This document shows, one piece after another, positions 1 through 64,000 of a stretch of 64,000 bases of DNA. The position numbers and the translations under genes were made by a program. Below the pieces are notes generated by a model. That model did not search any database. It was not told where the DNA came from and saw nothing but the letters and a program-made list of their open reading frames with translations. The DNA lies in the IMG/VR virus record IMGVR_UViG_3300009431_000003. One strand, 5' to 3'. How positions within the stretch are numbered: the stretch's first letter is position 1; each line of letters begins with the position of its first letter. This DNA is from a virus.

Positions 1-137
1 TCTGTTGCCCCAGCAAATTTGCTATGAACCGCTCGAAGAATTTCTTCATGTAATTCATAATTAAAGGCAATAGGGCCTGGCAATAAAGAAGTGTCGAGCT
101 GCAACGCTCCTTCTTTATTAATAAAAACAATACTCAT
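1..137 (-). CDS. hypothetical protein, runs off window edge
   Basis: ATG at 137 with GAGAGG RBS, ATGA overlap with upstream gene, open to position 1. Confidence 0.6.
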   Translation of the reverse strand, partial: MSIVFINKEGALQLDTSLLPGPIAFNYELHEEILRAVHSKFAGAT

Positions 138-514
138 AATTTCCTCTCTTTCATAGCGGTACTATAAATACCGACCACATCGCTTTTTGTTATTTTTGCA
201 ATAATATCCTGTTTATGAAGGAAACAAAACTGTTGCTTCCCTTCTAACCAGGCATCCAACCGCTGAGCTCCTTGAAGGTATCTCCTAAACAAGATACGAT
301 CACCAACCCCTACCCCAACAATAAACCGCTTTTTAAAAGAACCTACACTTCTTAACTCTCCCAGGCCGATAGAAATAACCTTCCCAGTTCCGCAAATAGA
401 AGTATCTACTTTATTGTCCCTTTCATACAGAATTAGATTAGATACCTCCTTCGGAACGGGATCTATAGCAATAAGACTCCAAGGACCGCACGCACTAATT
501 TTCTGTACTTTCAT
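134..514 (-). CDS. GroES/Cpn10-like co-chaperonin (divergent)
   Basis: GKVISIGLGE...VGVGDRILF...FLHKQDIIAKI matches the GroES beta-barrel pattern. Confidence 0.7.
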   Translation of the reverse strand: MKVQKISACGPWSLIAIDPVPKEVSNLILYERDNKVDTSICGTGKVISIGLGELRSVGSFKKRFIVGVGVGDRILFRRYLQGAQRLDAWLEGKQQFCFLHKQDIIAKITKSDVVGIYSTAMKERKL

Positions 515-893
515 CGTTTTCCTTCTGTGTCTTTTTTATGTCAGCCAAAGATCTTCCCTTATTTTCTAAAGAAATCGGAAGAGCGGATTGCACTTCCTTC
601 TGTTTGGCTGATTCCTCTATAATCTTACGGCGATGTAGAGCTTTACGTACCTCGTCCGCAACCCAAGTAGTTGCGACGGTAAACGTAACTGGTTTCTTTC
701 CTTTTAAATCTCCAGAAATATAAAAATATTCCCCAAGAAAGTACCCAAGCCGTTTAATTTCCTGTCCTTTGTGATCATATCCATGTACCGCTACAAGAGC
801 AATTGGTTCCACAGCGTCAATAGTTTTTGGCGGCCCACTAGTCGCCGATGGTGCCTGGTGCTCCAGTTTGAGAGAGGTTCTTCTTTCCGACAT
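495..893 (-). CDS. hypothetical protein
   Basis: AAGGAG RBS, packed co-directional block. Confidence 0.65.
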   Translation of the reverse strand: MSERRTSLKLEHQAPSATSGPPKTIDAVEPIALVAVHGYDHKGQEIKRLGYFLGEYFYISGDLKGKKPVTFTVATTWVADEVRKALHRRKIIEESAKQKEVQSALPISLENKGRSLADIKKTQKENDESTEN

Positions 894-1128
894 CTGTATT
901 CTCCTTTATTTCCTGTTGAAGATCTATATCCATTGGGTATGGAAGTCTGCAATGACACTCAATAACAGGCAGGTTATCAAGTATCCGTACCTCCTGTACC
1001 TGGCCACACAAAGTACAAATCAGACTATCCGGATCCTTCCCTGCCAGAGTTCTCAGAAAACGGTCTATTTTCATTTCTATTCTCATCTGACTTCTTGCTA
1101 AGCGAACAAGCATCATGTGTTTTATCAT
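838..1128 (-). CDS. hypothetical Zn-ribbon protein
   Basis: CTLC...CHC, GAGGGAG RBS. Confidence 0.55.
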   Translation of the reverse strand: MIKHMMLVRLARSQMRIEMKIDRFLRTLAGKDPDSLICTLCGQVQEVRILDNLPVIECHCRLPYPMDIDLQQEIKENTDVGKKNLSQTGAPGTIGD

Positions 1129-1609
1129 TTACAACTCCCTCAGTTATTCGATAAACAATCGCAGCGCTCTCACTAACAACAGGGCCAAGATGAAAAGTTG
1201 TACCATTATCAAAGGTTATTGATCGAAGAATTAACCCATCATTACGTAAATGCCCTTCAAAGTCCACAATCTTACCCGAAAAAGCCTGATCAATCCGTTC
1301 ACAGGAAATATCCAACTCTTCCAGCTCACCTACTTGAGTAAGAAAACGAAGATATCTTCCATCCTCTACTTTTATAGGGTCGGTAGAACAAGCCTCAAGG
1401 TCTTGTGAAGCTCTAGGGTGGGTAAGAGACACTACGGCCCCATCACATTCTTCCTTACGACATCGCCCTGTTGGGCTCTGCTCAAAAAGAGAGAATGTCT
1501 TATCTCCTCCAGGAATCTCATTGTTTTGTTCGTCGGTATGAAAAATGTGCGTGATTCGGTGGCACTTTGTACAATAAGTCGCATAAGTAACGGGCGGTTT
1601 TTCAATCAT
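1025..1609 (-). CDS. hypothetical protein with N-terminal Cys cluster
   Basis: CTKC...C-x4-C, ATGA overlap. Confidence 0.65.
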   Translation of the reverse strand: MIEKPPVTYATYCTKCHRITHIFHTDEQNNEIPGGDKTFSLFEQSPTGRCRKEECDGAVVSLTHPRASQDLEACSTDPIKVEDGRYLRFLTQVGELEELDISCERIDQAFSGKIVDFEGHLRNDGLILRSITFDNGTTFHLGPVVSESAAIVYRITEGVVNDKTHDACSLSKKSDENRNENRPFSENSGREGSG

Positions 1610-1950
1610 AGTTGAGGCACTCCTTCCGGCCCAATATCTTCCGGAGGTACAGTATTTTCCGTCTGCTCTTCAGCAAGGCCATCAAATCCCCCATCATTTT
1701 GATACATATAACCAACCTCCGCCATTTGTTTCTCTATTGTTGGTGGAGACTGAGACATTACCGGCTTTGGTATAGGAGGCATATCCACTTTTCGTGTGTC
1801 ATTCACGTTCTCGCTTTTAGGCCCCAACAAAAGTTCCTTAGCCATTTTCTGAGCCACTTCCTCAGGTACCTCAAATTTCAGAAGTTGTCCATCGTTCGTC
1901 GTACATACCGCAATATATACAGTATGCGTATCAATATGAAGAATTTTCAT
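1606..1950 (-). CDS. hypothetical protein
   Basis: AAGGGG RBS, packed block. Confidence 0.65.
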   Translation of the reverse strand: MKILHIDTHTVYIAVCTTNDGQLLKFEVPEEVAQKMAKELLLGPKSENVNDTRKVDMPPIPKPVMSQSPPTIEKQMAEVGYMYQNDGGFDGLAEEQTENTVPPEDIGPEGVPQL

Positions 1951-1951
1951 C

Positions 1952-2368
1952 TTATCCCCTTTTTATGAGTCCTTTTCGTACCGCCTCTTCTCTTTGCCGC
2001 AAAATCTCCGCCCCTTTTGAGGTCCGTGTGTTAATCCTCTCGTGAGGTAATGTATCCAGTGGCCGCACCTGTAAAGGCCCTGCTTCAACAAACTTTTTAA
2101 GCACTTCAGCCTGTGTATCTTTATCTTCAGCCGCTCCTTTTGCAATAAAGGGCAGTACTGCATTAAAAAACTTCTTCCAGAGCTTTGGGTACTCTTTACT
2201 TTCTGAATTTGCAAGGGCAGCAACACCTGCAACAACAGCCTCCATTCTTCTTTGCATCACCATCAAACATATTGCCTCCGCCGGGGAATATCTTTCTGGG
2301 TACCCACGCTGTTTTTCATAAAGAAGGTTTGCGCGATACCACCCCTGCGGAGACTCTATCCATTTCCC
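1952..2368 (-). CDS. tail assembly chaperone, frameshifted (GT-like) extension
   Basis: -1 frame from slippery GGGAAAT (plus 2362-2368) is open (GKWIESPQGWYRANLLYEKQRGYPERYSPAEAICLMVMQRR...) straight into ORF 1952..2266. Confidence 0.75.
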   Translation of the reverse strand, partial: GKWIESPQGWYRANLLYEKQRGYPERYSPAEAICLMVMQRRMEAVVAGVAALANSESKEYPKLWKKFFNAVLPFIAKGAAEDKDTQAEVLKKFVEAGPLQVRPLDTLPHERINTRTSKGAEILRQREEAVRKGLIKRG

Positions 2369-3531
2369 AGGTCGAGCCCCGCAAGCTCTTCCCTGACTCG
2401 GAGCTTAAACCACTGATAGTGAGTATATAGCTCCATAAATAAAATAGAAGATATCCGCTCAATCTCAGAAAACTTCTTTTTCAGTTTATCCTCATCAATC
2501 TCATGCTGCCCTTCCGAGCCAATCGCCGTCGGATTTGTAAATCCCCTATCATTAATTGTTTCCAAGCCAAAAGCAAGTTCATACTTTTGAACGAGCTGTT
2601 GATAATCAAGCCGGCCAGCCGGAGCAGTATCCGCTACTCTTCCAGTAATAAAATGGTCCTCTCCCGTATACAACGTCCGAAAGGTTGCATTAAATTTCTT
2701 TCCGGAATCAAGAGGAACAATTTGATTTACCTTACCTTCAAGAAGGAGCCCTTCAATCTCTAGTTTTGGGCACCTTCTTCGTACCAGTTCCCGCCTTTCC
2801 GGGTTACCATAAATACCGTGGGCACGAGTAATAGGATCAACAATATCATCCGGCAAGTCATAACCAAAACGCATTTTAGCGTGAACACGTTTCCTTAAGT
2901 CCGTATCAGCCAATCTCTTTTCGGTCTGAGTGAGCTCTGTAGCAGCAAAAGAGTCTTCAATTGATCGCTCAAAATCCTCTTCTTCCAGAACAGAGCTTTT
3001 CTTCTCTTCCAGCTCTGGCTCCAAATCTGCCACAAGGGGCTTTTTAGTTGGCTCCGCCTCTTTATTAGTGGAGGCAGCAATTGCTTCATCCGCTAAAGCT
3101 TCTTGTACCACATCATCAAAAGTAATATCAGTATCCGGCATGAGATCGTCTGTAACCTGCATACTCTCAGGAGGAGGTTCTTGTTGCTTAGTATTTTTCT
3201 TAAACTGATCTTGTACCTTAAAATACGCAGCACCCATACCCATAGGCACTTCACCAGACTGTATCTTCTGTTGTAGTTCTTCTGGTTTCATAGTCTGAAG
3301 CAGTCCCTGATCTCGAACTTGCTGTCCTCCAGCCCCCTTGCCTAAATCAATACTTGGGGCTTGTTCTGGCCGATTTCTCAAAATCGGAGTACCTTCACCC
3401 CTTTGCCGTTGAAGTTCAACAACCCAATCCTTTTCCCCGCCAGAGGCTTTTCCTTGTGACAATCTTTGATTAATCTCAAGGGGGGTCTCTCCGAGCTGAA
3501 CTGTGCTTTTTTTAGGTCCTTTTCCTGGCAT
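2356..3531 (-). CDS. putative tail assembly chaperone (G-like) with long low-complexity N-terminus
   Basis: C-terminal FRTL...Y-x-WF-x-x-RV region; ends CTG GGA AAT GGA TAG with an X XXY YYZ slippery site as in lambda G/GT. Confidence 0.7.
   Translation of the reverse strand: MPGKGPKKSTVQLGETPLEINQRLSQGKASGGEKDWVVELQRQRGEGTPILRNRPEQAPSIDLGKGAGGQQVRDQGLLQTMKPEELQQKIQSGEVPMGMGAAYFKVQDQFKKNTKQQEPPPESMQVTDDLMPDTDITFDDVVQEALADEAIAASTNKEAEPTKKPLVADLEPELEEKKSSVLEEEDFERSIEDSFAATELTQTEKRLADTDLRKRVHAKMRFGYDLPDDIVDPITRAHGIYGNPERRELVRRRCPKLEIEGLLLEGKVNQIVPLDSGKKFNATFRTLYTGEDHFITGRVADTAPAGRLDYQQLVQKYELAFGLETINDRGFTNPTAIGSEGQHEIDEDKLKKKFSEIERISSILFMELYTHYQWFKLRVREELAGLDLGNG
2362..2368 (-). promoter_or_regulatory. 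programmed -1 ribosomal frameshift site G GGA AAU
   Basis: canonical slippery heptamer one codon before the stop; -1 frame open for 136 codons. Confidence 0.75.
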
Positions 3532-3906
3532 TTATACTCTCCTTATTGTATTTGGGTCTCTTGCAGCACCCTCAAAGGGGGTCTCTTCTTTAGTGGTAGA
3601 AAGGGGGTATATTTTCTTTCCCGCAGTTCCCGGACTTGCCATACCCCCTCTCCACTTATTTTTACACTCCCGACAGTAGTATTGAAGTCGAGCATTTCCT
3701 GTTGGTCGCGCTGTAAAATTTCGCTTCTTACACTTGGGACAGTAGATAGAAAGCATTGTCTTTGTTGTATATGGCTTATCTTCTCTTTCAATTCCTCGCT
3801 CTAAAGGAAAGGCCTCCTTAACAGCATCAATTACATCATCTATAGCTGACCTGTCATCATAGAGATCAGTAATATTATCTGCTTTATGTGGTTTATCTTC
3901 GGACAT
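3532..3906 (-). CDS. hypothetical Zn-ribbon protein
   Basis: CPKC-x17-CREC, AAGGAG RBS. Confidence 0.7.
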   Translation of the reverse strand: MSEDKPHKADNITDLYDDRSAIDDVIDAVKEAFPLERGIEREDKPYTTKTMLSIYCPKCKKRNFTARPTGNARLQYYCRECKNKWRGGMASPGTAGKKIYPLSTTKEETPFEGAARDPNTIRRV

Positions 3907-4585
3907 AAAACTCCTTAATTTTACCGTGCCGATACCCAGTTAGTTTAGTATACATAGTATATACCTTACCAGCAGAGCCAAGATCAATTCTGATTCCATA
4001 AGGCGAGGTCTGAAATACAGCACCAAAAGGCTCCTCAGCCACCCACACTGTCCCAGCATGATAAAGATTGTGCTCGTACTGGGTAGCTATACCAGGAAGA
4101 AGAAATGGGCCTTTAAGGACCTCCTTCTCAATATCCTCCATAGTGCTCGGAAAGAGGAAACGAGTTTTTGTGGGGTCGAGACCTTTCAAATAAGTAATCA
4201 GATCAGCAGGGCTGATTGTACCCATCATTGTAGTTTCCAATCCAGCAAGGATAAACTCACCTACCTTATCCCGAAGCTGCTTCATCATTTTAACTAGTTC
4301 TTCCCCAAAAGAATTATAGACCAGAAGCTCCATCTCTGTTCGATCAACACGCAATAGCTCAACAGCCGGCGGGTCTAAAAACCACGAGGCGCCTTTAGGC
4401 GCCTTAGTTGGTATATCCAAACTGATCCTGTGATCAATAAGGTGGTAGACGTGCGGTGGGTTGTACTGGAAATACTCCTTTATATACGCCACCAACGGTC
4501 CCAGTTGCTCTGAAGCGGATAGTCTGGAAAATTTATCGAGGAATTCTGGATTTAATTTACTTTCTAACATAATCAGAAAATACAC
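3893..4585 (-). CDS. hypothetical protein, possible remote HK97-fold capsid paralogue (likely start ~4570)
   Basis: C-terminal GTVWVAEEPFG...strand pattern resembles jumbo-phage major capsid C-termini; weak, by eye. Confidence 0.45.
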   Translation of the reverse strand: MYFLIMLESKLNPEFLDKFSRLSASEQLGPLVAYIKEYFQYNPPHVYHLIDHRISLDIPTKAPKGASWFLDPPAVELLRVDRTEMELLVYNSFGEELVKMMKQLRDKVGEFILAGLETTMMGTISPADLITYLKGLDPTKTRFLFPSTMEDIEKEVLKGPFLLPGIATQYEHNLYHAGTVWVAEEPFGAVFQTSPYGIRIDLGSAGKVYTMYTKLTGYRHGKIKEFYVRR

Positions 4586-4613
4586 ATGCTATGTGCATTT
4601 GTCAAGTATAAAT

Positions 4614-4811
4614 TTAATGCCCTGAAGTTACTGGCCGAATTTGAGGTAAAAAGAATCTGGTTTTACAATTAGTACAGCGATACTCACTGGCTCCTCTAGC
4701 TTTATTATACCCCAACCTAATTGTCGATGGGCTCTTGCAATGAGGGCACGGAGCTTTTCCCAGCATTATTGTGCGGAAGGCTCCTTGGTCTTGTTGTTCC
4801 ATAATAAACAC
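4614..4811 (-). CDS. small Zn-ribbon protein
   Basis: CPHC-x-STIRLG-x-YRCTNCK-x-x-F. Confidence 0.55.
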   Translation of the reverse strand: MFIMEQQDQGAFRTIMLGKAPCPHCKSPSTIRLGYNKARGASEYRCTNCKTRFFLPQIRPVTSGH

Positions 4812-5061
4812 CCGTTTTAAAGGTTACTTGTTTTCCAAAGAACTCCGGCCCGAACTTATCCACATAAGCCTGGAATACTGACTCTCCAAGCTTCTCGGTT
4901 CTGGAGGCACCAAAAAACACAGAGACCTCAGTAGCATCTCCACCAGCTATAGCTACCGGCAGGACCGATATAAACGAAACACCGGGCAGAGTTATAAAAA
5001 TGCGTTCCATTCTCTTGGCAGCATTTGTCTTACTCTTTGAAACAAATGGGATAACTTTCAT
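4717..5061 (-). CDS. hypothetical protein
   Basis: ATG at 5061 with GGAGG RBS, abuts upstream stop at 5063. Confidence 0.6.
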   Translation of the reverse strand: MKVIPFVSKSKTNAAKRMERIFITLPGVSFISVLPVAIAGGDATEVSVFFGASRTEKLGESVFQAYVDKFGPEFFGKQVTFKTGVYYGTTRPRSLPHNNAGKSSVPSLQEPIDN

Positions 5062-5062
5062 A

Positions 5063-5644
5063 CTAATAGCCTCCCTGTGGAGGATTTGAAGGGTCAGTAT
5101 CAATATCCCAAGGCAGTGGCCATATCCCTTTCTCGTATACTTCCGCGGTTCTATGTACTCCATTTTGCCAAGGAGTAGTTTTAGCAATTGTAGGCGCCAG
5201 GCTTTGTATAAATCCTTCCCAAGCACTCTTTGCTGATGAATAAGTGGACATAATATAAGTTAATGAGGCATATAATCTACCTAATTCCTCTTCTACAAAA
5301 ATTGGGGGAAGCTTCCAGCGGGTAATCATATTAGCCAGGTCCTCAAGCTCTTCCGCAATACAAGCAAACGCTCTTTGTGCAGAGTCTGGAAAAGTAGGGT
5401 CTGCGGCAGCAGCACTAAAATGAAGTACTGCCACATTAATTTCTGTAACCATGTCTGTATAATCTTCGTCTGATCGTTCTGTATATTTTTCTATCCAAGG
5501 AGCTATTTCGTCAGAAAAAACAGTTAGTTGCTCAACTAAAAGGTCCAACTTCGCCTGATAGTCCACCTCTTCAATAACCTTAACAGCTGTTTGCTCGAAA
5601 GCTTCCTTGCCTTCTCCTCTGGCTCTATCATATAAATAGGACAT
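5063..5644 (-). CDS. hypothetical helical protein
   Basis: GGAGG RBS, packed. Confidence 0.7.
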   Translation of the reverse strand: MSYLYDRARGEGKEAFEQTAVKVIEEVDYQAKLDLLVEQLTVFSDEIAPWIEKYTERSDEDYTDMVTEINVAVLHFSAAAADPTFPDSAQRAFACIAEELEDLANMITRWKLPPIFVEEELGRLYASLTYIMSTYSSAKSAWEGFIQSLAPTIAKTTPWQNGVHRTAEVYEKGIWPLPWDIDTDPSNPPQGGY

Positions 5645-6241
5645 TTATACCTCCTTTGGGACATCCACCCTAAAATCCAGAATGATGTCTTGATCTGCCG
5701 GAGCGGTTTGCCATTCTTCCGCAAAGACTGTAAGCGCCTTCGGGAACGTACTGGGTAACGCTAATGAGAGAAACAAACCCCCATAAAAATGATTCTCAAT
5801 AGTAGGTATAGGTACAAAAAACTCAAACACATAAGTACTCAATGGAGCAATATCAATAGAAGGAGCAACAGGGATCTCCCCATACCCAAAGGCCCCCACA
5901 GGTAACCTATTTGCACTTCTATTTCCAGAAGTTACATACCAGGGCGCCTTCCCTTGATACGCAGCATAATCCATACCAGGCCAAAAAGTAACTATCTGAG
6001 TCTCTTGATTATTTACAATTGTAAGAGAGTAGATAAGGCCTCGCATATCCGGAGGAACAGAAGTCCCAGGGTATGAAGGAATTATTTTAGAGATATCAGC
6101 CTCCTCACGATGCTTCTTATAATTAAACCGAGCAACGGCGGAGCTTCCGGCCTTCCGCCCATAATAATCAAATGTCTTTCTGAGATTACCTATCAGAGTA
6201 CCAAACCAAGTAATCTGCCCAAGGTTAGTTTTATTTGACAC
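5645..6241 (-). CDS. hypothetical protein (possible virion protein)
   Basis: packed, beta-rich, late-type strand. Confidence 0.7.
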   Translation of the reverse strand: MSNKTNLGQITWFGTLIGNLRKTFDYYGRKAGSSAVARFNYKKHREEADISKIIPSYPGTSVPPDMRGLIYSLTIVNNQETQIVTFWPGMDYAAYQGKAPWYVTSGNRSANRLPVGAFGYGEIPVAPSIDIAPLSTYVFEFFVPIPTIENHFYGGLFLSLALPSTFPKALTVFAEEWQTAPADQDIILDFRVDVPKEV

Positions 6242-6242
6242 C

Positions 6243-7145
6243 TCAACCTCCCTGGAACAATTTCAAAAACGCTTTGTACAGCGCCTTTTCTTGTGTAGGA
6301 TATTGCTGTGTTATCGCAAACGGGAGAAATATCTCCCAAATAATTGGTTTACCTTCAAAATAACTATAATCGATACAGGCAAAGTCCAGCCCCAAATATT
6401 TAACGGCCTCAACAAGCATCTCTTGGTTTGGTTCATCTCCTTGTACATATTTTGCCGCCGTCTCCCGAGCAACATGAGATACAGGGCTGGTTTTAAGGCG
6501 CACCTCCCAATACTTTGACATCTGTAGTTGTCGTGGGTATGCACGATCACCTATTACAACTGCCCGATACTTAGAAAACACTCCGCCCTTAGATGTATCA
6601 ATAAATGCCTGGGACATAACCAAATCGGGCGGGCTTTCTACCTTACGAATATCTTCTTTGGCGTCAATCTTAATCAGCTTACCTCGACCGCCGTGGCCGG
6701 CCACACGACGAATTATTGCTGGATAAGTGGGAATATTGAGCTTATGAACGCCTTCAGCTACAGAAAATACTTTTGATACTGTAAAGCCTCCGGCAGCCAA
6801 ACGCTTGAGGCAATCATCTCTCCGCAAATATGGACTACATTTACGTATACTATTAAGGACTTTGCCAGTTGCATAGCTCTCTACCTGAGCATAAAAATCT
6901 TTTACAATAGGGGCGTAGTGTATTGTTTCCGGAGGAATAAACACCAAAGTCTGTCGATGGGCTAAAATATCCCTCGCCTGGTTAAGCATAGCTAACTTCA
7001 TTGCTTTAGCCATAAATGCCCGCTGACTAGGTCGAAGAACAACTACTCGATTAGTGTCCTGTTCCTGAATTAAGTACTCCCGGATACGCTCAATAAACCC
7101 CAAAGGGTTCCTTCCACAATGAGTAACAATGGTAGTATCCTTCAT
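6243..7145 (-). CDS. ATP-grasp fold protein
   Basis: YPAIIRRVAGHGGRG; SQAFID; KYRAVVIGD; LGLDFACIDY; IIWEI. Confidence 0.8.
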   Translation of the reverse strand: MKDTTIVTHCGRNPLGFIERIREYLIQEQDTNRVVVLRPSQRAFMAKAMKLAMLNQARDILAHRQTLVFIPPETIHYAPIVKDFYAQVESYATGKVLNSIRKCSPYLRRDDCLKRLAAGGFTVSKVFSVAEGVHKLNIPTYPAIIRRVAGHGGRGKLIKIDAKEDIRKVESPPDLVMSQAFIDTSKGGVFSKYRAVVIGDRAYPRQLQMSKYWEVRLKTSPVSHVARETAAKYVQGDEPNQEMLVEAVKYLGLDFACIDYSYFEGKPIIWEIFLPFAITQQYPTQEKALYKAFLKLFQGG

Positions 7146-7420
7146 AATAGTTCCGCAAAGACAAAAGGCTCTCGAAGAAGTAAGAAAGACTCGCCGTTCA
7201 TTTCTAATTTATCCGCAGAACGAGGCTCGAACAATACACGCATCCCTACAGATACTACTGTAGGACAAAATACTTTACCTTTCCATGCACCAGGTCCTTT
7301 GGCCAAGACCTTCCCAGTATCTGAAGGAGGAACCGCAGTATCTGGAAGTACCAGAGAAGTCTCCTCAAGTATTCTGGGTTTGTCGGGCCGGACAAGTACA
7401 AAGTCATGATACAGTTCCAT
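7142..7420 (-). CDS. groES: co-chaperonin GroES
   Basis: LYHDFVLVRP, LVLPD, TGKVLAKGPG, VSVGMRVLF, FLLLRE. Confidence 0.9.
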   Translation of the reverse strand: MELYHDFVLVRPDKPRILEETSLVLPDTAVPPSDTGKVLAKGPGAWKGKVFCPTVVSVGMRVLFEPRSADKLEMNGESFLLLREPFVFAELL

Positions 7421-7456
7421 AAATACCTCCAGATGAATACAGTAACACCATAATAG

Positions 7457-8227
7457 TTAAACGTAAAGACTTGCCTTTCTCCTTTTACCTGTACTTAGAA
7501 GACTTACCAAATACTCAGCCACTATTGGGAGCCCCCTCTCCATGCCTTCTGCAGTAAATTCAAGTACCCTATGATTTACCTCCAATACTTGAGGAGGATC
7601 GGAAGGTAGAATATCCACACCACCTATTCGGTACTTTCCAAGAATACTTGCCGCCTTAATCGCAAGACGCAGTGCGTCATCAGATAAATCACTTCCAGAC
7701 TCAACTGCTCCAAGAGAACCTTTACCATATGCCGCACGAAAACCGTCCTTAGCAATTCTTTTGGATACAGCGGCCACTTTATCACCGGCCACTAAAACCC
7801 TGTAACATACACCACCTGTTTCTATATATTCTTGGAGTATACCAGGAAGAAATATAGGTGTTGGATTGTGCCTAGTCATCTTCCTTATACTCATAGAGTG
7901 AGATAAATTAATTGGTTTTAAGACTGCCGGAAGCTTAATCTGTTTTAGTGCTTTATAGTACCCAGGAATATCAGAAACATACAAAGAAGCAGGAGTTAAA
8001 ATCTTTCTGTTACAGAAAGATTTATATTGCTGTATTTTATTAAAAACTATTCCATTTACCTGCTTAGGTTTAAAATACATGGAAGGGCGAGTAATTGAGT
8101 GGAAATAAGTAACCGGCGCCCGTTTTATTGACCAAGACAAGATTACTTTTACACCAAGAGACTCAATCGCCCTTTTTAATGCCTGAGTATCTTTGTTCTT
8201 TGATGAGCCATATATCTGTATTGCCAA
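7457..8227 (-). CDS. RimK-family ATP-grasp ligase
   Basis: PAVLKP..SHS, ILQEYIE, YRVLVAGDKV, GGVDIL, VLEVN. Confidence 0.85.
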   Translation of the reverse strand: MAIQIYGSSKNKDTQALKRAIESLGVKVILSWSIKRAPVTYFHSITRPSMYFKPKQVNGIVFNKIQQYKSFCNRKILTPASLYVSDIPGYYKALKQIKLPAVLKPINLSHSMSIRKMTRHNPTPIFLPGILQEYIETGGVCYRVLVAGDKVAAVSKRIAKDGFRAAYGKGSLGAVESGSDLSDDALRLAIKAASILGKYRIGGVDILPSDPPQVLEVNHRVLEFTAEGMERGLPIVAEYLVSLLSTGKRRKASLYV

Positions 8228-8247
8228 TATAATTTATTCCTTTATTC

Positions 8248-8257
8248 CATAAGAGTA
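8248..8257 (+). promoter_or_regulatory. recurrent CATAAGAGTA motif (putative phage promoter)
   Basis: exact copies at 8248, 23799, 46615, 51503, 57962, all + strand, at or near gene boundaries upstream of + genes. Confidence 0.55.
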
Positions 8258-8290
8258 GTAACAAACAACAAGATTAGCAAGGAGTTTAGT

Positions 8291-8749
8291 ATGAATAAAA
8301 AACAATTTATTTCTATGATTCTTATTGTTATCGGTATAATTTTGGGATGCCTGACAGTACATAGTCGTATGTCTCAAGGGTGTAGTTTCGAAGGCATTCC
8401 TCTCCATGGGTATGTACGGGTCGTGGAATGCTTTGGGGACATTAAAGTCCAGGAAGTACAATCTCCGCCTATTGACTTGTATGTAAAATGGGTAGATGCT
8501 TTCCCTGATACCTGTGGCCAATGGAAACAAGTTGGTGCTTTTGAAGACTTCACAATAGAATTTACCGACTTGCTTCCAGACATACGAGTCAAGTTTGTGC
8601 ATGGGTTTCCTGACAGCGGAGACTCATCTAACAGGGACGATGCTCCAAACAATGAAGATACTATGGACGACGACGATGAGTGGGCCGGAAAACCTTACGG
8701 CCCTCCGGATAACGACACAAAAACAGAAACTTGTGGAGGAACTTACTAA
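8291..8749 (+). CDS. secreted/membrane protein with beta-repeat domain resembling the 7_1 septoil-knot family, acidic tail
   Basis: N-terminal hydrophobic helix; GIPLHGYVRVVE, KWVDAFPDTCGQW, KFVHGFPD repeats. Confidence 0.55.
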   Translation: MNKKQFISMILIVIGIILGCLTVHSRMSQGCSFEGIPLHGYVRVVECFGDIKVQEVQSPPIDLYVKWVDAFPDTCGQWKQVGAFEDFTIEFTDLLPDIRVKFVHGFPDSGDSSNRDDAPNNEDTMDDDDEWAGKPYGPPDNDTKTETCGGTY

Positions 8750-8773
8750 AGTTCCTTTACTTTGGAGAACAAA

Positions 8774-9250
8774 ATGAAGTATTTGCTTACAGAAGTATCT
8801 GACAACGAGGAAGAGGAAATCAATACGCCTTTTGATGTCTCAAATGTTCTTGTCCTACGAGAACCTCTAGGAGACTTTGCTTTGTTAATGGAATCCAAGC
8901 TGCGGAAACACGATGTAACCAGGGGTCCTCGCGGATGGATCACCAACTGGCAAAGACAGCCTGGAGTACATCCCTGGACCGAAAGCCAAAAGCTTCAGTT
9001 CCTACACCAAGCAATAATAAAAGAAGGATCGGAGCTGCAAGGTGCACTGTCCAACCTTCAAGCGTATCTGTCAATCAACAAGCACAGCTTCAAAAAGCTG
9101 GACGGCCCTTCGGTACTCGAAGCTCTTGGGGCCAGCTCCGTCGAGGAACTCATCGAGCGGGTTCAGGAAGAAGCCGCGGATCTCGCAAACCAGGCTATGA
9201 TGCTATCTGACTTAGCCGGCACCCTAAAAACAGAGAACGACGATGCTTAA
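8774..9250 (+). CDS. hypothetical protein
   Basis: GGAG RBS before ATG 8774. Confidence 0.65.
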   Translation: MKYLLTEVSDNEEEEINTPFDVSNVLVLREPLGDFALLMESKLRKHDVTRGPRGWITNWQRQPGVHPWTESQKLQFLHQAIIKEGSELQGALSNLQAYLSINKHSFKKLDGPSVLEALGASSVEELIERVQEEAADLANQAMMLSDLAGTLKTENDDA

Positions 9251-9836
9251 AAAGATAAAAGGAATACAGGTACATACAGCTTTAGCGTACTTTGTTCTAC
9301 TGCCTACCCTTTTCTTTGTAACTATGCAGGAAAGTACCAAAGAATATAAAATCTGTTGGGACTTTATAGATATGGACACTATTGGCAGACACTGGAACGA
9401 CAGGCAACAAGAGATCGACCGTCTTACTCCAGTGATTCAAAAAACACATAAACACACAGACCCTAAATACCTTGTAGAGCTAATCCCAATTGTAGTTGAT
9501 TGGTCCTGGAACAGAAATATTGATGTACTATGGGTATCTGCTATTATCTCTGTCGAAACTAATTGGATCCGACAAGAAAGATATGGTATGGGTGGTGGCG
9601 GGCCGATGCAGGTAAATCATACCTGCCACGCTGAAAGGTTTGGAGTAAAAGACATCAGCGAGTGGTGGAAAAACCTGAACCTCAACCTTGAAGCCGGTAC
9701 CTGGGTACTACAACAATGTCATGGAAGCGCAGCTTGTTATAACGGGCATCCTGACTTGGAACTCCGGGCAGAATATGTTACAAATGTAAATAAGCGCTTT
9801 AAACGGATCAGTAGGGCATGGAAGGAAAACCCATGA
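9243..9836 (+). CDS. lytic transglycosylase (SLT-like) with N-terminal TM helix
   Basis: AIISVETNW (catalytic E), GPMQV, NLEAGTWVL, ACYNG, EYVTNV. Confidence 0.8.
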   Translation: MLKKIKGIQVHTALAYFVLLPTLFFVTMQESTKEYKICWDFIDMDTIGRHWNDRQQEIDRLTPVIQKTHKHTDPKYLVELIPIVVDWSWNRNIDVLWVSAIISVETNWIRQERYGMGGGGPMQVNHTCHAERFGVKDISEWWKNLNLNLEAGTWVLQQCHGSAACYNGHPDLELRAEYVTNVNKRFKRISRAWKENP

Positions 9837-10291
9837 AAGTAATTGACGGAAAGATAGCTAAAGATGGTCCGAAAAAAATAAATATCCACACCAAAGGGAG
9901 ACAAGTAGGTAATACAGTACGCGGTATTTCTAAAGACGTGTTTGTTCAGCTCAAACAAGTCATTGAGCAGACTCCTTTTATGCCAAAAAAGGTAATCCTG
10001 CCTCCTCTTACAGCAGAAGATATACAAGGTAAGTATATCTCAAGACGCACCACTGCTCTTCGAGACCAATATGCTGCAATCTATAGAAATTCTAAGGGAG
10101 TTGGGCAACAGTCTCTCGAAGAAATTAATAGAACCCTGAGCCGCAAAGCAGAAGGAATGAAACCATCCCCACCTACATCCCATTCAGAGTTATCAGAACC
10201 AACTACAGTATCCCCAAGAATATATTGCCGCTGGACAGCAGAGCAACAAGCTCCCGTAGCAAAATCGCCTTATTCTGAACCCAGTACTTGA
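9833..10291 (+). CDS. hypothetical protein
   Basis: ATGA overlap, AAGGA RBS. Confidence 0.6.
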   Translation: MKVIDGKIAKDGPKKINIHTKGRQVGNTVRGISKDVFVQLKQVIEQTPFMPKKVILPPLTAEDIQGKYISRRTTALRDQYAAIYRNSKGVGQQSLEEINRTLSRKAEGMKPSPPTSHSELSEPTTVSPRIYCRWTAEQQAPVAKSPYSEPST

Positions 10292-10641
10292 CAGCCGCAG
10301 AAAGAGTCACTAGTTTCTTCTCAAGGAGAAATTAATGAATAAGCCCAATTTTATTGAAGCGGAAGTACCCAAATTCCCTTCTGCACCAATGCCTACTGAT
10401 TCTTTCGAAGAACCTTCCTTACCTATTTCCTTCGAACACTTTCTATTTATATCCATTCTTGTCCCACAAATATTTAAACCTACCTATTATTGGTGGGAAC
10501 AATATATCTAGCTCTGTCAATAGATTAAATCTAACCTCCCGACTCAATATGGCGGTTGTGCGTTGAAAAGCATAACGATAGGGTAGCTCCCTAGCTGCCG
10601 GTTCGTATCCGGCCAACCGCCCCAACTCTAAAGGAGTCATT

Positions 10642-11064
10642 ATGAAAACCATTATTGTAGTAGAGATACCACATACACGTAAACCTTCAGCTTACTTCAC
10701 CACCCTCAAAGAGCTAGTATTCAGGGCGAAAGAAGAGAATAACAATTCAACATACCATGTCTGGACCTCCCTAAAAGAACTACAAGATTGTTTCGGTGAG
10801 GACATACCACTGCCCGCAAGGCACATTATTGCGGCACAAGATGCAGCTGTAGAAGTAAATAATGGCGGCGCTGTTGATTGGTACTCTTTAAAGGCAGCAC
10901 CCTCTCCAGAAGAATGGGCCTACGAAGTCCTCTTTGGCGATCTCCACTCTTATAAAATATTTGATGACCCAGAAGAAGCGGAGGAATGGGCTACATCTTA
11001 TCGCGGCCACCAGTGGCCGCAGGCTACTTCTGCTCTTGAAAAAGAGCTTATACAACCTATTTAA
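10642..11064 (+). CDS. hypothetical protein
   Basis: AAGGAG RBS. Confidence 0.7.
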   Translation: MKTIIVVEIPHTRKPSAYFTTLKELVFRAKEENNNSTYHVWTSLKELQDCFGEDIPLPARHIIAAQDAAVEVNNGGAVDWYSLKAAPSPEEWAYEVLFGDLHSYKIFDDPEEAEEWATSYRGHQWPQATSALEKELIQPI

Positions 11065-11073
11065 GGAAATACT

Positions 11074-11571
11074 ATGAAATACTTTAAAGGGTACGTGGTT
11101 CATTTAGGCGCCACAGTAAAGCACAAAGCCTGGGTATTGTTTTACCTATCCCACTTCTGCACAAAGTTAATGTATCGAGGTATAGTACATGATTTATCTA
11201 AATTCTCACATATAGAAGCTAACGGTTTTGCTCAAACAATATTCAAACTAAAAACTTCTAAGTATGGATCTGAGGAATATTATAAGCTTCTTTTACAGCT
11301 TGCTCCCAGCCTGGAAAATCATTATAAAAAGAATAAACATCACCCGGAACATTGGCCAAATGGTGTCTCCGGAATGGACCTAACTGATTTTGTAGAACTT
11401 ACCTTTGATTGGCTCGCCGCGGTAAAAAGATACAAAGACGGAGACCCAATAAGAAGTGCCGAGCTTAATAAAATTAGGTTTGAATATAGCGACACTGTTG
11501 AAAGTATCCTGGTTAATACCTTCCGACGCATGGGCTACAAACGTCAGATTACAAAAGTGGAGATAGAATGA
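11074..11571 (+). CDS. DUF5662-like (HD-related) protein
   Basis: HDLSKFS...YGSEEY...HYKKNKHHPEHW...DWLAA. Confidence 0.75.
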   Translation: MKYFKGYVVHLGATVKHKAWVLFYLSHFCTKLMYRGIVHDLSKFSHIEANGFAQTIFKLKTSKYGSEEYYKLLLQLAPSLENHYKKNKHHPEHWPNGVSGMDLTDFVELTFDWLAAVKRYKDGDPIRSAELNKIRFEYSDTVESILVNTFRRMGYKRQITKVEIE

Positions 11572-12311
11572 GCAATGTAATAGAAACTATTTTTAAAAAT
11601 CTACCTGGGATGAAAACCGAACAACGAGTTATCGCAACAAGTATTCTAAATCAGCTCTTAAAATCTTCCGAGACTGACCTCGATATTAAGAATCTCGATG
11701 ATGCGGACTTCGAGGACGTATGCACATTACTTTCTCTCAATCAGAGAAGGCCTACCAATGAAATAGTCTTGGCTAGTTGTATATCTTTAATTAAAATACA
11801 CCGTATGCTTGCCAAAGCACTAATACAGTACTCCAACAATACAAAAGGAGAAAAGATGGAAAGCAAGAAAAAGAAAGTTGCACAAGAGAAAGCTGTTTTG
11901 GCGGCGCGTCTTGATCGGCAGTATAAAGTTATCCGAGACACAAACGGACTACCAAGAGTTATTATTTGTAAATTATTTCCCCGGAACAAAAGCCCGGAAG
12001 AAACTAAATGCCGTAGAGTATTAGCTATCGGATATGCCATCTGTTCTTTATCTGAAGAACCCACCAAGAAAAAAGGTAACGCCGCTGCTTATGGCCGGGC
12101 CTTTAAAGCTCTATACGAAAAGAAAAGCTTTGCCCCAGTTAGTCGCGTAGAAATTATGGAAATTCGCGGAACTCTGGTTAGGGTTCCTAGTCTTGCTATG
12201 GTGGCTCTTGAGACCATCCCTAAGGAAGAACTAGAAAAGGACGCGACTTTACATGAGTTTATGTGGGATAAATATGCTTCTCTTCATAAGGGCATCTTCA
12301 TCGAGAAATAA
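11568..12311 (+). CDS. hypothetical protein
   Basis: ATGA overlap; internal RBS/ATG (MESKKK) suggests possible fusion. Confidence 0.65.
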   Translation: MSNVIETIFKNLPGMKTEQRVIATSILNQLLKSSETDLDIKNLDDADFEDVCTLLSLNQRRPTNEIVLASCISLIKIHRMLAKALIQYSNNTKGEKMESKKKKVAQEKAVLAARLDRQYKVIRDTNGLPRVIICKLFPRNKSPEETKCRRVLAIGYAICSLSEEPTKKKGNAAAYGRAFKALYEKKSFAPVSRVEIMEIRGTLVRVPSLAMVALETIPKEELEKDATLHEFMWDKYASLHKGIFIEK

Positions 12312-12440
12312 TCTTCCTTGACAACTCTCTCCTACAAAGTAAAAATAGTCGATACGAACCAAAACTGTTGGGTGGCTTTCATCCAAATACAATTAAAATC
12401 TTATCAACAAGCCAGGAATCCCTGTTGTCTAGGAGACATT

Positions 12441-12629
12441 ATGCCATGTAACCGTAAAACAGAAGTTTATAGCAGAATTGTAGGGTATTATCGCCCAGTC
12501 CAACAATGGAATCCAGGTAAAAAAGCCGAGTTTCGTAACCGAAAAAACTACAAAATAACTGTGCCAAGCCCTAAAAAAGATTTAATTTCCGTACATACGG
12601 CACTGGAGCCCATTACAACTACTGCATAA
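12441..12629 (+). CDS. stand-alone NrdD (class III RNR) C-terminal-like peptide
   Basis: CNRKTEVYSRIVGYYRPVQQWNPGKKAEFRNR; AGGAG RBS at 12431. Confidence 0.8.
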   Translation: MPCNRKTEVYSRIVGYYRPVQQWNPGKKAEFRNRKNYKITVPSPKKDLISVHTALEPITTTA

Positions 12630-12644
12630 AACAAAAGGAGGCTG

Positions 12645-13283
12645 ATGAGTAAAAATATATACCGTTACCTATTCCAACCTACGTTTTTCCCTTTATCATT
12701 CACATTAGGAGAAATTAGAGTACTTTCCGGGCGGGCAGCAGAATATGCCGCAGCAAAAATTGCTAAAGAACATCTTCATCCTAACTCTTGCAAATTTAAG
12801 GGGATACTAAAAACTGACTCCTTTGGTATTGAGCCTGATATAATTGTTCCCTACAAAATCCCCTGGTATATTGAAGTAAAATCTATAGCTTCCTATGGGG
12901 ATGTACTAATCCGGGTTGATCAGTTTCAAGGCATCAACAATCATGGAGGAGTAAGCTACGCCTGGTTAGTTCATAATGGTGGACTTATGAAAATTCAGCC
13001 CATTGATATGATCTCCAACTATCTTAAAACTGCTTACCTCTGTCTCATACCGAATGATGTCGTACACGAAGCTATAAAGCTCTACGCCGACACCTGGGAC
13101 GGTACCGACAAGAGTAAGCAAGGTGTTCTAATGCCGAGGAAAGATAATCCGGCAGAGACAAAGGTTGGGTGGTGTGCTTATACTTGGTATCGCTTTAGGT
13201 TCACTAAACTACTAAAGCTGGTCGGCGACCGGGCAATAAGATTAAGGCATTCCAGTTATGAAGAACAACAAAAACCAAAATAA
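12645..13283 (+). CDS. putative PD-(D/E)XK nuclease
   Basis: EPDII...YIEVKS motif. Confidence 0.55.
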   Translation: MSKNIYRYLFQPTFFPLSFTLGEIRVLSGRAAEYAAAKIAKEHLHPNSCKFKGILKTDSFGIEPDIIVPYKIPWYIEVKSIASYGDVLIRVDQFQGINNHGGVSYAWLVHNGGLMKIQPIDMISNYLKTAYLCLIPNDVVHEAIKLYADTWDGTDKSKQGVLMPRKDNPAETKVGWCAYTWYRFRFTKLLKLVGDRAIRLRHSSYEEQQKPK

Positions 13284-13728
13284 ATACCGCTGGACAAACA
13301 AATTATCTGACGGAACTTACAGATCAAAAGGAGGAAAGAATAAGGTAGGCTGGAATAACTTTAGAAATGAACGCTGCCCAACATGTAATCGTAAGTATCG
13401 ATATTTCCGTGCGGAGATAAATAAGGAAGCCTATAACATCATTCTGCAAGAGCGCGACGACCCAAAACACCGTAGGACCCAAATAAACATTAATCAGCTC
13501 CTCGGCAAAAAAAGAGAGATTAAACTTGAAGCCTGGAACGCACATAAGCGCGAATGTGAGCTAGTGGCTCGACAAAAAGCCGGAGAAGATATCTCGGAAG
13601 AGGAGATGGTCGATGCGATTATTGAGGTCGAATCTTACCCAGGGTACTTTCTCAAAACTGATTCTAAAACCAAAGATATCATGTACCCAAACCCCAGCAA
13701 TGATGATGATGATGACATACCTTTTTAG
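13258..13728 (+). CDS. hypothetical basic protein with SSB-like C-terminal tail
   Basis: ends NDDDDDIPF. Confidence 0.65.
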   Translation: MKNNKNQNKYRWTNKLSDGTYRSKGGKNKVGWNNFRNERCPTCNRKYRYFRAEINKEAYNIILQERDDPKHRRTQININQLLGKKREIKLEAWNAHKRECELVARQKAGEDISEEEMVDAIIEVESYPGYFLKTDSKTKDIMYPNPSNDDDDDIPF

Positions 13729-13736
13729 GAGGACAC

Positions 13737-14318
13737 ATGAGTAAATACCCACACTGTGAAAAGCTGGCTGAACACAAGAGAGAAGTCCGCACCCTCACGG
13801 AGTTCCTTGAGTGGACAGACAGTGAGGAACTGTACCTGGCGCAGTACGCCAAGAAACCAAAAAGCCCTGACGACTACCCAGAGGAGGACATGGTAGATCT
13901 GGAGGAAGAGGAGCCAATACTTGCTCTATTGAAGGCATTCGATCCAACCAAGAGATGGGGCGAGGCTCCTCCAACCTTCCTACCCAGACTCTACCTTGAG
14001 CACAAACGAATGTGGCACATGACCGATGAGTGGGGCGCTCTCTTCAAAGCCTTTGGTCGTCACCAGGACCTGATCAATAAATATCTCGGTATCGATATGG
14101 CCGAGGTCGAAAAGGAGCGACAACAAATGCTGGCCGAGCAGAGACTCCTTAACGAAGGAAAGCACAGCTTCTGTGGAGGCTGCGAGGACTGTCTTGAGAA
14201 AGAAAAGATGGTGCTAAAAGGAATCGGCGGCAAAGACATTTACTTCTGCGAGAAGTGTCTAATTAAGATTGCGAAGATCATTGAGATCGGAGAGAACCAG
14301 GAGGATACTACTGAGTAG
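13737..14318 (+). CDS. hypothetical protein with C-terminal ClpX-like Zn finger
   Basis: AGGAGG RBS; C..C...IYFCEKCL. Confidence 0.65.
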   Translation: MSKYPHCEKLAEHKREVRTLTEFLEWTDSEELYLAQYAKKPKSPDDYPEEDMVDLEEEEPILALLKAFDPTKRWGEAPPTFLPRLYLEHKRMWHMTDEWGALFKAFGRHQDLINKYLGIDMAEVEKERQQMLAEQRLLNEGKHSFCGGCEDCLEKEKMVLKGIGGKDIYFCEKCLIKIAKIIEIGENQEDTTE

Positions 14319-14423
14319 GAAGACCCTGATTAACTTCCTGCATCTCCACCCACAGACGTTGCTGAGGTGTGAGAGTCTCTCAGTTCGCCCTCATAATAAC
14401 AAAACACCTACAAGGAGAATCAC

Positions 14424-14612
14424 ATGAAAAATGTACAGACAGCAGTTAATGGTAATATTTTAACTATTACAGTAGACCTCTCGAAAGAGTTTGGCCTCTC
14501 TAAATCTGGGAAGACAGTCATTATTGCTACTACAAGTGGCTCAATCTCAATTGATTCGGACGATAGAATCAAATTGGGCCTGAACATCTATCGCTATCCG
14601 GAGGAAAAATGA
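14424..14612 (+). CDS. small conserved hypothetical protein
   Basis: MKNV...LTITVDLSKEFGLSKSGKTVIIATTSG...KLGLNIYR; AAGGAG RBS. Confidence 0.75.
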   Translation: MKNVQTAVNGNILTITVDLSKEFGLSKSGKTVIIATTSGSISIDSDDRIKLGLNIYRYPEEK

Positions 14613-15019
14613 TTAAATGTCCTGTTTGTGACTCCGAAACTATTCGGATGGAACAGAGAGTCAGCGAACTATGGTCAATTGAGGAAGAAGAAAAAGATCA
14701 TACTCTCAAAGAATTTGAATTGGTAAAAACAATCCCTCTCAATAACCCACAAAAATCAGTTTACTGCCCAGATTGCGGTACCAACTGGACGTACGAAAAC
14801 TTTGAGCGCCAATATGAAACACATAGACTTACCAAACTTCTGGAAAACAACGGCTTCGTAGCCGAGGACTTGGACGAGTTAGTTCACAAGGTTTACAGTA
14901 ATAGCGCTTCTCTAATCAATAATTCAGGAATAAAAGCACAAATATCTGCGTTGCTAGGCTTCTCAAGCCAAAAACATGTCCGCACCAGTATTGCACAACT
15001 ACTCAAAAAGGAGAATTGA
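14609..15019 (+). CDS. hypothetical Zn-ribbon protein
   Basis: CPVC...CPDC. Confidence 0.65.
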   Translation: MIKCPVCDSETIRMEQRVSELWSIEEEEKDHTLKEFELVKTIPLNNPQKSVYCPDCGTNWTYENFERQYETHRLTKLLENNGFVAEDLDELVHKVYSNSASLINNSGIKAQISALLGFSSQKHVRTSIAQLLKKEN

Positions 15020-15020
15020 T

Positions 15021-16022
15021 ATGTCCGCAGGAATTACAAAGACAGATGGAATGTTCTATTTTGGTGACACGCCTTGGCACGGTCTCGGCACAGAACTAAA
15101 AGAGCTTGCTACGGCCCAACAAGCTATCGCAGCCGCAGGTTTGGAATGGACAGTTTCTAAGCATCCCCTTGCTTGGGGGATACTAAAAGAACGCCCTGAT
15201 GGAAAAGGTGGCGTAGAAGATCATATCGAAAACTGGCAGAGGGCTAAAGGACGCTTTGCTATGATCCGTGATGATAATAATGCGTTTCTCGGAACCGTAA
15301 GAGGTGTTTATCAACCTCTCCAAAATATTGAAGCCTTTAATTTTATGGATTCTTTGGTGGAAGGAGAAAAAGTACTGTACCACACTGCGGGCTCTTTGCA
15401 TGGCGGGCGCAGAATATGGATGCTGGCTCAAATGCCAAAAATGGTTGTTCTTGATAATAATGGAGAAGACAAAATTGGCTCCTTTCTTCTCTTAGCCAAT
15501 GCTCATGACAGCACCATGTCTGTCACTATTAAACATACTAATATTCGAGTTGTATGCGCCAATACTTTGGAGTTTTCTCTCCAAGAAGATGACGCTCTTC
15601 CTATTATCAGAATTAGTCACAGTACTTCAATGCACTCACAGATTGAAAAGACAAAGGACATTCTTCGATTGAGTGAGCAATCTCTACATAACGTGTATAG
15701 TATTGCCACCGGACTAAAACAACGCAGCTTCACCACACAAAAGTTCAAGAAATATATTGAAGCTCTTTTCCCGGACAACCCTGAAGCAAAGAACCACACA
15801 AGGAGTCAAAATATTCGCAAGAAAATCATTGATCTATGGGAAGGCGAAGGCAGAGGGTTAAATATCTCCGGCGTTCAAGGGACCGGATGGGCTGCGTACA
15901 ACGCTGTTGCAGAATACCTTGACTGGATCCGCGGCAGAAATGCCAATAACAGAATGGAAGCCACTTGGTTTGGTGATAACAGGAACATCAAGGAGCGTGC
16001 TTTAGTTTTAGCCAACGCTTAA
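15021..16022 (+). CDS. DUF932 / TIGR03299-type phage-plasmid protein
   Basis: TPWHGLG, YQPLQN, TAGSLHGGRRIWMLA, LANAHDST, RVVCANTL, GTGWAAYNAVAEY. Confidence 0.9.
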   Translation: MSAGITKTDGMFYFGDTPWHGLGTELKELATAQQAIAAAGLEWTVSKHPLAWGILKERPDGKGGVEDHIENWQRAKGRFAMIRDDNNAFLGTVRGVYQPLQNIEAFNFMDSLVEGEKVLYHTAGSLHGGRRIWMLAQMPKMVVLDNNGEDKIGSFLLLANAHDSTMSVTIKHTNIRVVCANTLEFSLQEDDALPIIRISHSTSMHSQIEKTKDILRLSEQSLHNVYSIATGLKQRSFTTQKFKKYIEALFPDNPEAKNHTRSQNIRKKIIDLWEGEGRGLNISGVQGTGWAAYNAVAEYLDWIRGRNANNRMEATWFGDNRNIKERALVLANA

Positions 16023-16029
16023 GGTTATA

Positions 16030-16062
16030 AGTTTGGGAAGGATTCTTAATCCTTCCCAAACT
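16030..16062 (+). terminator. intrinsic terminator-like hairpin
   Basis: perfect 15-bp IR AGTTTGGGAAGGATT/AATCCTTCCCAAACT right after the DUF932 stop. Confidence 0.65.
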
Positions 16063-16064
16063 AC

Positions 16065-16094
16065 TTGACACTATTAATTTTAATTACTTATAAT
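16065..16094 (+). promoter_or_regulatory. sigma70-type promoter
   Basis: TTGACA (16065) - 18 nt - TATAAT (16089), 8 nt upstream of the sulfotransferase ATG. Confidence 0.7.
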
Positions 16095-16102
16095 TACAGA
16101 CT

Positions 16103-16735
16103 ATGTTTTATCACAAAAACTTACTCTTTATACATATCCCGAAAACAGGAGGCACTTCTACTACAGAATACTTTAAAAAGGCGTTCAATCATGACACCGC
16201 AGAAGAAGCTCAAGGACTTCATAAACGAAAGCATTTTAGCCTGCAACAGATGCATAACGCAAATGATATCCTAAAGATACCATTTAAAACAATCACAGAA
16301 ATTTCAGTTATTTTTAGGCTGCCATTTGAACAAGTAGTATCCTTGTATCATCACTACAGACAGATCGCTTCTCCTATGAAAATATATCAAAAAGTAGAGC
16401 ATGTACAAAAAGCAGTAGAATTACCTTTTAATTCTTGGATACTTTGGGCTTCTACACATAACCTAAATAAATCAATAGGTAGAAGTTACGAAAAATATAT
16501 TTTTATAGAGGATAAAGTACCTACCAAATTAAAAATAATTGAATATTCTAATCTCCACAAAGAAGTGAGGGCAGTAGTTAAAAGGCATAAAGGAAATTAC
16601 AATACAGCATTTCCTCATCTACTTAAAACAAATCATAAACCTTGGCACATTTATTATAATAAAAAATCCCGCTCCATTATAGAAAAGCACTACTTATGGG
16701 TCTTCAAGCATTATTATCCTAATCTGCTTTCTTGA
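16103..16735 (+). CDS. sulfotransferase family 2 protein
   Basis: FIHIPKTGGTS (5'-PSB), FRLPFEQVVSLY (3'-PB), W..YYN. Confidence 0.85.
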   Translation: MFYHKNLLFIHIPKTGGTSTTEYFKKAFNHDTAEEAQGLHKRKHFSLQQMHNANDILKIPFKTITEISVIFRLPFEQVVSLYHHYRQIASPMKIYQKVEHVQKAVELPFNSWILWASTHNLNKSIGRSYEKYIFIEDKVPTKLKIIEYSNLHKEVRAVVKRHKGNYNTAFPHLLKTNHKPWHIYYNKKSRSIIEKHYLWVFKHYYPNLLS

Positions 16736-17354
16736 CATTCTCATATTTATACCCAAAAAAAGATATCTCCTCTTTATACCGATAGTGTACAAGATTTCGT
16801 AGCTCCTTATTATAATAATACGAATAGTGCTTTCTATTTTTTGTGGTATTCATTTTGCTTAATTTTGGTACCAAATCTAATATACCAGCTATACGAGCCC
16901 AGTCTTCATCAAACCTTTCAACCCTCCCTATAAAATCAGGCAACCACAAACCACAAGATGTACGTAGTAAAAAAGGCTGAGAAGCTATATGATTTTCTGT
17001 ATTTTCATCAGGTAACCTACACACTTGCTTAATAAAGGAACCAAAAGACATCCCAACCTTAAATTTTGGAGAACAATCTCTAAACGACTGAAGAATATGG
17101 GGCTCTGTTGATTCTTTTATTTTTTGATACCAACAAGAGACTAGCCTATCCCAAGTATTCCGCACAAAAGTAAAAAAGAAGTAACCCTCATTTTTTAATT
17201 CAAGCATCAATTCGTCAGACACATCAGGCCTATGCTCCCCATAATGGCGCTCTAGTCCTCTTGCTATTGTAGTACTCGCCGCCTTTAATGAGCGTACAAA
17301 GACAAGGCGCTTGGAATCAATAACCCAATAATTCTGAGCCCTATTATGTGCCAC
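16719..17354 (-). CDS. sulfotransferase family 2 protein
   Basis: LKAASTT, FTFVRNTWDRLVSCW, DFIGRVE, HYSYYYN. Confidence 0.9.
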   Translation of the reverse strand: MAHNRAQNYWVIDSKRLVFVRSLKAASTTIARGLERHYGEHRPDVSDELMLELKNEGYFFFTFVRNTWDRLVSCWYQKIKESTEPHILQSFRDCSPKFKVGMSFGSFIKQVCRLPDENTENHIASQPFLLRTSCGLWLPDFIGRVERFDEDWARIAGILDLVPKLSKMNTTKNRKHYSYYYNKELRNLVHYRYKEEISFFGYKYENVKKAD

Positions 17355-17365
17355 AGATAAGCTTT

Positions 17366-20300
17366 CTATTTTTTATGACAAAAAAATATATAATCTTTCA
17401 TCAGGCCATATTTCTTTACATCATTAGGACGGAAAATATCAGAAGTTTTCAATACTTGTACAACAAAACCGACAGACTCTAAACGATCAACAATATCTAA
17501 ACCATAAGATCTGACATGCTCTGGATTAGCAAAATACTCGGCTGACTTCTTAAAACTTATACCCTCAACAGTTACTTCCTCTAAAATCGGAACCATAATA
17601 ACTGCCCAACTACCGATTTTAAGTACCCGATGTAATTCTCTCATAGCTTGTATATCATCATTAATGTGCTCCAACAAATGAACAGAAATAATAGCATCGA
17701 AGGAATTAAGGTCTTTAGGAATTGAAGTTATATCCACCCTTCTTAATTCTCCAGGGACCACATTAGAAGTAATATACTCAAGCTTAGAAAAAGAACTAAG
17801 TGCTTTCTTAATTCCTGCATTCGGGGAAAAATGCAAAACTTTGTATTTATTTTTAAAAAGTTTAGTTTTCCTTTTTAAAAATAAATACAACATACGATGG
17901 CGCTCTAAGGAGCCGCACTTGGGGCATTGAGCATCCTTCCTATTCACAGAACCAAAAGAACTAAAAGAACCCGTAAATGAGCATACCGGACAGTTCTTAT
18001 TGTCCTTACTTTCTTGCTCTGATATTTTGGGTTCCCAAATGTAAGTAGGGGTGTGGGCATAAGGACCTATAGCAGAATATTCCCATTCTTTTAAAAACTG
18101 ATCTATTTCTTTTTTATGTTTTACAGTATGACATTCACAGACAATAATGGGCTGTGAAGCTTTAATAATTTTTCTTGCCCCTTTAAGAGCAGCAAGTTCA
18201 TGCCCTTCTATATCAAGCTTAATAATTGAAACACTATCTTGCTTCACAAGAGAATCTAGCCGAAGATACCCCACCCCAAAAGTACCAACAGTAGAAAGCG
18301 TTTTGGTTCCTCCTACATTATTCGGATCGATATCATCAATTCCTCGTATTGGGGTATGTTTAGTTGATAAGCCCGCTGCTGCACAAATCACGCTGAATGT
18401 CTTGCTGAATAAATTATTAGTCTTAAGGTTATGATGAAGAATACTCGCCACCCCAGGAACTGCTTCAATAGAGATAACTTTATCTGAAAAGCATTCATTA
18501 AGAAAAAAGACTGCATGATTACCTATATTTCCTCCTACATCCAAATACGTGCCTTTTTTATTATAGCTCTTTAGCTTTTCAAGCAAATCCAGTTCATAAA
18601 ACTTGTTACTTGAACTAAGTCTTTGGTACAAAATATCTGACTCTGTTGCACAAAATATTTTATAAGTATGCTCTTTATACTTACAAACTGCACCAAGGCT
18701 AAAATTTACACCGCCCACAATATCCTCACTTTCAAATACACAATTCTCTTCATTTTCTATATAATTCTCTTCCCGAACAAACAATTCGTTTCCTGTCCCT
18801 GTATTTAACTGCGATTGTGTGGTCAGATGCCGGATAAAAGAACGTGCAGGGGCATAAAAATAATAATTTCCATTCATCATCCTATCAGCTATCTGAGGAA
18901 ATACTCCAGAACTTAAATACGGTTTATTATTCCATCTGGAACTAGCCACAGGAAATATCCTATGATCCAACAGTTTTGGTAATCGAGTAGCTGGGGCAAG
19001 CCACCCTTGCCCATCCATCCAATAATGTCGAACCACTACCTCATCACTAATCACCACTTCTTCCGCCAACTTCCGCCTCCAAGGATTAGTTCGAAAGCGT
19101 ACGTCACGAAACATACTCAAAGCCACTGCTTTTTTGTCGTGAGAAACTTTTTGCCATAAATTAAGCGCCTTCTCAAATATTCTATCACATAATTGAACAT
19201 CGTCTTGAATAACAGAAAGATACTTTGCTCCAGAATTTTTGAAAGACCTTAAAATTGCATCATGTATTCTCCAAAAGCCTGGTCGCCCATTTCGGGCAGA
19301 CAATTTACGATAGGACACAAACGAATATTTATTTACCAAATTAATTACCTCAGGGTATGGAAGCATCGAACAGTCATCAATAACCTCTATTTGCAAAGAG
19401 CACCCCCTTCCTTGCTCACGTATAATTGACCTAAGAGCTTTCTCTGCAAGCTCTGGACGATTATATGTAGTCAGATATACTTTTATGCTAGGCTGGTTAA
19501 TCTTGGTCTGGGGCGTCTTAGTCTCTATTATTGTGGAGTCATTCCATAATTGATGAAAGTCTATACTCTCGTAAACTTGTTCTGGGGTAATAGCTCTCAT
19601 ACAAGAAGCTTTATCGCAACCGATTTTACCTTTTGCTCCATAACACGGGAACCTCTTACAGCCTCCACCAGTACTCTGTATACAAAGAATTCTGCCGTTT
19701 GCAGGACTACACTTAGACCATAAAGTAGAACCAAATAATGCTACACCAGGAACCCCAACAGCATCAGCAACATGCATAAGGCCAGTATCATTACCTATAG
19801 CAAAATCACACATAGATAAAGCATCTGCTGTCTGATCCAGTGTTAATTTCCCTGCTGTATTTATACCTCGGTTTCCTAAAGTACGGCAAAGCCTATCACC
19901 ATACGCAAACTCTTTCTTGTCTCCAAAATAAATAAAGCGAACATCATGCTCTTGCAAAATTATTTTAGTTAGCTTTATCATATACTCTATCGGCCATAAT
20001 TTATGTGACCAGCTAGGATGACAACCATTATAAACAGCTATAGTACGCTTATCTCTCTTAACTATATTATTTGCATTTCTCGTCTTTATTGTTGAAGGGT
20101 ACTTAACAGTCCCTGGAATAATATCTAAATATGCCTGAGTTTCCGTTATTCCTAAAGCTTTCCAGTTTACCATAGGCTGCATAATCTGAGTAACATTATG
20201 CTTAGGTAAATTTTTTGGACTAAAACACCAAAGGGCAATTACCCGAGAAACATCTTGAGCCAATTTTGTTGTAGGAGATAGCTCTTTGACAGGCCACTTT

Positions 20301-22339
20301 GATATTGACTTAATTGCCGGTATTCTTGGATCATTATATTTTATATAAATTATTGGATTATTTAGATTCTGAATAAAAGGAGTTGCTTGAATAAAATTCC
20401 CGATACCATTATTAAAAAATACAGCATCTGAACTCAGTACCTTAACATCTTTATAGTTATACTTATAAAACCTACTAAACCGTTTGGAAATATCCCTTAG
20501 AGCTTTGGTAGGTTGATATGTTTTTGTAAGTTGTCCTGAATGCATACGATACTTACAAAATACCTGATCTACTAAAGCAAAAGTATACCCATTTAAAGAT
20601 AACTTACACCACAGATCAAAATCCTGTGCCTCTTGATTTGGTTGATCACTGTAATAGCCACCCACACGTACTACCGCATCTTTTCTAAAACATACAGTAG
20701 AGTGCCCAATACACCATCCCTGCTCCCACATAAACTTAGACTGATCTACTTTAAAAGAGGTACGGCGCACGTTGCCATACCCAACCGTCGAATTACTCTT
20801 ACTATCTATATAATCCATTTGACCAGACAACACTGATACTTCTTTATGCTTAAGCAAATACTCAACTTGAAATCTTAAACGATCAGGGACCATAACATCA
20901 TCAGAGTCTAAAACAGCGATACACTTACTATTACAGCCCATTAGAGCACTATTTCTAGCAGCAACAATCCCCTCATGCTTTAACCAAATAATCTTTACCC
21001 AAGAAAGTCTCTCATATTTTTTTAAAACCTCTATCGTCCCTGGATCAGTCGAACCATCATCAGCAACAACTAACTGTTTAATAACTCCTTTTTGTTTTTC
21101 TATAGAAGCTATAGCCTCTTCTAAAAAGCGTGACTTTGTATTATACACCACCATTAAAACAGCTACTTCATAGCTTTTTTGTGTTTTCGGTTTTGTCTTG
21201 AACCTATTAAGTACTTTTTTCTTAGGGAGCATACTTTCTTTACGTCGCTGTGTTTTTCTTTTTATTGCAGCAGGTATTCCTGATTTCTGTTTAGTATTTA
21301 CTTTTAAGCTTTTTGCTTCCCCAATCACATGAACAAATCTTTTAGTCATCGCAGCCACAGAATGCTCCTTATCCGCAAAAGTAAATGCCTGTTCCGCAAG
21401 GGTTTTTCTTACATAAGGGTTACGTAAGTCCCTCATTACATTACCAAACTCTTTCAAAGAATCAAAATACTTTATAGCGTCGTTTGGTATTTCCAAGTGA
21501 TAGACACTTGGGCCGCATACTTTCCTGGCCAGAACAGGCACCCCAGACCGCATAGCCTCAACAATAGTCTGTGGCCAGCCTTCCCAGTCAGAATAAACAA
21601 TATGAACATCCATTTTAGCAAAAAGAGCTGCCCGGTCCTCTACATCTACAATTAATTCTATGCCAGGTGCTCCTTTTATCTCTTTTTTTAGTGCCTTAAA
21701 ATAACCTGCAGCATATGGAGCAAAGCCGCCAGCAACAAGTAGACGATCCCCAGATTTCCTAGCCCGCTTAAAAGCCCTTACAATTTCCACAGCTTTCTTA
21801 CGTGGCTCGAAGTTTCCAAAATACCCAATAGTAAGATTTCTGCCAGTACCTATTTTCGGAGAACAACGGAGATCTGTAGATGAGAGAATCGAGACACAAT
21901 TTGTCTTTCTATATTTTTTCTCATATGCAGCAACTATACCTTTTCCAACTCCGATTACAGTATGAATTTTATCTTTACCGTAATCAATTGCCTTGTATCC
22001 CCAAGCATCCATTGTATGAGCAACATAAATATAGCTTACGCCCAGATGAGGACTAAGAACACTTGGAATATTCGCTGGGCCGGCAAACACTACAATATCC
22101 GCACGAAAGGATCGGACAAAGGAAATAAGGGCACTATCCTTTGTTCCTAAATATTTAACAGGAGAATTTCCCGCCCGCCGCTGGTATACTTTAAGCGCTT
22201 CATTATAGACTTTGCCGCGCCACCCAACATAAGCTTTCCTGGCAGAATCTCCAAGAGAATTGCCTAGAGAAATTAAGTGACCGAAAACCCCGCCCCAATG
22301 AAGCCCGGGATATACAAAAACAATTCTTGGTTTATTCAT
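17366..22339 (-). CDS. multi-domain glycosyltransferase/methyltransferase: GT4 + GT2 + GT9 + GT2-like + FkbM MTase + Zn-ribbon/class I SAM MTase (ORF track start 22375)
   Basis: GT4 EGWPQTIVEAMRSGVPV; GT2 DDGSTD/LDSDD; GT9 GIGNFI..GNDTGLMHVADAVGVP; TTYNRP..IDDCS; FkbM LDVGGNIGNH..KLDIEGHE; CPKCGSLERHR..HLLEHI. Confidence 0.9.
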   Translation of the reverse strand: MNKPRIVFVYPGLHWGGVFGHLISLGNSLGDSARKAYVGWRGKVYNEALKVYQRRAGNSPVKYLGTKDSALISFVRSFRADIVVFAGPANIPSVLSPHLGVSYIYVAHTMDAWGYKAIDYGKDKIHTVIGVGKGIVAAYEKKYRKTNCVSILSSTDLRCSPKIGTGRNLTIGYFGNFEPRKKAVEIVRAFKRARKSGDRLLVAGGFAPYAAGYFKALKKEIKGAPGIELIVDVEDRAALFAKMDVHIVYSDWEGWPQTIVEAMRSGVPVLARKVCGPSVYHLEIPNDAIKYFDSLKEFGNVMRDLRNPYVRKTLAEQAFTFADKEHSVAAMTKRFVHVIGEAKSLKVNTKQKSGIPAAIKRKTQRRKESMLPKKKVLNRFKTKPKTQKSYEVAVLMVVYNTKSRFLEEAIASIEKQKGVIKQLVVADDGSTDPGTIEVLKKYERLSWVKIIWLKHEGIVAARNSALMGCNSKCIAVLDSDDVMVPDRLRFQVEYLLKHKEVSVLSGQMDYIDSKSNSTVGYGNVRRTSFKVDQSKFMWEQGWCIGHSTVCFRKDAVVRVGGYYSDQPNQEAQDFDLWCKLSLNGYTFALVDQVFCKYRMHSGQLTKTYQPTKALRDISKRFSRFYKYNYKDVKVLSSDAVFFNNGIGNFIQATPFIQNLNNPIIYIKYNDPRIPAIKSISKWPVKELSPTTKLAQDVSRVIALWCFSPKNLPKHNVTQIMQPMVNWKALGITETQAYLDIIPGTVKYPSTIKTRNANNIVKRDKRTIAVYNGCHPSWSHKLWPIEYMIKLTKIILQEHDVRFIYFGDKKEFAYGDRLCRTLGNRGINTAGKLTLDQTADALSMCDFAIGNDTGLMHVADAVGVPGVALFGSTLWSKCSPANGRILCIQSTGGGCKRFPCYGAKGKIGCDKASCMRAITPEQVYESIDFHQLWNDSTIIETKTPQTKINQPSIKVYLTTYNRPELAEKALRSIIREQGRGCSLQIEVIDDCSMLPYPEVINLVNKYSFVSYRKLSARNGRPGFWRIHDAILRSFKNSGAKYLSVIQDDVQLCDRIFEKALNLWQKVSHDKKAVALSMFRDVRFRTNPWRRKLAEEVVISDEVVVRHYWMDGQGWLAPATRLPKLLDHRIFPVASSRWNNKPYLSSGVFPQIADRMMNGNYYFYAPARSFIRHLTTQSQLNTGTGNELFVREENYIENEENCVFESEDIVGGVNFSLGAVCKYKEHTYKIFCATESDILYQRLSSSNKFYELDLLEKLKSYNKKGTYLDVGGNIGNHAVFFLNECFSDKVISIEAVPGVASILHHNLKTNNLFSKTFSVICAAAGLSTKHTPIRGIDDIDPNNVGGTKTLSTVGTFGVGYLRLDSLVKQDSVSIIKLDIEGHELAALKGARKIIKASQPIIVCECHTVKHKKEIDQFLKEWEYSAIGPYAHTPTYIWEPKISEQESKDNKNCPVCSFTGSFSSFGSVNRKDAQCPKCGSLERHRMLYLFLKRKTKLFKNKYKVLHFSPNAGIKKALSSFSKLEYITSNVVPGELRRVDITSIPKDLNSFDAIISVHLLEHINDDIQAMRELHRVLKIGSWAVIMVPILEEVTVEGISFKKSAEYFANPEHVRSYGLDIVDRLESVGFVVQVLKTSDIFRPNDVKKYGLMKDYIFFCHKK

Positions 22340-22386
22340 AAATATTGTACTATCACCATAAGCTACTAATTCCAAGGAGGACTATC

Positions 22387-22713
22387 ATGCAAGATCTTTC
22401 ACAACCTTTTACCTCACAAATTGGTCCCATAGTGGTGCCAATAACTATACAACGTGAGTATGATCCTGAAAAGGAAAAAATGAGACAATATCTTATAGAG
22501 GTGGTTGTAACTTTCTATATTGACTTAATGGGTATATGCGTCTCAGAGCCTCTTTCGGAAGTACTTAGTGATATATTTTACGGAAAACAGACCCCGCCGG
22601 CCTTTTGGTCACTTCAATATCTTCAGGAATATATTAACTCAATCGGGCTGCCGCCAAATTACTTAGAAATGGAAGACGAAAAATGGGAACTTCTTGAAAC
22701 TTTTGCCTACTAA
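22387..22713 (+). CDS. hypothetical protein
   Basis: AAGGAGG RBS. Confidence 0.65.
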   Translation: MQDLSQPFTSQIGPIVVPITIQREYDPEKEKMRQYLIEVVVTFYIDLMGICVSEPLSEVLSDIFYGKQTPPAFWSLQYLQEYINSIGLPPNYLEMEDEKWELLETFAY

Positions 22714-22725
22714 AAGGAGCGTATT

Positions 22726-23541
22726 ATGGGAACAGGATGGCATGCGTGTTGTAACCCCCGAATGAGGAAAGATGAAATACTCAACGGATTAACAGAAATA
22801 GAAAAGAGTAGAGTAGTTGGACATAATCAGGTCCGGTATAAGCTTATCGGCGGTCCTACGATACTTCGATATACCCACACAGACATAGTAATCTTTGACG
22901 AAAAAACAGGTATCGCAACTTTGGATCACGGCGGCTGGATGACAAAAGCCACGAGAGGACGTATAAATGCAGAACTACAATATCATGGTCTATGCTCCAG
23001 CAATTGGGGTCCAGTTATTAACCTAGATCAAGGCAGAGGCTGGGCTGTTGAGGCTAAAATAAATATCAAACAAGACCAACTAAAAGAGAAGATATTCTTC
23101 TTCAACGGCATCCAGGTAAAAGCCACAGATCCTGTATCCAGCGCCTTGACTGTTGTAGACCCAAAACCCGGAATAATCGCTGAAAAATTGCACAAAAAAT
23201 ATAACAAAATGATCAAGGCCTATATCAAAAAGATGAAGAAAATGCTCGCAGAGGATGGACCAATAATGCCTGAAGAAGGAGATTGTTGGTTATGTTGCAT
23301 GGTCTCCAGCAAAACAAAGAAACCTTGGGGAGATGAAGATATTGATCACTTTGTTACTCACTTGGAGGAACAATACGTTCATGGTTCCTTGATACTCAAC
23401 GCCCATCGATGGGCTAATAAAGAAAATCTTCTTGGGTTTGCCTATACCACAGGCGAAGGCAAGCTACATAAATATGAAATAGATAACATCGCTAAAACAG
23501 TACAAAGATACTTAAAAGCGAAAGTCGGCCTCAATTATTAA
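22726..23541 (+). CDS. hypothetical protein
   Basis: AAGGAG RBS; TLDHGGWMTKATRGRIN motif seen in phage accessory proteins. Confidence 0.7.
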   Translation: MGTGWHACCNPRMRKDEILNGLTEIEKSRVVGHNQVRYKLIGGPTILRYTHTDIVIFDEKTGIATLDHGGWMTKATRGRINAELQYHGLCSSNWGPVINLDQGRGWAVEAKINIKQDQLKEKIFFFNGIQVKATDPVSSALTVVDPKPGIIAEKLHKKYNKMIKAYIKKMKKMLAEDGPIMPEEGDCWLCCMVSSKTKKPWGDEDIDHFVTHLEEQYVHGSLILNAHRWANKENLLGFAYTTGEGKLHKYEIDNIAKTVQRYLKAKVGLNY

Positions 23542-23550
23542 GGAGAAAAT

Positions 23551-23793
23551 ATGACGACAACAGTACACGATAATAAAACAGACCGGGAGTATGTCTATAG
23601 TCTGTCTCCAAAGCATGCTCTTGTATGTGCTTATTATCAGTATGCTCTGAACAACTGGCGTACTTATGAATATGACTACACCAAATGGGACTTTGAAACA
23701 GAAGGAACACAGCTCTTTTTTAAGCCACCAGGACAAACCCACAGAAAAAGATTCTCTGTACCAATAACTAAAACAAAGAAGACAACCTCGTAA
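23551..23793 (+). CDS. hypothetical protein
   Basis: AAGGAG RBS. Confidence 0.65.
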   Translation: MTTTVHDNKTDREYVYSLSPKHALVCAYYQYALNNWRTYEYDYTKWDFETEGTQLFFKPPGQTHRKRFSVPITKTKKTTS

Positions 23794-23798
23794 TCACC

Positions 23799-23808
23799 CA
23801 TAAGAGTA
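23799..23808 (+). promoter_or_regulatory. CATAAGAGTA motif
   Basis: exact copy upstream of the radical SAM gene. Confidence 0.55.
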
Positions 23809-24540
23809 GTGAAAGGAGGCTATATGGATATACATCTTGAAATTACTCGCAGATGCAATCTACGCTGCGATCATTGCCTCCGAGGTGGAGCACAACGGGT
23901 AGATGTATCCGACAGGGTTCTATACAAAGTATTTCAGCAATGGCCTACTGAGTACATAGGCTCTGTTACTTTTACGGGCGGTGAGCCCTCACTCGTACCT
24001 GACCGAATAGAGAAATTTAGGCACGAACTCCAATATCGCGGAAGCATACTGGGTTTTTGGGAACTTACAACAAATGCTCATTATATTACGGAACCTTTTC
24101 TTACTGCTCTTGAAAAGCTGTCCTGGCATGTCGATGAGAAAGATATGTGCTCGATAAGGATTTCGAGGGACCACTTTCACCGAGCACTCTCGCAGCAACG
24201 CAGCAGGTGGAAATTACAAGAATGGGGAGAACTAACCGGAATTCATATCTACGAAGACAAAGCCCTCGATACTTTTACGGAGAAAATTAAAGGTCAGGGC
24301 AGAGCAAAAAGATATCAGTTAGGTTACGATATCTCAGACAAACACACCCCAGAGTGGGAATACTCTCTTGATGATGATGGCGAAATATCTCACACAGCAG
24401 GCAGTGTATATGTCAATGCTTATGGGGATATAATCGATGGCTGCAATTGGTCATGGATTGAACAGAAACAGCACATCCTTGGAAATGTAAAACACCATAA
24501 GATTGCATCACTTTTAATAAAATACGGAAAGGCGGTATAA
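23809..24540 (+). CDS. radical SAM protein
   Basis: EITRRCNLRCDHC (CxxxCxxC), FTGGEP, TTNA, VYVNAYGDIIDGC. Confidence 0.9.
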   Translation: MKGGYMDIHLEITRRCNLRCDHCLRGGAQRVDVSDRVLYKVFQQWPTEYIGSVTFTGGEPSLVPDRIEKFRHELQYRGSILGFWELTTNAHYITEPFLTALEKLSWHVDEKDMCSIRISRDHFHRALSQQRSRWKLQEWGELTGIHIYEDKALDTFTEKIKGQGRAKRYQLGYDISDKHTPEWEYSLDDDGEISHTAGSVYVNAYGDIIDGCNWSWIEQKQHILGNVKHHKIASLLIKYGKAV

Positions 24541-24992
24541 TGAAATTATTTATAGGTGACAGATTCCGTGTGGAACCTACCCCCATAGGCATCAAAATTA
24601 TACAAGGAAATTACATAGTCGAGCACATTTTTAAGGCTGATTACGTGCCCGACCCTAAACTAATTAAAAAGTATACAGGAGATAACTCTTTTCTCGCTGC
24701 TACATACAAAGCAACAAGAAAAGAAAGATATGGATGTCGTAGCCTTGAAGGAGAAGGTTACTCTATCTTTTCAGAAAACTATCCGGCAGCACAAATCACC
24801 ATATTAAGATATTCCCCAAGGAGTTGGTTAGTTACCTGGGAAATAGATATAGAAGCGTCCTCTCCCCGCAGAGCAGCAGAAAAAGCTCTCGAAATTCAAC
24901 GAGACCCGAAAAGTACGGCAACAGTATTCAAATTATTTGACAGTAAGGGAAACGATATAAAAATAGACTTGGAAACAGAGGAGGATGAATGA
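24540..24992 (+). CDS. hypothetical protein
   Basis: TAATG coupling. Confidence 0.65.
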   Translation: MKLFIGDRFRVEPTPIGIKIIQGNYIVEHIFKADYVPDPKLIKKYTGDNSFLAATYKATRKERYGCRSLEGEGYSIFSENYPAAQITILRYSPRSWLVTWEIDIEASSPRRAAEKALEIQRDPKSTATVFKLFDSKGNDIKIDLETEEDE

Positions 24993-25174
24993 CAACCAAA
25001 AGCCACAGAAGATGGTACATCAAGTTTCCACAGGATGTTTATGCTATGGGTCCTGTAGATTTTGAAAAGCCTGTTGAAGAAAAAGCAGTACGTAAATACG
25101 CAAGAGGGTGGGAAGGAGTATCCCGTCTTCCAAATGGTTTCAAATGCTGGCCGGCGCCAGAGAAAGAAGAATAA
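24989..25174 (+). CDS. hypothetical protein
   Basis: GAGGAGG RBS, ATGA overlap. Confidence 0.6.
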   Translation: MTTKSHRRWYIKFPQDVYAMGPVDFEKPVEEKAVRKYARGWEGVSRLPNGFKCWPAPEKEE

Positions 25175-25175
25175 T

Positions 25176-25574
25176 ATGAAATTAACTAAAGCACAGGAAA
25201 AGATGCACCCCAAAAAGTTTGAGAGTATGTCTCCAAAAATGGCGGCATATCTTTCTTTCCTTTTAGGGATAAATAGCCTACAAATCGCTTCTCCTCAAAT
25301 AATCTCACTCGGATTAACGTCTGATGGCTTCATAAATACCCATACCAATGCTGGTGGGGATTTTATTGAGAGCTACGAAGACTTAAAGGGAAACTTTGAC
25401 GAGGCCGTAATAGAAGCGTGCAACACCTCAGAAGGAATGACTCCTACAGAAATTGCGGAGATATACCAGCTTTTTTACAAACACATAGACCATCGTTATT
25501 GGTTCATGGGCGGCGCTGGAAGGGAAGCCCAGGCTAAAAAGGAACAAACGACTAAGTACTGGGAGGCAGAGTAA
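25176..25574 (+). CDS. hypothetical protein
   Basis: packed block. Confidence 0.6.
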   Translation: MKLTKAQEKMHPKKFESMSPKMAAYLSFLLGINSLQIASPQIISLGLTSDGFINTHTNAGGDFIESYEDLKGNFDEAVIEACNTSEGMTPTEIAEIYQLFYKHIDHRYWFMGGAGREAQAKKEQTTKYWEAE

Positions 25575-25984
25575 TGGAAATCCAAGAACATTGGCATGAA
25601 CCTATTCGAGTAGTGTCAATGTATAACCATAAATTGTATATGTGGCAAGCTGGATGGACGAGAGATAAGCGACACTTTCAAAAAGTAAGGGTAGCTTACA
25701 GACTTTATTCTCCGGAAGGAATCATTATCTTCGAGGGCAATGATTATGGCGTATCCCCAATGATGGCGCCGGACTCGGATGAAAGTATAAGAACTCTAAT
25801 GGGCTTCCTTACAATGCGGCCTGGAGATACAGACGACGAGTATTTCAAAGACTACACACCAAAGCAACTTACGTGGGCAGAAAAGAACGCGGATGACTTT
25901 TATCAGTTTACTGATGGCGAAGATATTTCTGAAGACACAGAACCCTTCATAAACCACCCGCTTGAAAACCCGCCGGAGGAGTAA
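25574..25984 (+). CDS. hypothetical protein
   Basis: TAATG coupling; LMGFLTMRPGDTDDEYF..YTPKQL.WA motif. Confidence 0.7.
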   Translation: MEIQEHWHEPIRVVSMYNHKLYMWQAGWTRDKRHFQKVRVAYRLYSPEGIIIFEGNDYGVSPMMAPDSDESIRTLMGFLTMRPGDTDDEYFKDYTPKQLTWAEKNADDFYQFTDGEDISEDTEPFINHPLENPPEE

Positions 25985-26361
25985 TGAATGTATATATTTA
26001 TCAAGCCGATGTCTGGTGCGCTGTATGTGCCAAAAAGATTATACAAGAACTAATAGAAGTAGAAAACATTCCCGAAAATGTTCATAATGAAGCTACTTAT
26101 GACTCCGATAATTTCCCTAAAGGGCCTTATCCTGAAGGTGGAGGCGAAGCTGATACGCCGCAGCATTGTGCTGGTTGTAAGGCTTTTCTCAAAAACCCCT
26201 TAACATCTGAGGGGGAGAAATACGTCTTGGACTTATTAGGCGAAGAGGATGATCCAGTGGTTCGACTACCTCCTAAAGGTTGGCAATACGATACTCCAAA
26301 ACATTCCAAACGATTCGTTGAATGGATTGATCGTTATTCTTATTTGTGGAAAGAGGTCTAA
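25984..26361 (+). CDS. hypothetical protein
   Basis: TAATG coupling; CAVC...DTPQHCAGC. Confidence 0.7.
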   Translation: MNVYIYQADVWCAVCAKKIIQELIEVENIPENVHNEATYDSDNFPKGPYPEGGGEADTPQHCAGCKAFLKNPLTSEGEKYVLDLLGEEDDPVVRLPPKGWQYDTPKHSKRFVEWIDRYSYLWKEV

Positions 26362-26727
26362 ATGAAAACTTTTCGATATACAGTACAAATAGATATAAAA
26401 GCAGAAAAACGTACAGAAGCAGACCGAAAACTACAACAAAGAGTTGCCTGTACTTTCTCTCCGAAAGTAGATTGTTTTGAACTTCCTCCTTTAACTGGAA
26501 AACCTTTTCAAGACAGGGCCTGGAAATGCCCTCACTGCGGCGTTGTCATGCAGCACGAGATCTCTGACGGCGCCGGGAAGCGCACCCTGGGGAATTATGC
26601 TGCCTTTAGTCTCCAGGCTGATGAGAACGAAACAGCTACTCAGGAGTACCACTGCAGGGTCTGCGACAAATGGTTCAAGGATACTTACCGGCTGGTCAAG
26701 ATCGAGAAGATCAAAAAGGAGGACTGA
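26362..26727 (+). CDS. hypothetical Zn-ribbon protein
   Basis: CPHC...CRVC. Confidence 0.65.
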   Translation: MKTFRYTVQIDIKAEKRTEADRKLQQRVACTFSPKVDCFELPPLTGKPFQDRAWKCPHCGVVMQHEISDGAGKRTLGNYAAFSLQADENETATQEYHCRVCDKWFKDTYRLVKIEKIKKED

Positions 26728-26936
26728 TGTATGAGAAGATGGTCTATTCCCTGCCCGGCATAGAGAGTCATCCTGTCTGTAAGCACTGCCACGCTCTGGA
26801 TGTTGACGTGAAGGAGTTGTTTGGTATAAAGCTCTCTGAGGCCTTCTGTAAGAACTGCGGTGCCAAGGAGACAGGTAGGACAACCGTAATTGCCTTTAAG
26901 AAGCTCACAGCGCCCTACCCCAAAAATCCTACCTAA
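26727..26936 (+). CDS. hypothetical Zn-ribbon protein
   Basis: TGATG coupling, CKHC...CKNC. Confidence 0.6.
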   Translation: MYEKMVYSLPGIESHPVCKHCHALDVDVKELFGIKLSEAFCKNCGAKETGRTTVIAFKKLTAPYPKNPT

Positions 26937-27210
26937 AAATTATACTTGTTTCAGGCCGAAGACAGGCTGCCAATCTTTGGTCCTTCTCATATTCACCTTC
27001 CACTCTGCGATAGGCTTCCTGAGTGCTCTGGCTCTCGACAGTATCTGGTAGGTGGGCAGACTATCTGGACTGAATTCCTGTAGCTGCTTGCCTGCTTCAA
27101 TAACTTTGTCGTTTGCTTTGCCAGTTCTCATTGCTTTGGCAAGACTTTGGGCGGTACGAATAGCTAACAAGCGCAATAGAGCATTAAGAAATAACAAAAA
27201 GGAGTAAGCA

Positions 27211-27495
27211 ATGGCTGAACACACAAAATTCACAAGAATTGATTTGGGGTTCAACGATATCGGACAAGCTGAAGGTGCCATAGAGCTACACATGGAAATT
27301 GATGGAGAGCCTTGTGGAATTACTCTTTCTTATGAAGCCAGGAAACAGGACCTTTATCAATCTCTACAAGTAGCTGTGCCTACGCCGAAAAGAGAACCTA
27401 AAATAGCTGGCCCTACTTTAGCTGTCAGGTATATATGCTTTACACCTACACAACGAGAAAAGGCAGAAGCTATAGGATATAAAGGAGAAGAATAA
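27211..27495 (+). CDS. hypothetical protein, paralogue of 30857..31144
   Basis: MAEHTK..LGFN.IG.AEG..EL..EIDGEPC...SYEARKQ shared. Confidence 0.75.
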   Translation: MAEHTKFTRIDLGFNDIGQAEGAIELHMEIDGEPCGITLSYEARKQDLYQSLQVAVPTPKREPKIAGPTLAVRYICFTPTQREKAEAIGYKGEE

Positions 27496-27899
27496 TGGAA
27501 GCGGAAGCTAAATGGTTACTAGGTATCATAGGACAGTGGGATACTATCGCACAGTCTCTTGAGCGATGGCCGGAGATAAAGAAAGCCGCAATGAACGACG
27601 CTGTACCCATGGATGACGACGAGCCTATGGGCGATGTCGCGGTAAATATCCAACCACCTTCTTTACAATACCTAATTGCTATCGCCGTATCTCTGGACCG
27701 AGATGGGCTGCTGAGTAATGCAACTCTCCAAGCGACTACCAAAAATGACCTGGGTAGGTCCCTAGTAGAACTCTGCAATCGACGAAGAAACCCAATAAGC
27801 GCGGAACTGACTTCAAACTCTGCCGATGGACAACTTATTTCGGCAGCGGTGAGGGCAGAGGAGATTTTGACTAAAGCCCTTAAAAGAAGGAAAAGATAA
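27495..27899 (+). CDS. hypothetical protein
   Basis: TAATG coupling. Confidence 0.65.
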   Translation: MEAEAKWLLGIIGQWDTIAQSLERWPEIKKAAMNDAVPMDDDEPMGDVAVNIQPPSLQYLIAIAVSLDRDGLLSNATLQATTKNDLGRSLVELCNRRRNPISAELTSNSADGQLISAAVRAEEILTKALKRRKR

Positions 27900-28103
27900 A
27901 TGAGAAGAAAAAACCCGGAAAGCATCGAACCCTCGGAAGATTGGGTGCTTTACCAAGACGGCATGGAGATAAAACGCGGAACAAACTTTGAACTTTTCAA
28001 ATGGATGCTGAATCATCACCCTCAATCCGTATATTACCAACTCAAGTATGAGGGTAAAGCTTTGTATTCCCCAAGCGGGAAAAGGAGTTGTTATGGGAAA
28101 TGA
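27900..28103 (+). CDS. hypothetical protein
   Basis: abuts upstream stop. Confidence 0.6.
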   Translation: MRRKNPESIEPSEDWVLYQDGMEIKRGTNFELFKWMLNHHPQSVYYQLKYEGKALYSPSGKRSCYGK

Positions 28104-28950
28104 TAAGAAAAGTCAGTTAATAATGAGCTTCGAAAAATGGCTTGACTGGCGCATACAATTAGCCGAAGACGCTTTTAAATACCAGAAACCTGGAAGCCAC
28201 ACATATATTCGAATTGAAGCTCGATTAGACTCCTTCCGCGAGGTGAAGAAGAAATTGGATCTGGAGCGGCTTGCTTCTACAGAAAAGCCCAACAAAGGCC
28301 CTAACTTATTGTCTACCCTAAAAAATTGGGCCTTTGCGCCTGTTCCTGTGCAAATATTTGCATGTAACTGTGGCGGGGAAGGTAGAGAGTATAGGGATAA
28401 AAAGACAAAAGAAGTGCGTTTCTATTGCTCCTACTGTGAAAGGGGTACAGCCTATTTTCCGCCAGACGGGATTAAAGAGGCCAAAGAAGCTTGGAGCGAG
28501 ATAATAAAGCAGTCTGTACCTCCTGGAAAAGGCTTTATGTTCAAAGCCGGTCTTTTTGAGGGAGAAGGTTGCTACCCAAACAAAGAAGATCATAAAGAAA
28601 GGTTATTTGGTTCTCCTCCAGATATTGAACCTAAACCTATGAAACTACCAAAGCTAAAAGTCTTGGAGAAGAATAGAAACGCTAAAAGATGTACAGTAAT
28701 AGGAATTGTCAGGGATAGAAAGTCTTCAGGTACTCGTGTATTTAATCTTTCTTGCGGCTACCAACTAAAACTTGGGCCGTCTGTCGCTATAGGCGACCTT
28801 GTCGTATGCCCTTATTGTAGTGGTTTCGCTAAAGGCACTAAAACAGAAAGGCTCGACTCAAGTAAGCCCAACCCTGTACAACCTCCTCGCACACTTCCAG
28901 TAAAAGAATATGACAAGATAATAATTGAAGCTGTGGAGAAAGATAAATGA
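28093..28950 (+). CDS. hypothetical protein with Lar-like Zn finger and C-terminal Zn module
   Basis: CNCGGEG..FYCSYC; LSCG..L..G..V.CPYC. Confidence 0.7.
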   Translation: MGNDKKSQLIMSFEKWLDWRIQLAEDAFKYQKPGSHTYIRIEARLDSFREVKKKLDLERLASTEKPNKGPNLLSTLKNWAFAPVPVQIFACNCGGEGREYRDKKTKEVRFYCSYCERGTAYFPPDGIKEAKEAWSEIIKQSVPPGKGFMFKAGLFEGEGCYPNKEDHKERLFGSPPDIEPKPMKLPKLKVLEKNRNAKRCTVIGIVRDRKSSGTRVFNLSCGYQLKLGPSVAIGDLVVCPYCSGFAKGTKTERLDSSKPNPVQPPRTLPVKEYDKIIIEAVEKDK

Positions 28951-29400
28951 AATGTATTCGTTGCGGAGCTTGTTGTCAAATTTTCGATGGGATTGCCTTA
29001 ATTACTAAAGACCTACAGCATCATACTTTATCTTTTTACAAAGCTGAAGCTGTATATGGAAGGTTACAAATAAGAATAGAGGGCATGAAAAAAATGCCCT
29101 TTCCTTCGAGGGCGTAAAGTAAAGAGTTGCTCCATCTATAAGAATAGGCCAGAAGCCTGTAAACTATTTAAGTCCACAAAAGAGAACTGTGCCTGGGCAC
29201 GAGCAGCTATCCAAGCCAGGAAAGAGGGTATTGCTCCGGGCAGTAAAGACTGGCCCAACCCTCCATTAGTTAAAGTGACAAAGAAAGAGGCTAAAAGGCG
29301 GGCGAAGAACATTAATGCCTCAGTTAGCCATAAACGTGAAATATTTCCAAATGTAAGAATAGAGAACCGATCATTACCTGAAATAAAGGAGCCGGCATGA
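28947..29400 (+). pseudogene. YkgJ-family (CxxCxxCC) Fe-S/Zn protein split by one extra A in an A7 run
   Basis: MKCIRCGACC... reads to ATG-A7 (29088-29094); the +1 frame continues CPFLRGRKVKSCSIYKNRPEAC to TGA 29400. Confidence 0.8.
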
Positions 29401-30563
29401 ACAAGGAAAAGGGAACAGATATATGTCCTGGATGTGGCGGGAAAGGCCGTGTAATGGTCCATGACCCAGACATTTGCGACAAGGCGGAAGAGCGGGTATG
29501 CTCTATCTGTGACGGCAAACGCACAGTCATTTGGCCCATCGAGCCGCCCAATATCTATGCGCGGGTAAGTAAGCGGGCCGGGGATGTCGTCGAAATTAAC
29601 CTACCTATCCTCAAAAAGCCCGTATGGACATACTATGACGAAAATGGTGATTTATCCATTCGAGTCTGGCCAACTGAAGGAGATGCATACATGGCTTGGG
29701 AGAAACAAGTACATCCCGACCGGAAATATGTAGATAGGTCAATGGTCCATATCACTGAGCGATTTTCTAGCAGCGTAGTAAGTATTGGTCTTATAGACGG
29801 TAAACACATCGGCTGGTCCTTCCTGGACGAAACCAAGAATTTTCCAATCCCGGCATTTGCTACAAATAAACTACATTATTGGGAGACAGAAGCAGAGGCG
29901 TGGGTAGAAGCTAACAAATACGCCAATATCACGAATTATGGCGATCCCCGAGATTGCTGTCCAGATGGGCACCCACATCAAGGCTGTCAAGTAGAAGACT
30001 GCCTAAACGATAATATACACTATTTCTGTCCCGAGTCGGAAAAGAAGATCAGCCCGGTTCTTCCAGACAACCACCCCGCCAAAGCATATGATCCAGAGAG
30101 ATGTATTACTGCTGCTGAACTTAGAAAAATGGGCATGGAGTTATCCCCTAATATTCCAGACATAGCCTGGGTCCCCAGATACGCAATACAAATCACTTCT
30201 TGGAACCCTCGCGGAACGGAAAACATCTTCCAGATAGCGATTACATCCCCTTTTCGGTGGGTACAAGCCGACATCATCGTCACCGCTGTACCGACGATTC
30301 GAAAAGGCTTAAACTGGCGTTGCGGGACTTGCGGGGCATGGCACAAGGAAATGCCTACCACAGAATATAACAGACTGATTGCCGTGACAGTTCCAGACAC
30401 CACGGAAGAAGGGTATTGTAACGAGCAGTGCCCTTTCCATTGTCGTGAATCCTCCAAGGATTACTTTTGTATCATCGGACTGCATCAGAAACCAAAAGCA
30501 GTTATGGACGAAGGATGGTGCAGGCCGGGGCCAGAGTGTCCTGCTTATGAAAAAGGAGACTGA
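29397..30563 (+). CDS. Cys-rich hypothetical protein with DnaJ-like CxxCxGxG repeat
   Basis: CPGCGGKG...CSICDGK. Confidence 0.7.
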   Translation: MNKEKGTDICPGCGGKGRVMVHDPDICDKAEERVCSICDGKRTVIWPIEPPNIYARVSKRAGDVVEINLPILKKPVWTYYDENGDLSIRVWPTEGDAYMAWEKQVHPDRKYVDRSMVHITERFSSSVVSIGLIDGKHIGWSFLDETKNFPIPAFATNKLHYWETEAEAWVEANKYANITNYGDPRDCCPDGHPHQGCQVEDCLNDNIHYFCPESEKKISPVLPDNHPAKAYDPERCITAAELRKMGMELSPNIPDIAWVPRYAIQITSWNPRGTENIFQIAITSPFRWVQADIIVTAVPTIRKGLNWRCGTCGAWHKEMPTTEYNRLIAVTVPDTTEEGYCNEQCPFHCRESSKDYFCIIGLHQKPKAVMDEGWCRPGPECPAYEKGD

Positions 30564-30614
30564 TAATGAGAAACCAAGTAAGCTATCGGAGTCCAACGTG
30601 GAAAGGAGTCCCTG

Positions 30615-30854
30615 ATGAATGAGGAGTATCCACATAGAGTAAATGACAAAGTATATGCCGCCAAGGTCACCGGGACGGGCACTATCATCGGTCTACCTGT
30701 AGTTTGGCTGGACCGTTCCATAGGTTTTGACGCTATCCAAATTGCGACATTCTTGGGCGAGAACCCTAAAGTCAACGAGGAAGTTATTGTCGCTGAGTAT
30801 AGAGACGCGCCAGAAGCCCGATCCCTCCGTGCTTGGCGAAAAGGAAGGAGGTAA
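30615..30854 (+). CDS. hypothetical protein
   Basis: AAGGAG RBS. Confidence 0.6.
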   Translation: MNEEYPHRVNDKVYAAKVTGTGTIIGLPVVWLDRSIGFDAIQIATFLGENPKVNEEVIVAEYRDAPEARSLRAWRKGRR

Positions 30855-30856
30855 TT

Positions 30857-31144
30857 ATGGCCGAACATACGAAACACACGGTAATCAATCTGGGCTTCAA
30901 CGAAATTGGGCATGCCGAAGGTTGTGTAGAACTACAAGCAGAAATTGACGGAGAGCCTTGCAGCGTCATTATTTCATACGAAGCGCGAAAGCAAGAGCTT
31001 TATCAGACCTTTCGAGTAAATGTCCCTGAGCCGGATAGGGTCGCGAGAATAGAGGGAAACACCACCCGTTTTGATTATAATCGGTTCACACACTCTCAGC
31101 ATATATACAGGCAAGCTGTGGAAAGTACAGGGGAGGGGAAATGA
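30857..31144 (+). CDS. hypothetical protein, paralogue of 27211..27495
   Basis: GGAGG RBS; shared N-terminal ~65 aa. Confidence 0.75.
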   Translation: MAEHTKHTVINLGFNEIGHAEGCVELQAEIDGEPCSVIISYEARKQELYQTFRVNVPEPDRVARIEGNTTRFDYNRFTHSQHIYRQAVESTGEGK

Positions 31145-31617
31145 TGCAGACAGAGAGGATCACGATAGAGAGCATAAATAACCTACATCCTTGTGGGTGG
31201 GACAGAGAAGATAACGGAAAGAATTATACACCTAGACGAGTACGGGAACTATACGAAGGCACAGATAAGGCCGGGGTCACGCCGTTGGGCTTTATAGAAA
31301 GAGCAACCAAACTCAAGGTACCTCCTGAAGATATTTTGTGGGTACTTTTACGGCCGCAGTTCCTTCCGGAACGAGACTTAGAGGAATTGAGTTGCTTGTT
31401 CGCTTTATGGTCTCTACATTTCTTTGAGGAGGCTTACCCAAATGACGACAGGCCAAGAAAAGCTATAGAGACGAAGCAGAGACGGCTCCATGGTAAAATT
31501 TCCGACAAAGAACTGAAAGCAGCAAGGGCAGCGGCAGCAGAGGCAGCAGAGGCAGCATGGGCAGCCTTGCTCGATATATTAGTGGATTACTTGAAAGGAG
31601 TGAATAATGAAAGATAA
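31141..31617 (+). CDS. Imm5-like domain protein with Ala-rich repeat
   Basis: EDILWVL..L.E..CLFA..L.FFEEAYPNDDRPRKAIE...AARAAAAEAAEAAWAA. Confidence 0.7.
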   Translation: MMQTERITIESINNLHPCGWDREDNGKNYTPRRVRELYEGTDKAGVTPLGFIERATKLKVPPEDILWVLLRPQFLPERDLEELSCLFALWSLHFFEEAYPNDDRPRKAIETKQRRLHGKISDKELKAARAAAAEAAEAAWAALLDILVDYLKGVNNER

Positions 31618-31819
31618 AGCCGCCAGTGACAGAGGAACTGTACAGCTAGCAAATGTTGATGAATCGTTTAATGTAATCAAAGTCAACCTAAAAACAGACA
31701 TCAATACCTTCCTGTGGTCACGTCTTCCGGGCAGCACGACAATTTCGCGGGCAGACGAAATAGCTTGCACGATATACAATGTGATTATAGCAGAATTGGA
31801 GAGTAAAAATGAAGTTTAG
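31607..31819 (+). CDS. hypothetical protein
   Basis: AAGGAG RBS. Confidence 0.6.
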   Translation: MKDKAASDRGTVQLANVDESFNVIKVNLKTDINTFLWSRLPGSTTISRADEIACTIYNVIIAELESKNEV

Positions 31820-32957
31820 AGAGAAACCTATAGAGGTAGAGGCGGTACAGTGGGACGGGAGCGGGGAGACGTTCGACATACTTAAGAAGATAGCCGGTCC
31901 TCGTGTTTTACAGTGGGATTACAACGGAAATTATCTCTTGATTAAGACTCTGGAGGGAAAGATGCGTGGAAATCTGGGGGACTGGATTATCCAAGGAGTT
32001 AAAGGAGAAGCGTATCCTTGTAAGCCTGACATCTTCGAAGCGACCTACGAAGCAGTAAATGAGGAAGCTGATGAGGAAAAAGTAAGAAACCATCCCAACA
32101 AAGCACACGTATCTCCTGAAGAATTATTAAAATCGCACCAACAAATTATGAAACAACGAGATAAAGAATTGGAAGATGCCAGCAAAAAAGAAAAAGAATA
32201 TCGGCGAAAGGTGGCCTTTCTAGTGTTTATATGGAACAAGGGTATCGCGCCTCCAAAAGATGACGATCCGTGGGACTTTACTGTCAAGAATACATTAGAC
32301 GGAAATTGGATAGCTCACTTGTCTTTCTATAATCCAAAATATCAGAATGCTCATACATGGAGAAGTTATACAATAACTAATGGTGGTCCGTATTACGGCT
32401 TTACGTTTACCCCTGCAGATAAACACACAGAGGATGAGGATTTGAAACAACTCAATGATTTTACTGAAATGCCTGCTGGGGATATTAGTTCCGCTAACCA
32501 AAAAATGCGTGCAGAAAAGAAGACTCGTATTCAATACCAGAATATTGTGTACAAAGCCATGAACTTACTTGACCGAGCTCAAGGAAAAGAGCCCGGTAAT
32601 GGAACCATTAAAGATACTTTCTTAGAAGATCTTGGTATATTTTTGGGAGTAAAAGTCTCGGAACATACCAGAGGTATTCCTTTTCTTCCTGACGTTACAG
32701 CAAAGTATCTCAATAAGATTGAGGATGAACAAACTGAGGCTGCTAAAGAAGTAGCCTTAGCAATACAATCAAAACCTCATCAAGTACCAAAGCCTGCTGG
32801 CGTCTCCTGGGTAACAGAGGTTTTAGAGTACGAAACAGGATCAGATCGCCGCTACTATAAACTATCTTGTGACCATAAAATACTTCTCAACCCTAGCCTG
32901 AGTATTGGTAAGGAAGTAAATTGCCCCATTTGTACCAAACTAAATAAAGACGCTTAA
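31809..32957 (+). CDS. fusion: conserved phage N-terminal domain (KP-x-x-VEAVQW...GDWII.GVKGE.YPCKPDIF..TY) plus unknown domains and C-terminal Zn module
   Basis: motif recognised by eye. Confidence 0.75.
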   Translation: MKFREKPIEVEAVQWDGSGETFDILKKIAGPRVLQWDYNGNYLLIKTLEGKMRGNLGDWIIQGVKGEAYPCKPDIFEATYEAVNEEADEEKVRNHPNKAHVSPEELLKSHQQIMKQRDKELEDASKKEKEYRRKVAFLVFIWNKGIAPPKDDDPWDFTVKNTLDGNWIAHLSFYNPKYQNAHTWRSYTITNGGPYYGFTFTPADKHTEDEDLKQLNDFTEMPAGDISSANQKMRAEKKTRIQYQNIVYKAMNLLDRAQGKEPGNGTIKDTFLEDLGIFLGVKVSEHTRGIPFLPDVTAKYLNKIEDEQTEAAKEVALAIQSKPHQVPKPAGVSWVTEVLEYETGSDRRYYKLSCDHKILLNPSLSIGKEVNCPICTKLNKDA

Positions 32958-32962
32958 GGTAA

Positions 32963-33442
32963 TCAGCTTCTCCACTTTCCGCTTGAAGGCTTAGGAACTT
33001 CTACAATCCCATTAATTTCTTTATAATTACCCAAAAACTCATCACCTTTAGTAATGGGCTGTCTAGCCTTTAAAGACATACCCGAACGCGTTTTATATGC
33101 TGATACGTTAGGGTGCTTAGCATGGTTAAGGTATCTACCGAGAATTGTCTTTTTAAAGTCCTTATCTACTGAGATGGGGCGCGTCAATCGTTGCATTACT
33201 CGTCCAATATGCTCGCCTTTTGAATACTCTCTTGTGGCAAAAACACCTTTACCATGAACAATAGAAGGTTTTACGGCAATAGCCAGCTTACACATCTCAA
33301 GAGCAAAGGAAGTCATAGAAGCTGTCTTCTTGCGTTCTTTTTTCTTGTGCTGCTTATAGGCAATTCCCCAAGCCATGGATTCCGGCATTTCGGGATTCTT
33401 AGCCTTTAAACGCTCAACTCTATCATGCACCCATTTAGGCAT
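32963..33442 (-). CDS. SET-domain protein (putative lysine methyltransferase)
   Basis: SIVHGKGVFA, RYLNHAKHPNV, KGDEFLGNY. Confidence 0.85.
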   Translation of the reverse strand: MPKWVHDRVERLKAKNPEMPESMAWGIAYKQHKKKERKKTASMTSFALEMCKLAIAVKPSIVHGKGVFATREYSKGEHIGRVMQRLTRPISVDKDFKKTILGRYLNHAKHPNVSAYKTRSGMSLKARQPITKGDEFLGNYKEINGIVEVPKPSSGKWRS

Positions 33443-33450
33443 GGACTATC

Positions 33451-33690
33451 TCATTTATTTGAAATTAATTCAGGAGTGACTGCCCCACCTACTGCCCAGG
33501 GCAGAGCTTCCAGCCCAGCCGAGCCTAAACGAGCGTGTAAAGCTTTGTTTAGCGCACGAGACCTAACCAGAGCAGGAAGCATAGCCGCCCCGCCAAGAAG
33601 GCTACCTGTAACAAACCTGGCCGGCCAGCGGCTTTTTTTCTTCTCTTGTGCTATCTTTATAATTTCTAAGGCAAAAGAATTATTCAACAT
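33451..33690 (-). CDS. small putative virion protein
   Basis: N-terminal SFALEIIKIA motif shared with other minus-strand genes. Confidence 0.6.
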   Translation of the reverse strand: MLNNSFALEIIKIAQEKKKSRWPARFVTGSLLGGAAMLPALVRSRALNKALHARLGSAGLEALPWAVGGAVTPELISNK

Positions 33691-33726
33691 AATAAGTAAG
33701 TATATAATCAGAAAGGTGAAAGATCA

Positions 33727-34107
33727 ATGAAAAATGCAGCATTCCTTACTTTGAAACTTGCTCTAAAAGGAACAGTCAACAATACAGATAATCTCATGGA
33801 GTTTGACTCTATAGATAATACCTCTTCTATATACTTCCCAATTGTTAAAGCTGAAAAAGATGATACAGGGTGGATTTTTTGGGGAGGAACAGAAAAAGGG
33901 CTATACTTAGTTGAGGCGGAAAGGGAAGATAACGACGTTATTTGCTGGGTGATTATATCCGATATAGTATTATATTTCATGTCTGAGTTTTTATTTGGGC
34001 AGTTTAGAATGGACGAAGACGGCAACATGAAAACCCGCAACCAATGCCGCGCTGAAGCAACAAAACAACTTCAAGAGCTTGGGTACAAATTACAAGAGAA
34101 AGAATAA
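33727..34107 (+). CDS. hypothetical protein
   Basis: AAGGTG RBS, block start. Confidence 0.65.
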   Translation: MKNAAFLTLKLALKGTVNNTDNLMEFDSIDNTSSIYFPIVKAEKDDTGWIFWGGTEKGLYLVEAEREDNDVICWVIISDIVLYFMSEFLFGQFRMDEDGNMKTRNQCRAEATKQLQELGYKLQEKE

Positions 34108-34156
34108 TGAAGCATCTGTATTTACTTGCTCTCAATAATCATGTTAGGAGAAAAAT

Positions 34157-34891
34157 ATGTCTAAAAATTTTAGAAAAGTTGCTGTGGCCTCAGCAGTAAT
34201 AGATCACTTAAGAAATTCCGGATTTGCCGAGGCTAGTGACTTACCGTGGCAAATCCGGAAAAAGATAACTACAATAATAAAAGACCAAGTAACTAAAGGG
34301 AAACTATTAGTCTACGACGACAAACATGGAAAAGATCCTACTTGGGGAGATATTAAAGTATCCTGCATGATTCCTTTGTCTGATGATAAAGAGTTGTTCG
34401 CTATCCTTCGACCAACAAGATACCCTGCCGAGCATAACCAAGCGGCCTGGATCATTGTTACTGTTATTTCCTGGGAAGAAGCTGAAGCATATAATCCCAC
34501 GGAATACGCAGACATTATTCAGGATGTTTATTCTCCAAAGAGTGCGTGGACATATAACTTTAAAGAAGTATTCGGAAATTTATCCCCGGAAGACTACAAA
34601 GAGGCAACGGGAGAAGCCACAACAAACCAAGAACTAAAACCTCCGGAAATTCCTATTACTACTATTTGGAAAGCAAGAGAATTGCTTCAAAGCAGTAAGA
34701 TCGGAGATATTTCTCTCGATACTAAAGGTAAAAAGCTCTCTGGAGAGTTAACTGTTAACAGCGTCGTAGTTGATTTATCTGCCGACACAGACGAAGAATT
34801 TCTACAAAAAATCAGGACAGCCCTCGATAACATATCGGCGCCCATTGAAGAAGCCAGAAGGCTTATCACAGAAGGAGAAGGAAATGACTAA
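34157..34891 (+). CDS. hypothetical protein
   Basis: AGGAG RBS. Confidence 0.7.
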   Translation: MSKNFRKVAVASAVIDHLRNSGFAEASDLPWQIRKKITTIIKDQVTKGKLLVYDDKHGKDPTWGDIKVSCMIPLSDDKELFAILRPTRYPAEHNQAAWIIVTVISWEEAEAYNPTEYADIIQDVYSPKSAWTYNFKEVFGNLSPEDYKEATGEATTNQELKPPEIPITTIWKARELLQSSKIGDISLDTKGKKLSGELTVNSVVVDLSADTDEEFLQKIRTALDNISAPIEEARRLITEGEGND

Positions 34892-35255
34892 TTATCTAAA
34901 TCATGTATTTGTTGTTATGCGGTCAGGAGAAGCTCAAGCGGCAACTGTTGAAGCTGTAACTATGCCTGGAATATCTCGAATAAAAGACGTAAAAAATAAA
35001 ATAATGCAGGCAGTAACTGCTTGGGTAAAGAACTATAACTCAGGACAAAAAGCTTGGGAGGGCTCCTCTGAGGATTACAATATCGGAGACCTATCAAACG
35101 ATCTGAGTAACAAGTATCTGGAAACGGAATTGGAAGATCAAGGGATCATCGACTTATCTATAAGCTTAGATAGACTAGGGCAACGTGATTGGGAATATGA
35201 CGACATTCTTGTAATAAAAGATAGATTATATAACGTAGAGGATACAAACGTATGA
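34884..35255 (+). CDS. hypothetical protein
   Basis: AAGGA RBS, overlap coupling. Confidence 0.65.
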   Translation: MTNYLNHVFVVMRSGEAQAATVEAVTMPGISRIKDVKNKIMQAVTAWVKNYNSGQKAWEGSSEDYNIGDLSNDLSNKYLETELEDQGIIDLSISLDRLGQRDWEYDDILVIKDRLYNVEDTNV

Positions 35256-35743
35256 AAACAATGCATGGGGTTGTGACTTTAGTCTTTAATATGGACCAGA
35301 TCACTAAAGGCGAGAGCCGAGACCAATTCAACGAAGCAATTCACCAAATAAATGTAGATCTACAGCGCCAGCCTTACGGCCTGGGCGCGCAACTCTACGT
35401 AGCCGAGGATCAAAAAGAAATGGGCTTCCTTATCGAGAATAATACTGTTACTTGTGACGAATGCGGTGCTGAGACCCAAATTGATGGAGAGTATGTAGGC
35501 GCTTACTTTGACGTATGGGACGAGAAAGAACCAACATATCATTATGAGTGCTGTTCAAAGAAGTGCGAAAACAAGCTACTGGAAAACACCGAATACTGTC
35601 CTATCTGTAAAAGAGAGTTACATGAATTACAAGAACATCCAAAGCACCCGCCTCGTGGACTTTCAATGGTACAGGTGGAGGGGCATGAAAGCTTAATCTG
35701 CCGGCGTTGCGCTGAGAAAGAAGGGTGGAAGTATGTGCCATGA
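35252..35743 (+). CDS. Cys-rich hypothetical protein
   Basis: CDEC, CCSKKC, CPIC, CRRC. Confidence 0.7.
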   Translation: MKTMHGVVTLVFNMDQITKGESRDQFNEAIHQINVDLQRQPYGLGAQLYVAEDQKEMGFLIENNTVTCDECGAETQIDGEYVGAYFDVWDEKEPTYHYECCSKKCENKLLENTEYCPICKRELHELQEHPKHPPRGLSMVQVEGHESLICRRCAEKEGWKYVP

Positions 35744-35782
35744 TAAGTCTGCATCGTGTCTACCTTATGAGGGTCCGCCTAA

Positions 35783-36100
35783 GTGGTACCAGCGATGATA
35801 ACAAGGACAAAAACCCCTCCGGAGATTCAGGCAATGATTAATAAAGTTGACGCTAACATCCGTAAGGCAACCAAAAAATATGTTGGCAAACCTTCTTGGA
35901 GAGCATCACTCCGATACCGAATTATCGTATGGTGCCGAGCAATTCAACAATGGTGGTTTCTACGCCAACAAAAGACAGTGCTAAATTGTCCTTTTCCAAG
36001 ACTACGATGGAACAGTGTCAGCCAATTCTTTACTCTCCTGCACCCAATTACTTACAATAAGATCGAGCTAACAGTAAGCAGTAAAGAAAAGGAAAATTAA
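35783..36100 (+). CDS. hypothetical protein
   Basis: packed block. Confidence 0.55.
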   Translation: MVPAMITRTKTPPEIQAMINKVDANIRKATKKYVGKPSWRASLRYRIIVWCRAIQQWWFLRQQKTVLNCPFPRLRWNSVSQFFTLLHPITYNKIELTVSSKEKEN

Positions 36101-36211
36101 ATGAAACTACATGTAACCGCCGGGGTGCCCTTCCCACCAGACGCCGTAACACAGACCTTTGGGTTTAATCGAGGAGCTACACAAAGAATTATTTGATTAA
36201 AGGAGAAATAA

Positions 36212-36460
36212 ATGAACTACAATTTAATGAGAGAACATATAGGACATAAGATAGTTTGTGTCTGTTATGGAAAAACTGGAGAAGACCCAGACAATATAGC
36301 AATCGAATGCGAAACTTGCGGGGAAGTACTAATTGACGCTTGTGCTGGAGATTACTGGGCAAAATACCTTGCTGAAGAACAAACGATAACTAATGGAGCT
36401 TTACCTTTACCGCAGTGGGAGCACTACGCACCCTTTCAACAGAACAAATACAAAAACTGA
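36212..36460 (+). CDS. hypothetical protein
   Basis: AAGGAG RBS; HIGHKIVCVCYG...IAIECETCGEVL. Confidence 0.7.
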   Translation: MNYNLMREHIGHKIVCVCYGKTGEDPDNIAIECETCGEVLIDACAGDYWAKYLAEEQTITNGALPLPQWEHYAPFQQNKYKN

Positions 36461-36670
36461 AAGACGCCCCATGCTATACCCTTCAAGACAAGCCTCGAAA
36501 GTTCTCTGCCGGAAAAATAACTAGTCTTAGCCAACCTATGGTTATACTTAAAACTGAAAAAGAAAAAATTGCTCAGCACTTGCAGCTAATTTTGTCTGCC
36601 GCCAATAACCTTAAAACAGAGGGAGAACATCGAGGGCGGTATTGATGCAATAACTGAAATAATAGAAAAA

Positions 36671-36934
36671 ATGACGGCTAATTATCAGCTTGAGAAGTAC
36701 CAGCTTACCAAAAAGGCGGAGACTTACCAAGCTGATTGGGCGGCTGAGAAACATAAATTTGGCACTATTTTAGCGGGCCTAAAAGAGAAAAACAAACAAC
36801 TGGAGAGTCACTTCAAAAATATACAGAAAACAGCGCAAGACGGATATAAAGACGATGCACTTTCTTACGTTGATGATATCTGCACACTTATAGATATGTC
36901 AGACAAAAAGAACCCAATAAAGGAAAGCGAATGA
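36671..36934 (+). CDS. hypothetical protein
   Basis: packed block. Confidence 0.55.
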   Translation: MTANYQLEKYQLTKKAETYQADWAAEKHKFGTILAGLKEKNKQLESHFKNIQKTAQDGYKDDALSYVDDICTLIDMSDKKNPIKESE

Positions 36935-37182
36935 AGTATATTAAGACTACTTGGGACGATAGAAAAGCAGCAGAAAAACGCGAGCATAAGAGTACTTGCC
37001 GCAATTCAAAACAAGCCGGGAAAAGCTCATACTGGATCACATGCCCGTTTTGTGACAAAGAGGTCATTGCTTATGTATGGTCAATAGCTGGTGGAGGAAA
37101 GCGGTGTCCCAACTGCGGAGCCATGCACTCGTACTATGGAACATCACATAGGAAGAAGAATCCTAGGAAGGAGGGGCAATGA
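36931..37182 (+). CDS. hypothetical Zn-ribbon protein
   Basis: CPFC...WSIAGGGKRCPNCGA. Confidence 0.7.
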   Translation: MKYIKTTWDDRKAAEKREHKSTCRNSKQAGKSSYWITCPFCDKEVIAYVWSIAGGGKRCPNCGAMHSYYGTSHRKKNPRKEGQ

Positions 37183-37481
37183 AGGCAGTAAGATCAGTGT
37201 CACTAACTAGAAAGAACGACCCGTCAGAAAAAGAGACTCAACTTATGCTCTATTTATCAGAAGAGGACGCAAATGCTCTATACGAACTCGGTACAGAAGC
37301 TATAGCTAAAGGCTGCGGACTCTCTTTTGATATTTACAACAATGACATTCTCCTGTGTAAATACTCTTACGCTCCGGGAGATATTGGTGAGGTCATTTTG
37401 GGAATGCAACAAGAAAAATTTGCTGGCAGGCAACATAGTCTTGGGTCTCATGGCCTTCTTAAAGGAAATGAAGGTGATTAG
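37179..37481 (+). CDS. hypothetical protein
   Basis: GGAGG RBS, ATGA overlap. Confidence 0.65.
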   Translation: MKAVRSVSLTRKNDPSEKETQLMLYLSEEDANALYELGTEAIAKGCGLSFDIYNNDILLCKYSYAPGDIGEVILGMQQEKFAGRQHSLGSHGLLKGNEGD

Positions 37482-37650
37482 TATAATGGAAAATCAAGGA
37501 ATGAGCCCCAAAGAAATGATTGGACGTAAAGTTCGAGACAAAAAAAAACAGCAAGTTAGGGCGGCTATCCCCATAAATTATCTATATTTTTGGGGCTTCT
37601 TGTTGGTGCCGTGGATACTGTAAATGGAATAATAAAATAAGGGAGACAAT

Positions 37651-37851
37651 ATGTGCCGGAATTGTAATTGGGAAGAATACTTGGATAAAATTGAGCTTTT
37701 ACTGGACGACGAGGAATATGAGTTTGCTTCAAACACTCTCCAAGGAATCAAAGATTGGATAACTGGAGAAGGCGCCAGAGAGCCTAGAAACCATATCACG
37801 CCTAAACAGCAGCAAGCCATAGAAAATATAGAAAACAGCACCAATTATTAA
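37651..37851 (+). CDS. hypothetical protein
   Basis: AGGGAG RBS. Confidence 0.65.
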   Translation: MCRNCNWEEYLDKIELLLDDEEYEFASNTLQGIKDWITGEGAREPRNHITPKQQQAIENIENSTNY

Positions 37852-38052
37852 ATCGGTATTTCCCACATAAGAACAATAACAAAAGCAATATTTTTAACAA
37901 AAAGGGGGAGTTATGGAAAAATGGCCACTTATTTTAATCGGCGCGGTTGCTATTATCGCTGCTTGTCGGCAAGCACATAAACACAACACTATCAGAAAAT
38001 TTAATGAACATCCGGAAATGTATCTCCTCAAGGCTCTGTTGGAGGACTCCAA

Positions 38053-38523
38053 ATGTCAGTAATTTATTTGTCCTTGGATACTCCAATCAATACCTTAAGA
38101 AAATATGGCTTTTCTTATCTTACTGGAGAAGCCTGCGGCGTTGCGCATCGAGGTTTATTCGATTTGGATGAAAAAGCAAAAAAAGTATGGGAAACAATGA
38201 CCAGAACTTCTTTAACAAGTAAGTGCTGGAATACAGGAGTTGGTTCTATAATTATTCCTAATGCCTGGGTCAAAGATATCGCTGTCTGGTGTCTTCTTGT
38301 TACTGACAAGTGTCATGTTGTAGCAGAAATGGTAGACAAGCGAGGGCCTTTGAGCCTAATAGGATTAAATAAGGACACCTCAAATATTGAAAAAGTAATC
38401 CAAGAAACTTATTCTTCAGCACTAAAAAGAGGAGCAGTAAGCATATCTCGGTACTACAAAATTTCTTCTAATCCTGGTACAGGATTAGATAATACCCACC
38501 AAATGACTCAACGAACAAATTAG
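38053..38523 (+). CDS. hypothetical protein
   Basis: GGAGG RBS. Confidence 0.7.
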   Translation: MSVIYLSLDTPINTLRKYGFSYLTGEACGVAHRGLFDLDEKAKKVWETMTRTSLTSKCWNTGVGSIIIPNAWVKDIAVWCLLVTDKCHVVAEMVDKRGPLSLIGLNKDTSNIEKVIQETYSSALKRGAVSISRYYKISSNPGTGLDNTHQMTQRTN

Positions 38524-38538
38524 GTAAGGAGTAAGAAA

Positions 38539-38793
38539 ATGACGAGAAGAGAAGGACGGATTCACGCTTTATGTGTCGAGTTTGGTAGACCAGACCTCTG
38601 GCAAATACTCAAAAAAAAAATAGACGGGGACAGATTAGTTGCCGGCTATACCACAGCTACAGGAAGGGACATCGCAGAGGCTATTGTTAAAAAAGTAGAA
38701 ATATCCAATAAGCTGAAAATGAAAAACTTGGATGATGCTCTTTATTTAGCCACCAACGCCAAAAAGTTTGTGAAAATCACAACTGCACAATAA
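38539..38793 (+). CDS. hypothetical protein
   Basis: AAGGAG RBS. Confidence 0.65.
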   Translation: MTRREGRIHALCVEFGRPDLWQILKKKIDGDRLVAGYTTATGRDIAEAIVKKVEISNKLKMKNLDDALYLATNAKKFVKITTAQ

Positions 38794-38804
38794 ACCGATC
38801 ACAT

Positions 38805-38832
38805 AAAAGAAGAGGGCCTTCCCTCTTCTTTT
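38805..38832. terminator. bidirectional intrinsic terminator
   Basis: AAAAGAAGAGGG-CCTT-CCCTCTTCTTTT perfect IR. Confidence 0.75.
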
Positions 38833-38883
38833 CTATAAGGACAGATAAATGCAGAAAGCATATTTAAGTATCGACCTTGACTT

Positions 38884-39507
38884 TTGGTTTATGCAAGACG
38901 CCCAATAAAAAGAGTAAAACAATTGACTAGTCTTCTTGGTAAGCTCAAGCAAGCACAAATTCCTACAACTATAACCATGAATCATAAGCACCTTACTAAA
39001 GAAATTAATCAACTCTCTGACGAAGTACGAACCCTTGTCAACATGGACTACCACTCCGACATTACAAACAAGAAAAACAATATTCCTTTTAATGAAGGTA
39101 CCTGGGTTAATTTCATAAAATGGAAAGGAGAAGGGACATATATCTGGATTAGGCCCCTCGCTAAGCTAGCAAAGCCTCAAAGCAGCGGGAGAGTAGATAG
39201 AACTAATCTACGGTTTGGAAAAGCTTTAGCTAAAAAAGCAGGATGGAAATCCATTCGCTCCCGCCTGCTATATTTACCTAAAAATTTCACTTTTGTCGGC
39301 GCAGGTATTAGCATCAGTCCTCGTTGGGTTAATAAACCAATTCTTATTTATACTCTTCTTCAGTGTATTCTTGGGCATCCAATATCTCTTCGGGACATAG
39401 GAAAAGACAGCGAGCCAATTTCCTGTCTCGATGCTGTAGGTGGAGATATTACGCAACCATTAAACAGTACGCTAAAAGCTGAAGAGCTTGATGGCCTCCG
39501 CATTTAG
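38884..39507 (+). CDS. hypothetical protein
   Basis: 207-aa ORF, start uncertain. Confidence 0.55.
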   Translation: MVYARRPIKRVKQLTSLLGKLKQAQIPTTITMNHKHLTKEINQLSDEVRTLVNMDYHSDITNKKNNIPFNEGTWVNFIKWKGEGTYIWIRPLAKLAKPQSSGRVDRTNLRFGKALAKKAGWKSIRSRLLYLPKNFTFVGAGISISPRWVNKPILIYTLLQCILGHPISLRDIGKDSEPISCLDAVGGDITQPLNSTLKAEELDGLRI

Positions 39508-39570
39508 AGTAATAACCTTTAATTTCTCCCATAAGAATAATAGAGAAAACATTAACAAAGGAGAGAAATT

Positions 39571-40359
39571 ATGAGAAATCTATTTTTGCTATTTTGTTTA
39601 TTGATTCTCTTCTGCACATGCGCAGGAGAAGAGAGTGACACAATTAATAAATATTACACAGCCGACGACGACTCCGCAGATGATGACGATGATACTGTGG
39701 ACGATGACGACTCCGCAGATGATGCGACACTCGTGAATTACGCTCTTGACTTCGACGGTATCGATGATTATGTGGTGGTTCCCGATGCTCTAAGTCTGGA
39801 TGTGACAACAGCGATGACTATCGAAATGTGGATATATGTTCGATCAGTAATTCCGTCAGGCTGGAATAATATTATTGAACATTATCAAGGGACAAAAGAG
39901 GGGTCCTTTGGTTGGCGTCTACGAATCAATACTGGTGACTGCTTTAAGTTTGAGACCCACAACGAAGGTGAGAGTACCTTTGTTGTAGATATTAGGAAAG
40001 CGCCTATCAGGCAGTGGGTCCATGTTGCCTGCATCTTCGACAATGACGCCCTCTATCTTTATGTAGACGGCATTAAAGTCACTAAAAAAGAAAACGCCGA
40101 AATGGGGCAAGCAACAAGTAGCTTGCTTATAGGGATGAATCATACTAATGGGTCCTTTTTCGATGGCATGATAAGCGAGGTGCGTCTTTCCAGTGTCGCC
40201 CGATACGATGCTAATTTCACTCCGGCAGAGAAACTGGTTACTGACTCCCACACTATCGGACTTTGGCATTTCGATGAGGGCACTGGCACCATCGCCTATG
40301 ACAAAAGCGCCAACGGGAATCATGGCACTCTGCATGGACCAACCTGGGTCGAGCATTAA
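39571..40359 (+). CDS. LamG/concanavalin A-like lipoprotein with Asp-rich linker
   Basis: signal peptide + Cys; ADDDSADDD repeats; YALDFDGIDDYV, W.HVACIFD..LYVDG, FDGMISEVRLS, GLWHFDEGTG. Confidence 0.9.
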   Translation: MRNLFLLFCLLILFCTCAGEESDTINKYYTADDDSADDDDDTVDDDDSADDATLVNYALDFDGIDDYVVVPDALSLDVTTAMTIEMWIYVRSVIPSGWNNIIEHYQGTKEGSFGWRLRINTGDCFKFETHNEGESTFVVDIRKAPIRQWVHVACIFDNDALYLYVDGIKVTKKENAEMGQATSSLLIGMNHTNGSFFDGMISEVRLSSVARYDANFTPAEKLVTDSHTIGLWHFDEGTGTIAYDKSANGNHGTLHGPTWVEH

Positions 40360-40364
40360 CAAAT

Positions 40365-40389
40365 AAAGAAGAGCTTCCTGCTCTTCTTT
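40365..40389 (+). terminator. intrinsic terminator
   Basis: AAAGAAGAGC-TTCCT-GCTCTTCTTT after the LamG stop. Confidence 0.7.
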
Positions 40390-40408
40390 TACTTAAGGAG
40401 AAAATCAC

Positions 40409-40822
40409 ATGTTTAAAAAACGAACAAATTGGACTAAAAAGCAACTGGAACTTTTATACTCAAAAACAGAAAAAGCCCAAAAGGATAGAAAGAACAAAAA
40501 GCTTCCTAGAGAGTATTGGTTTACTATTTCTGGCTTTTTATCTCAAAAAAGTTTGGGCGAACCCCGAACACCGGATGCGTGCCGAATGATGTATAATCGG
40601 TTGGTAAAAGAAATAGAGAAAGCAAAAAATACAGAGGTAACAATAGAAAAGAAAGAGGATACTGACAAAATAAAGAATACCTCTGATACTCCAAACAATC
40701 CAGAGATGTTAACAGAGGTACTCAATAGAATAATTCTTCTCGAAAAAGCTATTACAAAAGTCGAAACATTAATCCTAAATTTGTACAAAGCATGGAACTT
40801 TGACCCGGAGGTAGAAGAATGA
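40409..40822 (+). CDS. hypothetical protein, possible Myb/HTH-like N-terminus
   Basis: NWTKKQLELL...W..IS..L....RTPDACRMMY. Confidence 0.6.
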   Translation: MFKKRTNWTKKQLELLYSKTEKAQKDRKNKKLPREYWFTISGFLSQKSLGEPRTPDACRMMYNRLVKEIEKAKNTEVTIEKKEDTDKIKNTSDTPNNPEMLTEVLNRIILLEKAITKVETLILNLYKAWNFDPEVEE

Positions 40823-42312
40823 GTTATCAAACTGCCTTAGAAATAAAAGATCCCGAGATACTTGCAGAATTACTCAAACTACAAACCGGAGCCAAAAAGC
40901 TGGAGGAAGTTACTAAAGAAAGTATTGACGCTTATCTCCAGAAAATACTCAAGCTTGGTTGCATTACGCTAAAAGCGGCTTCCGGGCAAATAGACGCGGG
41001 GGCTGTTAAAGAGGCAGGCGCAGCTATTATTGGAGACCTTAAACAATTATTGCAGCAGTACAGTACCGATATGATTGTAGGTATCGGCTCCGCATTAAAG
41101 GAACACTTTGACCCGGATACCGGCCAATTTACTCAGCACGTCAGAAACCTTACTGTGAAAGGCGGATCTCTACATTCTCTACTACACAACCTCCTAATCG
41201 CGGACAATAGCCCTCTGGCCGAAGCAATAGCGGAACATGTTGGGGATAATAGCCCGATTATGCAGATGCTGTCCCCAAATAATCGCCAAGGGTTAGTCTT
41301 CATGCTTCAAGAAAGTGTTTCTGATGTCCTCACCAAAAATAGGGAAAATATCCTTGCTGAGTTTTCTCTTGACAGATCAGACTCAGCACTATCCCGACTC
41401 GTAAAAGAAGTCAGGGATTCAGGAAAGGAAGTTACTCAGGAATTCTCTCTGGATAGAGAAGACTCCGCTTTGTCCAAGCTTGTACAGCGCATAGAAAGGG
41501 TTTCCAAAGAAATAGCCGGCCAATTTTCCCTGGACAAGGAAGAGTCGGCAATCAACAAACTCCTGGAAGCAATCCAGGACCAGTCCAATCAAAATGCTGA
41601 CTTCTATCTGGAAGTCCGAGAAACCCTGGCAGAGCTAAAAGGAAAGAAAGCTTCTGCAGAGGCTTCTACACTTCATGGCTTTATCTTCGAAGAGGCATTA
41701 GGTAATCCTTTAAGAGAGATCGCATCAGGCCTGGGAGATATCCTGGAACATACTGGTAACACAACCGGTATTATCAAAAACAATAAGAAAGGCGACTTTG
41801 TAATTACTCTTAGTCCTGAAAGCCAAGCGCCTGGCGCCCGAATTGTTTGGGAGGCAAAGGAGTCTAAGAGTTACAATCTCAAAGCAGCTTTAGATGAGAT
41901 TGAAGAAGCCCGCAAGAATCGAGAGGCACAGATTGGTATATTTGTATTCTCTTCTAAAACCGTGCCCGAAGGAATCCGGTCCTTGGATCGCTTTGGTAAC
42001 GATATTACCGTGGTCTGGAATGCTGTAAACAGTCCTGTTTCCGATATAATTCTTCGGGCTGCTTACAGCCTAGCCAGGGCTCTCTCCTTCCGTACAAAAG
42101 CCAGTAGTGAGGAGCACACGGCTATTGTCCAACAACTTGGTCCTATTATCCGGGATATTGAGAAACAAGTCGGCTACTTAGCTGACATTATCAAATGGAC
42201 AGACACTATTCGCAATAATAGCAACAAGCTATTTGATCGAGCATCTCGTATGTCTGAAACTCTTTTAAAGAATATCGAAAAATTGGACCAGACAGTAGCC
42301 AAACTGCAATAA
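40819..42312 (+). CDS. coiled-coil protein with RmuC/DUF2130-like PD-(D/E)XK domain
   Basis: HGFIFEE, KKGDFVI, IVWEAKE; internal EFSLD repeats. Confidence 0.7.
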   Translation: MSYQTALEIKDPEILAELLKLQTGAKKLEEVTKESIDAYLQKILKLGCITLKAASGQIDAGAVKEAGAAIIGDLKQLLQQYSTDMIVGIGSALKEHFDPDTGQFTQHVRNLTVKGGSLHSLLHNLLIADNSPLAEAIAEHVGDNSPIMQMLSPNNRQGLVFMLQESVSDVLTKNRENILAEFSLDRSDSALSRLVKEVRDSGKEVTQEFSLDREDSALSKLVQRIERVSKEIAGQFSLDKEESAINKLLEAIQDQSNQNADFYLEVRETLAELKGKKASAEASTLHGFIFEEALGNPLREIASGLGDILEHTGNTTGIIKNNKKGDFVITLSPESQAPGARIVWEAKESKSYNLKAALDEIEEARKNREAQIGIFVFSSKTVPEGIRSLDRFGNDITVVWNAVNSPVSDIILRAAYSLARALSFRTKASSEEHTAIVQQLGPIIRDIEKQVGYLADIIKWTDTIRNNSNKLFDRASRMSETLLKNIEKLDQTVAKLQ

Positions 42313-42491
42313 AAAAGCTACCATAGAAGAATAACGATTCTGGCGTGCGAAACCGTATTTCCTTACCGGATACAAAACACGGCAAGTAGCTTTGTCGGCG
42401 GTAACTCGGCATTACATTAATTAGATAGAATACGATAAATAATTTTCAAATTTAGCCGAGATTGCGCCGGAGCCAGGAAAAACTTAATTAG

Positions 42492-42746
42492 ATGATAATA
42501 TCACTTATAGAGACTGTCGGCGTGAAACCTCAAGATGTGAGGAATAAGACAATGATTTCAGTTAAGAAGGTTGGGGATAAGATTCAAGTAACTGATGGAT
42601 TAGGCCCTAAAGACAAATGGGCTAATCACTACTTTTTGACCGAAGAACAGGTACAACAATGTCTCCGAGATTTCATAAAGTGTCATTGTGGTACATGTCT
42701 TTGTTGTTTGGTAGGCAAACTAATTGGAGATAAATCGGATGAGTAA
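42492..42746 (+). CDS. hypothetical protein
   Basis: packed block. Confidence 0.5.
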   Translation: MIISLIETVGVKPQDVRNKTMISVKKVGDKIQVTDGLGPKDKWANHYFLTEEQVQQCLRDFIKCHCGTCLCCLVGKLIGDKSDE

Positions 42747-43242
42747 AAAGAAAACAGTGTTTATGGGCACAACAAAAATAGAAGTTTCTAAAACTATTGG
42801 AGAGATACAAGCGTATTTGACTGATATCGGAGTTGCATCATTGCAAATAGAAAACGATCCAAAGACAAAGATCCCAAAAGCGTTGAGTTTTTCTATTGAA
42901 GTTCAAGATCAGCGATTATTCTTTCAGTTACCCGTAAGGATAGAGCCTGTTTATTGTTACTTCAACAGGAAGAGAGCCGAAAATAGGCAGTATTCATACA
43001 AAGAAGCTTGTGAAGTTCCTACAGACAAGCTTAATGACTTTTATCATGGTAGCGATCTTGCCCAGGCACGGAAAACGGCATGGAGGCAGATATTGCGTTG
43101 GGTAGAGGCACAGTTTGCGTTGATTGACACGGGCATGGTCAAGCCAGAAGAAATATTCTTACCATTTTTGGTCTCAGGGAATGGCGAAACATTATTCGAA
43201 GCCGTGGAAAGAACCAAGTTCAAGGGCCTTTTAACTGACTAG
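42739..43242 (+). CDS. conserved phage hypothetical protein
   Basis: QARKTAWRQILRWVEAQFALI...EEIFLPF motif. Confidence 0.75.
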   Translation: MSKKKTVFMGTTKIEVSKTIGEIQAYLTDIGVASLQIENDPKTKIPKALSFSIEVQDQRLFFQLPVRIEPVYCYFNRKRAENRQYSYKEACEVPTDKLNDFYHGSDLAQARKTAWRQILRWVEAQFALIDTGMVKPEEIFLPFLVSGNGETLFEAVERTKFKGLLTD

Positions 43243-43259
43243 GAGAAAGGAGGAAAGCA

Positions 43260-43484
43260 GTGTACGATAGAGATTCAAAGGGAAGAGCGGACAAGGCGCA
43301 AGGGCAATTTCCTAAATCTGAAAAGAAAATTCGTTCTAAAGGAATTGATAAGGGACGCTATGAAGAAATAAGAAAGAAGTATTCAAATATATTCTATCTT
43401 GATCCGGGGGACTATAATAAATATTACATGCCGAATAATACTATAACAGATACTTTCCTAGAAACAAAAGAAGAACAAAAATAA
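43260..43484 (+). CDS. hypothetical protein
   Basis: AGGAGG RBS, GTG start. Confidence 0.55.
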   Translation: MYDRDSKGRADKAQGQFPKSEKKIRSKGIDKGRYEEIRKKYSNIFYLDPGDYNKYYMPNNTITDTFLETKEEQK

Positions 43485-43536
43485 TTCAAATTGATCTTAG
43501 CTAGCTACGGAAATCGACTTTGTGGTATATTAAGTA

Positions 43537-44262
43537 TTAAACTTTAAGTTTCTTCTTTCTTATATAATCTACGAGCCTAAATATTGCATCCTCTTTTATT
43601 GTTGGTTTTGCAAAACGTAAACCAGCAACGCCAGCACTAATAGCGTTTGGAAGCACAGGCTCTATCAGCCTCAAAGAAGAGGGTAAGCCTGCCGCTCTAA
43701 GTGTTCGATATCCTTTTATCGAAGCTACTGCTTCTTCCGGTACCTGTAATAAGTTACCAAGCCCTTTAACTGCTATTGTAGGTCTTTTTAATCTTTGCGC
43801 TACTTCTTTAGCGTCATTGGTTGTTGCTTTTATTCTTTGTTCTCGCAGGTGAGGAAATAATCGTTCTTTCCATGTAGGCTTTTTATATCGTGCAATTCCT
43901 CCTCGAATCAAATAATTCAAGCTCCCTATAGCAGGTGGTATGCGTGATGCTGGAGCGTGGCCAATGTTCTGCAGTATATTTCCTGCTGTATAACTTCCTT
44001 TGGTAATTTTATTTATCAAAGACTTATTTTTCCAAGTATTTGCATGGCCTAGTTCATGAGCAATAACCATAGGATCATTTACAGCTTTACTCCCTAAAAA
44101 TATTTTATTTTTAGAGGGTAAAAATGCCCCCCGGATACCAGGTATATCTTTTTTTATAAAAGAGATATCTTTCACTCCCGCTGTTTGGGTAAGTTTTTGC
44201 GTCAAAGGCGTATTTATTTCCTGGCCTAATTTAATCATTTCTTGGGAAAAAGCTATATTCAT
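43537..44262 (-). CDS. putative zincin metallopeptidase (HExxH), likely virion-associated
   Basis: VIAHELGHA; EEAVAS..G third-ligand-like motif; N-terminal AFSQEMIKLG. Confidence 0.7.
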   Translation of the reverse strand: MNIAFSQEMIKLGQEINTPLTQKLTQTAGVKDISFIKKDIPGIRGAFLPSKNKIFLGSKAVNDPMVIAHELGHANTWKNKSLINKITKGSYTAGNILQNIGHAPASRIPPAIGSLNYLIRGGIARYKKPTWKERLFPHLREQRIKATTNDAKEVAQRLKRPTIAVKGLGNLLQVPEEAVASIKGYRTLRAAGLPSSLRLIEPVLPNAISAGVAGLRFAKPTIKEDAIFRLVDYIRKKKLKV

Positions 44263-44573
44263 TTAAGTATCCTCCAGGTATTTGGGAGTATTCTACAGCA
44301 AGTAAATACATATGTCTAAAATTAAGCTCATGCTGACAAAAAAAAAGAGACTTTTATGAAAAAGGGAAAACTTATGTAAAAACTGATCTGTGGTATTAAT
44401 TTGCCTCATCAAGTGGTTGCGGGGATGTATTCTTAAAAACCCTCGATGCTGCTCATGATAGGCAGCTTCTACAGATACCGGGCATCGGTCCTGTCTATTT
44501 GTCCAGGCCATACTAAGACCGCCAGAGCTAATCAATTCCAAGGAAAGCCATCCGAGATTCATAAGGAGGAAAT

Positions 44574-45068
44574 ATGAAAAACATTCCTGTGCGAAGTAAA
44601 TATAAGAAACACGCAAAACGCCGGTCGAAGCAACGAGTCGATGTAAAAGGGTCTATAGCAAATGCTCTTGTAGACATTCTGGCTGAGAAGATCCAGAACT
44701 GCGAGCCTGATCTGGTCTTCCTCTATAAGAGGACAAGCTCCAGAAGCGTGTATCTGACAAAGTTGAAGGCAGAGCTTTACCGAGTCGTCTACAGCACTAC
44801 TACAAAGACTGTGGTCACTCTCTATCCTATGGATACTCCTTTTAAGCAGAAAGAATCAAAGGAATACGTGAGGGCTGAGATTGAAAACCTGTACGTTCAG
44901 CTCGAAAAACCGATAAATCCAAAATTCCCTGAAGGACATGAACGCACCAAAGAGAAGCTTGAAAACCTTCTCAGTAAGTACATTCTTTTCTTTGGGGAAC
45001 CGTATAACGAGGAGAAAACACATGGCGGAAATGAAGAGAGAACAACTGTTGGCTCTGTCAAGGAGTGA
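44574..45068 (+). CDS. hypothetical protein
   Basis: TAAGGAGG RBS; HAKRRSKQR...VVYSTTTKTVVTLYP resembles RNase-like phage domains. Confidence 0.65.
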   Translation: MKNIPVRSKYKKHAKRRSKQRVDVKGSIANALVDILAEKIQNCEPDLVFLYKRTSSRSVYLTKLKAELYRVVYSTTTKTVVTLYPMDTPFKQKESKEYVRAEIENLYVQLEKPINPKFPEGHERTKEKLENLLSKYILFFGEPYNEEKTHGGNEERTTVGSVKE

Positions 45069-45642
45069 GTTCCCAAGTCCTGATGTCCATAGGAGTGTCA
45101 TCGCTGCTACGGCTCTAATGGAGCTCCACGAAGTCGGGAAACTGCTCCACGTCCATCATCACGAAGAAGGCGATCTGTACGACCACATGCAAGATGGTGT
45201 GGCGATCGCTATGGAAAAGGGCTCTGACGGAGAGAACACCTTCCATCTGCACCTCTCCGATAAAGGAGAGGGCACCATCAGCACCAATCTCAATTTCGGC
45301 GGCATCAGTATAGGCGGCGGATCCCTGGCCATCTCCGGATTTATGTTGTGGACCAGGAAATACCCGGAAAGTGAAGAGGCGGTAAAAATGATCAAGGAGG
45401 CTCTTGATGCGATCCCTCCTTATGAGATGCCTGTGATCGATAATGACCGGTTCAAGAGTGTCTGCAAAGCCGGCCGGGGCAGCGACACCTGTATCTTCGC
45501 GGTGGTGGGTGCTGAGATCCAATGCGCTCGTAGGTCTAATCTGGACCGGCTTCTCAGACGGAAGGCTAAGGAGAATAAAAAAAAGGGGTCTGGTGCAGCG
45601 ACAATGAATACTTGTACCTTTGATAACGGAGAATGGAAATGA
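45022..45642 (+). CDS. hypothetical protein with degenerate HD-like motif
   Basis: HHEEGDLYDH...HLSDKG. Confidence 0.55.
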   Translation: MAEMKREQLLALSRSEFPSPDVHRSVIAATALMELHEVGKLLHVHHHEEGDLYDHMQDGVAIAMEKGSDGENTFHLHLSDKGEGTISTNLNFGGISIGGGSLAISGFMLWTRKYPESEEAVKMIKEALDAIPPYEMPVIDNDRFKSVCKAGRGSDTCIFAVVGAEIQCARRSNLDRLLRRKAKENKKKGSGAATMNTCTFDNGEWK

Positions 45643-45893
45643 ATGTATGGGAAATTGGCGCTGGGTGGTTACAAGGAACCCCCAGCAAGAAGCTCGTGGC
45701 CAAGGCTGCGACAGTAAAACACTTCCTATGGGCTCGGTACGATTGTAAGACCCGCATTTGGGAATATGTCCCTGAATTCTATTTGCCGGGGTTCCGAGCC
45801 CTCGGATACCACATTCGCGGAGTTAAGTTAAGAGCCAAAGGCTCACGACCTATTTTGCCCAACGGCCTATTTCCTGAAGAGGAACAATGCTGA
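45633..45893 (+). CDS. hypothetical protein
   Basis: packed block. Confidence 0.55.
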   Translation: MEMNVWEIGAGWLQGTPSKKLVAKAATVKHFLWARYDCKTRIWEYVPEFYLPGFRALGYHIRGVKLRAKGSRPILPNGLFPEEEQC

Positions 45894-46013
45894 GGATCAA
45901 CCAGAATATATGCCCCCCCCCCTGCCTGTTTTCAGGCAATCTGGCGGGACGGTCCTGCAACCATTACAGCCTGTACTACTGCAGGTTGAGAAGCCCAAGA
46001 GGAGGGATGTCAG

Positions 46014-46370
46014 ATGAAACTCGAAGATGTTAAGACAAAGAAGGATCTGAAGGCTTTCATTGAGTTCTGTAAAGAAAATTATGGAGGGTACTTAAAGGTG
46101 AGCCTGAGAGATGACGCCGGTACAGAAGGTGTGTGGGCTGTAGCTGCCTCGGCTGCTGACAGAGCGATCTATGAAAGCGACACTTCCAGAGGCGAGAAGT
46201 TTAAAGTCTTTCTATGTAACTATCCTTTAGGCGGGTGGTTCAAGCGGAAATGGGGATGCCCAGTAATCGCTGTGACTCATGGAGCAAATAGACCTACTGC
46301 CGTAGAGAAAGATCAAGCAGATATTGATGAGGAAGTTCTCCAGGTAAACAATCTCTTCGAAGATCACTAA
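46014..46370 (+). CDS. hypothetical protein
   Basis: GAGGAGG RBS. Confidence 0.7.
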   Translation: MKLEDVKTKKDLKAFIEFCKENYGGYLKVSLRDDAGTEGVWAVAASAADRAIYESDTSRGEKFKVFLCNYPLGGWFKRKWGCPVIAVTHGANRPTAVEKDQADIDEEVLQVNNLFEDH

Positions 46371-46614
46371 GCAACAAAAGGAGATCGTATGTCAGATATA
46401 GCTGTAGAAGGCTTTAGTCATAGGAGGTATTTTATATCATCCAAAAAATAAGTTCCACAAAAATTTTTACCTAGATCCACACACGACCCTGGGTACCCCT
46501 ATTTTCAAAAAGGGTGGTTCGATCTTAGCGATCCTCATATACAATCAGTTTCTCCCGCCATGTACTCAAAAGTTGTTATTTCCCTGTAAAACGTGAAAAA
46601 TACAAGGTTTTCCC

Positions 46615-46624
46615 CATAAGAGTA
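46615..46624 (+). promoter_or_regulatory. CATAAGAGTA motif
   Basis: exact copy in a non-coding stretch. Confidence 0.5.
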
Positions 46625-46908
46625 ATGACCGCGAATAAAGACTATCTCTCTCTCTCTCTCTTTGTCCGCGGCACAAACACAATCTTTTTGGAAGGGGATT
46701 GAAATGGCTGCATACGTAAGGTCGGACGGTAAGTTGTATTGGGTTGTCCGGGGCGTGGTCTATTGGTACCGCCATAGAGCACTAGAAGCCTATAGGGGCT
46801 TCCACGATTAGTTTGATCTCCCGGCGCCAAGTCGGGACAGACAATAGTTCCTGCAAAAGCAGGATAGAAATATGAATCCAAAACATGGATTTTAAAGGAG
46901 AAAGACAA

Positions 46909-47166
46909 ATGGCGAATGTAAAAGTTACGGCAGAAGCAGTCTACAGTCGGATGCAGAAGGCTGATCTTATTGAGTTCGGCACCAACTTAGGTGCAGGGCT
47001 TGCCGGCGCGGGGATCACAGCAGGGCTCGGTAAATCAATAAAAGATTCAGCAATGGTAGGCGGAGCGGCATTTGCTGGCTCCAGTCTCCTGACAAAATGT
47101 GGGAGACTCTTCTGGGGCAACAAAAAGATTCTCAACGTCCCGGGAACCACAATTAACGGTAAATAG
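46909..47166 (+). CDS. small Gly/Ala-rich putative membrane protein
   Basis: AAGGAG RBS; GAGLAGAGITAGLG. Confidence 0.65.
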   Translation: MANVKVTAEAVYSRMQKADLIEFGTNLGAGLAGAGITAGLGKSIKDSAMVGGAAFAGSSLLTKCGRLFWGNKKILNVPGTTINGK

Positions 47167-47182
47167 TCTCATAGCCGACCGT

Positions 47183-47244
47183 GAGACGCTCTCAGGCGTA
47201 GCAGGAAATTGCAATGGCGTCTTGCACTGAGAGCGTCTCTTTTC
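47183..47244 (+). terminator. 13-bp inverted repeat with U-tract
   Basis: GAGACGCTCTCAG (47183) / CTGAGAGCGTCTC (47227) followed by TTTTCTT. Confidence 0.5.
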
Positions 47245-47285
47245 TTCAAATTGTGTAAAACATGAATAAATAAGGAGAAATTAAA

Positions 47286-47489
47286 ATGAAATGGTTACAA
47301 ACAAATCCTGAGCCTCAGGGATATAAGGATACTGCTCTCAATATTGCCAAAACCACAGGACGCGTAGGAATTGGCCTCAGCTTCTTGACTGTGGGAATGT
47401 TCACCATAGCAGGACAGTTAGGACAAATGAATCAAGCTCTAGGAATGGTTCGCGGGAAAGATACAATTTCTTTCAAGAAAACAGGATAA
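47286..47489 (+). CDS. small putative membrane protein
   Basis: AAGGAG RBS; one hydrophobic segment. Confidence 0.65.
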   Translation: MKWLQTNPEPQGYKDTALNIAKTTGRVGIGLSFLTVGMFTIAGQLGQMNQALGMVRGKDTISFKKTG

Positions 47490-47640
47490 TTCTTTTGAGG
47501 GGGTTTGTTACACCCCCCTTCTTTTTTCTTATCCAGTACATGGCCTCAGTTTCTCCCAGGAGCCATATGCTATTTTTTAGGTCCTTAGGTACTCTCTAAA
47601 CAATACACATAAATACTGCACTAAAAACCATAAAATACAC

Positions 47641-47832
47641 ATAATTTGCAAATAAACGATTCTCATAACGCTCAGAATGTAAATCGCTGTATAATTTGCT
47701 CTCACGTCATTTCTACAACAATATGAGCATCTCCTGATAATACTGTACATTTCATTTTCAATTCTGAGCATTCTGAGAGTTTCCTGTAGAGTATTTACAA
47801 ATAGAGCATTCTCAGATTGCTCAGAATTGAAA
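47641..47832. repeat. ATTCTGAGC/GCTCAGAAT repeat cluster 1 with ~25-bp inverted repeat
   Basis: 47756-47780 pairs with 47808-47832 (one mismatch, one G-T); extra copy at 47670; ATAATTTGCAAATA at 47641. Confidence 0.8.
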
Positions 47833-47949
47833 TAAGAGGATTACAGGGATACAATATACAGAGAGAGAGAGAGTATTGGTAAGAATATTCTTTTATCCCG
47901 CGGCCCAAAGGGAAAGAATAGCTACTACAACTTAAAGAGGAGATATATA

Positions 47950-48894
47950 ATGGGACAAAGATATGAAAGTTTTGAGGAAGCACTGAGACGGAACGAAAAC
48001 CGTCTGTTTACAGTTCAAGATGCTAATATAGGAAAAGGAGAAACAAAAACCGGGAAAGAGCTACTGGTGGCTTTAGACGGAAATAGCATTTTACAAAAAA
48101 AATGCTGGGGACCTTTCGGCATTGACCACGTCGAGACAGTTTCTTGGGTTGAAGAACAGCCAAGCCCTGTAGCGACTTGTTTAGCCTACTACAAATGGGA
48201 GTTCCCAAGTTTAGAATCTGCGCTGACGTGTCAACTTGCTCTCTGTCAGGAGTATAAGACAGAGCAAGAAAGAGCAGAAAAGCTGATAGAGGCCACGCCA
48301 GAGCTAACTGAGGACATGATCTATGTCCTTGGTGATTGCTATCAAGGAAAGTTGCTGGAGGAAAACTATCAGAGGTTTTCTAAAGAAATAGGAGAAAAAG
48401 TCTCCCAGAAAACCCACGGTGGGTTTTCCTTTGTTCGACAATTTTCCGCATTTGAGGAAGGACTGGCAAATATATGCCTAATGTCCTTATCTGTAAGAAT
48501 GTCGTTCCTGGGGCTAAAGCTTGATGATCCGCGGACACAAGAAGCGATAGCAGCTATACAAAGGACACCACAACAGGCCCTTGATGATCTGCGGGAAAAT
48601 GTGGAGTGGTTTGGTGAAACGGATCAATATCAAGGTGCTATGTTTCTCGGTAAGGCAACGCTGGAAAACGTAGTGTATCGAACCTCCGGCGGATTTATAT
48701 ATGGGTGGAGAAAGACTAAAAAAGGATGGGAATTCCTTTTGCGGCATATGCCGCGCAAGGGAACATTGATAACGCAGCTTAAGGATAATAGAAAATGGGA
48801 GCTATCCCCGGCCCACTACTTCAGCTTTGGTAGCCTGTTCTTATGGGAAAGGAATGGGAGTTGTCAAGAAACTCCTCATGTACTTAAATCGTGA
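47950..48894 (+). CDS. hypothetical protein
   Basis: GAGGAG RBS, 314 aa. Confidence 0.75.
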   Translation: MGQRYESFEEALRRNENRLFTVQDANIGKGETKTGKELLVALDGNSILQKKCWGPFGIDHVETVSWVEEQPSPVATCLAYYKWEFPSLESALTCQLALCQEYKTEQERAEKLIEATPELTEDMIYVLGDCYQGKLLEENYQRFSKEIGEKVSQKTHGGFSFVRQFSAFEEGLANICLMSLSVRMSFLGLKLDDPRTQEAIAAIQRTPQQALDDLRENVEWFGETDQYQGAMFLGKATLENVVYRTSGGFIYGWRKTKKGWEFLLRHMPRKGTLITQLKDNRKWELSPAHYFSFGSLFLWERNGSCQETPHVLKS

Positions 48895-48911
48895 AGGTTT
48901 GGTTATCACAA

Positions 48912-48965
48912 GGAATCATTTGACCAATTCATACTCCTCATGCTCGTAATTGGTCAAATGATTCC
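48912..48965. repeat. perfect 18-bp inverted repeat, 18-nt loop (54 nt)
   Basis: GGAATCATTTGACCAATT / AATTGGTCAAATGATTCC. Confidence 0.9.
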
Positions 48966-49269
48966 AGTGGGCCACAGTCCAGAGGGTTGCAGGCTACGAA
49001 CATAAGTTTGCTTGTACAATTAATAGGACAAGGAACGTGGAGGAAATGGCTGATCTTGGTAAGCTTTATCCCGGCGCCGAAGAATCCATGATAGCAGAAG
49101 CCATGTCTAAAGAGTATAAGTCAAAGATTATTACTTCCAAATGGAAACTACCTCTGGGAGCATTTGGTGAAAATTGCGGCCCATCATAAAGATGTGTATC
49201 AGGGTCACGCTTAAGCGGGACCCTGGCTGTTTTTCTGTCTCAAAAAAGCTGGACTTGACACAGATGGCG

Positions 49270-49423
49270 ATTCTGAGCATTCTGAGAGCCTCAACAACCG
49301 CTACCTTTGGCTCAGAATGCTCTGAGAGCAAGAAGTTTACAGATAGTTTACATTGGGGAACAGAAGTTGACACTCATAAATAGGCCTTTTTGGTATAATT
49401 TGCAAATAGACGCTCTGAGAGCG
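49270..49423. repeat. ATTCTGAGC repeat cluster 2 plus promoter elements
   Basis: ATTCTGAGCATTCTGAGAG identical to 47761; 12-bp IR 49275/49311; ATAATTTGCAAATA at 49395; extended -10 TGGTATAAT at 49391. Confidence 0.75.
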
Positions 49424-49494
49424 GTCATTTGTCTCATCGGCTATTTTTTACGATGGACAGGACTGGATAATCTGAATCTAAGTAAGGAGATACC

Positions 49495-49968
49495 ATGAAA
49501 TTAAATACTGGACAACTCGATGCTTTAAGCCAGCTCATCGAGAAAATTGAGTCTCAACTTGATGAGATTGAGGATTTTGGAAGAGATATGTCTTTATTTT
49601 TTGAAACTGCTATGGACTGCCCTCTTTGCCGGCAAGCAGGAGTGGTTAATGACAGTGACGGCCTAAGAACCGTCCCATTATGTCACAATTGCGTATTGAA
49701 GGTACTAGAGCCTGGTTTGGGGCCAAGCAGGACCCTCACCAAGCATAGGCAAGCTTGTTATTGTTTAGCCTACGCGCCGCCGGAAATGCTCCATGAGTCC
49801 TTTGATAATATTATGGCAAAACATGAATTGTTGATTATAAATGGAGAGGATACTCAAGAAGAACAAAAGGCTCTTATTTGGTGGGAAAATAAGAATACGC
49901 TTATTGAGATAATTAAAGCATGGTTTGAATATACCTTAATTGCTGCTAAAGAATGGAGGAAACCATGA
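49495..49968 (+). CDS. hypothetical protein
   Basis: AAGGAG RBS; CPLC..CHNC. Confidence 0.7.
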   Translation: MKLNTGQLDALSQLIEKIESQLDEIEDFGRDMSLFFETAMDCPLCRQAGVVNDSDGLRTVPLCHNCVLKVLEPGLGPSRTLTKHRQACYCLAYAPPEMLHESFDNIMAKHELLIINGEDTQEEQKALIWWENKNTLIEIIKAWFEYTLIAAKEWRKP

Positions 49969-50402
49969 AATACACAAGTACTGTTACTGTATTCCTGAGA
50001 CTGCCGGAGGTTGGTAGATATGCTATAGGTCAGATACTTGTACCTATGGGTTTTCAGGTAACAAAGAAAAGTATTGGCCCATATCAACTGACTGTGAATC
50101 AAAACGGTCATAATTTCTCTGTCTACCTCAACAATTCCAGGTTTAAGTTAGTTAATGGTGAGTATACTGAAACTGTAACTATACATTTACACTCTCCACA
50201 ATTTCAGCCAATTAATCTAGTAAAGCGTGACTCGTGCTTTTATGCTCTTCAGAACCTGGAAGAAAAATTAAGACGGATACTTAAAACCGTGCCCAACTTC
50301 CGGATTACAATTTTTGATGACCAGGACCCTACAAAATTGGTATGTCTCTTGGACGAAGAGCTGCAAGTTACTTACCCTAAAGAGCGCTCGGAGGTTACAT
50401 GA
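49965..50402 (+). CDS. hypothetical protein
   Basis: GGAGG RBS. Confidence 0.7.
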   Translation: MKYTSTVTVFLRLPEVGRYAIGQILVPMGFQVTKKSIGPYQLTVNQNGHNFSVYLNNSRFKLVNGEYTETVTIHLHSPQFQPINLVKRDSCFYALQNLEEKLRRILKTVPNFRITIFDDQDPTKLVCLLDEELQVTYPKERSEVT

Positions 50403-50749
50403 AAAAGGAAACAGGCTGGGTGGCTATGAGAGCGGATGAACAACCTAGAAAAGTTGAAGGGTATATTGTTGATCACTTTATAATACATAAAGGCCTGGGA
50501 TCCTACGGTGATAGTGTAAATACTTGGGCTTTACACCATATCCCTACAGGAATGCGGGCATATGGAGGGCTTAAAACCAGAAAGCTGGCCGTTGAATTAG
50601 CTACTGCTTTTAATTCCGTCCCTGGAATCGAAAAAGGTAAGTGGGCAAAAGCGGAATATCTTACAGATAAGGTACTGGGACCGATGAGGGACATTTTAGA
50701 AAGCTTTAAGAAGAAGCATAAGCTGGAACGGTATCAATGGAGTAGTTGA
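50399..50749 (+). CDS. hypothetical protein, tandem paralogue of 50750..51073
   Basis: shared W...HIPTG...GLK....A.ELA.A..SVPG.EKGKW. Confidence 0.75.
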   Translation: MKKETGWVAMRADEQPRKVEGYIVDHFIIHKGLGSYGDSVNTWALHHIPTGMRAYGGLKTRKLAVELATAFNSVPGIEKGKWAKAEYLTDKVLGPMRDILESFKKKHKLERYQWSS

Positions 50750-51073
50750 ATGAAGAAACTCTGGATATACATAGAGGAAAAGGAAGTAGAAGTGAAGGGA
50801 TACTCTTTTGGTTCATTCTTTGTTCATAGAGGCCAAGGGACAGAGATAAATTGTTCCGTAGATACTTGGGTAGTTACTCATATACCAACAGGGCTCAGCG
50901 TCTACCAGGGTCTTAAATCGAAGGAAACAGCCGAAGAGTTAGCTATAGCCCTCGATTCCGTTCCCGGCACTGAAAAAGGCAAATGGGGCAACCAAGACTG
51001 TATTGGAGAGAGGCCTATCGAATTGATGAGGGCTTGTTTGCATAAATTTAAAAGGAAGCACAAACTTCAGTAG
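50750..51073 (+). CDS. hypothetical protein, tandem paralogue of 50399..50749
   Basis: see partner. Confidence 0.75.
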   Translation: MKKLWIYIEEKEVEVKGYSFGSFFVHRGQGTEINCSVDTWVVTHIPTGLSVYQGLKSKETAEELAIALDSVPGTEKGKWGNQDCIGERPIELMRACLHKFKRKHKLQ

Positions 51074-51081
51074 GAGAGATA

Positions 51082-51507
51082 ATGGGGGAATATTATACCG
51101 TACAGGGACGCATCAAAGTAAAAGAGAGGACACCAGAGGTAGACGCTCTGCTCGACTTCTGTGTTGCTTATGTAGAAAGCTCTACAGGAGAAGATTTTAA
51201 CTATTTTGACGAAGAAGGGAACCTAATAATAGATACAGGAGGCTATACTACTATCCATTTCCGTACCAATTTACAAGATAGGCTGGATATTGCATCTCCT
51301 TTTCTGGAACCAGGAACGCTAAGATATAACGATGGACAAAGTATGGGAATTATAGCTGTAGGAGACACAAAAACCAAGAAGAAATTAGCCGTATCTAATT
51401 ATTATACAAACGAGCTCATAAGCATGATCAAAGCTATTAAGGTAAAAGATCTTCAGCGAATAGCTGGGATAATAGAAAAAGAAATAAAAGATAGAAATTT
51501 ATCATAA
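51082..51507 (+). CDS. hypothetical protein
   Basis: AGGAG RBS. Confidence 0.7.
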   Translation: MGEYYTVQGRIKVKERTPEVDALLDFCVAYVESSTGEDFNYFDEEGNLIIDTGGYTTIHFRTNLQDRLDIASPFLEPGTLRYNDGQSMGIIAVGDTKTKKKLAVSNYYTNELISMIKAIKVKDLQRIAGIIEKEIKDRNLS

Positions 51508-51512
51508 GAGTA
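51503..51512 (+). promoter_or_regulatory. CATAAGAGTA motif
   Basis: exact copy at gene boundary. Confidence 0.5.
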
Positions 51513-51545
51513 CTGAAGAAAACATTTTAATTAATTAAAGGAGAG

Positions 51546-52040
51546 ATGATGGTTCTATTTCTATCTTTTACAGGTATGGTGCAGGCTGTAGCAGAGGGAA
51601 CGGTCTCGATTACAGAATTGGAGACATCTCTTTTATTAACAAATTGCCACAAAGAAGTAGTTATGAACCCTTTTAAGTACTTCTCTGAAGAGTCTTGGCG
51701 CCGTACTCATAAAAAAGACACAATATCCAAATACTCGGCCTGGAAATTACTTCTTGGATGGCTCGACCAAGCTGTTCGAGAAGATAGAGCAATTTACGGA
51801 AAGGGAGCCTCTCACGGTAAATTTGTACTACATCCTCACTCTGTAGATATGTTGAACACTCTTCTTACATTAAATGGGTTGAATGCCATAGCATCCCCTC
51901 CTGGCGAAGATCAAGAAGCTTGGGAGCAGCGGGTGCTGCTTTCAGATATCTATCCGGATATTCTAAAAGCCAATCCATCTCTTGTCCTCATTTCCGGGGA
52001 CGGGCAACCAATTCGATCAGAAATGGCAAAAGTCGAATAA
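51546..52040 (+). CDS. hypothetical protein (start may be ~51663)
   Basis: AAGGAG RBS. Confidence 0.55.
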   Translation: MMVLFLSFTGMVQAVAEGTVSITELETSLLLTNCHKEVVMNPFKYFSEESWRRTHKKDTISKYSAWKLLLGWLDQAVREDRAIYGKGASHGKFVLHPHSVDMLNTLLTLNGLNAIASPPGEDQEAWEQRVLLSDIYPDILKANPSLVLISGDGQPIRSEMAKVE

Positions 52041-52161
52041 CAAGGGCAGAAACAGTGGTATACACTGTACCGATTGTAAGCGCAGGAAGAAAACGCAATA
52101 AACTCCGCTTTATACAATATGGTGTCTGTCGCTTGTAATTGCCCTTGTGGGCGACAACACC

Positions 52162-52195
52162 GACTGGGACCCTTCGGGGTTCCAGTCACTTCTTA
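52162..52195 (+). terminator. C(UUCG)G-capped hairpin, terminator-like
   Basis: GACTGGGACCC-TTCG-GGGTTCCAGTC then ACTTCTT. Confidence 0.6.
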
Positions 52196-52213
52196 CCTAA
52201 TAAAGGAGTATAG

Positions 52214-52840
52214 ATGAATCCCGAACAAGCTTGGAATGCTCTACAGCAAATTATTGGCCCATTTAAAGATTGGAAAGGTAATTGTTTTGCTGTGGCAACC
52301 GCTATGGCAAAGTTACTAGGCTCTAATGCTCATGCAGTATATGGGCATTATCTTGGGGTAATCTCTTCACAATCAATATTTGCCGAGAAGATACCCGCGG
52401 GCTTCTGTCCCCACGGATGGGTTCAGATTTACTTAGACGATCAAATTACTATAGTTGATCCTACGAGGTGGGTACTTTTAGATGTAGAGCCTTATCTTTT
52501 TGTACAAGACTTTCCTTGTGATGATTATGACGAAGGAGGGCAGCAATTTAGAAGTATTCTTCAGCCTGCAGAACCACCAGAGCCAAATATTGGAGAGAAG
52601 TCTTGGACATTATGTACATTAAGTGATGATCTTTCTCAAATTGTCTTACAATATCTTGGGGATACTTACCAGGGTACCCAAATATACATGATGCAGTGGC
52701 ATTGGTTGGTCCACTTACCTTATGAATATTTCTCGCCTCATGTACGCGAACTCTATGAAGCTATGGAAAGCTTTGGACTTAAAGCCCTCATTCCTATCGA
52801 TAATTGGAGAAGAATGGAAAGAGAGTATCCAAAAGAGTAA
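52214..52840 (+). CDS. hypothetical protein with transglutaminase/papain-like motifs
   Basis: GNCFAVA...PHGWVQI...IVDPT (C-H-D order). Confidence 0.55.
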   Translation: MNPEQAWNALQQIIGPFKDWKGNCFAVATAMAKLLGSNAHAVYGHYLGVISSQSIFAEKIPAGFCPHGWVQIYLDDQITIVDPTRWVLLDVEPYLFVQDFPCDDYDEGGQQFRSILQPAEPPEPNIGEKSWTLCTLSDDLSQIVLQYLGDTYQGTQIYMMQWHWLVHLPYEYFSPHVRELYEAMESFGLKALIPIDNWRRMEREYPKE

Positions 52841-52951
52841 CTTGATGACTGCTTTTTCAATCGTAAAGAGGCTTGTGTCGGTCTGGGAAATAGAACCTCA
52901 GACACTTGTTATTTTTTTTTTGCGTCAACTATTTCAAAGGAGAAGATAATA

Positions 52952-53863
52952 ATGCATAATAAAGAAAAACCAAAATACGGTCAGTTAGTCATAGAAGGGT
53001 CGAGATATTTACATAAAGTATCTAACAGCCTAGTGCGTGTGGATTATTTCTTTGAAAAACAGAACATCCCCTATGTAAAGTACACTTATGTAAACTCCAG
53101 GCATCAAGGTGCCCGACCAGTGCAATCCTTTAAGGACACTTTTAGGCCTGAACATAGTAGTCGTTTTGATCAAAACGACTATATGTTTCCTATTATACCT
53201 GGTGGCAGATACGTAGAAGAAACCACTAGAGAGATGGTTACTGTTCTCCATCTTATCAATGCGGGAGATATGGTAAAATATGAGTATATTCGGGCAGGAG
53301 GCAAGCACATTAAAGTTTTTAGGCTTTTTCAAGAACAGTTCCGCCCCTGGAGCGGTTTTACGCTAACCAAAGCAATGGTGGAATCAGGAAAGTGGCAAAT
53401 ACCGCAGAAGGAGCTTGAGCAGGATAGTGTTATGGAGGCTTATGTGGCTGTGTTTCTGGAAGGTGGTGCGGTTACGGATATCAGGTATGATTTCGATTAC
53501 GAAACTTTGGTAGAGAAAGTTCTACTTGTTGTACCTGATAACTCAGATAATTTAACTATTCCAATATTCTTTGTTCCTCCTAGTGGCGAAGATCGTCTTG
53601 TGGAAATTACTGAGGATATTATTACTTTTTCAGACATTAAAAAAGAGGAACCAATTTCCTTAGAGGAACGTATGGAATTTGTTCATAATAATGCAAGCCT
53701 CGGCGTAGATAACAGATACATCTCTCGATGTCTTATAGCAATATCTGCAGGAGACGCAAAATACAAACCGCCCCACGGTAAGTCTAAAGAAGTAATAAAT
53801 GCCAACAACTGGCTTAATGACTATAGCCAGAATCATTGGCTCTGGCAATTTGTGGAGAAATAG
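52952..53863 (+). CDS. hypothetical protein with repeated small beta-domains
   Basis: AAGGAG RBS; V.Y.Y......R...F...FRP repeated. Confidence 0.7.
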   Translation: MHNKEKPKYGQLVIEGSRYLHKVSNSLVRVDYFFEKQNIPYVKYTYVNSRHQGARPVQSFKDTFRPEHSSRFDQNDYMFPIIPGGRYVEETTREMVTVLHLINAGDMVKYEYIRAGGKHIKVFRLFQEQFRPWSGFTLTKAMVESGKWQIPQKELEQDSVMEAYVAVFLEGGAVTDIRYDFDYETLVEKVLLVVPDNSDNLTIPIFFVPPSGEDRLVEITEDIITFSDIKKEEPISLEERMEFVHNNASLGVDNRYISRCLIAISAGDAKYKPPHGKSKEVINANNWLNDYSQNHWLWQFVEK

Positions 53864-53872
53864 GAGATTCTA

Positions 53873-54451
53873 ATGAAATATTATATAGTACAAGCAGATA
53901 GATCATCCCAACCAGGGAGAGACAGTACCTTGGTTGAGGAGGTTCGGGCAGTTAGCCCGGAAAGGGCTGCAGAAAGTGTATTCAAGAGACTCAGGGACCC
54001 TAACCTCGTAGACAAGATATGGTCTCCCTATGATACCCTAATTCGTGTAATCCCTTCGGATGCTGTATTTCTTGGAGACAAGCACCTGATTTCCGAGTTT
54101 GATGAGAAATGGTGCTTGGAGATTATCGAGGAAATTGCTCAAGAATATCCTGAGGAATCAAAGATACCGGATATTGAGTGCGTTGGAAAGGTCCAATATA
54201 CTCACGAATATACTCACCTAGAAAAGTTTACGCTTAATTGTAAGAGCGGTATTCTATTTATTGGGTCCAATATAAAAAGGGGTCAGGTGGCCATCCGTTT
54301 TATTATGGACAATAAACCGGATGTATTTTTTGGTATTTCTACAGCAGATGGGCTTGAGCAGTTTCAGCAATTTGTTGAGGGTTTATATCACAGGTTGTTG
54401 CCACTTCTTCCGATACACAAAGAGGGTCCTATTGATGAAAATATCGACTGA
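53873..54451 (+). CDS. hypothetical protein
   Basis: AGGAG RBS. Confidence 0.7.
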   Translation: MKYYIVQADRSSQPGRDSTLVEEVRAVSPERAAESVFKRLRDPNLVDKIWSPYDTLIRVIPSDAVFLGDKHLISEFDEKWCLEIIEEIAQEYPEESKIPDIECVGKVQYTHEYTHLEKFTLNCKSGILFIGSNIKRGQVAIRFIMDNKPDVFFGISTADGLEQFQQFVEGLYHRLLPLLPIHKEGPIDENID

Positions 54452-54770
54452 GGAGCAAGCTACTGGGTGTTTTGGAGCCGATGGGTATCGAGAATACGCT
54501 AAAAAGAAGGGGTATAAATATATTGACGTATGGAACTGGTCTAGCAGCATTAGAAGGAGCATTATAATGCCAAAAATAAAGTTTTATAAAGAACCTACAG
54601 GTGATTATTGCTGCGTTTTCTGGCCAAAGATAGCAGGGTTTCCGTATTTTGAGGGCAGAGCTGTTGTAATTACTAATCTGCCTACTTCTGTAGCTACTAC
54701 AGGAATCAGTCAAATCTTTTTGCGTAAATGCAAAAAGTACCAAGAGAAAATGTACCAAAAGAGTGGCTAG
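54435..54770 (+). CDS. hypothetical protein (possibly two fused fragments; internal RBS before MPKIKF)
   Basis: ORF plus internal AAGGAG. Confidence 0.5.
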   Translation: MKISTEEQATGCFGADGYREYAKKKGYKYIDVWNWSSSIRRSIIMPKIKFYKEPTGDYCCVFWPKIAGFPYFEGRAVVITNLPTSVATTGISQIFLRKCKKYQEKMYQKSG

Positions 54771-54794
54771 AAGAATTGGAATAAGGAGGACATT

Positions 54795-55001
54795 ATGGGA
54801 AAGCTTTTATTGTGGGCATGGGGAGCATATGCCTTGATTTGGGTTGCAGTATTTTTGAGCGCTTATTTTGATTTCTTCTCATTTATGGATGATTGGAGAG
54901 GAAGACGAGTAGCTCATCATTTGCCGCCATATTTCTCATGGAAGTATCTTATCTGGTCCGCTCCTGTCCTTTTAGCCGGCCTTGCAAGTATATCTTCTTA
55001 A
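54795..55001 (+). CDS. small membrane protein
   Basis: AAGGAGG RBS, two hydrophobic helices. Confidence 0.65.
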   Translation: MGKLLLWAWGAYALIWVAVFLSAYFDFFSFMDDWRGRRVAHHLPPYFSWKYLIWSAPVLLAGLASISS

Positions 55002-55057
55002 TCGTCTGTCTCAAAAATTTGCAAAGTGAGATAGCTTATGATACCTTTAAAAACAAG

Positions 55058-55096
55058 TTATGTGAAAATAATGAGTATTTTCACATAAGAGGAGTG
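55058..55096 (+). promoter_or_regulatory. 13-bp palindrome overlapping a CATAAGAG-type motif upstream of the RNA island
   Basis: TTATGTGAAAATA-ATGAG-TATTTTCACATAA; CATAAGAGGAGTG at 55084. Confidence 0.5.
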
Positions 55097-55152
55097 ATCA
55101 AGAACTTTCCTTTTAGGAGGAAAGGCATGACCTTCTTGATCTACTTGTCACA

Positions 55153-55330
55153 AGTTTAAGTTGGAAAGTTGGCTTAGAGGCAGCCATCTTTTAAAGAGTG
55201 AATCGCCTCGATCTCAATCATCGTGACCGATGGATACTTTCTGTAATGTGTCAGGTCCTTGACTTAGGAAAGTATCGGGATCGCCAAGGACAGGTGGATT
55301 CTTTGGCGTAGTAGCACACCAACTTAAACT
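55153..55330 (+). ncRNA. structured RNA mimicking 23S rRNA H43/H44 (uL11-binding GTPase-associated centre) with ~105-nt insert
   Basis: perfect 12-bp closing helix 55153-64/55319-30; GTTGGCTTAGAGGCAGCCATC matches E. coli 23S 1059-1079 at 20/21 (from memory); TTTAAAGAGT...GCGTAGTAGCACA matches H44. Confidence 0.75.
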
Positions 55331-55471
55331 ATTTTAAGAGGAGAAACTTATGTGTTTTAAAATGGATCAGTGCAGAAGAGAAATGGAGGAATCTCTCGCA
55401 CTACACGACCATGATGATTGGATTCGTTATGGAAAGTTATCTCCTCAGCAGAAACATGCAAAGACAGTTTT

Positions 55472-55808
55472 GGGCATGGTTTTGGATTCGACAGAGGAGC
55501 TTGAGAGCGACTCCAGCAAGCCAGGGAGCATCCGGCCCTGTAAAAAGATGCACATTTTTAATTGCCGAACCGCAATTAGCTAACGCTGCGTAGAGCAGCG
55601 CGTTGTACCGGCTGACTCCGATACGTCGGCTACAGCGTTACATATCGGATAGTCTTGATGGCTGATCGTATCAAGGGAATTCCAGATCACCAACTCTCTG
55701 AGTATCCTGTCCATGGGAGACAATGAAGAGTATAAAACATGGACTAAGCTTGTAGACGGACCGTAAACACTTTTCTGGACTGGGGTTCGACTCCCCACAT
55801 GTCCACCA
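55472..55808 (+). ncRNA. ssrA: tmRNA; tag peptide (A)AEPQLANAA* at 55564-55593
   Basis: acceptor GGGCATG/CATGTCC-ACCA with G3.U70; GGATTCGAC; T-arm GGGGTTCGACTCCCC; TAATT before the GCC resume codon. Confidence 0.92.
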
Positions 55809-55813
55809 ATTAT

Positions 55814-55981
55814 GGCGAGGTAGTTCAAGTAGGAACGTCTAATGTATAGAAGAACCTGGAATATTTTATACATTGTCCTCCTCAAGAATTAGGAGAGATC
55901 TTCTGCAGAGAGAACTCGATAATAAAAACAGAATACTGGGCTTGCTGCTCAGAGATGCTGGTTCAAATCCGGTCCTCGCTG
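55814..55981 (+). ncRNA. tRNA-shaped RNA with ~105-nt multibranch insert replacing the anticodon loop
   Basis: acceptor GGCGAGG/CCTCGCT, D-arm GTTC/GAAC, T-arm GCTGG-TTCAAAT-CCGGT; no readable anticodon, no CCA. Confidence 0.65.
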
Positions 55982-56037
55982 TATTATTTTGAAAACAGTA
56001 TGCAACTGCCCGGAATAGGTAGTTGTCGTTGGCAGCC

Positions 56038-56099
56038 GGCCCGAGGGGGGCCTTCCAAGATACTTAGTCCCACAACCCCTCTCGGGCCGCGTTTAATTT
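56038..56099 (+). terminator. GC-rich hairpin with U-rich tail
   Basis: GGCCCGAG-GGGG / CCCC-T-CTCGGGCC then GCGTTTAATTTT. Confidence 0.45.
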
Positions 56100-56129
56100 T
56101 GTTGTTATATTTTTTATTAAGGAGAAGCT

Positions 56130-56903
56130 ATGAAAGAGAATCAGTTACATGTCCTCCTTGCTGTTGAAGGAGACTTGCAGGGACAAGCAAAAAGAGTAAT
56201 AAAGGAAGCGTATGATACCTTTAAGTCCAAGCTGCATCTGTTCGATGGGCTGGATAAGGTTCTTCATATGTTTGATGAAAAGCGGCAACAAGAAGAATCT
56301 GCCGGCAGGCAACACAGTGACGTTGCCACAACAGTCGAGGATAAGTTAAGATATATCAAAGGAGCAGTCGGCAACTATTGGGACGCTGTCCTCCAAAAGG
56401 AAAACGCAAATCAGGATGCCCAGGCTGATTTGGTAATCGACGGAAAGACGATCGCCCCTGGGTTACCCGCCACATTCCTTCTTGGAATGGAAAGCAAGGT
56501 AAAAGCCTTGAGAGAAGTTTTCGAGGCTATTCCGACCAGGGATCCGAATATCTCTTGGATCGCCGCAGACGACATCGGTCCTGGTGTGTTCAAGTCTGTC
56601 GTGCCGATTGATAGAACCAAGACTGAGACTATCGTTGAGCCGGTTGTGTTGTATCACGCAACCAAGGACCACCCCGCACAGGTCAAAGAGGGATCAAAGG
56701 TAGTAACCATCGGCAAAACTTCCGAAACAAAGTATACCTCTCGCTGGACTCCTCTTCAGAAGAGCAATGCTTTGGCTCGGGTAGATAAATTAATCCGTTC
56801 TTTGAAGAAGGCGCGGCAAAAAGCCAACCAAACAGAGATTAAAGATGCTCATATAGCCAATGACATCTTTAAATACCTTCTGGAAGGCAAATTGCCGGGA
56901 TAA
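56130..56903 (+). CDS. conserved uncharacterised coiled-coil protein adjacent to a tRNA-like ncRNA
   Basis: AAGGAG RBS; LHVLLAVE, LPATFLLGME, VLYHATKDHPAQV, RVDKLIRSLKKARQKAN. Confidence 0.85.
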   Translation: MKENQLHVLLAVEGDLQGQAKRVIKEAYDTFKSKLHLFDGLDKVLHMFDEKRQQEESAGRQHSDVATTVEDKLRYIKGAVGNYWDAVLQKENANQDAQADLVIDGKTIAPGLPATFLLGMESKVKALREVFEAIPTRDPNISWIAADDIGPGVFKSVVPIDRTKTETIVEPVVLYHATKDHPAQVKEGSKVVTIGKTSETKYTSRWTPLQKSNALARVDKLIRSLKKARQKANQTEIKDAHIANDIFKYLLEGKLPG

Positions 56904-56912
56904 GAATACAAG

Positions 56913-57169
56913 GTAGGTGTAACCTTGTTGTTGGTGTCATAGAATACTGGGTACAGTCCGAGGCGGGAGCCCATGAAAGACGATGCCCTATATTCGGAAT
57001 TGATGTCTGCTGTTAAAGTTTTGCACCTACAGCTTCATCGCAACTCAATGTCAAGCGATGCACAATGCTCAAAATTACATCCTGGTCGGAGGTTCAAATC
57101 CTCCCTCGTTCTCCATTATGAACGAGTAGCTCAGCGGTAGAGCAAGGGTTTTCAAACTGAAGCAATGTG
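56913..57169 (+). ncRNA. structured RNA containing a circularly permuted tRNA module (T-arm > acceptor > D-arm; YrlA/Y-RNA-like)
   Basis: ATCCT(57079)-GGTC-GGAGG TTCAAAT CCTCC-CTCGTTC-T-CCA-TTAT-GAACGAG-TA-GCTC AGCGGTA GAGC-A-AGGGT-TT TCA AA; outer helix 57061-71/57158-69; upstream helix 56913-22/57021-30. Confidence 0.75.
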
Positions 57170-57198
57170 GTTTATGCAGAGACAGAAGAGGCAACCCC

Positions 57199-57276
57199 GA
57201 TTTTATGGCTCAATTGGATAGAGCTGCGGACTATAAAATCCGTGAGTTACGGGTTCAACTCCCGTTAAGATCACCA
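57199..57276 (+). tRNA. tRNA with non-canonical 8-nt anticodon loop (CTATAAAA); identity unassigned
   Basis: acceptor GATTTTA/TAAGATC-ACCA; D GCTC/GAGC; AC stem GCGGA/TCCGT; T ACGGG-TTCAACT-CCCGT. Confidence 0.75.
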
Positions 57277-57313
57277 GGGGGCCAGGTGAGGATACATCCT
57301 GGCCCCCACTTTT
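57277..57313 (+). terminator. intrinsic terminator
   Basis: GGGGGCCAGG / CCTGGCCCCC perfect 10 bp then ACTTTT. Confidence 0.75.
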
Positions 57314-57332
57314 AGGCTTACAAGGAGTACTT

Positions 57333-57590
57333 TTGAATAAACCAGTATTGAAGATGCTGGCATTGATTGTTATGCTTGATACGTACGAGTTAATATACGA
57401 TCACTTGCCGGAAAATAAACGAAACCTAACGACAGAAGAAGGAATGCAGATCGACAAAGAAAGTATGCCTTCAGTTAATTATCTACGAGATAAAGGGCTT
57501 ATCAAAACTAAACACATTAAAAATAATAACTATATCTGTACAATAACCCCTAAAGGCTGGAAAGCCTTTGGGAGGGAAATGGCAAAATGA
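57333..57590 (+). CDS. hypothetical protein, possible winged HTH
   Basis: AAGGAG RBS; YLRDKGLIK...CTITPKGW. Confidence 0.6.
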   Translation: MNKPVLKMLALIVMLDTYELIYDHLPENKRNLTTEEGMQIDKESMPSVNYLRDKGLIKTKHIKNNNYICTITPKGWKAFGREMAK

Positions 57591-57863
57591 AAATTTTACG
57601 GCAGCTTTTAAAAGTCCTTTGCCAGGGAAGGTCATTGGGTCCATGCTGAGAAGCGGCGCATAACAGAGTAGGTTTTCCAATGAATTTTTAAAGATAAGAA
57701 GGGAGGGGATGGAGGTCCAGGCGCCCTAGAAAAATCCTTCCGTAAACCTACGGTCCTATGGTGGAAATGGAGCTATACCCATAGGAAGCGTAAAAGGGAG
57801 TGACGACTCTCCGATATTTTTAAGTTAGGCGACGCAGGTAGCCTTGGCTCCAGACCTGCTTAT

Positions 57864-57939
57864 GGGGGATTAGCTCAGTTGGAAGAGCGTGGCGCTTGCA
57901 TCGCCGAGGTCATCGGTTCGATCCCGATATCTTCCACCA
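57864..57939 (+). tRNA. trnA: tRNA-Ala(UGC)
   Basis: GGGGGAT/ATCTTCC-ACCA with G3.U70; anticodon loop CT TGC AT; T-loop TTCGATC. Confidence 0.95.
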
Positions 57940-57961
57940 ACAAAGAAGAGACGGAATGTTA

Positions 57962-57971
57962 CATAAGAGTA
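57962..57971 (+). promoter_or_regulatory. CATAAGAGTA motif
   Basis: exact copy after tRNA-Ala, upstream of 58030. Confidence 0.5.
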
Positions 57972-58029
57972 CTGGTAGGCAATTTATTTTATAAGTTGTC
58001 TTTTTTTTTATTACACAACGGAGGATGAT

Positions 58030-58215
58030 ATGGACAAAGAAAAAATGAGGGACATTGTGTACATGACTACGCTAGTAACTGGTGTAGTCACTATAATTGG
58101 AGGACTGGCACTGAAAGCTTTGGAAGGAGATAATGAAAAAATCATTAAATCGGCAATGGATACCGTTCTTAATCTCGGAAAGGAGATTATCACTCAAGAC
58201 GATACTCTTGATTAG
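58030..58215 (+). CDS. small membrane protein
   Basis: GGAGG RBS, one TM helix. Confidence 0.65.
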   Translation: MDKEKMRDIVYMTTLVTGVVTIIGGLALKALEGDNEKIIKSAMDTVLNLGKEIITQDDTLD

Positions 58216-58234
58216 AAACTAAAAGGGGGCGATT

Positions 58235-58786
58235 GTGGTTACTATCAAAGTTTATTCTGGAAGAAATTTCAGAATCATTGCACTGCTGCTCGACATAGCA
58301 ACAGACGAGGAGTACCCACACATACTTCCAAAATTAGGCGAGCGCCTTAAAAAAGATATAGGAAAAAGGGGATTTATTCTTAGCCCTGAAGATATTGTCT
58401 TCGCTGTACATAACACAGGACAAAGGCAACTCAGTGATGGGCGAGTGTACCAAATCCGGTATCTTTGGGTTGCCCGGGAAGGTTCTTTAACAGCAACTGA
58501 TTGGGATGAGTTGGTATATGATCAGTTTATTGTAAAAAATACTACCATCTCTCCTTTTGCCAAGCTAGAGATGGCCAGAGAACTTCCTACATTACAAAGA
58601 ACAAGAGAGGACCTATTAACTCTTGTGGTTAAACGCCAGGAACATTTATGGTATTTAGTAGGAAAGAAGGGCTGGAGGATCGAACGATTAAATCAGGTAT
58701 CCAGTATACGTTTACGGGTGGATATGTTACAGCCTCCAGCTGTTAAAGTTCGTAGAGGCCCGCCTAAAATGGCTGAGGACAAGTGA
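58235..58786 (+). CDS. hypothetical protein
   Basis: AAGGGGG RBS, GTG start. Confidence 0.65.
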   Translation: MVTIKVYSGRNFRIIALLLDIATDEEYPHILPKLGERLKKDIGKRGFILSPEDIVFAVHNTGQRQLSDGRVYQIRYLWVAREGSLTATDWDELVYDQFIVKNTTISPFAKLEMARELPTLQRTREDLLTLVVKRQEHLWYLVGKKGWRIERLNQVSSIRLRVDMLQPPAVKVRRGPPKMAEDK

Positions 58787-58793
58787 AACTAGG

Positions 58794-58822
58794 AGAGAGG
58801 GGATAAAACCCCTCTCTTTTTT
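58794..58822. terminator. terminator between convergent genes
   Basis: AGAGAGGGG-ATAAAA-CCCCTCTCT-TTTTT. Confidence 0.75.
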
Positions 58823-58824
58823 AT

Positions 58825-59712
58825 CTAATAATCAAAGTAGTCCACAATATATCGGCCACCGTTCCATTGAGAAGGTAAAGGGTTACCGGTGCCCCATGTT
58901 TGTGTTCCTTTTTCTCCGTCACGCAAACCAAGATGTTTTACAGCCCAAAGGCCCACATCCTGCCATAATCGAGAACCGGGATCAGCAACTCTATTTTTGC
59001 TGCTCTGTCTATGAGCAAAAATAGAGTGAACGGGAGCTTTTTGTGTTTCTTTGATTTTGTCACAAGCCCATGGAAGAAATTGTCTCAGGGCCTTAATTTG
59101 AGCAGATGAAGCTACATGAGGGCCTCCCCCAGATGACCAATGAGTTCTAAGGTCGCCCTCAATCCCGCACATATTTCCGGAAACCTCGATTCCTACAGTG
59201 TGGTGTGATAATCCCTGGGCATGCCAAATAAAATCGAAGAAATCATTCAAGAGATATATCTCACCTTCGCGAGTAACGCCAACATGGGCGTTTACCGTCC
59301 TCCAGCGACGGTAACCACTTTTAATTAAGCAACCGGTTTGGTGGAGAGTAAATCCATCAATACTCATCGGAGACCTGCCCGGACGGTAATTCTTTGGATG
59401 GTCAAGCCCTCGAAAATCATGAATCACAAACTTTTCCGCACTGAGAGGTTCGACTATTTCGGTTTTGACATTGCCAGAGTACTCCAGGCCCTCAATGGCG
59501 CCTTCAATAGTTTGTAGAGTAATGTCTCCCACAACACCATCATCCTGGAGTCCGTGATCCCTCTGAAACGCTCTGACAGCCTCAAAGGTATCATTTCCGT
59601 ACCAGCCATCCGCCTCAAACCCTCCGAGAGAGTACCCAAGAACCAGAAGCCATTCCTGTATCCTTTTTACCGCAGGGCCGTGCATTATAGGTGAGACTAA
59701 TTTTAGTAACAT
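58825..59712 (-). CDS. endolysin: PG-binding domain + N-acetylmuramoyl-L-alanine amidase (Amidase_2)
   Basis: ADGWYGNDTFEAVRAFQRDHGLQDDGVVG; TLHQT, WHAQG..VGIEV, AHRQ...DPG. Confidence 0.9.
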   Translation of the reverse strand: MLLKLVSPIMHGPAVKRIQEWLLVLGYSLGGFEADGWYGNDTFEAVRAFQRDHGLQDDGVVGDITLQTIEGAIEGLEYSGNVKTEIVEPLSAEKFVIHDFRGLDHPKNYRPGRSPMSIDGFTLHQTGCLIKSGYRRWRTVNAHVGVTREGEIYLLNDFFDFIWHAQGLSHHTVGIEVSGNMCGIEGDLRTHWSSGGGPHVASSAQIKALRQFLPWACDKIKETQKAPVHSIFAHRQSSKNRVADPGSRLWQDVGLWAVKHLGLRDGEKGTQTWGTGNPLPSQWNGGRYIVDYFDY

Positions 59713-59722
59713 AGTGCTCTCC

Positions 59723-59938
59723 TTATATATTTGTATTTTTACGTTGTTGTTTGTTTCTATTAAGTGTGGCGGGAGTCGGAATTTTTACCTTGGGGAGCCC
59801 GGCAAATCTCTTGCCTGTAGAAAAGGCCAGAGAGACTTGGGGCATTCCAGGAGTAGGTACTTGCGGCGCCATAGGCCCGGAAGTAGCTGCCATCTTTCTT
59901 AGTTCATCAGCGAAAGCTATAAGCTCAAGACTTTTCAT
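59723..59938 (-). CDS. small putative virion protein
   Basis: AFADELRKMAA motif. Confidence 0.65.
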   Translation of the reverse strand: MKSLELIAFADELRKMAATSGPMAPQVPTPGMPQVSLAFSTGKRFAGLPKVKIPTPATLNRNKQQRKNTNI

Positions 59939-59947
59939 GAAACAGCC

Positions 59948-60469
59948 CTATAGAGCAAAATTAGACAAACGACGCCTCTGATTTATGTCTTCGATCTTTT
60001 TTGAAAATTTAATGAGTCCTATTACTTTATGAGTTACCACATCAAAGAGGGGAAGAGCGGTTATAGCCCTTGGTCCGGCCAGGTGAGGGTATGTTCCAAA
60101 GAAAACACTGTTGCCTGCCTCCAAAGCTTTTACGACCGGGCATCCTTCACAAGGACTTGTTCTTCCATATACCTTATAACATTTAGTACCTACAAAGGTT
60201 TTGTAGGTAATTTTTTCGGGATCTATTCCTTGAATTTTGGCGACGATATCTCGGTCCCAATTAATTACCGCCTTATTGATATACACAATTCGCATGTTGA
60301 CATCGAGAATGATAGCTCCTGTGCCATCATTTATCAATCCCGCATTAAGGAGAATTTGTCCATCCTCAAGCCTAATTTCAGGAAGCTCAAGACTCTCCGC
60401 TTTTTTTACGCAACGAGATATCCCCTCACTATTCTCCCGAAATCGTTGGTCGAGATCTGTGTCCTGCAT
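59948..60469 (-). CDS. stand-alone PAS-domain protein
   Basis: GAIILDVNMRIVYINKA...GTKCYKVYGRTSPCEGCPVVKAL...ITALPL. Confidence 0.85.
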   Translation of the reverse strand: MQDTDLDQRFRENSEGISRCVKKAESLELPEIRLEDGQILLNAGLINDGTGAIILDVNMRIVYINKAVINWDRDIVAKIQGIDPEKITYKTFVGTKCYKVYGRTSPCEGCPVVKALEAGNSVFFGTYPHLAGPRAITALPLFDVVTHKVIGLIKFSKKIEDINQRRRLSNFAL

Positions 60470-60480
60470 CTTGTTATCTC

Positions 60481-60705
60481 CTACGGAAAAAGTAACTTAA
60501 GAGCCACAGCCGTTACTGTTGCAGTAACTATTCCTACGCCGGCAGCAACACCATATATTTTAATCTTCATATTTATAATTTCTGAATGCAGCATACTATA
60601 TTTTGTAAAGAGAATCTTATTATTCTCGTCCAGACGACTTACAGCTTCTTCTATGCATCCCTTAAACTCTCTAAACTCTCCATATTGTTCGATTCTATCG
60701 GGCAC
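60481..60705 (-). CDS. small coiled-coil + C-terminal TM protein (holin-like)
   Basis: architecture and position upstream of the endolysin. Confidence 0.55.
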   Translation of the reverse strand: MPDRIEQYGEFREFKGCIEEAVSRLDENNKILFTKYSMLHSEIINMKIKIYGVAAGVGIVTATVTAVALKLLFP

Positions 60706-61052
60706 GTCAATTCCCCCAGTCGTAGTTTCCGCTTCCGCATTGACTCTAGGATGTGTTCATCACCCAAACCCGATAAACGGAACATTCGAATGGCTTCTTT
60801 GTCCGTCATCTGGTTAGTTATTTCTTCTGAAAGAGTAAATTGATCAGGAGGAACAACAAAAAGCTCTCCATTAACAATAGAGATACACACGTTTCCGTCC
60901 TGAGCTAATCGATACAGAGCAAAGGTTGGGATAGCTATCAATGCATCAGGGTCCGCGGATTGAAGCATCTTCTCTGTGATAATTACCTCGGCTGTCTTAC
61001 CGTCCTTGCGTATAATATTATGCTTGCGACCATACCCTGGAGGCCTATTCAT
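60651..61052 (-). CDS. hypothetical protein
   Basis: GAAAGGGA RBS. Confidence 0.6.
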   Translation of the reverse strand: MNRPPGYGRKHNIIRKDGKTAEVIITEKMLQSADPDALIAIPTFALYRLAQDGNVCISIVNGELFVVPPDQFTLSEEITNQMTDKEAIRMFRLSGLGDEHILESMRKRKLRLGELTCPIESNNMESLESLRDA

Positions 61053-61131
61053 TGTACTTCCCTTTCTCTGTTATCAAAAGCTTACCAAAGTAATTAACTA
61101 GATTCAATCATTTTTCCATAAGGAACCTAGA

Positions 61132-61872
61132 ATGTTCAATATACCTGGATTTGAGTTTAAATGTGGGCCTGATATAATTTATATCTACGGCCCGCCAAGT
61201 ACAGGAAAAACAGCTTTGTGTTCTCATATTGTAGGGCCGAATATTGCTGTTTACAATCCGGACAGCACTTTAATTGAAAGGCTAAATGGTGCAGAAATAT
61301 CCTTTGATGTCCTGCAGGCTGAGAGTGCTCATTACTTGTTTGAAAGTTTATATGAGCTTTGTGAGGAGTATGATGACATTGTTATCGACAGCCTATTAGG
61401 AATCAGAACAAGAAGCGGCTTTGGCGATCGGACTGAAATCTATCACATTCTACACAGTAGAATTGGTATGCTGAGAAGTGCATTAATGGAGCGGGGAAAG
61501 TCTCGACTGTTTATAATCGATGGAACCAATCAGAAAAAGACTATAAAAGAAATGAACTCTCCGTTCTATCGAATAGGCTACACAAAGAGTGATTTTATGA
61601 TAACAACTAAAAGGAGGGACCACTTAGGAAAAGTATACTCGACAATAAAATTTGAAAGGAGTAGATTATTCCCCCCAGGCGGAGGAATTGAGTTGCTCCT
61701 TGGGCCGGATGGCAGAATAGACACTGCCCATGCCTTGTTGAAACAATTAATACACCATAACCAGATACAGGTCCACGGCACCTGGTACCATCTCCCTGAC
61801 GGAGTAACAGTTCAAGGGGTGGATGAAGCACTGGCCGCGGTTAGAAAAAAGGAGCACGAATGGAAGATATAA
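61132..61872 (+). CDS. RecA-like ATPase (short, lacks N-terminal domain)
   Basis: Walker A GPPSTGKT, Walker B IVIDS, RecA-like C-terminus I..HGTWY....VQG. Confidence 0.75.
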   Translation: MFNIPGFEFKCGPDIIYIYGPPSTGKTALCSHIVGPNIAVYNPDSTLIERLNGAEISFDVLQAESAHYLFESLYELCEEYDDIVIDSLLGIRTRSGFGDRTEIYHILHSRIGMLRSALMERGKSRLFIIDGTNQKKTIKEMNSPFYRIGYTKSDFMITTKRRDHLGKVYSTIKFERSRLFPPGGGIELLLGPDGRIDTAHALLKQLIHHNQIQVHGTWYHLPDGVTVQGVDEALAAVRKKEHEWKI

Positions 61873-63845
61873 AAAGGTTCTTTGCGGACGGGGGATATTT
61901 AAGTGAGGTAATTGATAATTACCAGATGCGTCCGGGACAGGTTAAATTGGCCGAATGGATCGACCAGGCTATCCGGGATAAACAGCATTTTTTAGGAGAA
62001 GGGCCTTGCGGTGTGGGTAAAAGTATGGCTTATCTGGTGCCTGCGGTCTTTGCAGCAAAACGCGACAAGGCACGCACCGCCATAGCTACAGCCAATATCG
62101 GCTTACAGCATCAAATAATGGAAAAGGACTTGCCTATGTTGCAAGAAGCCATTCCTTTTGACTTCTCCTTTACCCTTTTGAAGGGGCGTGCAAATTATTT
62201 CTGTCTGCGATTAGCGGCAAGGAATAAAAAGAAGGGCCTTTCTGCCAATGTTTCCCAAGACCAACAAATCCAAGCAAGAGAGTTAGCTAAATGGGGAACA
62301 GATGAAACAACCACCGGAGATAAGGAAAAAGTACCTTTCCAGGTAGATTCTTTTATTTGGAGCCTCTTTTCATCTTCTGCGGAAGAGTGTGACGGGACCT
62401 CCTGTGATTACCGTCATGATTGTTTTTGTCAGCAGGCAATTGACCGCGCTCAGACCAGTGATATTATTATATTGAATTATCATCTCTTATTTGCCGACCT
62501 TAGTCTTCGCCTGCTTGGTATCGAGGATCCCATTATTCCTCACTGTGATATCATTATTGGAGATGAGGCACATAAATCTCCGGAAATTGCCAGGAACTTT
62601 TTTGGTTTTGACCTGACTCGCCGAACATTTGCCATAGTTGCAGGATACATAAGAGATTACGGGAACAAAAGCGCGAAATCAGAGCGGCTCTTTAAGGAAA
62701 CAAATACCCTTTCCTCCCGATACTTCGCACTGCTACGAAGCTTTTATAAGTCTTCAGACTACAAAATAAAACTTCGGGAGCCTTTAGGAAATACTTCTTT
62801 AGGGCAGCCAACCAAAGACCTCTGGAAACACCTCGATTCCGTTTGTCAGTTTATTAAGGAAGTTGATGTATCTGTATTTTCCGACGAAAAGGAAGAGGGC
62901 AAAGCAAAGAAAAAGCGAAGAAGGCGCCTTCTTCATGTAAGTAATTTAATGAATCGACTGGCGCATTTCTACTCTCCTGATGACGAAAACATGATTAATT
63001 GGATTGAGCTCTATGGTAAATCCTGGGTAAAATTGGTTGCCCGACCCTTTGATATTAGGAAATATATAAAAGGACCTCTATTTGCCGACCATAAAAGCGT
63101 GATTTTTGTCTCTGCAACTTTAACGAGTCAAGGAAATTTTGACTTTATTACTGATGCTCTTGGGATCGCGGAGGACACAAGACTTGGTGTAGGAATAATT
63201 GATAGTCCTTTCAATCATGAGAGGCAGGCAATTCTGGTAATTCCTCAAGAGGCCATGGATCCCAGAAAAGTCGGCTTCCCGGCCTTCTCGAAATACGTTA
63301 CTAATCAGGTGGATTATTTAGCTAAATTATTCTCTGGAAATATCCTGTGCCTGTTTACTTCTTATCGCATGATAAATGCCGTGCATAAAGCATTGCAGGA
63401 TACTTTACCAGAAGACATTACATTATTGCGTCAAGGGGATGCTCCTCGACACAAACTTATTGAACAATTTAAGGAGGGAAATACGGTTCTTATTGGTACA
63501 GAATCCTTTTGGCAAGGTGTAGATGTTCCAGGCAAAGCTTTATCCTGCGTAGTAATTGATAAAATGCCTTTCGAAACTCCGGATGATCCCATCCAAGCAA
63601 CGGGACAGGAAAAATATCGGGACTGGTTTATGCGCAGCATGGTGCCAAAAGCAACAATTTTGTTACGACAAGGTACAGGGCGATTAATTCGTACTGTAAA
63701 AGATCGAGGGGCCATTGTAATATTCGACAACAGAATACTTACAAAAAACTGGGGAGTTAAATTGCTGACCAGCTTAGAAAAGATGACAACTTCGTCAAAA
63801 ATAGAAGACACAATTACATTTACCGAAGGAGGCACAGATGTCTGA
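61860..63845 (+). CDS. dinG: DinG/YoaA-family Fe-S helicase
   Basis: RPGQ, GPCGVGKS, KGRANYFC, DEAH, SATL, SPF, LFTSY, SFWQGVDVPG, RQGTGRLIR. Confidence 0.95.
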   Translation: MEDIKRFFADGGYLSEVIDNYQMRPGQVKLAEWIDQAIRDKQHFLGEGPCGVGKSMAYLVPAVFAAKRDKARTAIATANIGLQHQIMEKDLPMLQEAIPFDFSFTLLKGRANYFCLRLAARNKKKGLSANVSQDQQIQARELAKWGTDETTTGDKEKVPFQVDSFIWSLFSSSAEECDGTSCDYRHDCFCQQAIDRAQTSDIIILNYHLLFADLSLRLLGIEDPIIPHCDIIIGDEAHKSPEIARNFFGFDLTRRTFAIVAGYIRDYGNKSAKSERLFKETNTLSSRYFALLRSFYKSSDYKIKLREPLGNTSLGQPTKDLWKHLDSVCQFIKEVDVSVFSDEKEEGKAKKKRRRRLLHVSNLMNRLAHFYSPDDENMINWIELYGKSWVKLVARPFDIRKYIKGPLFADHKSVIFVSATLTSQGNFDFITDALGIAEDTRLGVGIIDSPFNHERQAILVIPQEAMDPRKVGFPAFSKYVTNQVDYLAKLFSGNILCLFTSYRMINAVHKALQDTLPEDITLLRQGDAPRHKLIEQFKEGNTVLIGTESFWQGVDVPGKALSCVVIDKMPFETPDDPIQATGQEKYRDWFMRSMVPKATILLRQGTGRLIRTVKDRGAIVIFDNRILTKNWGVKLLTSLEKMTTSSKIEDTITFTEGGTDV

Positions 63846-64000
63846 TCCTAATGTTATACTCCAAGATAATTCCACGCCTTGGAGCAAAAGTCTGGAGAGT
63901 TCGCATAATGAACTCTCTAAAGCAATTATCCGCACCATGCAGGACCTTAAGAAATACGACGAAGGGACTGCAAGTGAGTACAAGGATGCTATTGTAGGTA
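63838..64000 (+). CDS. hypothetical protein, partial
   Basis: AAGGAGG RBS, open to window end. Confidence 0.6.
   Translation, partial: MSDPNVILQDNSTPWSKSLESSHNELSKAIIRTMQDLKKYDEGTASEYKDAIVG

Follow-up and report, generated by a model that had tools for sequence, protein, structure and literature searches.

Phage tRNA arrays are usually taken as helpers for codon usage or as spares against anticodon nucleases. Phage T4 carries the RNAs called 'species 1 and 2', huge phages carry tmRNA and tRNAs, and an anticodon loop of 8 nt occurs in +1 frameshift suppressors such as the sufD-type tRNAs. Where phage arrays combine a tmRNA with extra stable RNAs, the common features are same-strand tRNA-type genes and small RNAs, interspersed small ORFs and, presumably, processing of precursors. 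In the ribosome, the GTPase-associated centre (GAC) of 23S rRNA, made up of the tip of H42 with H43 and H44 (E. coli positions 1051-1108), is the domain that binds uL11 and thiostrepton. Y RNAs are known from phages, and in M. smegmatis the YrlA RNA has an acceptor stem of 7 bp, undergoes cleavage by RNase P, and acquires a CCA end (PMC4201824).

The window analysed here is a 64-kb stretch of DNA from a large uncultured phage (~180 kb), and positions 55058-57971 form a 2.9-kb tRNA-gene array with all parts on one strand. The array contains a tmRNA, a tRNA-Ala, a tRNA with an 8-nt anticodon loop, a copy of the GAC, a 167-nt tRNA shell, and a permuted tRNA-like module (Table 1). In contrast to the usual phage arrays, canonical decoders are a minority here (one or two) and mimics make up most of the genes, so that RNAs that mimic the translation machinery, rather than decode, prevail in the array. 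A first-pass annotation had already recognized the odd RNAs as imitations of parts of the translation apparatus, and nearly all of the elements it named were found where it had placed them; its structured spacer, and its use of CATAAGAG as an island marker, did not hold up. It is judged moderately probable that the locus is a phage RNA-gene site that has gathered independently inherited modules, rather than a single coordinated system; this judgement covers jointly the tRNA-array reading, the four independent modules, and the processing, partners, and functions proposed for them. Module 1 would be the standard tmRNA with one ordinary decoder, tRNA-Ala, and module 2 the free-standing GAC copy. 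Module 3 would comprise the DUF7873 gene, its partner RNA, and the tRNA with the odd anticodon loop, and module 4 the unpermuted, large-insert tRNA shell, which may be a further RNA partner of DUF7873. The array would be transcribed rightward, probably as one or a few precursors, which host tRNA-processing enzymes would cut into separate stable RNAs.

Table 1. Features of the array, in window coordinates.
Feature	Position	Strand	Basis or remark
CATAAGAGGA, copy of recurring motif CATAAGAG(TA)	55084-55093	+	upstream of array
Stand-alone copy of 23S rRNA H43/H44 (GAC)	55153-55332	+	fold z -3.5
77-aa ORF	55350-55583	+	ORF list; strong ribosome-binding site; gene in JGI records
tmRNA	55472-55808	+	ARAGORN; Rfam RF00023, 132.5 bits (threshold 47), full length 1-374
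167-nt tRNA-like shell	55814-55980	+	sequence, fold, pairing scan
Long G+C-rich hairpin with U-rich tract UUUAAUUUUGUUGUU	56035-56091	+	fold z -2.5; terminator-like
DUF7873 protein gene, 257 aa	56130-56903	+	Pfam PF25283
DUF7873-associated RNA	56904-57170	+	Rfam YrlA 36.5 bits; model R1; covariation
Anticodon-like stem of permuted head	57079-57083/57145-57149	+	formed by flanks
T-arm of permuted head	57088-57104	+	
Acceptor 3′ strand of permuted head	57105-57111	+	
U-CCA-UUAU loop of permuted head	57112-57119	+	
Acceptor 5′ strand of permuted head	57120-57126	+	
D-arm of permuted head	57129-57143	+	
tRNA with 8-nt anticodon loop, CUAUAAAA	57199-57276	+	55.6 bits; encoded CCA
G+C-rich hairpin, then ACUUUU	57277-57307	+	read from sequence; terminator-like
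Small ORF	57333-57590	+	85 aa from TTG; 78 aa per JGI call
Spacer ahead of tRNA-Ala	57591-57863	+	fold z 0.07
tRNA-Ala (UGC)	57864-57939	+	canonical; G3:U70; encoded CCA
CATAAGAGTA, copy of recurring motif CATAAGAG(TA)	57962-57971	+	downstream of array

The DUF7873-associated RNA begins right at the stop codon of the gene, and consists of a 5′ domain, a closing stem, and a permuted tRNA-like head. The 5′ hairpin domain, whose P1 helix pairs 56913-56922 with 57021-57030, contains UAGAAUACUGGG. The permuted tRNA noticed earlier was borne out, with a T-arm to D-arm core spanning 57088-57143 and a full tRNA elbow (D-loop GG and T-loop). A covariance model (R1) scored 75.9 bits at 57072-57152, 170 nt past the DUF7873 stop codon. 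The window sequence had been included in the R1 seed, so the independent evidence is that 88 of 90 sources have the head, at 44 bits or more, on the strand of the DUF7873 gene and downstream of it; with a simpler pairing scan, the head had been detected in about 62 of 83 DUF7873 loci. Six cultured phages, with Klebsiella, Rhizobium, Ralstonia, Vibrio, Gordonia, and Arthrobacter hosts (Klebsiella phage FBKp24 and Rhizobium phage RHph_TM30 among them), carry the head, which makes the question of this RNA directly testable. Covariation was seen in all four helices of the head. The anticodon-like stem, which was unused for selection, was 66% paired, compared with ~40% when slid, and all five of its five pairs covary.

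Of 58 copies, 50 encode N-CCA just after the acceptor 3′ strand, a feature suggestive of tRNA-type processing, and a UAU-G context stands ahead of the acceptor 5′ strand, as it does ahead of tRNA-Ala and the tRNA shell in this array. A permuted tRNA gene of the Cyanidioschyzon type was considered and rejected: the anticodon-like stem is open-ended and runs into a longer helix, with no anticodon loop. A module lacking that loop cannot decoy anticodon nucleases. Across loci, the hexamer motif of the 5′ domains recurs at 6-nt spacing 39 times, against 3.1 expected; the motif is sparse in the window (three matches). Two permuted heads sit on a 6-nt repeat track in FBKp24, phiRSL1, GodonK, and Racecar. 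The window has a single head where relatives often have two, and a tRNA of normal topology occupies the place of the second.

The DUF7873 protein matched Pfam PF25283 over residues 4-252 (E 8.6e-65; 219.3 bits, cut-off 27) and has 637 homologues. An AF2 model of high confidence (pLDDT 92.7) gave no informative match in a fold search. A homodimer was predicted with an ipSAE of 0.74 (best control, 0.00), contact agreement of at least 95% between runs, and partner pLDDT of at least 88; among proteins of solved structure, 20 of 30 same-chain pairs and 1 of 23 single chains attained this mark, and the prediction supports, rather than demonstrates, dimerization. The core of the partner RNA is a tRNA turned inside out: a loop seals the acceptor end, and the break in the chain falls at the anticodon stem. 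RNase P would cut ahead of the acceptor 5′ strand, and 3′ trimming would be halted at the encoded CCA. We infer that the product would be a two-piece, anticodon-less tRNA mimic, held by a DUF7873 dimer through the 5′ domain, and that the resulting particle would be built in the style of Ro60/Y RNA, without dependence on Ro60.

The rRNA-domain mimic listed in the first-pass annotation proved to be a GAC-like element of ~180 nt, closed by a 12-bp helix and carrying a ~105-nt insert within the H44 equivalent. With E. coli rrlH 1051-1108 as the reference, ~28 of 31 positions match 23S 1055-1088 and ~12 of 14 match the H44 loop region, both read by eye, and BLAST gave 93% over 30 nt. About 79 stand-alone elements of this kind were found in viral contigs, their closing helix covaries, and 64 of the 79 sit among same-strand tRNA genes. 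The element in the window fits this family, being H43/H44-like, with its own closing helix, outside an rRNA gene, and in a tRNA array. The copy would act off the ribosome as a ligand for the usual recognisers of the centre, whether uL11, a translation GTPase, or some factor or toxin that targets the site. Such a copy suggests that phages manipulate the factor-binding site of the ribosome, or guard against attack on it. Both the DUF7873 RNA and the GAC copy are members of large families found repeatedly in phages that are not related, and neither family was found in Rfam 15 or in the literature searched.

The tmRNA, a call upheld by ARAGORN and by the Rfam score of 132.5 bits, is of the standard one-piece form, with the tag AEPQLANAA followed by a stop, an encoded CCA, and an acceptor stem (GGGCAUG/CAUGUCC) that gives a G3:U70 pair (alanine identity). 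The tRNA-Ala-UGC was likewise confirmed as plainly normal; its supposed match to an Ala-rich tmRNA tag was judged to carry no information. The tRNA with the 8-nt loop is present as described, and corresponds to the tRNA or tRNA-like gene that roughly half of the related loci carry ~50-60 nt beyond the permuted head; its loop is polymorphic, however, with a 7-nt allele (CUAUAAA), together with G57226A, in the same phage from another sample (L177). The 167-nt shell is the tRNA body with a giant insert that had been reported, and was not called as a tRNA by ARAGORN or Rfam. Its arm order is normal (acceptor stem, short D-arm, T-arm), with the ~95-nt insert after the D-arm, a possible anticodon-like hairpin (loop CUUGCUG) ahead of the T-arm, and no encoded CCA. 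The shell contains CAGAAUACUGGG, and the sequence AGAATACTGGG is indeed present in two of the RNAs (55930 and 56941), the sole exact copies of this 11-mer in the 64 kb. A tmRNA_permuted match of 19.8 bits falls at the junction of the tmRNA and the shell, away from the permuted head. The 77-aa ORF, whose final 112 nt overlap the tmRNA gene, had no Pfam or PHROG match, and its status as a gene is doubtful; the small ORF ahead of the spacer also had no family match in Pfam or PHROG. The spacer itself, once regarded as structured, folds no better than its shuffled versions, 103 of 200 of which fold equally well.

The copies of CATAAGAG at 55084 and 57962 are real, and the one at 55084 is a candidate promoter or processing signal ahead of the array. 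Eight copies of CATAAGAG(TA), all on the + strand, occur in the window, against 2.8 expected, which indicates a window-wide signal rather than a bracket specific to the island. The hairpin at 56035-56091 ends just ahead of the DUF7873 ribosome-binding site, and the hairpin at 57277-57307, which a consensus scan did not flag, would close the DUF7873 gene-plus-RNA unit. Together, these terminator-like hairpins suggest more than one transcription unit.

In the loci examined, the GAC copy, the tmRNA, and the DUF7873 unit are inherited separately. The GAC motif was found in none of 83 DUF7873 loci and in none of five near-complete DUF7873 phage genomes; DUF7873 is present in only 3 of the 79 GAC loci and tmRNA in only one, and tmRNA accompanies DUF7873 in only some phages. 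These censuses contradict the co-conservation that a coordinated module had been expected to display. Such a module, in which a single operon serves anti-defence or ribosome rescue and its mimics decoy host nucleases and ribosome-directed toxins alongside trans-translation, is considered unlikely, although several observations agree with it. Each element imitates a component of translation, an 11-12-nt motif is common to two of the RNAs, and the location of all parts on one strand, within 2.9 kb and between two copies of a recurring promoter-like motif, makes co-transcription plausible and leaves room for functional cooperation in this phage. In several other large phages, tmRNA lies 0.5-2.5 kb from DUF7873, so that this pair may be more than chance neighbours. 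Against a single operon stand not only the separate inheritance, but also the missing anticodon loop of the permuted head, the two terminator-like hairpins, and the neighbouring proteins, which had no match to defence-system models.

A bolder version, which we regard as improbable, would make the island a co-transcribed unit for taking over translation, composed of a two-headed DUF7873 dimer particle, the free GAC copy, and a tmRNA that clears the resulting stalled ribosomes. If true, the unit would hold two or more particles not described before. The DUF7873-borne heads would be converted by RNase P and 3′ trimming into CCA-ended, anticodon-less tRNA mimics, the DUF7873 particle would engage enzymes of the host, or toxins of its defences, that recognise tRNA by its elbow and acceptor end, and the GAC copy would titrate either uL11 or some factor or toxin that targets this part of the ribosome. 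Under the preferred reading, a site of independently inherited modules, experimenters should dissect the modules singly and not as one operon.

Two other explanations concern the DUF7873 RNA alone. It is distinctly unlikely that the permuted element is a genuine Y RNA of the Ro60 type (YrlA), with a phage or host Ro60 as its true partner and DUF7873 as a mere neighbour. The known phage Y RNAs (PMC4201824) lend this idea some weight, R1 also finds true YrlA-type RNAs beside the single phage TROVE (Ro60) gene found, and the Rfam YrlA matches are consistent; they are, however, all under the gathering threshold of 69, at 36.5 bits (E 1.4e-5) for the window and about 32-47 bits for its relatives. 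TROVE is absent from four of the five near-complete DUF7873 carrier genomes and lies ~200 kb from DUF7873 in the fifth, and no TROVE domain was found among 20 window ORFs scanned. The Ro60-binding motif GNCGAAN0-1G (PMC4201824) was not seen by eye on the 5′ strand in the window or in two related loci (L002 and L003), and the order of DUF7873 followed by RNA is kept in 88 of 90 sources from very different phages.

Little credence is given, likewise, to a cis-acting 3′-end or stability element, for which RNase P cleavage would set the 3′ end of the DUF7873 mRNA and shield it, the RNA having no function in trans. The start of the RNA right at the stop codon, and the encoded CCA with its RNase P-type context, would suit such an element, and the repeat tracts that also lie ahead of the DUF7873 ribosome-binding site in several loci would fit autoregulation. 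A full tRNA elbow and a long, conserved hexamer-repeat 5′ domain nevertheless exceed what end formation needs, some phages have two heads, and in one locus (L001) the head lies ~840 nt from the DUF7873 gene, behind another ORF. That the odd tRNAs are pseudogenes in decay, within a tRNA array that is eroding, is scarcely credible: a single plainly canonical tRNA is left, the shell has few counterparts elsewhere, and the 8-nt and 7-nt loops differ by one base in a homopolymer, in an anticodon arm that holds two of the four between-sample differences, but the permuted head is conserved with compensatory changes in ~90 loci, the closing helix of the GAC copy covaries across its family, and all stems of the 8-nt-loop tRNA pair, the second between-sample change restoring a Watson-Crick pair.

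The locus can be compared with several described systems. Relative to the 23S GAC, the phage element has near-identical H43 and H44 loop sequences; its closing helix stands in place of H42, and it is located outside any rRNA gene, among phage tRNA genes, with the ~105-nt insert in H44. The 8-nt-loop tRNA shares with +1 frameshift suppressors an otherwise intact tRNA with one extra anticodon-loop base, but its additional base is found within a run of A residues on the 3′ side of the loop, and the 7-nt form occurs in the same population; no frameshift-dependent gene was identified here. Two-piece tmRNA genes (RF04321, RF01849-51; PMC11915505) share with the DUF7873 RNA the order T-arm, acceptor 3′ strand, CCA, loop, and acceptor 5′ strand, and an expected maturation in which tRNA-processing enzymes would leave two pieces joined by base pairing. 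In contrast to them, the DUF7873 RNA has A3-U70 instead of G3:U70, a full D-arm, and no tag reading frame. Identity of the head with two-piece tmRNA (RF04321) was rejected on the A3-U70 pair, the failure to find a tag frame, and matches that were only weak and partial (13-25 bits; cyano_tmRNA at 12.9 bits in the window and beta_tmRNA at ~25 bits in the cultured phages). YrlA-type Y RNAs (RF02553; Chen et al. 2014, PMC4201824) have the same permuted arrangement of T-arm, loop-closed acceptor-like stem, and D-arm on a longer stem, are likewise encoded beside a protein gene, and, in M. smegmatis, share the 7-bp acceptor stem with CCA. The DUF7873 RNA differs in that its neighbour is DUF7873 and not a TROVE protein, in that its 5′ domain carries hexamer repeats, apparently in lieu of the Ro60-binding helix, and in that it is often trailed by a further tRNA or tRNA-like gene. 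It would thereby extend the Y RNA idea, a tRNA mimic with a dedicated protein, to a partner other than Ro60.

The RNA genes at 55058-57971 are best read as a tRNA-array locus with independently acquired modules. A phage locus of this kind would have collected separate elements that, as we infer, imitate or serve the translation apparatus. The first-pass annotation had proposed a single coordinated module of decoys and ribosome rescue. Its observation of odd RNAs was largely right: the tmRNA, the normal tRNA-Ala and the tRNA with an 8-nt anticodon loop were each called by ARAGORN and Rfam, and the rRNA-domain mimic, the tRNA body with a large insert and the permuted tRNA were confirmed by sequence reading and folding. 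The 273 nt before tRNA-Ala, claimed as a structured spacer, folded no better than shuffled sequence, and exceptional structure was rejected there, as no thermodynamic signal was found. The single module was not supported, because its parts are not co-conserved, co-conservation being the test that the annotation itself had named. The motif of the GTPase-associated centre (GAC) of 23S rRNA was absent from all 83 loci encoding a DUF7873 protein, and from five near-complete genomes of DUF7873 phages, while DUF7873 was present in 3 and tmRNA in 1 of 79 GAC loci. The most frequent companion of DUF7873 was tmRNA, which lies near it in L003, L045 and L074 and was found in three of the five near-complete carrier genomes, 2-2.5 kb from DUF7873 in two of them. 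Since all RNA genes of the carrier phages cluster in an array, this proximity argues only weakly for a functional tie. A peculiarity of the window is that all these modules adjoin within 2.9 kb.

Features of the RNA-gene array and copies of the recurring motif (window coordinates)
Feature	Position	Composition	Evidence
GAC copy	55153-55332	12-bp helix around GUUGGCUUAGAGGCAGCCAUCUUUUAAAGAG, ~105-nt insert, GGCGUAGUAGCACAC	fold z -3.5
tmRNA	55472-55808	tag AEPQLANAA; G3:U70	ARAGORN and Rfam agree; 132.5 bits
tRNA shell	55814-55980	acceptor stem, short D-arm, T-arm; ~95 nt inserted after D-arm	sequence and fold
DUF7873 ORF	56130-56903		Pfam match, E 8.6e-65
Permuted module	57088-57143	T-arm, acceptor 3′ strand, U-CCA-UUAU, acceptor 5′ strand, canonical D-arm	
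tRNA with 8-nt anticodon loop	57199-57276	loop CUAUAAAA	ARAGORN and Rfam agree
tRNA-Ala(UGC)	57864-57939		ARAGORN and Rfam agree
CATAAGAG(TA)	8248, 23799, 36985, 46615, 51503, 55084, 57962, 62648	all + strand	

The tRNA-mimic RNA associated with DUF7873 and the GAC copy represent widespread families that are undescribed in Rfam 15 and the searchable literature; in the literature searched, the name DUF7873 was not found, and nothing relevant appeared on permuted tRNA-like RNAs in phages or on GAC mimics. DUF7873 has 637 homologues, located in phage-like contigs. A single-sequence search of viral contigs with the window's protein returned no relatives, and 80 viral loci were fetched with an alignment of 33 DUF7873 proteins. 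In a simple pairing scan, about 62 of 83 loci had the permuted module on the strand of the gene, in most cases 120-500 nt past the stop codon. A covariance model (R1), for which 63 copies were used, detected the module with a score of at least 44 bits in 88 of 90 DUF7873 sources. Weaker R1 matches (<44 bits) were junctions of adjacent tRNA genes, a class of false positives of which Chen et al. had already warned (PMC4201824). Heads placed by the model 5′ of the DUF7873 gene in L081 and L083 were rejected as such junctions between tRNA genes with similar acceptor stems. The acceptor 5′ strand of the window's module is perfectly complementary to the acceptor 3′ strand, and the sequences flanking the module (AUCCU/AGGGU) pair as an anticodon-like stem that continues into a longer helix. 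This stem was no selection criterion in the pairing scan; 66% of its cells were paired, compared to about 40% when slid, with covariation at five of five pairs. The Rfam model of YrlA, a Y RNA class, scored the window's module at 36.5 bits (E 1.4e-5), under its threshold of 69.

An N-CCA sequence immediately follows the acceptor 3′ strand in 50 of 58 copies of the permuted head, and the acceptor 5′ strand is usually preceded by UAU at the end of the loop; in the window, the same context, UUAU-G, is likewise seen before tRNA-Ala and before the tRNA shell. Among Y RNAs, M. smegmatis YrlA alone has a 7-bp acceptor stem; RNase P cleaves it, and it acquires CCA (PMC4201824). By analogy with this processing, and given the encoded N-CCA and the UAU context, it is reasonable to infer that the DUF7873-associated RNA would be processed into a two-piece, CCA-ended tRNA mimic. 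Peculiar to the window is that its RNA has only one permuted head, followed by a tRNA of normal topology. At 57 loci, the 5′ domains form a hairpin with a loop built of [A/U]G[C/U]NU units, which lie 6 nt apart 39 times versus 3.1 expected; the track is weak in the window's own 5′ domain. Such repeat arrays are typical of the sites of oligomeric RNA-binding proteins (TRAP, HutP). In the window, tracts of UUGUUGUU were observed at 56099-56107, before the DUF7873 ribosome-binding site, and at 56925-56933, after the stop codon. As a family rule, UUGUUGUU before the ribosome-binding site was rejected (5 of 74 loci versus 4.6% in controls); other DUF7873 loci carry their own short repeats 5′ of this site, for example ACTTAAACTTAAACTTAGGAGG in L011. 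Repeat tracts in this position may serve as an autoregulatory site.

The AF2 model of DUF7873 (pLDDT 92.7) consists of a helical bundle and long beta-hairpins. Searches of the fold against PDB Foldseek, VIA wide and BFVD gave generic helical-bundle matches only (Z ≤8.2, TM ≤0.25), and the ESM Atlas returned DUF7873 clusters only; DUF7873 and the neighbouring small ORFs had no match in PHROGs, PADLOC or the PDB sequence profile. The poor matches of the modelled structure give no functional lead, and fold novelty would not follow from them. Prediction with two copies yielded an extensive symmetric dimer (ipSAE 0.74 versus 0.00 for the best control), with contact agreement between runs of at least 95% and partner pLDDT of at least 88. 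Among proteins solved as one-chain pairs, 20 of 30 reached the mark used, as did 1 of 23 whose structures are single chains. The prediction supports DUF7873 as a putative homodimer.

Roughly half of the DUF7873 loci contain a tRNA or tRNA-like gene about 50-60 nt 3′ of the head. These genes are varied, often with unusual anticodons (AUA, UAU, GAU, AUU, AUG, UUA, odd loops) and A/U-rich acceptor stems, and the acceptor stem is broken in L002 and L003. The window's 8-nt-loop tRNA occupies this position. In the same phage from another sample (L177), the loop is one base shorter (7 nt; CUAUAAA, anticodon AUA), indicating that the extra base is a population variant, and an A replaces G57226, so that a G.U pair becomes A-U. 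Only four differences occur in 6.7 kb, and two of them, at 57226 and 57235, fall in one anticodon arm, which suggests that this arm changes rapidly or is under relaxed constraint. The DUF7873 gene, its RNA and the next tRNA may make up a separate unit, as suggested by terminator-like hairpins at 56035-56091 and 57277-57307.

The tRNA shell lies, unpermuted, upstream of the DUF7873 gene. A group I intron within a tRNA was rejected as an explanation, as the insert follows the D-arm, outside the anticodon loop; no match of the insert to intron families was found. Exact copies of AGAATACTGGG were confirmed in two RNAs, as had been claimed, and occur only at 55930, in the shell insert, and at 56941, in the 5′ domain of the DUF7873-associated RNA, both in the context YAGAAUACUGGG. 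The odds of a chance 11-mer common to two ~170-nt stretches were roughly estimated to be near 0.007. This 12-nt motif, common to the shell and that 5′ domain, is particular to the window, and the shell may serve as a second RNA partner of DUF7873. In L001, a tRNA-like shell, likewise unpermuted and interrupted by an insert (4765-4900), is located directly 3′ of the DUF7873 gene; its D-arm, GGCGGAAUAAGUAGACGC, is leucine-tRNA-like, and the permuted head is found ~840 nt further downstream, beyond an HNH gene. T-arm and acceptor fragments directly 3′ of tmRNA in L003 (5610-5800), with two GGTTCGATTCCC-type arms, were called as tRNA by no tool.

The GAC copy corresponds to H43 and H44 of E. coli rrlH (positions 1055-1102). 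The pattern GGCTTAGANGCAGCCATCNTTTAAAGA matched 83 stretches in viral contigs, 79 of which are short stand-alone elements without flanking rRNA similarity. Most of these (64 of 79) are situated among same-strand tRNA genes, often starting ~20 nt past a tRNA, and their closing helices vary in sequence while complementarity is kept. The window's copy is a member of this family.

The motif CATAAGAG(TA) occurs 8 times in the window versus 2.8 expected, mostly in intergenic positions; six of the eight copies have the form CATAAGAGTA. It had been taken to bracket the array: two copies do flank it, which fits one rightward transcription region, but a signal present throughout the window does not mark this locus, and perhaps represents a phage promoter or RNA-processing site. 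A 77-aa ORF (55350-55583) with a strong ribosome-binding site, called as a gene by JGI, overlaps the tmRNA gene by 112 nt, terminates within the tag region in a different frame, and is probably spurious. The window, a phage-like metagenome contig, contains many small ORFs without family and encodes an endolysin, a DEAD/Helicase_C_2 helicase and a DUF932 protein. The same phage was found, almost unchanged, in two further samples, and contigs with this DUF7873 protein reach a length of 182,587 bp. The sole DNA similarity to cultured phages was tRNA-Ala. A 1669-aa ORF (17366-22375, - strand) combines GT1/GT4, GT2 and GT9 glycosyltransferase domains with FkbM and other methyltransferase domains, and is unusually large for a phage sugar-modifying protein.

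DUF7873 and the permuted module were identified in six cultured phages: Rhizobium phage RHph_TM30, Klebsiella phage FBKp24, Ralstonia phage phiRSL1, Gordonia phage GodonK, Vibrio phage D502 and Arthrobacter phage Racecar. The gene is typically part of a tRNA cluster, several of the six carry two tandem permuted heads, and the RNA falls in unannotated gaps or, in FBKp24, under a doubtful 'tRNA-Sup-TTA' call. The latter (vB_KpM_FBKp24, L087 3012-3091) overlaps the T-arm of the second permuted head and is probably a misannotation rather than a suppressor tRNA. The TROVE protein (Ro60), the partner of YrlA (RF02553), was found in one of the five near-complete carrier genomes, ~200 kb from DUF7873, which argues that the DUF7873 RNAs do not co-travel with Ro60. 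This genome, a 358-kb IMG/VR contig (G001; L024, L084, L085), is a huge phage with both systems: DUF7873 and its RNA near 126 kb, and the Ro60/TROVE gene near 328 kb. R1 also detected three YrlA-type RNAs adjoining the TROVE gene (329.5-330.1 kb), indicating that the head is common to the DUF7873 RNAs and true YrlA-type Y RNAs. The two kinds of RNA thus share the same head, whereas the DUF7873 RNAs differ from YrlA-type Y RNAs in that they do not travel with Ro60.

Follow-up and report, generated by a model that had tools for sequence, protein, structure and literature searches.

A phage-encoded stand-alone RNA copying the GTPase-associated centre of 23S rRNA

The element and its surroundings

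The window (the whole stretch of DNA that was analysed, 64,000 nucleotides long) belongs to an uncultured phage, has a GC content of ~43% and encodes phage-like proteins including an endolysin and a helicase. The relatives found for this helicase are ~30% identical to it and come from Firmicute phages (Bacillus, Listeria); no cultured phage matched when 10 kb of the window was searched with megablast. In the entire 64 kb Rfam 15 recognises only a tmRNA gene (55472–55808, 132.5 bits, found by ARAGORN as well) and two tRNA genes (57199–57276 and 57864–57939, Rfam/ARAGORN), all of them on the plus strand, with no LSU rRNA match at the gathering threshold. The element described here is a non-coding RNA gene of 178 bases located on the same strand 142 nt upstream of the tmRNA gene (55153–55330). 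No window ORF of 40 or more amino acids spans it, and no ribosomal protein gene lies near it in the window. The preliminary description held that no rRNA flanks the element, and this is indeed the case: the sequence on either side is that of the phage. The LSU rRNA model, with which the same description proposed to search, gave no match over the element when positions 54900–55500 were analysed with Rfam 15 at E ≤ 10, and neither did the L10 leader (RF00557). A scan for sigma-70 promoters and terminators gave nothing convincing on the plus strand upstream.

The element is closed by a perfect 12-bp helix equivalent to the top of helix H42 of 23S rRNA, the strands of which occupy positions 55153–55164 and 55319–55330, with G55164 corresponding to G1055 and C55319 to C1104. 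Enclosed by this helix on the plus strand are A1056 together with the H43 equivalent (1057–1081) and its 1067 loop at 55165–55190 (A1067 is 55176 and G1070 is 55179), the 1082–1086 turn at 55191–55195 with the lone pair U55191–A55195, and G1087, A1088, G1089 and U1090 at 55196–55199, which form the lower 5' strand of H44. Then follow an insertion domain of 102 nt (55200–55301), the linker UUUG (55302–55305), which joins the insert to G1091 and is absent from rRNA, and finally, at 55306–55318, the upper hairpin of H44 (G1091–C1100, loop GUAGUA, A1095 at 55310) with A1101, C1102 and A1103. Between the first 12-nt strand and its complement the order of segments is A1056–A1058, G1059–U1090 (55168–55199), insert, UUUG and G1091–A1103. 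The closing helix around the H43 and H44 equivalents, as well as the counterparts of A1067 and A1095, had been pointed out in the preliminary description and are present where it placed them. It also mentioned a self-folding insert of ~105 nt inside H44, which corresponds to the 102 nt delimited here. Folded alone, the insert adopts a Y shape (−34 kcal/mol, z = −2.4) in which the helices listed before are recovered; its predicted base consists of GAAUC/GAUUC with the closing pair G55200–C55301, followed by a G·U with a bulged G and by three further pairs. The folding energy of the whole element is −61.9 kcal/mol (z = −4.2). Relatives of the window insert were found neither by blastn against all fetched loci nor in one IMG/VR scan and one metagenome scan, so its distal structure is taken from folding.

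The rRNA-like part of the element is a copy of the GTPase-associated centre (GAC) of bacterial 23S rRNA, which comprises the top of H42, H43 and H44 (E. coli 1051–1108, the 58-nt uL11/thiostrepton domain), and has ~88% identity to it over 1056–1104. The segment 55168–55200 differs from Firmicute-type 23S positions 1059–1091 by 2 mismatches in 33, with no such match of the 5' half in 100 shuffles of the window, and the 3' half equals 23S 1091–1104. When a real Paenibacillus 23S fragment (L147) is taken for comparison, 31 of 35 positions are identical over 1056–1090 and 12 of 14 over 1091–1104, and the differences at 1058 and 1080 represent a compensatory swap. The two RNAs share the same helices, the lone pair 1082–1086, the bases of the fold core and a free position 1061. 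In contrast to the 23S domain, the phage RNA is located outside rRNA, possesses its own closing helix of arbitrary sequence and is encoded among tRNA genes. Its H44 is split between 1090 and 1091 by a domain of 25–260 nt with the UUUG linker, position 1101 is A and not U, and A1067, A1070 and A1095 are somewhat relaxed. The uninterrupted H44 characteristic of rRNA (GAGU or GAAA continued directly by GCGUAAUAGCUCAC) does not occur in the window, the 102-nt insert and the 4-nt linker being placed between these two parts. In one point the preliminary description has to be corrected, namely in its proposal that the U1090–A1101 pair (U55199 opposite A55316) is compensatory. U1090 is already present in the Firmicute fragment L147 (GAGU...GCUCAC) and only A1101 is new, i.e. 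the change is one-sided and turns a U·U opposition into a U–A pair.

Distribution of the family

A search of cultured phages by blastn matched the 5' half of the element in Aeromonas phage 4_4572. The locus there, unannotated and directly upstream of tRNA-Met, is built in the same way, its insert being ~230 nt long and its 3' half identical. IMG/VR was then scanned with three motifs. The 3' motif with the GUAGUA loop was found at 29 loci, 26 of which contain the 5' half upstream; the 5' motif gave at least 119 matches, and among the matches listed there are at least 100 distinct split copies and one uninterrupted rRNA-type sequence; the 3' motif with a GUAAYA loop also gave at least 119 matches.

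A covariance model (R1) was built from an alignment (A1) of 29 diverse short-insert members, in which the rRNA-derived pairs and the closing helix of the insert were annotated. The copy in the window, itself one of the seeds, is matched by R1 in full length (116.8 bits, E = 4e-38, model positions 1–171); the one other match in the window (9 bits, E = 0.18) leaves the element as the only significant one. Over all fetched loci R1 recovers at least 162 distinct full-length sequences, namely at least 160 split copies and two true rRNA pieces (L087 and L147). Non-seed members including those of cultured phages score 83–101 bits. Full-length copies, one per genome, are carried by four complete cultured phages: Pseudomonas putida phage pf16 (101 bits; KU873925 29406–29615, flanked by tRNA-Asn and tRNA-Pro), Xanthomonas phage XacN1 (89.5 bits, with a 2'-5' RNA ligase gene upstream of it), Cronobacter phage GAP32 (85 bits) and Aeromonas phage 4_4572 (83.5 bits). 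BLAST also indicates the element in Pectobacterium phage CBB, Xanthomonas phages XaC1 and XbC2, Erwinia phage Kaldavass and Pseudomonas phages Milchi, Astolliot and UNO-G1W1. The preliminary description named a custom covariance model as the way to look for the motif in other phages and its absence from them as an argument against itself; the copies in viral contigs and cultured phages dispose of that alternative.

In a set of 185,579 species-representative bacterial and archaeal genomes only 69 contigs carry the family-specific 3' motif, and the majority of these are MAG contigs labelled with many phyla; ~37 of the 69 give strong R1 matches. Since the motif is found on so few contigs and mostly in MAGs, the element is, as judged by its distribution, a phage gene rather than a cellular one.

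The family is absent from Rfam 15, which in 18 related loci found tRNA, tmRNA, RNase P RNA and cow-rumen-4, none of them over the element. Over the element, neither the window nor these 18 loci had an Rfam match to the large or ornate RNAs known from tRNA arrays (GOLLD, ROOL, raiA, HEARO). No description of the family was found in the published literature. We know of no other virus-encoded free-standing copy of a ribosomal RNA domain, and we regard the family as an element of a new kind. A published collection of ~10,000 structured-RNA candidates from viruses, all unnamed, does not overlap with rRNA predictions according to its authors and mentions neither 23S nor L11 (PMC10690425); the family might be included there without having been recognised.

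Immediately 3' of the element in the window a strong Shine-Dalgarno sequence (AAGAGGAG) is situated 6 nt before the ATG of an ORF (55350–55583), and the element could be thought of as a cis-acting leader of this ORF, similar to an autoregulatory leader of a ribosomal protein operon. We regard such a role as very improbable. The ORF overlaps the tmRNA gene and has no PHROG match, the downstream neighbour in the family is usually a tRNA gene and not a conserved ORF, and no Rfam leader model matches the element. Leaders of this type (L10 leader RF00557, L1, S15, L20) are likewise RNAs that reproduce a ribosomal protein site off the ribosome. They are cis-acting 5' untranslated regions of cellular ribosomal protein operons and usually loose mimics, whereas the phage element is a near-exact copy located in tRNA arrays with no ribosomal protein gene nearby and no Rfam match.

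Covariation, derived characters and conservation of the fold

Pairing and shuffle statistics were obtained with an alignment of 99 distinct sequences (A2). Standard pairs make up 91.6% of its pair cells against 68% in column shuffles, and 21 of the 25 pairs undergo double-sided changes; none of 500 shuffles reaches the alignment in any of five measures. If the 3' partners are slid by 1–3 columns, the pairing drops to 35–49%. The seed alignment A1 has the same covariation pattern. All 8 modelled pairs of H42 covary, the pair G1055–C1104 being replaced by A–U in 13 sequences. At the base of H43 covariation is observed for 1057–1081 and 1058–1080 (mutual information of 0.44 and 1.47, respectively). 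The lone pair 1082–1086 covaries as well (UA 74, CG 44, AU 22), and so does position 1056 with it, G accompanying U–A and A accompanying C–G; these three positions likely form a conserved base triple. In the insert stem all 5 modelled closing pairs covary, including the first one directly after U1090 (GC 83, AU 51, UA 21). With no structure supplied, RNAalifold recovers H42, H43, the insert stem and upper H44. The covariation sits mainly where rRNA also varies.

The members share several characters which distinguish them from rRNA. The insert between 1090 and 1091 is family-wide, with a length of 25–260 nt and a median of 128 nt in the 141 copies that were delimited. It is followed by the UUUG linker (U 93%, U 96%, U 90% and G 89% conserved in the sample picked by the 5' half). 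A1101 is found in 96–98% of the family and U in the true 23S pieces L147 and L087. The copies of gammaproteobacterial phages have G1089, U1090 and A1101 like the others, and the gammaproteobacterial-type 23S piece L087 reads GAAA...GCUCAC. As these copies differ from 23S of the host type, the family has been inherited within phages and not taken anew from every host.

These characters bear on another explanation of the locus, a functionless piece of host 23S rRNA that was captured or is a contaminant. High rRNA identity would agree with it, and phage records can indeed contain genuine scraps of rRNA: Paenibacillus phage Pd_22F and several short "phage" records were rejected as family members for being true 23S fragments. 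The element, by contrast, has no flanking rRNA and has a private covarying closing helix, its derived characters are common to at least 160 distinct sequences, and the gammaproteobacterial phage copies are unlike the host-type sequence. The probability of this explanation is close to nil, the family data having already refuted it; the degenerate host fragment, which the preliminary description set against its own proposal, is ruled out by the family-wide covariation together with the shared derived characters. Its proposal of a stand-alone mimic is borne out in the sense that the element is a non-coding, evolutionarily maintained copy of H42 (top), H43 and H44.

The 3' strand of H44 (1099–1102) is continuous, so that upper and lower H44 can stay stacked with the insert branching off. 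For lower H44 RNAalifold proposes a pairing different from that of rRNA, in which U and G of the linker pair with A1103 and C1102 and A1101 is bulged. The rRNA-like pairing is broken by 2 sequences and the alternative one by ~10, 7 of which have a linker A opposite C1102; in the two L084 copies G1087–C1102 is changed to C–G and A–U. These exceptions mildly favour the rRNA-like form of lower H44 over the linker-paired one.

The inserts are highly variable and not conserved across the family. The insert base of the window represents a sub-class found in 10 of 141 members (N-AAUC, a G·U beside a bulged G and three covarying pairs). Another sub-class, with a GGUAAGG-containing motif, accounts for 35 of the 141 inserts. 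In the smallest members (the L004 group) the insert is only a 25-nt hairpin and the minimal RNA (L004:203–295) measures ~95 nt, from which it follows that the conserved business end of the RNA is the GAC core.

Conservation was read for each half of the element only in the sample picked by the other half, which avoids ascertainment bias, and refers to the matches listed. U1060, A1088, G1059, G1063, U1066, G1087, G1093 and A1098 are 99–100% conserved in these family samples, as is U1094 in the family. For G1071, C1072, G1091, C1092, G1099 and C1100 the conservation is 97–99%, and for A1077, G1089 and U1090 it is 97–100%. The bases which we take to determine the tertiary fold of the GAC, i.e. 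U1060, A1088, G1071, C1072, A1077, the pairs G1059–C1079, G1091–C1100 and C1092–G1099 and the lone pair 1082–1086, are all present in the window and turned out to be invariant or nearly so in the family: the single bases are 97–100% conserved and the identity of the lone pair covaries. Conservation is lower at A1067 (A in 86% of the family) and A1095 (93% A, 7% non-A), position 1070 is G in 20% of the members including the window, and positions 1096 and 1097 are free. No coupling between the two loops (1067 versus 1095/1096) was found across the family. Position 1061 varies freely (U/A/G), as it also does in rRNA (PMC6239185). In rRNA A1070 and A1095 are invariant though they make no tertiary contacts (PMC6239185). 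The existence of the element and its secondary structure are well supported by these data, and the three-dimensional fold is what we infer from the bases kept.

Probable ligands and the place of the RNA in tRNA arrays

The C-terminal domain of uL11 recognises the tertiary fold of the GAC, which the RNA domain can attain on its own (PMC6239185, citing Blyn et al. 2000). Since the phage RNA retains the bases that determine this fold, uL11 is its most likely binding partner. The RNA probably imitates the uL11/GTPase site of 23S rRNA away from the ribosome, with host uL11 as the probable ligand. The uL11 RNA-binding domain (PF00298) was not found in 10 complete element-bearing phage genomes (14 of 14 positive controls were detected), so any uL11 partner would be that of the host. 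Our preferred interpretation is a stable stand-alone RNA with a GAC-like fold that acts in trans by binding host uL11; from the sequence data we hold it to be evenly poised between right and wrong.

The following course of events may be envisaged. The element would be transcribed together with the tmRNA/tRNA cluster of the phage and presumably released by the same processing enzymes as the tRNAs. Its two ends, joined by the private H42-like helix, would allow a compact GAC fold with H43 and H44 packed side by side, the variable domain leaving the 5' strand of H44 between 1090 and 1091 and returning via the UUUG linker. The RNA may then bind the C-terminal domain of host uL11, as the kept fold-determining bases suggest, and exist as a small off-ribosome ribonucleoprotein that mimics the uL11 stalk base or serves as its decoy. 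Capture of free or exchangeable uL11 would be the simplest consequence. Such a capture might alter the occupancy of ribosomes by uL11 and the processes that depend on uL11, among them the activation of RelA and the action of RF1, which is a speculative step; an effect on RelA and ppGpp in particular is speculation. Free uL11 is scarce, and the stoichiometry of such a sponge is uncertain. The insert interrupts the 5' strand of H44 in every member, and its avoidance of the uL11 face is a presumption.

The preliminary description extended the mimicry to the uL10(L12)4 site and hence to relief of rplJ autoregulation, and this part does not hold. H42 of the window consists of 12 perfect Watson-Crick pairs, its sequence is free in the family, no bulge or kink-turn of lower H42 is seen, lower H42 itself is absent and the L10 leader model has no match. 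L10 reportedly needs this lower part of H42 with its kink-turn and bulge (Iben and Draper, in 2008, are said to have found so).

The relaxed A1070 and A1095 and the 86% conservation of A1067 fit a constraint centred on the fold and on uL11. At the same time A1067 (86%) and A1095 (93%) are conserved beyond the need of the uL11 C-terminal domain, and this hints at a further ligand. The residual pressure on the exposed adenines keeps alive two readings other than uL11 binding.

In the first of these the RNA, alone or with uL11, would trap a translational GTPase (EF-G, IF2, RF3, BipA or LepA), the elbow of an A/T-state tRNA or another factor of the stalk base and in this way tune translation. The conservation of the factor-facing adenines speaks for it, as does the binding of EF-G by isolated GAC oligonucleotides in vitro, which Munishkin and Wool are said to have observed in 1997. 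A factor trap is difficult to reconcile with the relaxation of A1070 (G in 20%) and A1095 (non-A in 7%), both invariant in rRNA (PMC6239185), and in the inserts, which are not conserved, nothing like a sarcin-ricin partner motif was recognised. We consider this reading rather unlikely.

In the second, the RNA would be a decoy soaking up an agent that attacks the GAC and so sparing the host ribosomes. The agent could be a toxin or abortive-infection effector (e.g. a Tre23-like ADP-ribosyltransferase, a nuclease or a methyltransferase) or a thiopeptide. A documented bacterial toxin ADP-ribosylates H44 at 1095–1098 (PMC8661411), rRNA-cutting defence nucleases exist, and the exposed A1067 and A1095 retain a conservation of 86% and 93% although the fold does not need them. 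The location among phage tRNA genes agrees with this as well, the logic being parallel to that of phage tRNAs which, when host anticodon nucleases cleave tRNAs, replace the damaged ones or out-compete them. On the other hand, conservation within the loop is lowest at 1096 and 1097, which are target positions of the toxin, a stoichiometric sponge must compete with tens of thousands of ribosomes, and the literature search found no anti-phage system aimed at the GAC (Retron-Kva2 and RAZR have no GAC specificity). A decoy of this kind appears unlikely.

If uL11 or another GAC ligand is bound, the RNA would reveal a new means by which phages manipulate or protect translation. A proposal reaching further, and a doubtful one, is that phages of many host phyla produce large amounts of an RNA copying the uL11 stalk base off the ribosome; this RNA would draw host uL11 from ribosomes or present a uL11-RNA surface in trans and make the cell relC-like. 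If it is true, the infected cell would resemble a relC (uL11-deficient) mutant, in which RelA fails to raise (p)ppGpp and termination by RF1 is changed, and one would deal with an RNA-based viral takeover of translation control via a ribosome-derived domain. The uL11 proposal is directly testable, since the element is present in four cultured phages (pf16, GAP32, XacN1 and 4_4572) that grow on laboratory hosts. The proposed logic, in which an abundant RNA imitating a nucleic-acid ligand titrates a protein, is the same as that of 6S RNA and CsrB/RsmZ; the ligands and folds of these RNAs differ from those of the phage element, for which titration is putative. In addition, the family would supply hundreds of natural variants of a well-studied RNA tertiary fold, including a natural three-way-junction H44.

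Element-bearing loci contain 1165 tRNA or tmRNA genes, 1164 of which are on the strand of the element (1164:1). A tRNA gene is located within 20 nt of the model ends for 72 of 198 distinct elements and within 1 kb for 119 of 198; the fetched loci (a few kb each) of 59 of the 198 elements contain no tRNA gene. One may suppose from this that the element is a structural or processing module of the tRNA-array transcript, in which the GAC fold would serve as a stable nuclease-resistant scaffold or as punctuation with no ribosomal ligand. The 72 copies abutting a tRNA gene and the high variability of the inserts would suit such a module. It would not need ~30 bases identical to rRNA to stay near-invariant in phages whose hosts belong to many phyla, nor the retention of the uL11-site pair G1059–C1079 while its neighbours covary, and the 59 elements on loci without a tRNA gene are left unexplained by it. 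We find a purely structural role improbable and continue to prefer binding of host uL11.

Among the non-tRNA genes of phage tRNA arrays the family would represent a new class. The other RNAs of this kind (tmRNA, RNase P RNA, YrlA-like Y RNAs, GOLLD/ROOL and the stable RNAs of T4 and T5) occupy the same niche and probably undergo the same processing, but they have no relation to the element in sequence or structure and none of them copies an rRNA domain. Amber-suppressor-type tRNAs are found near 11 of the 138 tRNA-bearing loci, a count which, having no baseline, has no bearing on the proposed effect on RF1. One of the element-bearing loci (L002) also contains an RNase P RNA gene.

Conserved features of the element family

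The position 1056 (E. coli 23S numbering) of the split GAC-mimic RNA varies in concert with 1082 and 1086 in the family alignment (A2/A3/A4): copies with G1056 have the pair U1082-A1086, and those with A1056 have C1082-G1086. Such three-way covariation suggests that the three positions form a conserved base triple. The window copy (55153-55330, + strand) combines A1056 with a U-A pair at 1082-1086, which is a minority combination in the family. The inserts within H44 divide into several conserved classes, since different groups of them have different motifs in common. One motif, CACCCCGUAAAUGGUAAGGC-like and located close to the insert's 3' end, is common to about 35 of 141 family members (for example, loci L001, at 3225-3250, and L038), while GUGCGAAAUG...AUGAUGUG is common to another group.

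An uninterrupted element and paired copies

The 42-kb viral contig L042 carries an uninterrupted GAC-like element without the insert (3700-3784, + strand), which has no flanking rRNA, differs in the lower part of H44 and scores 36 bits with R1, the covariance model of the family. The sequence 3' of it resembles the 5' terminus of a tRNA. Some viral contigs (L084, L220 and L259) harbor two copies of the element each; those of L084 are arranged in tandem (5115-5370 and 5432-5716) and are the only ones in the family where the pair 1087-1102 is found as C-G and A-U.

Surroundings of the element

The window copy is closely preceded by a structured spacer (55058-55140, + strand), in which an 11-bp hairpin (ATGTGAAAATA/TATTTTCACAT) is followed by CTTTCC...GGAAAG nested within GATCAAGAA...TTCTTGATC. 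Immediately 3' of the element lies a 77-aa reading frame with a strong Shine-Dalgarno sequence (55350-55583, + strand), which is probably not a real gene; it has no PHROG match, and its 3' part extends for 112 nt into the gene of a phage-encoded tmRNA (55472-55808, + strand; Rfam, 132.5 bits). The tag peptide of this tmRNA is AEPQLANAA. A tmRNA gene is also found near the element in nine further loci (L007, L010, L013, L061, L069, L118, L136, L159 and L220). Within the RNA island of the window, a gene of a DUF7873 protein (56130-56903, + strand; Pfam E-value 9e-65) separates the tmRNA gene from the tRNA genes. One tRNA of the island (57199-57276, + strand) has an 8-nt anticodon loop (CUAUAAAA), for which ARAGORN gives the four-base anticodon AUAA with the amino acid unassigned.

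Across the family's loci, tRNAs near the element bear the amber-suppressor anticodon CUA in 11 of the 138 tRNA-bearing loci and UCA in two, both counts having no baseline frequency for comparison. The 77-kb phage contig L002 encodes a full bacterial-type RNase P RNA (9376-9703, - strand; 264 bits) within its tRNA array; the contig's copy of the element lies ~1.4 kb away. In Xanthomonas phage XacN1 (L146; AP018399, 150348-150600) the element does not adjoin tRNA genes and is located directly 3' of an annotated 2'-5' RNA ligase gene.

Elsewhere in the window, a multidomain reading frame of 1669 aa (17366-22375, - strand) combines several glycosyltransferase domains (GT2, GT9 and GT1/4) with FkbM and other methyltransferase domains.
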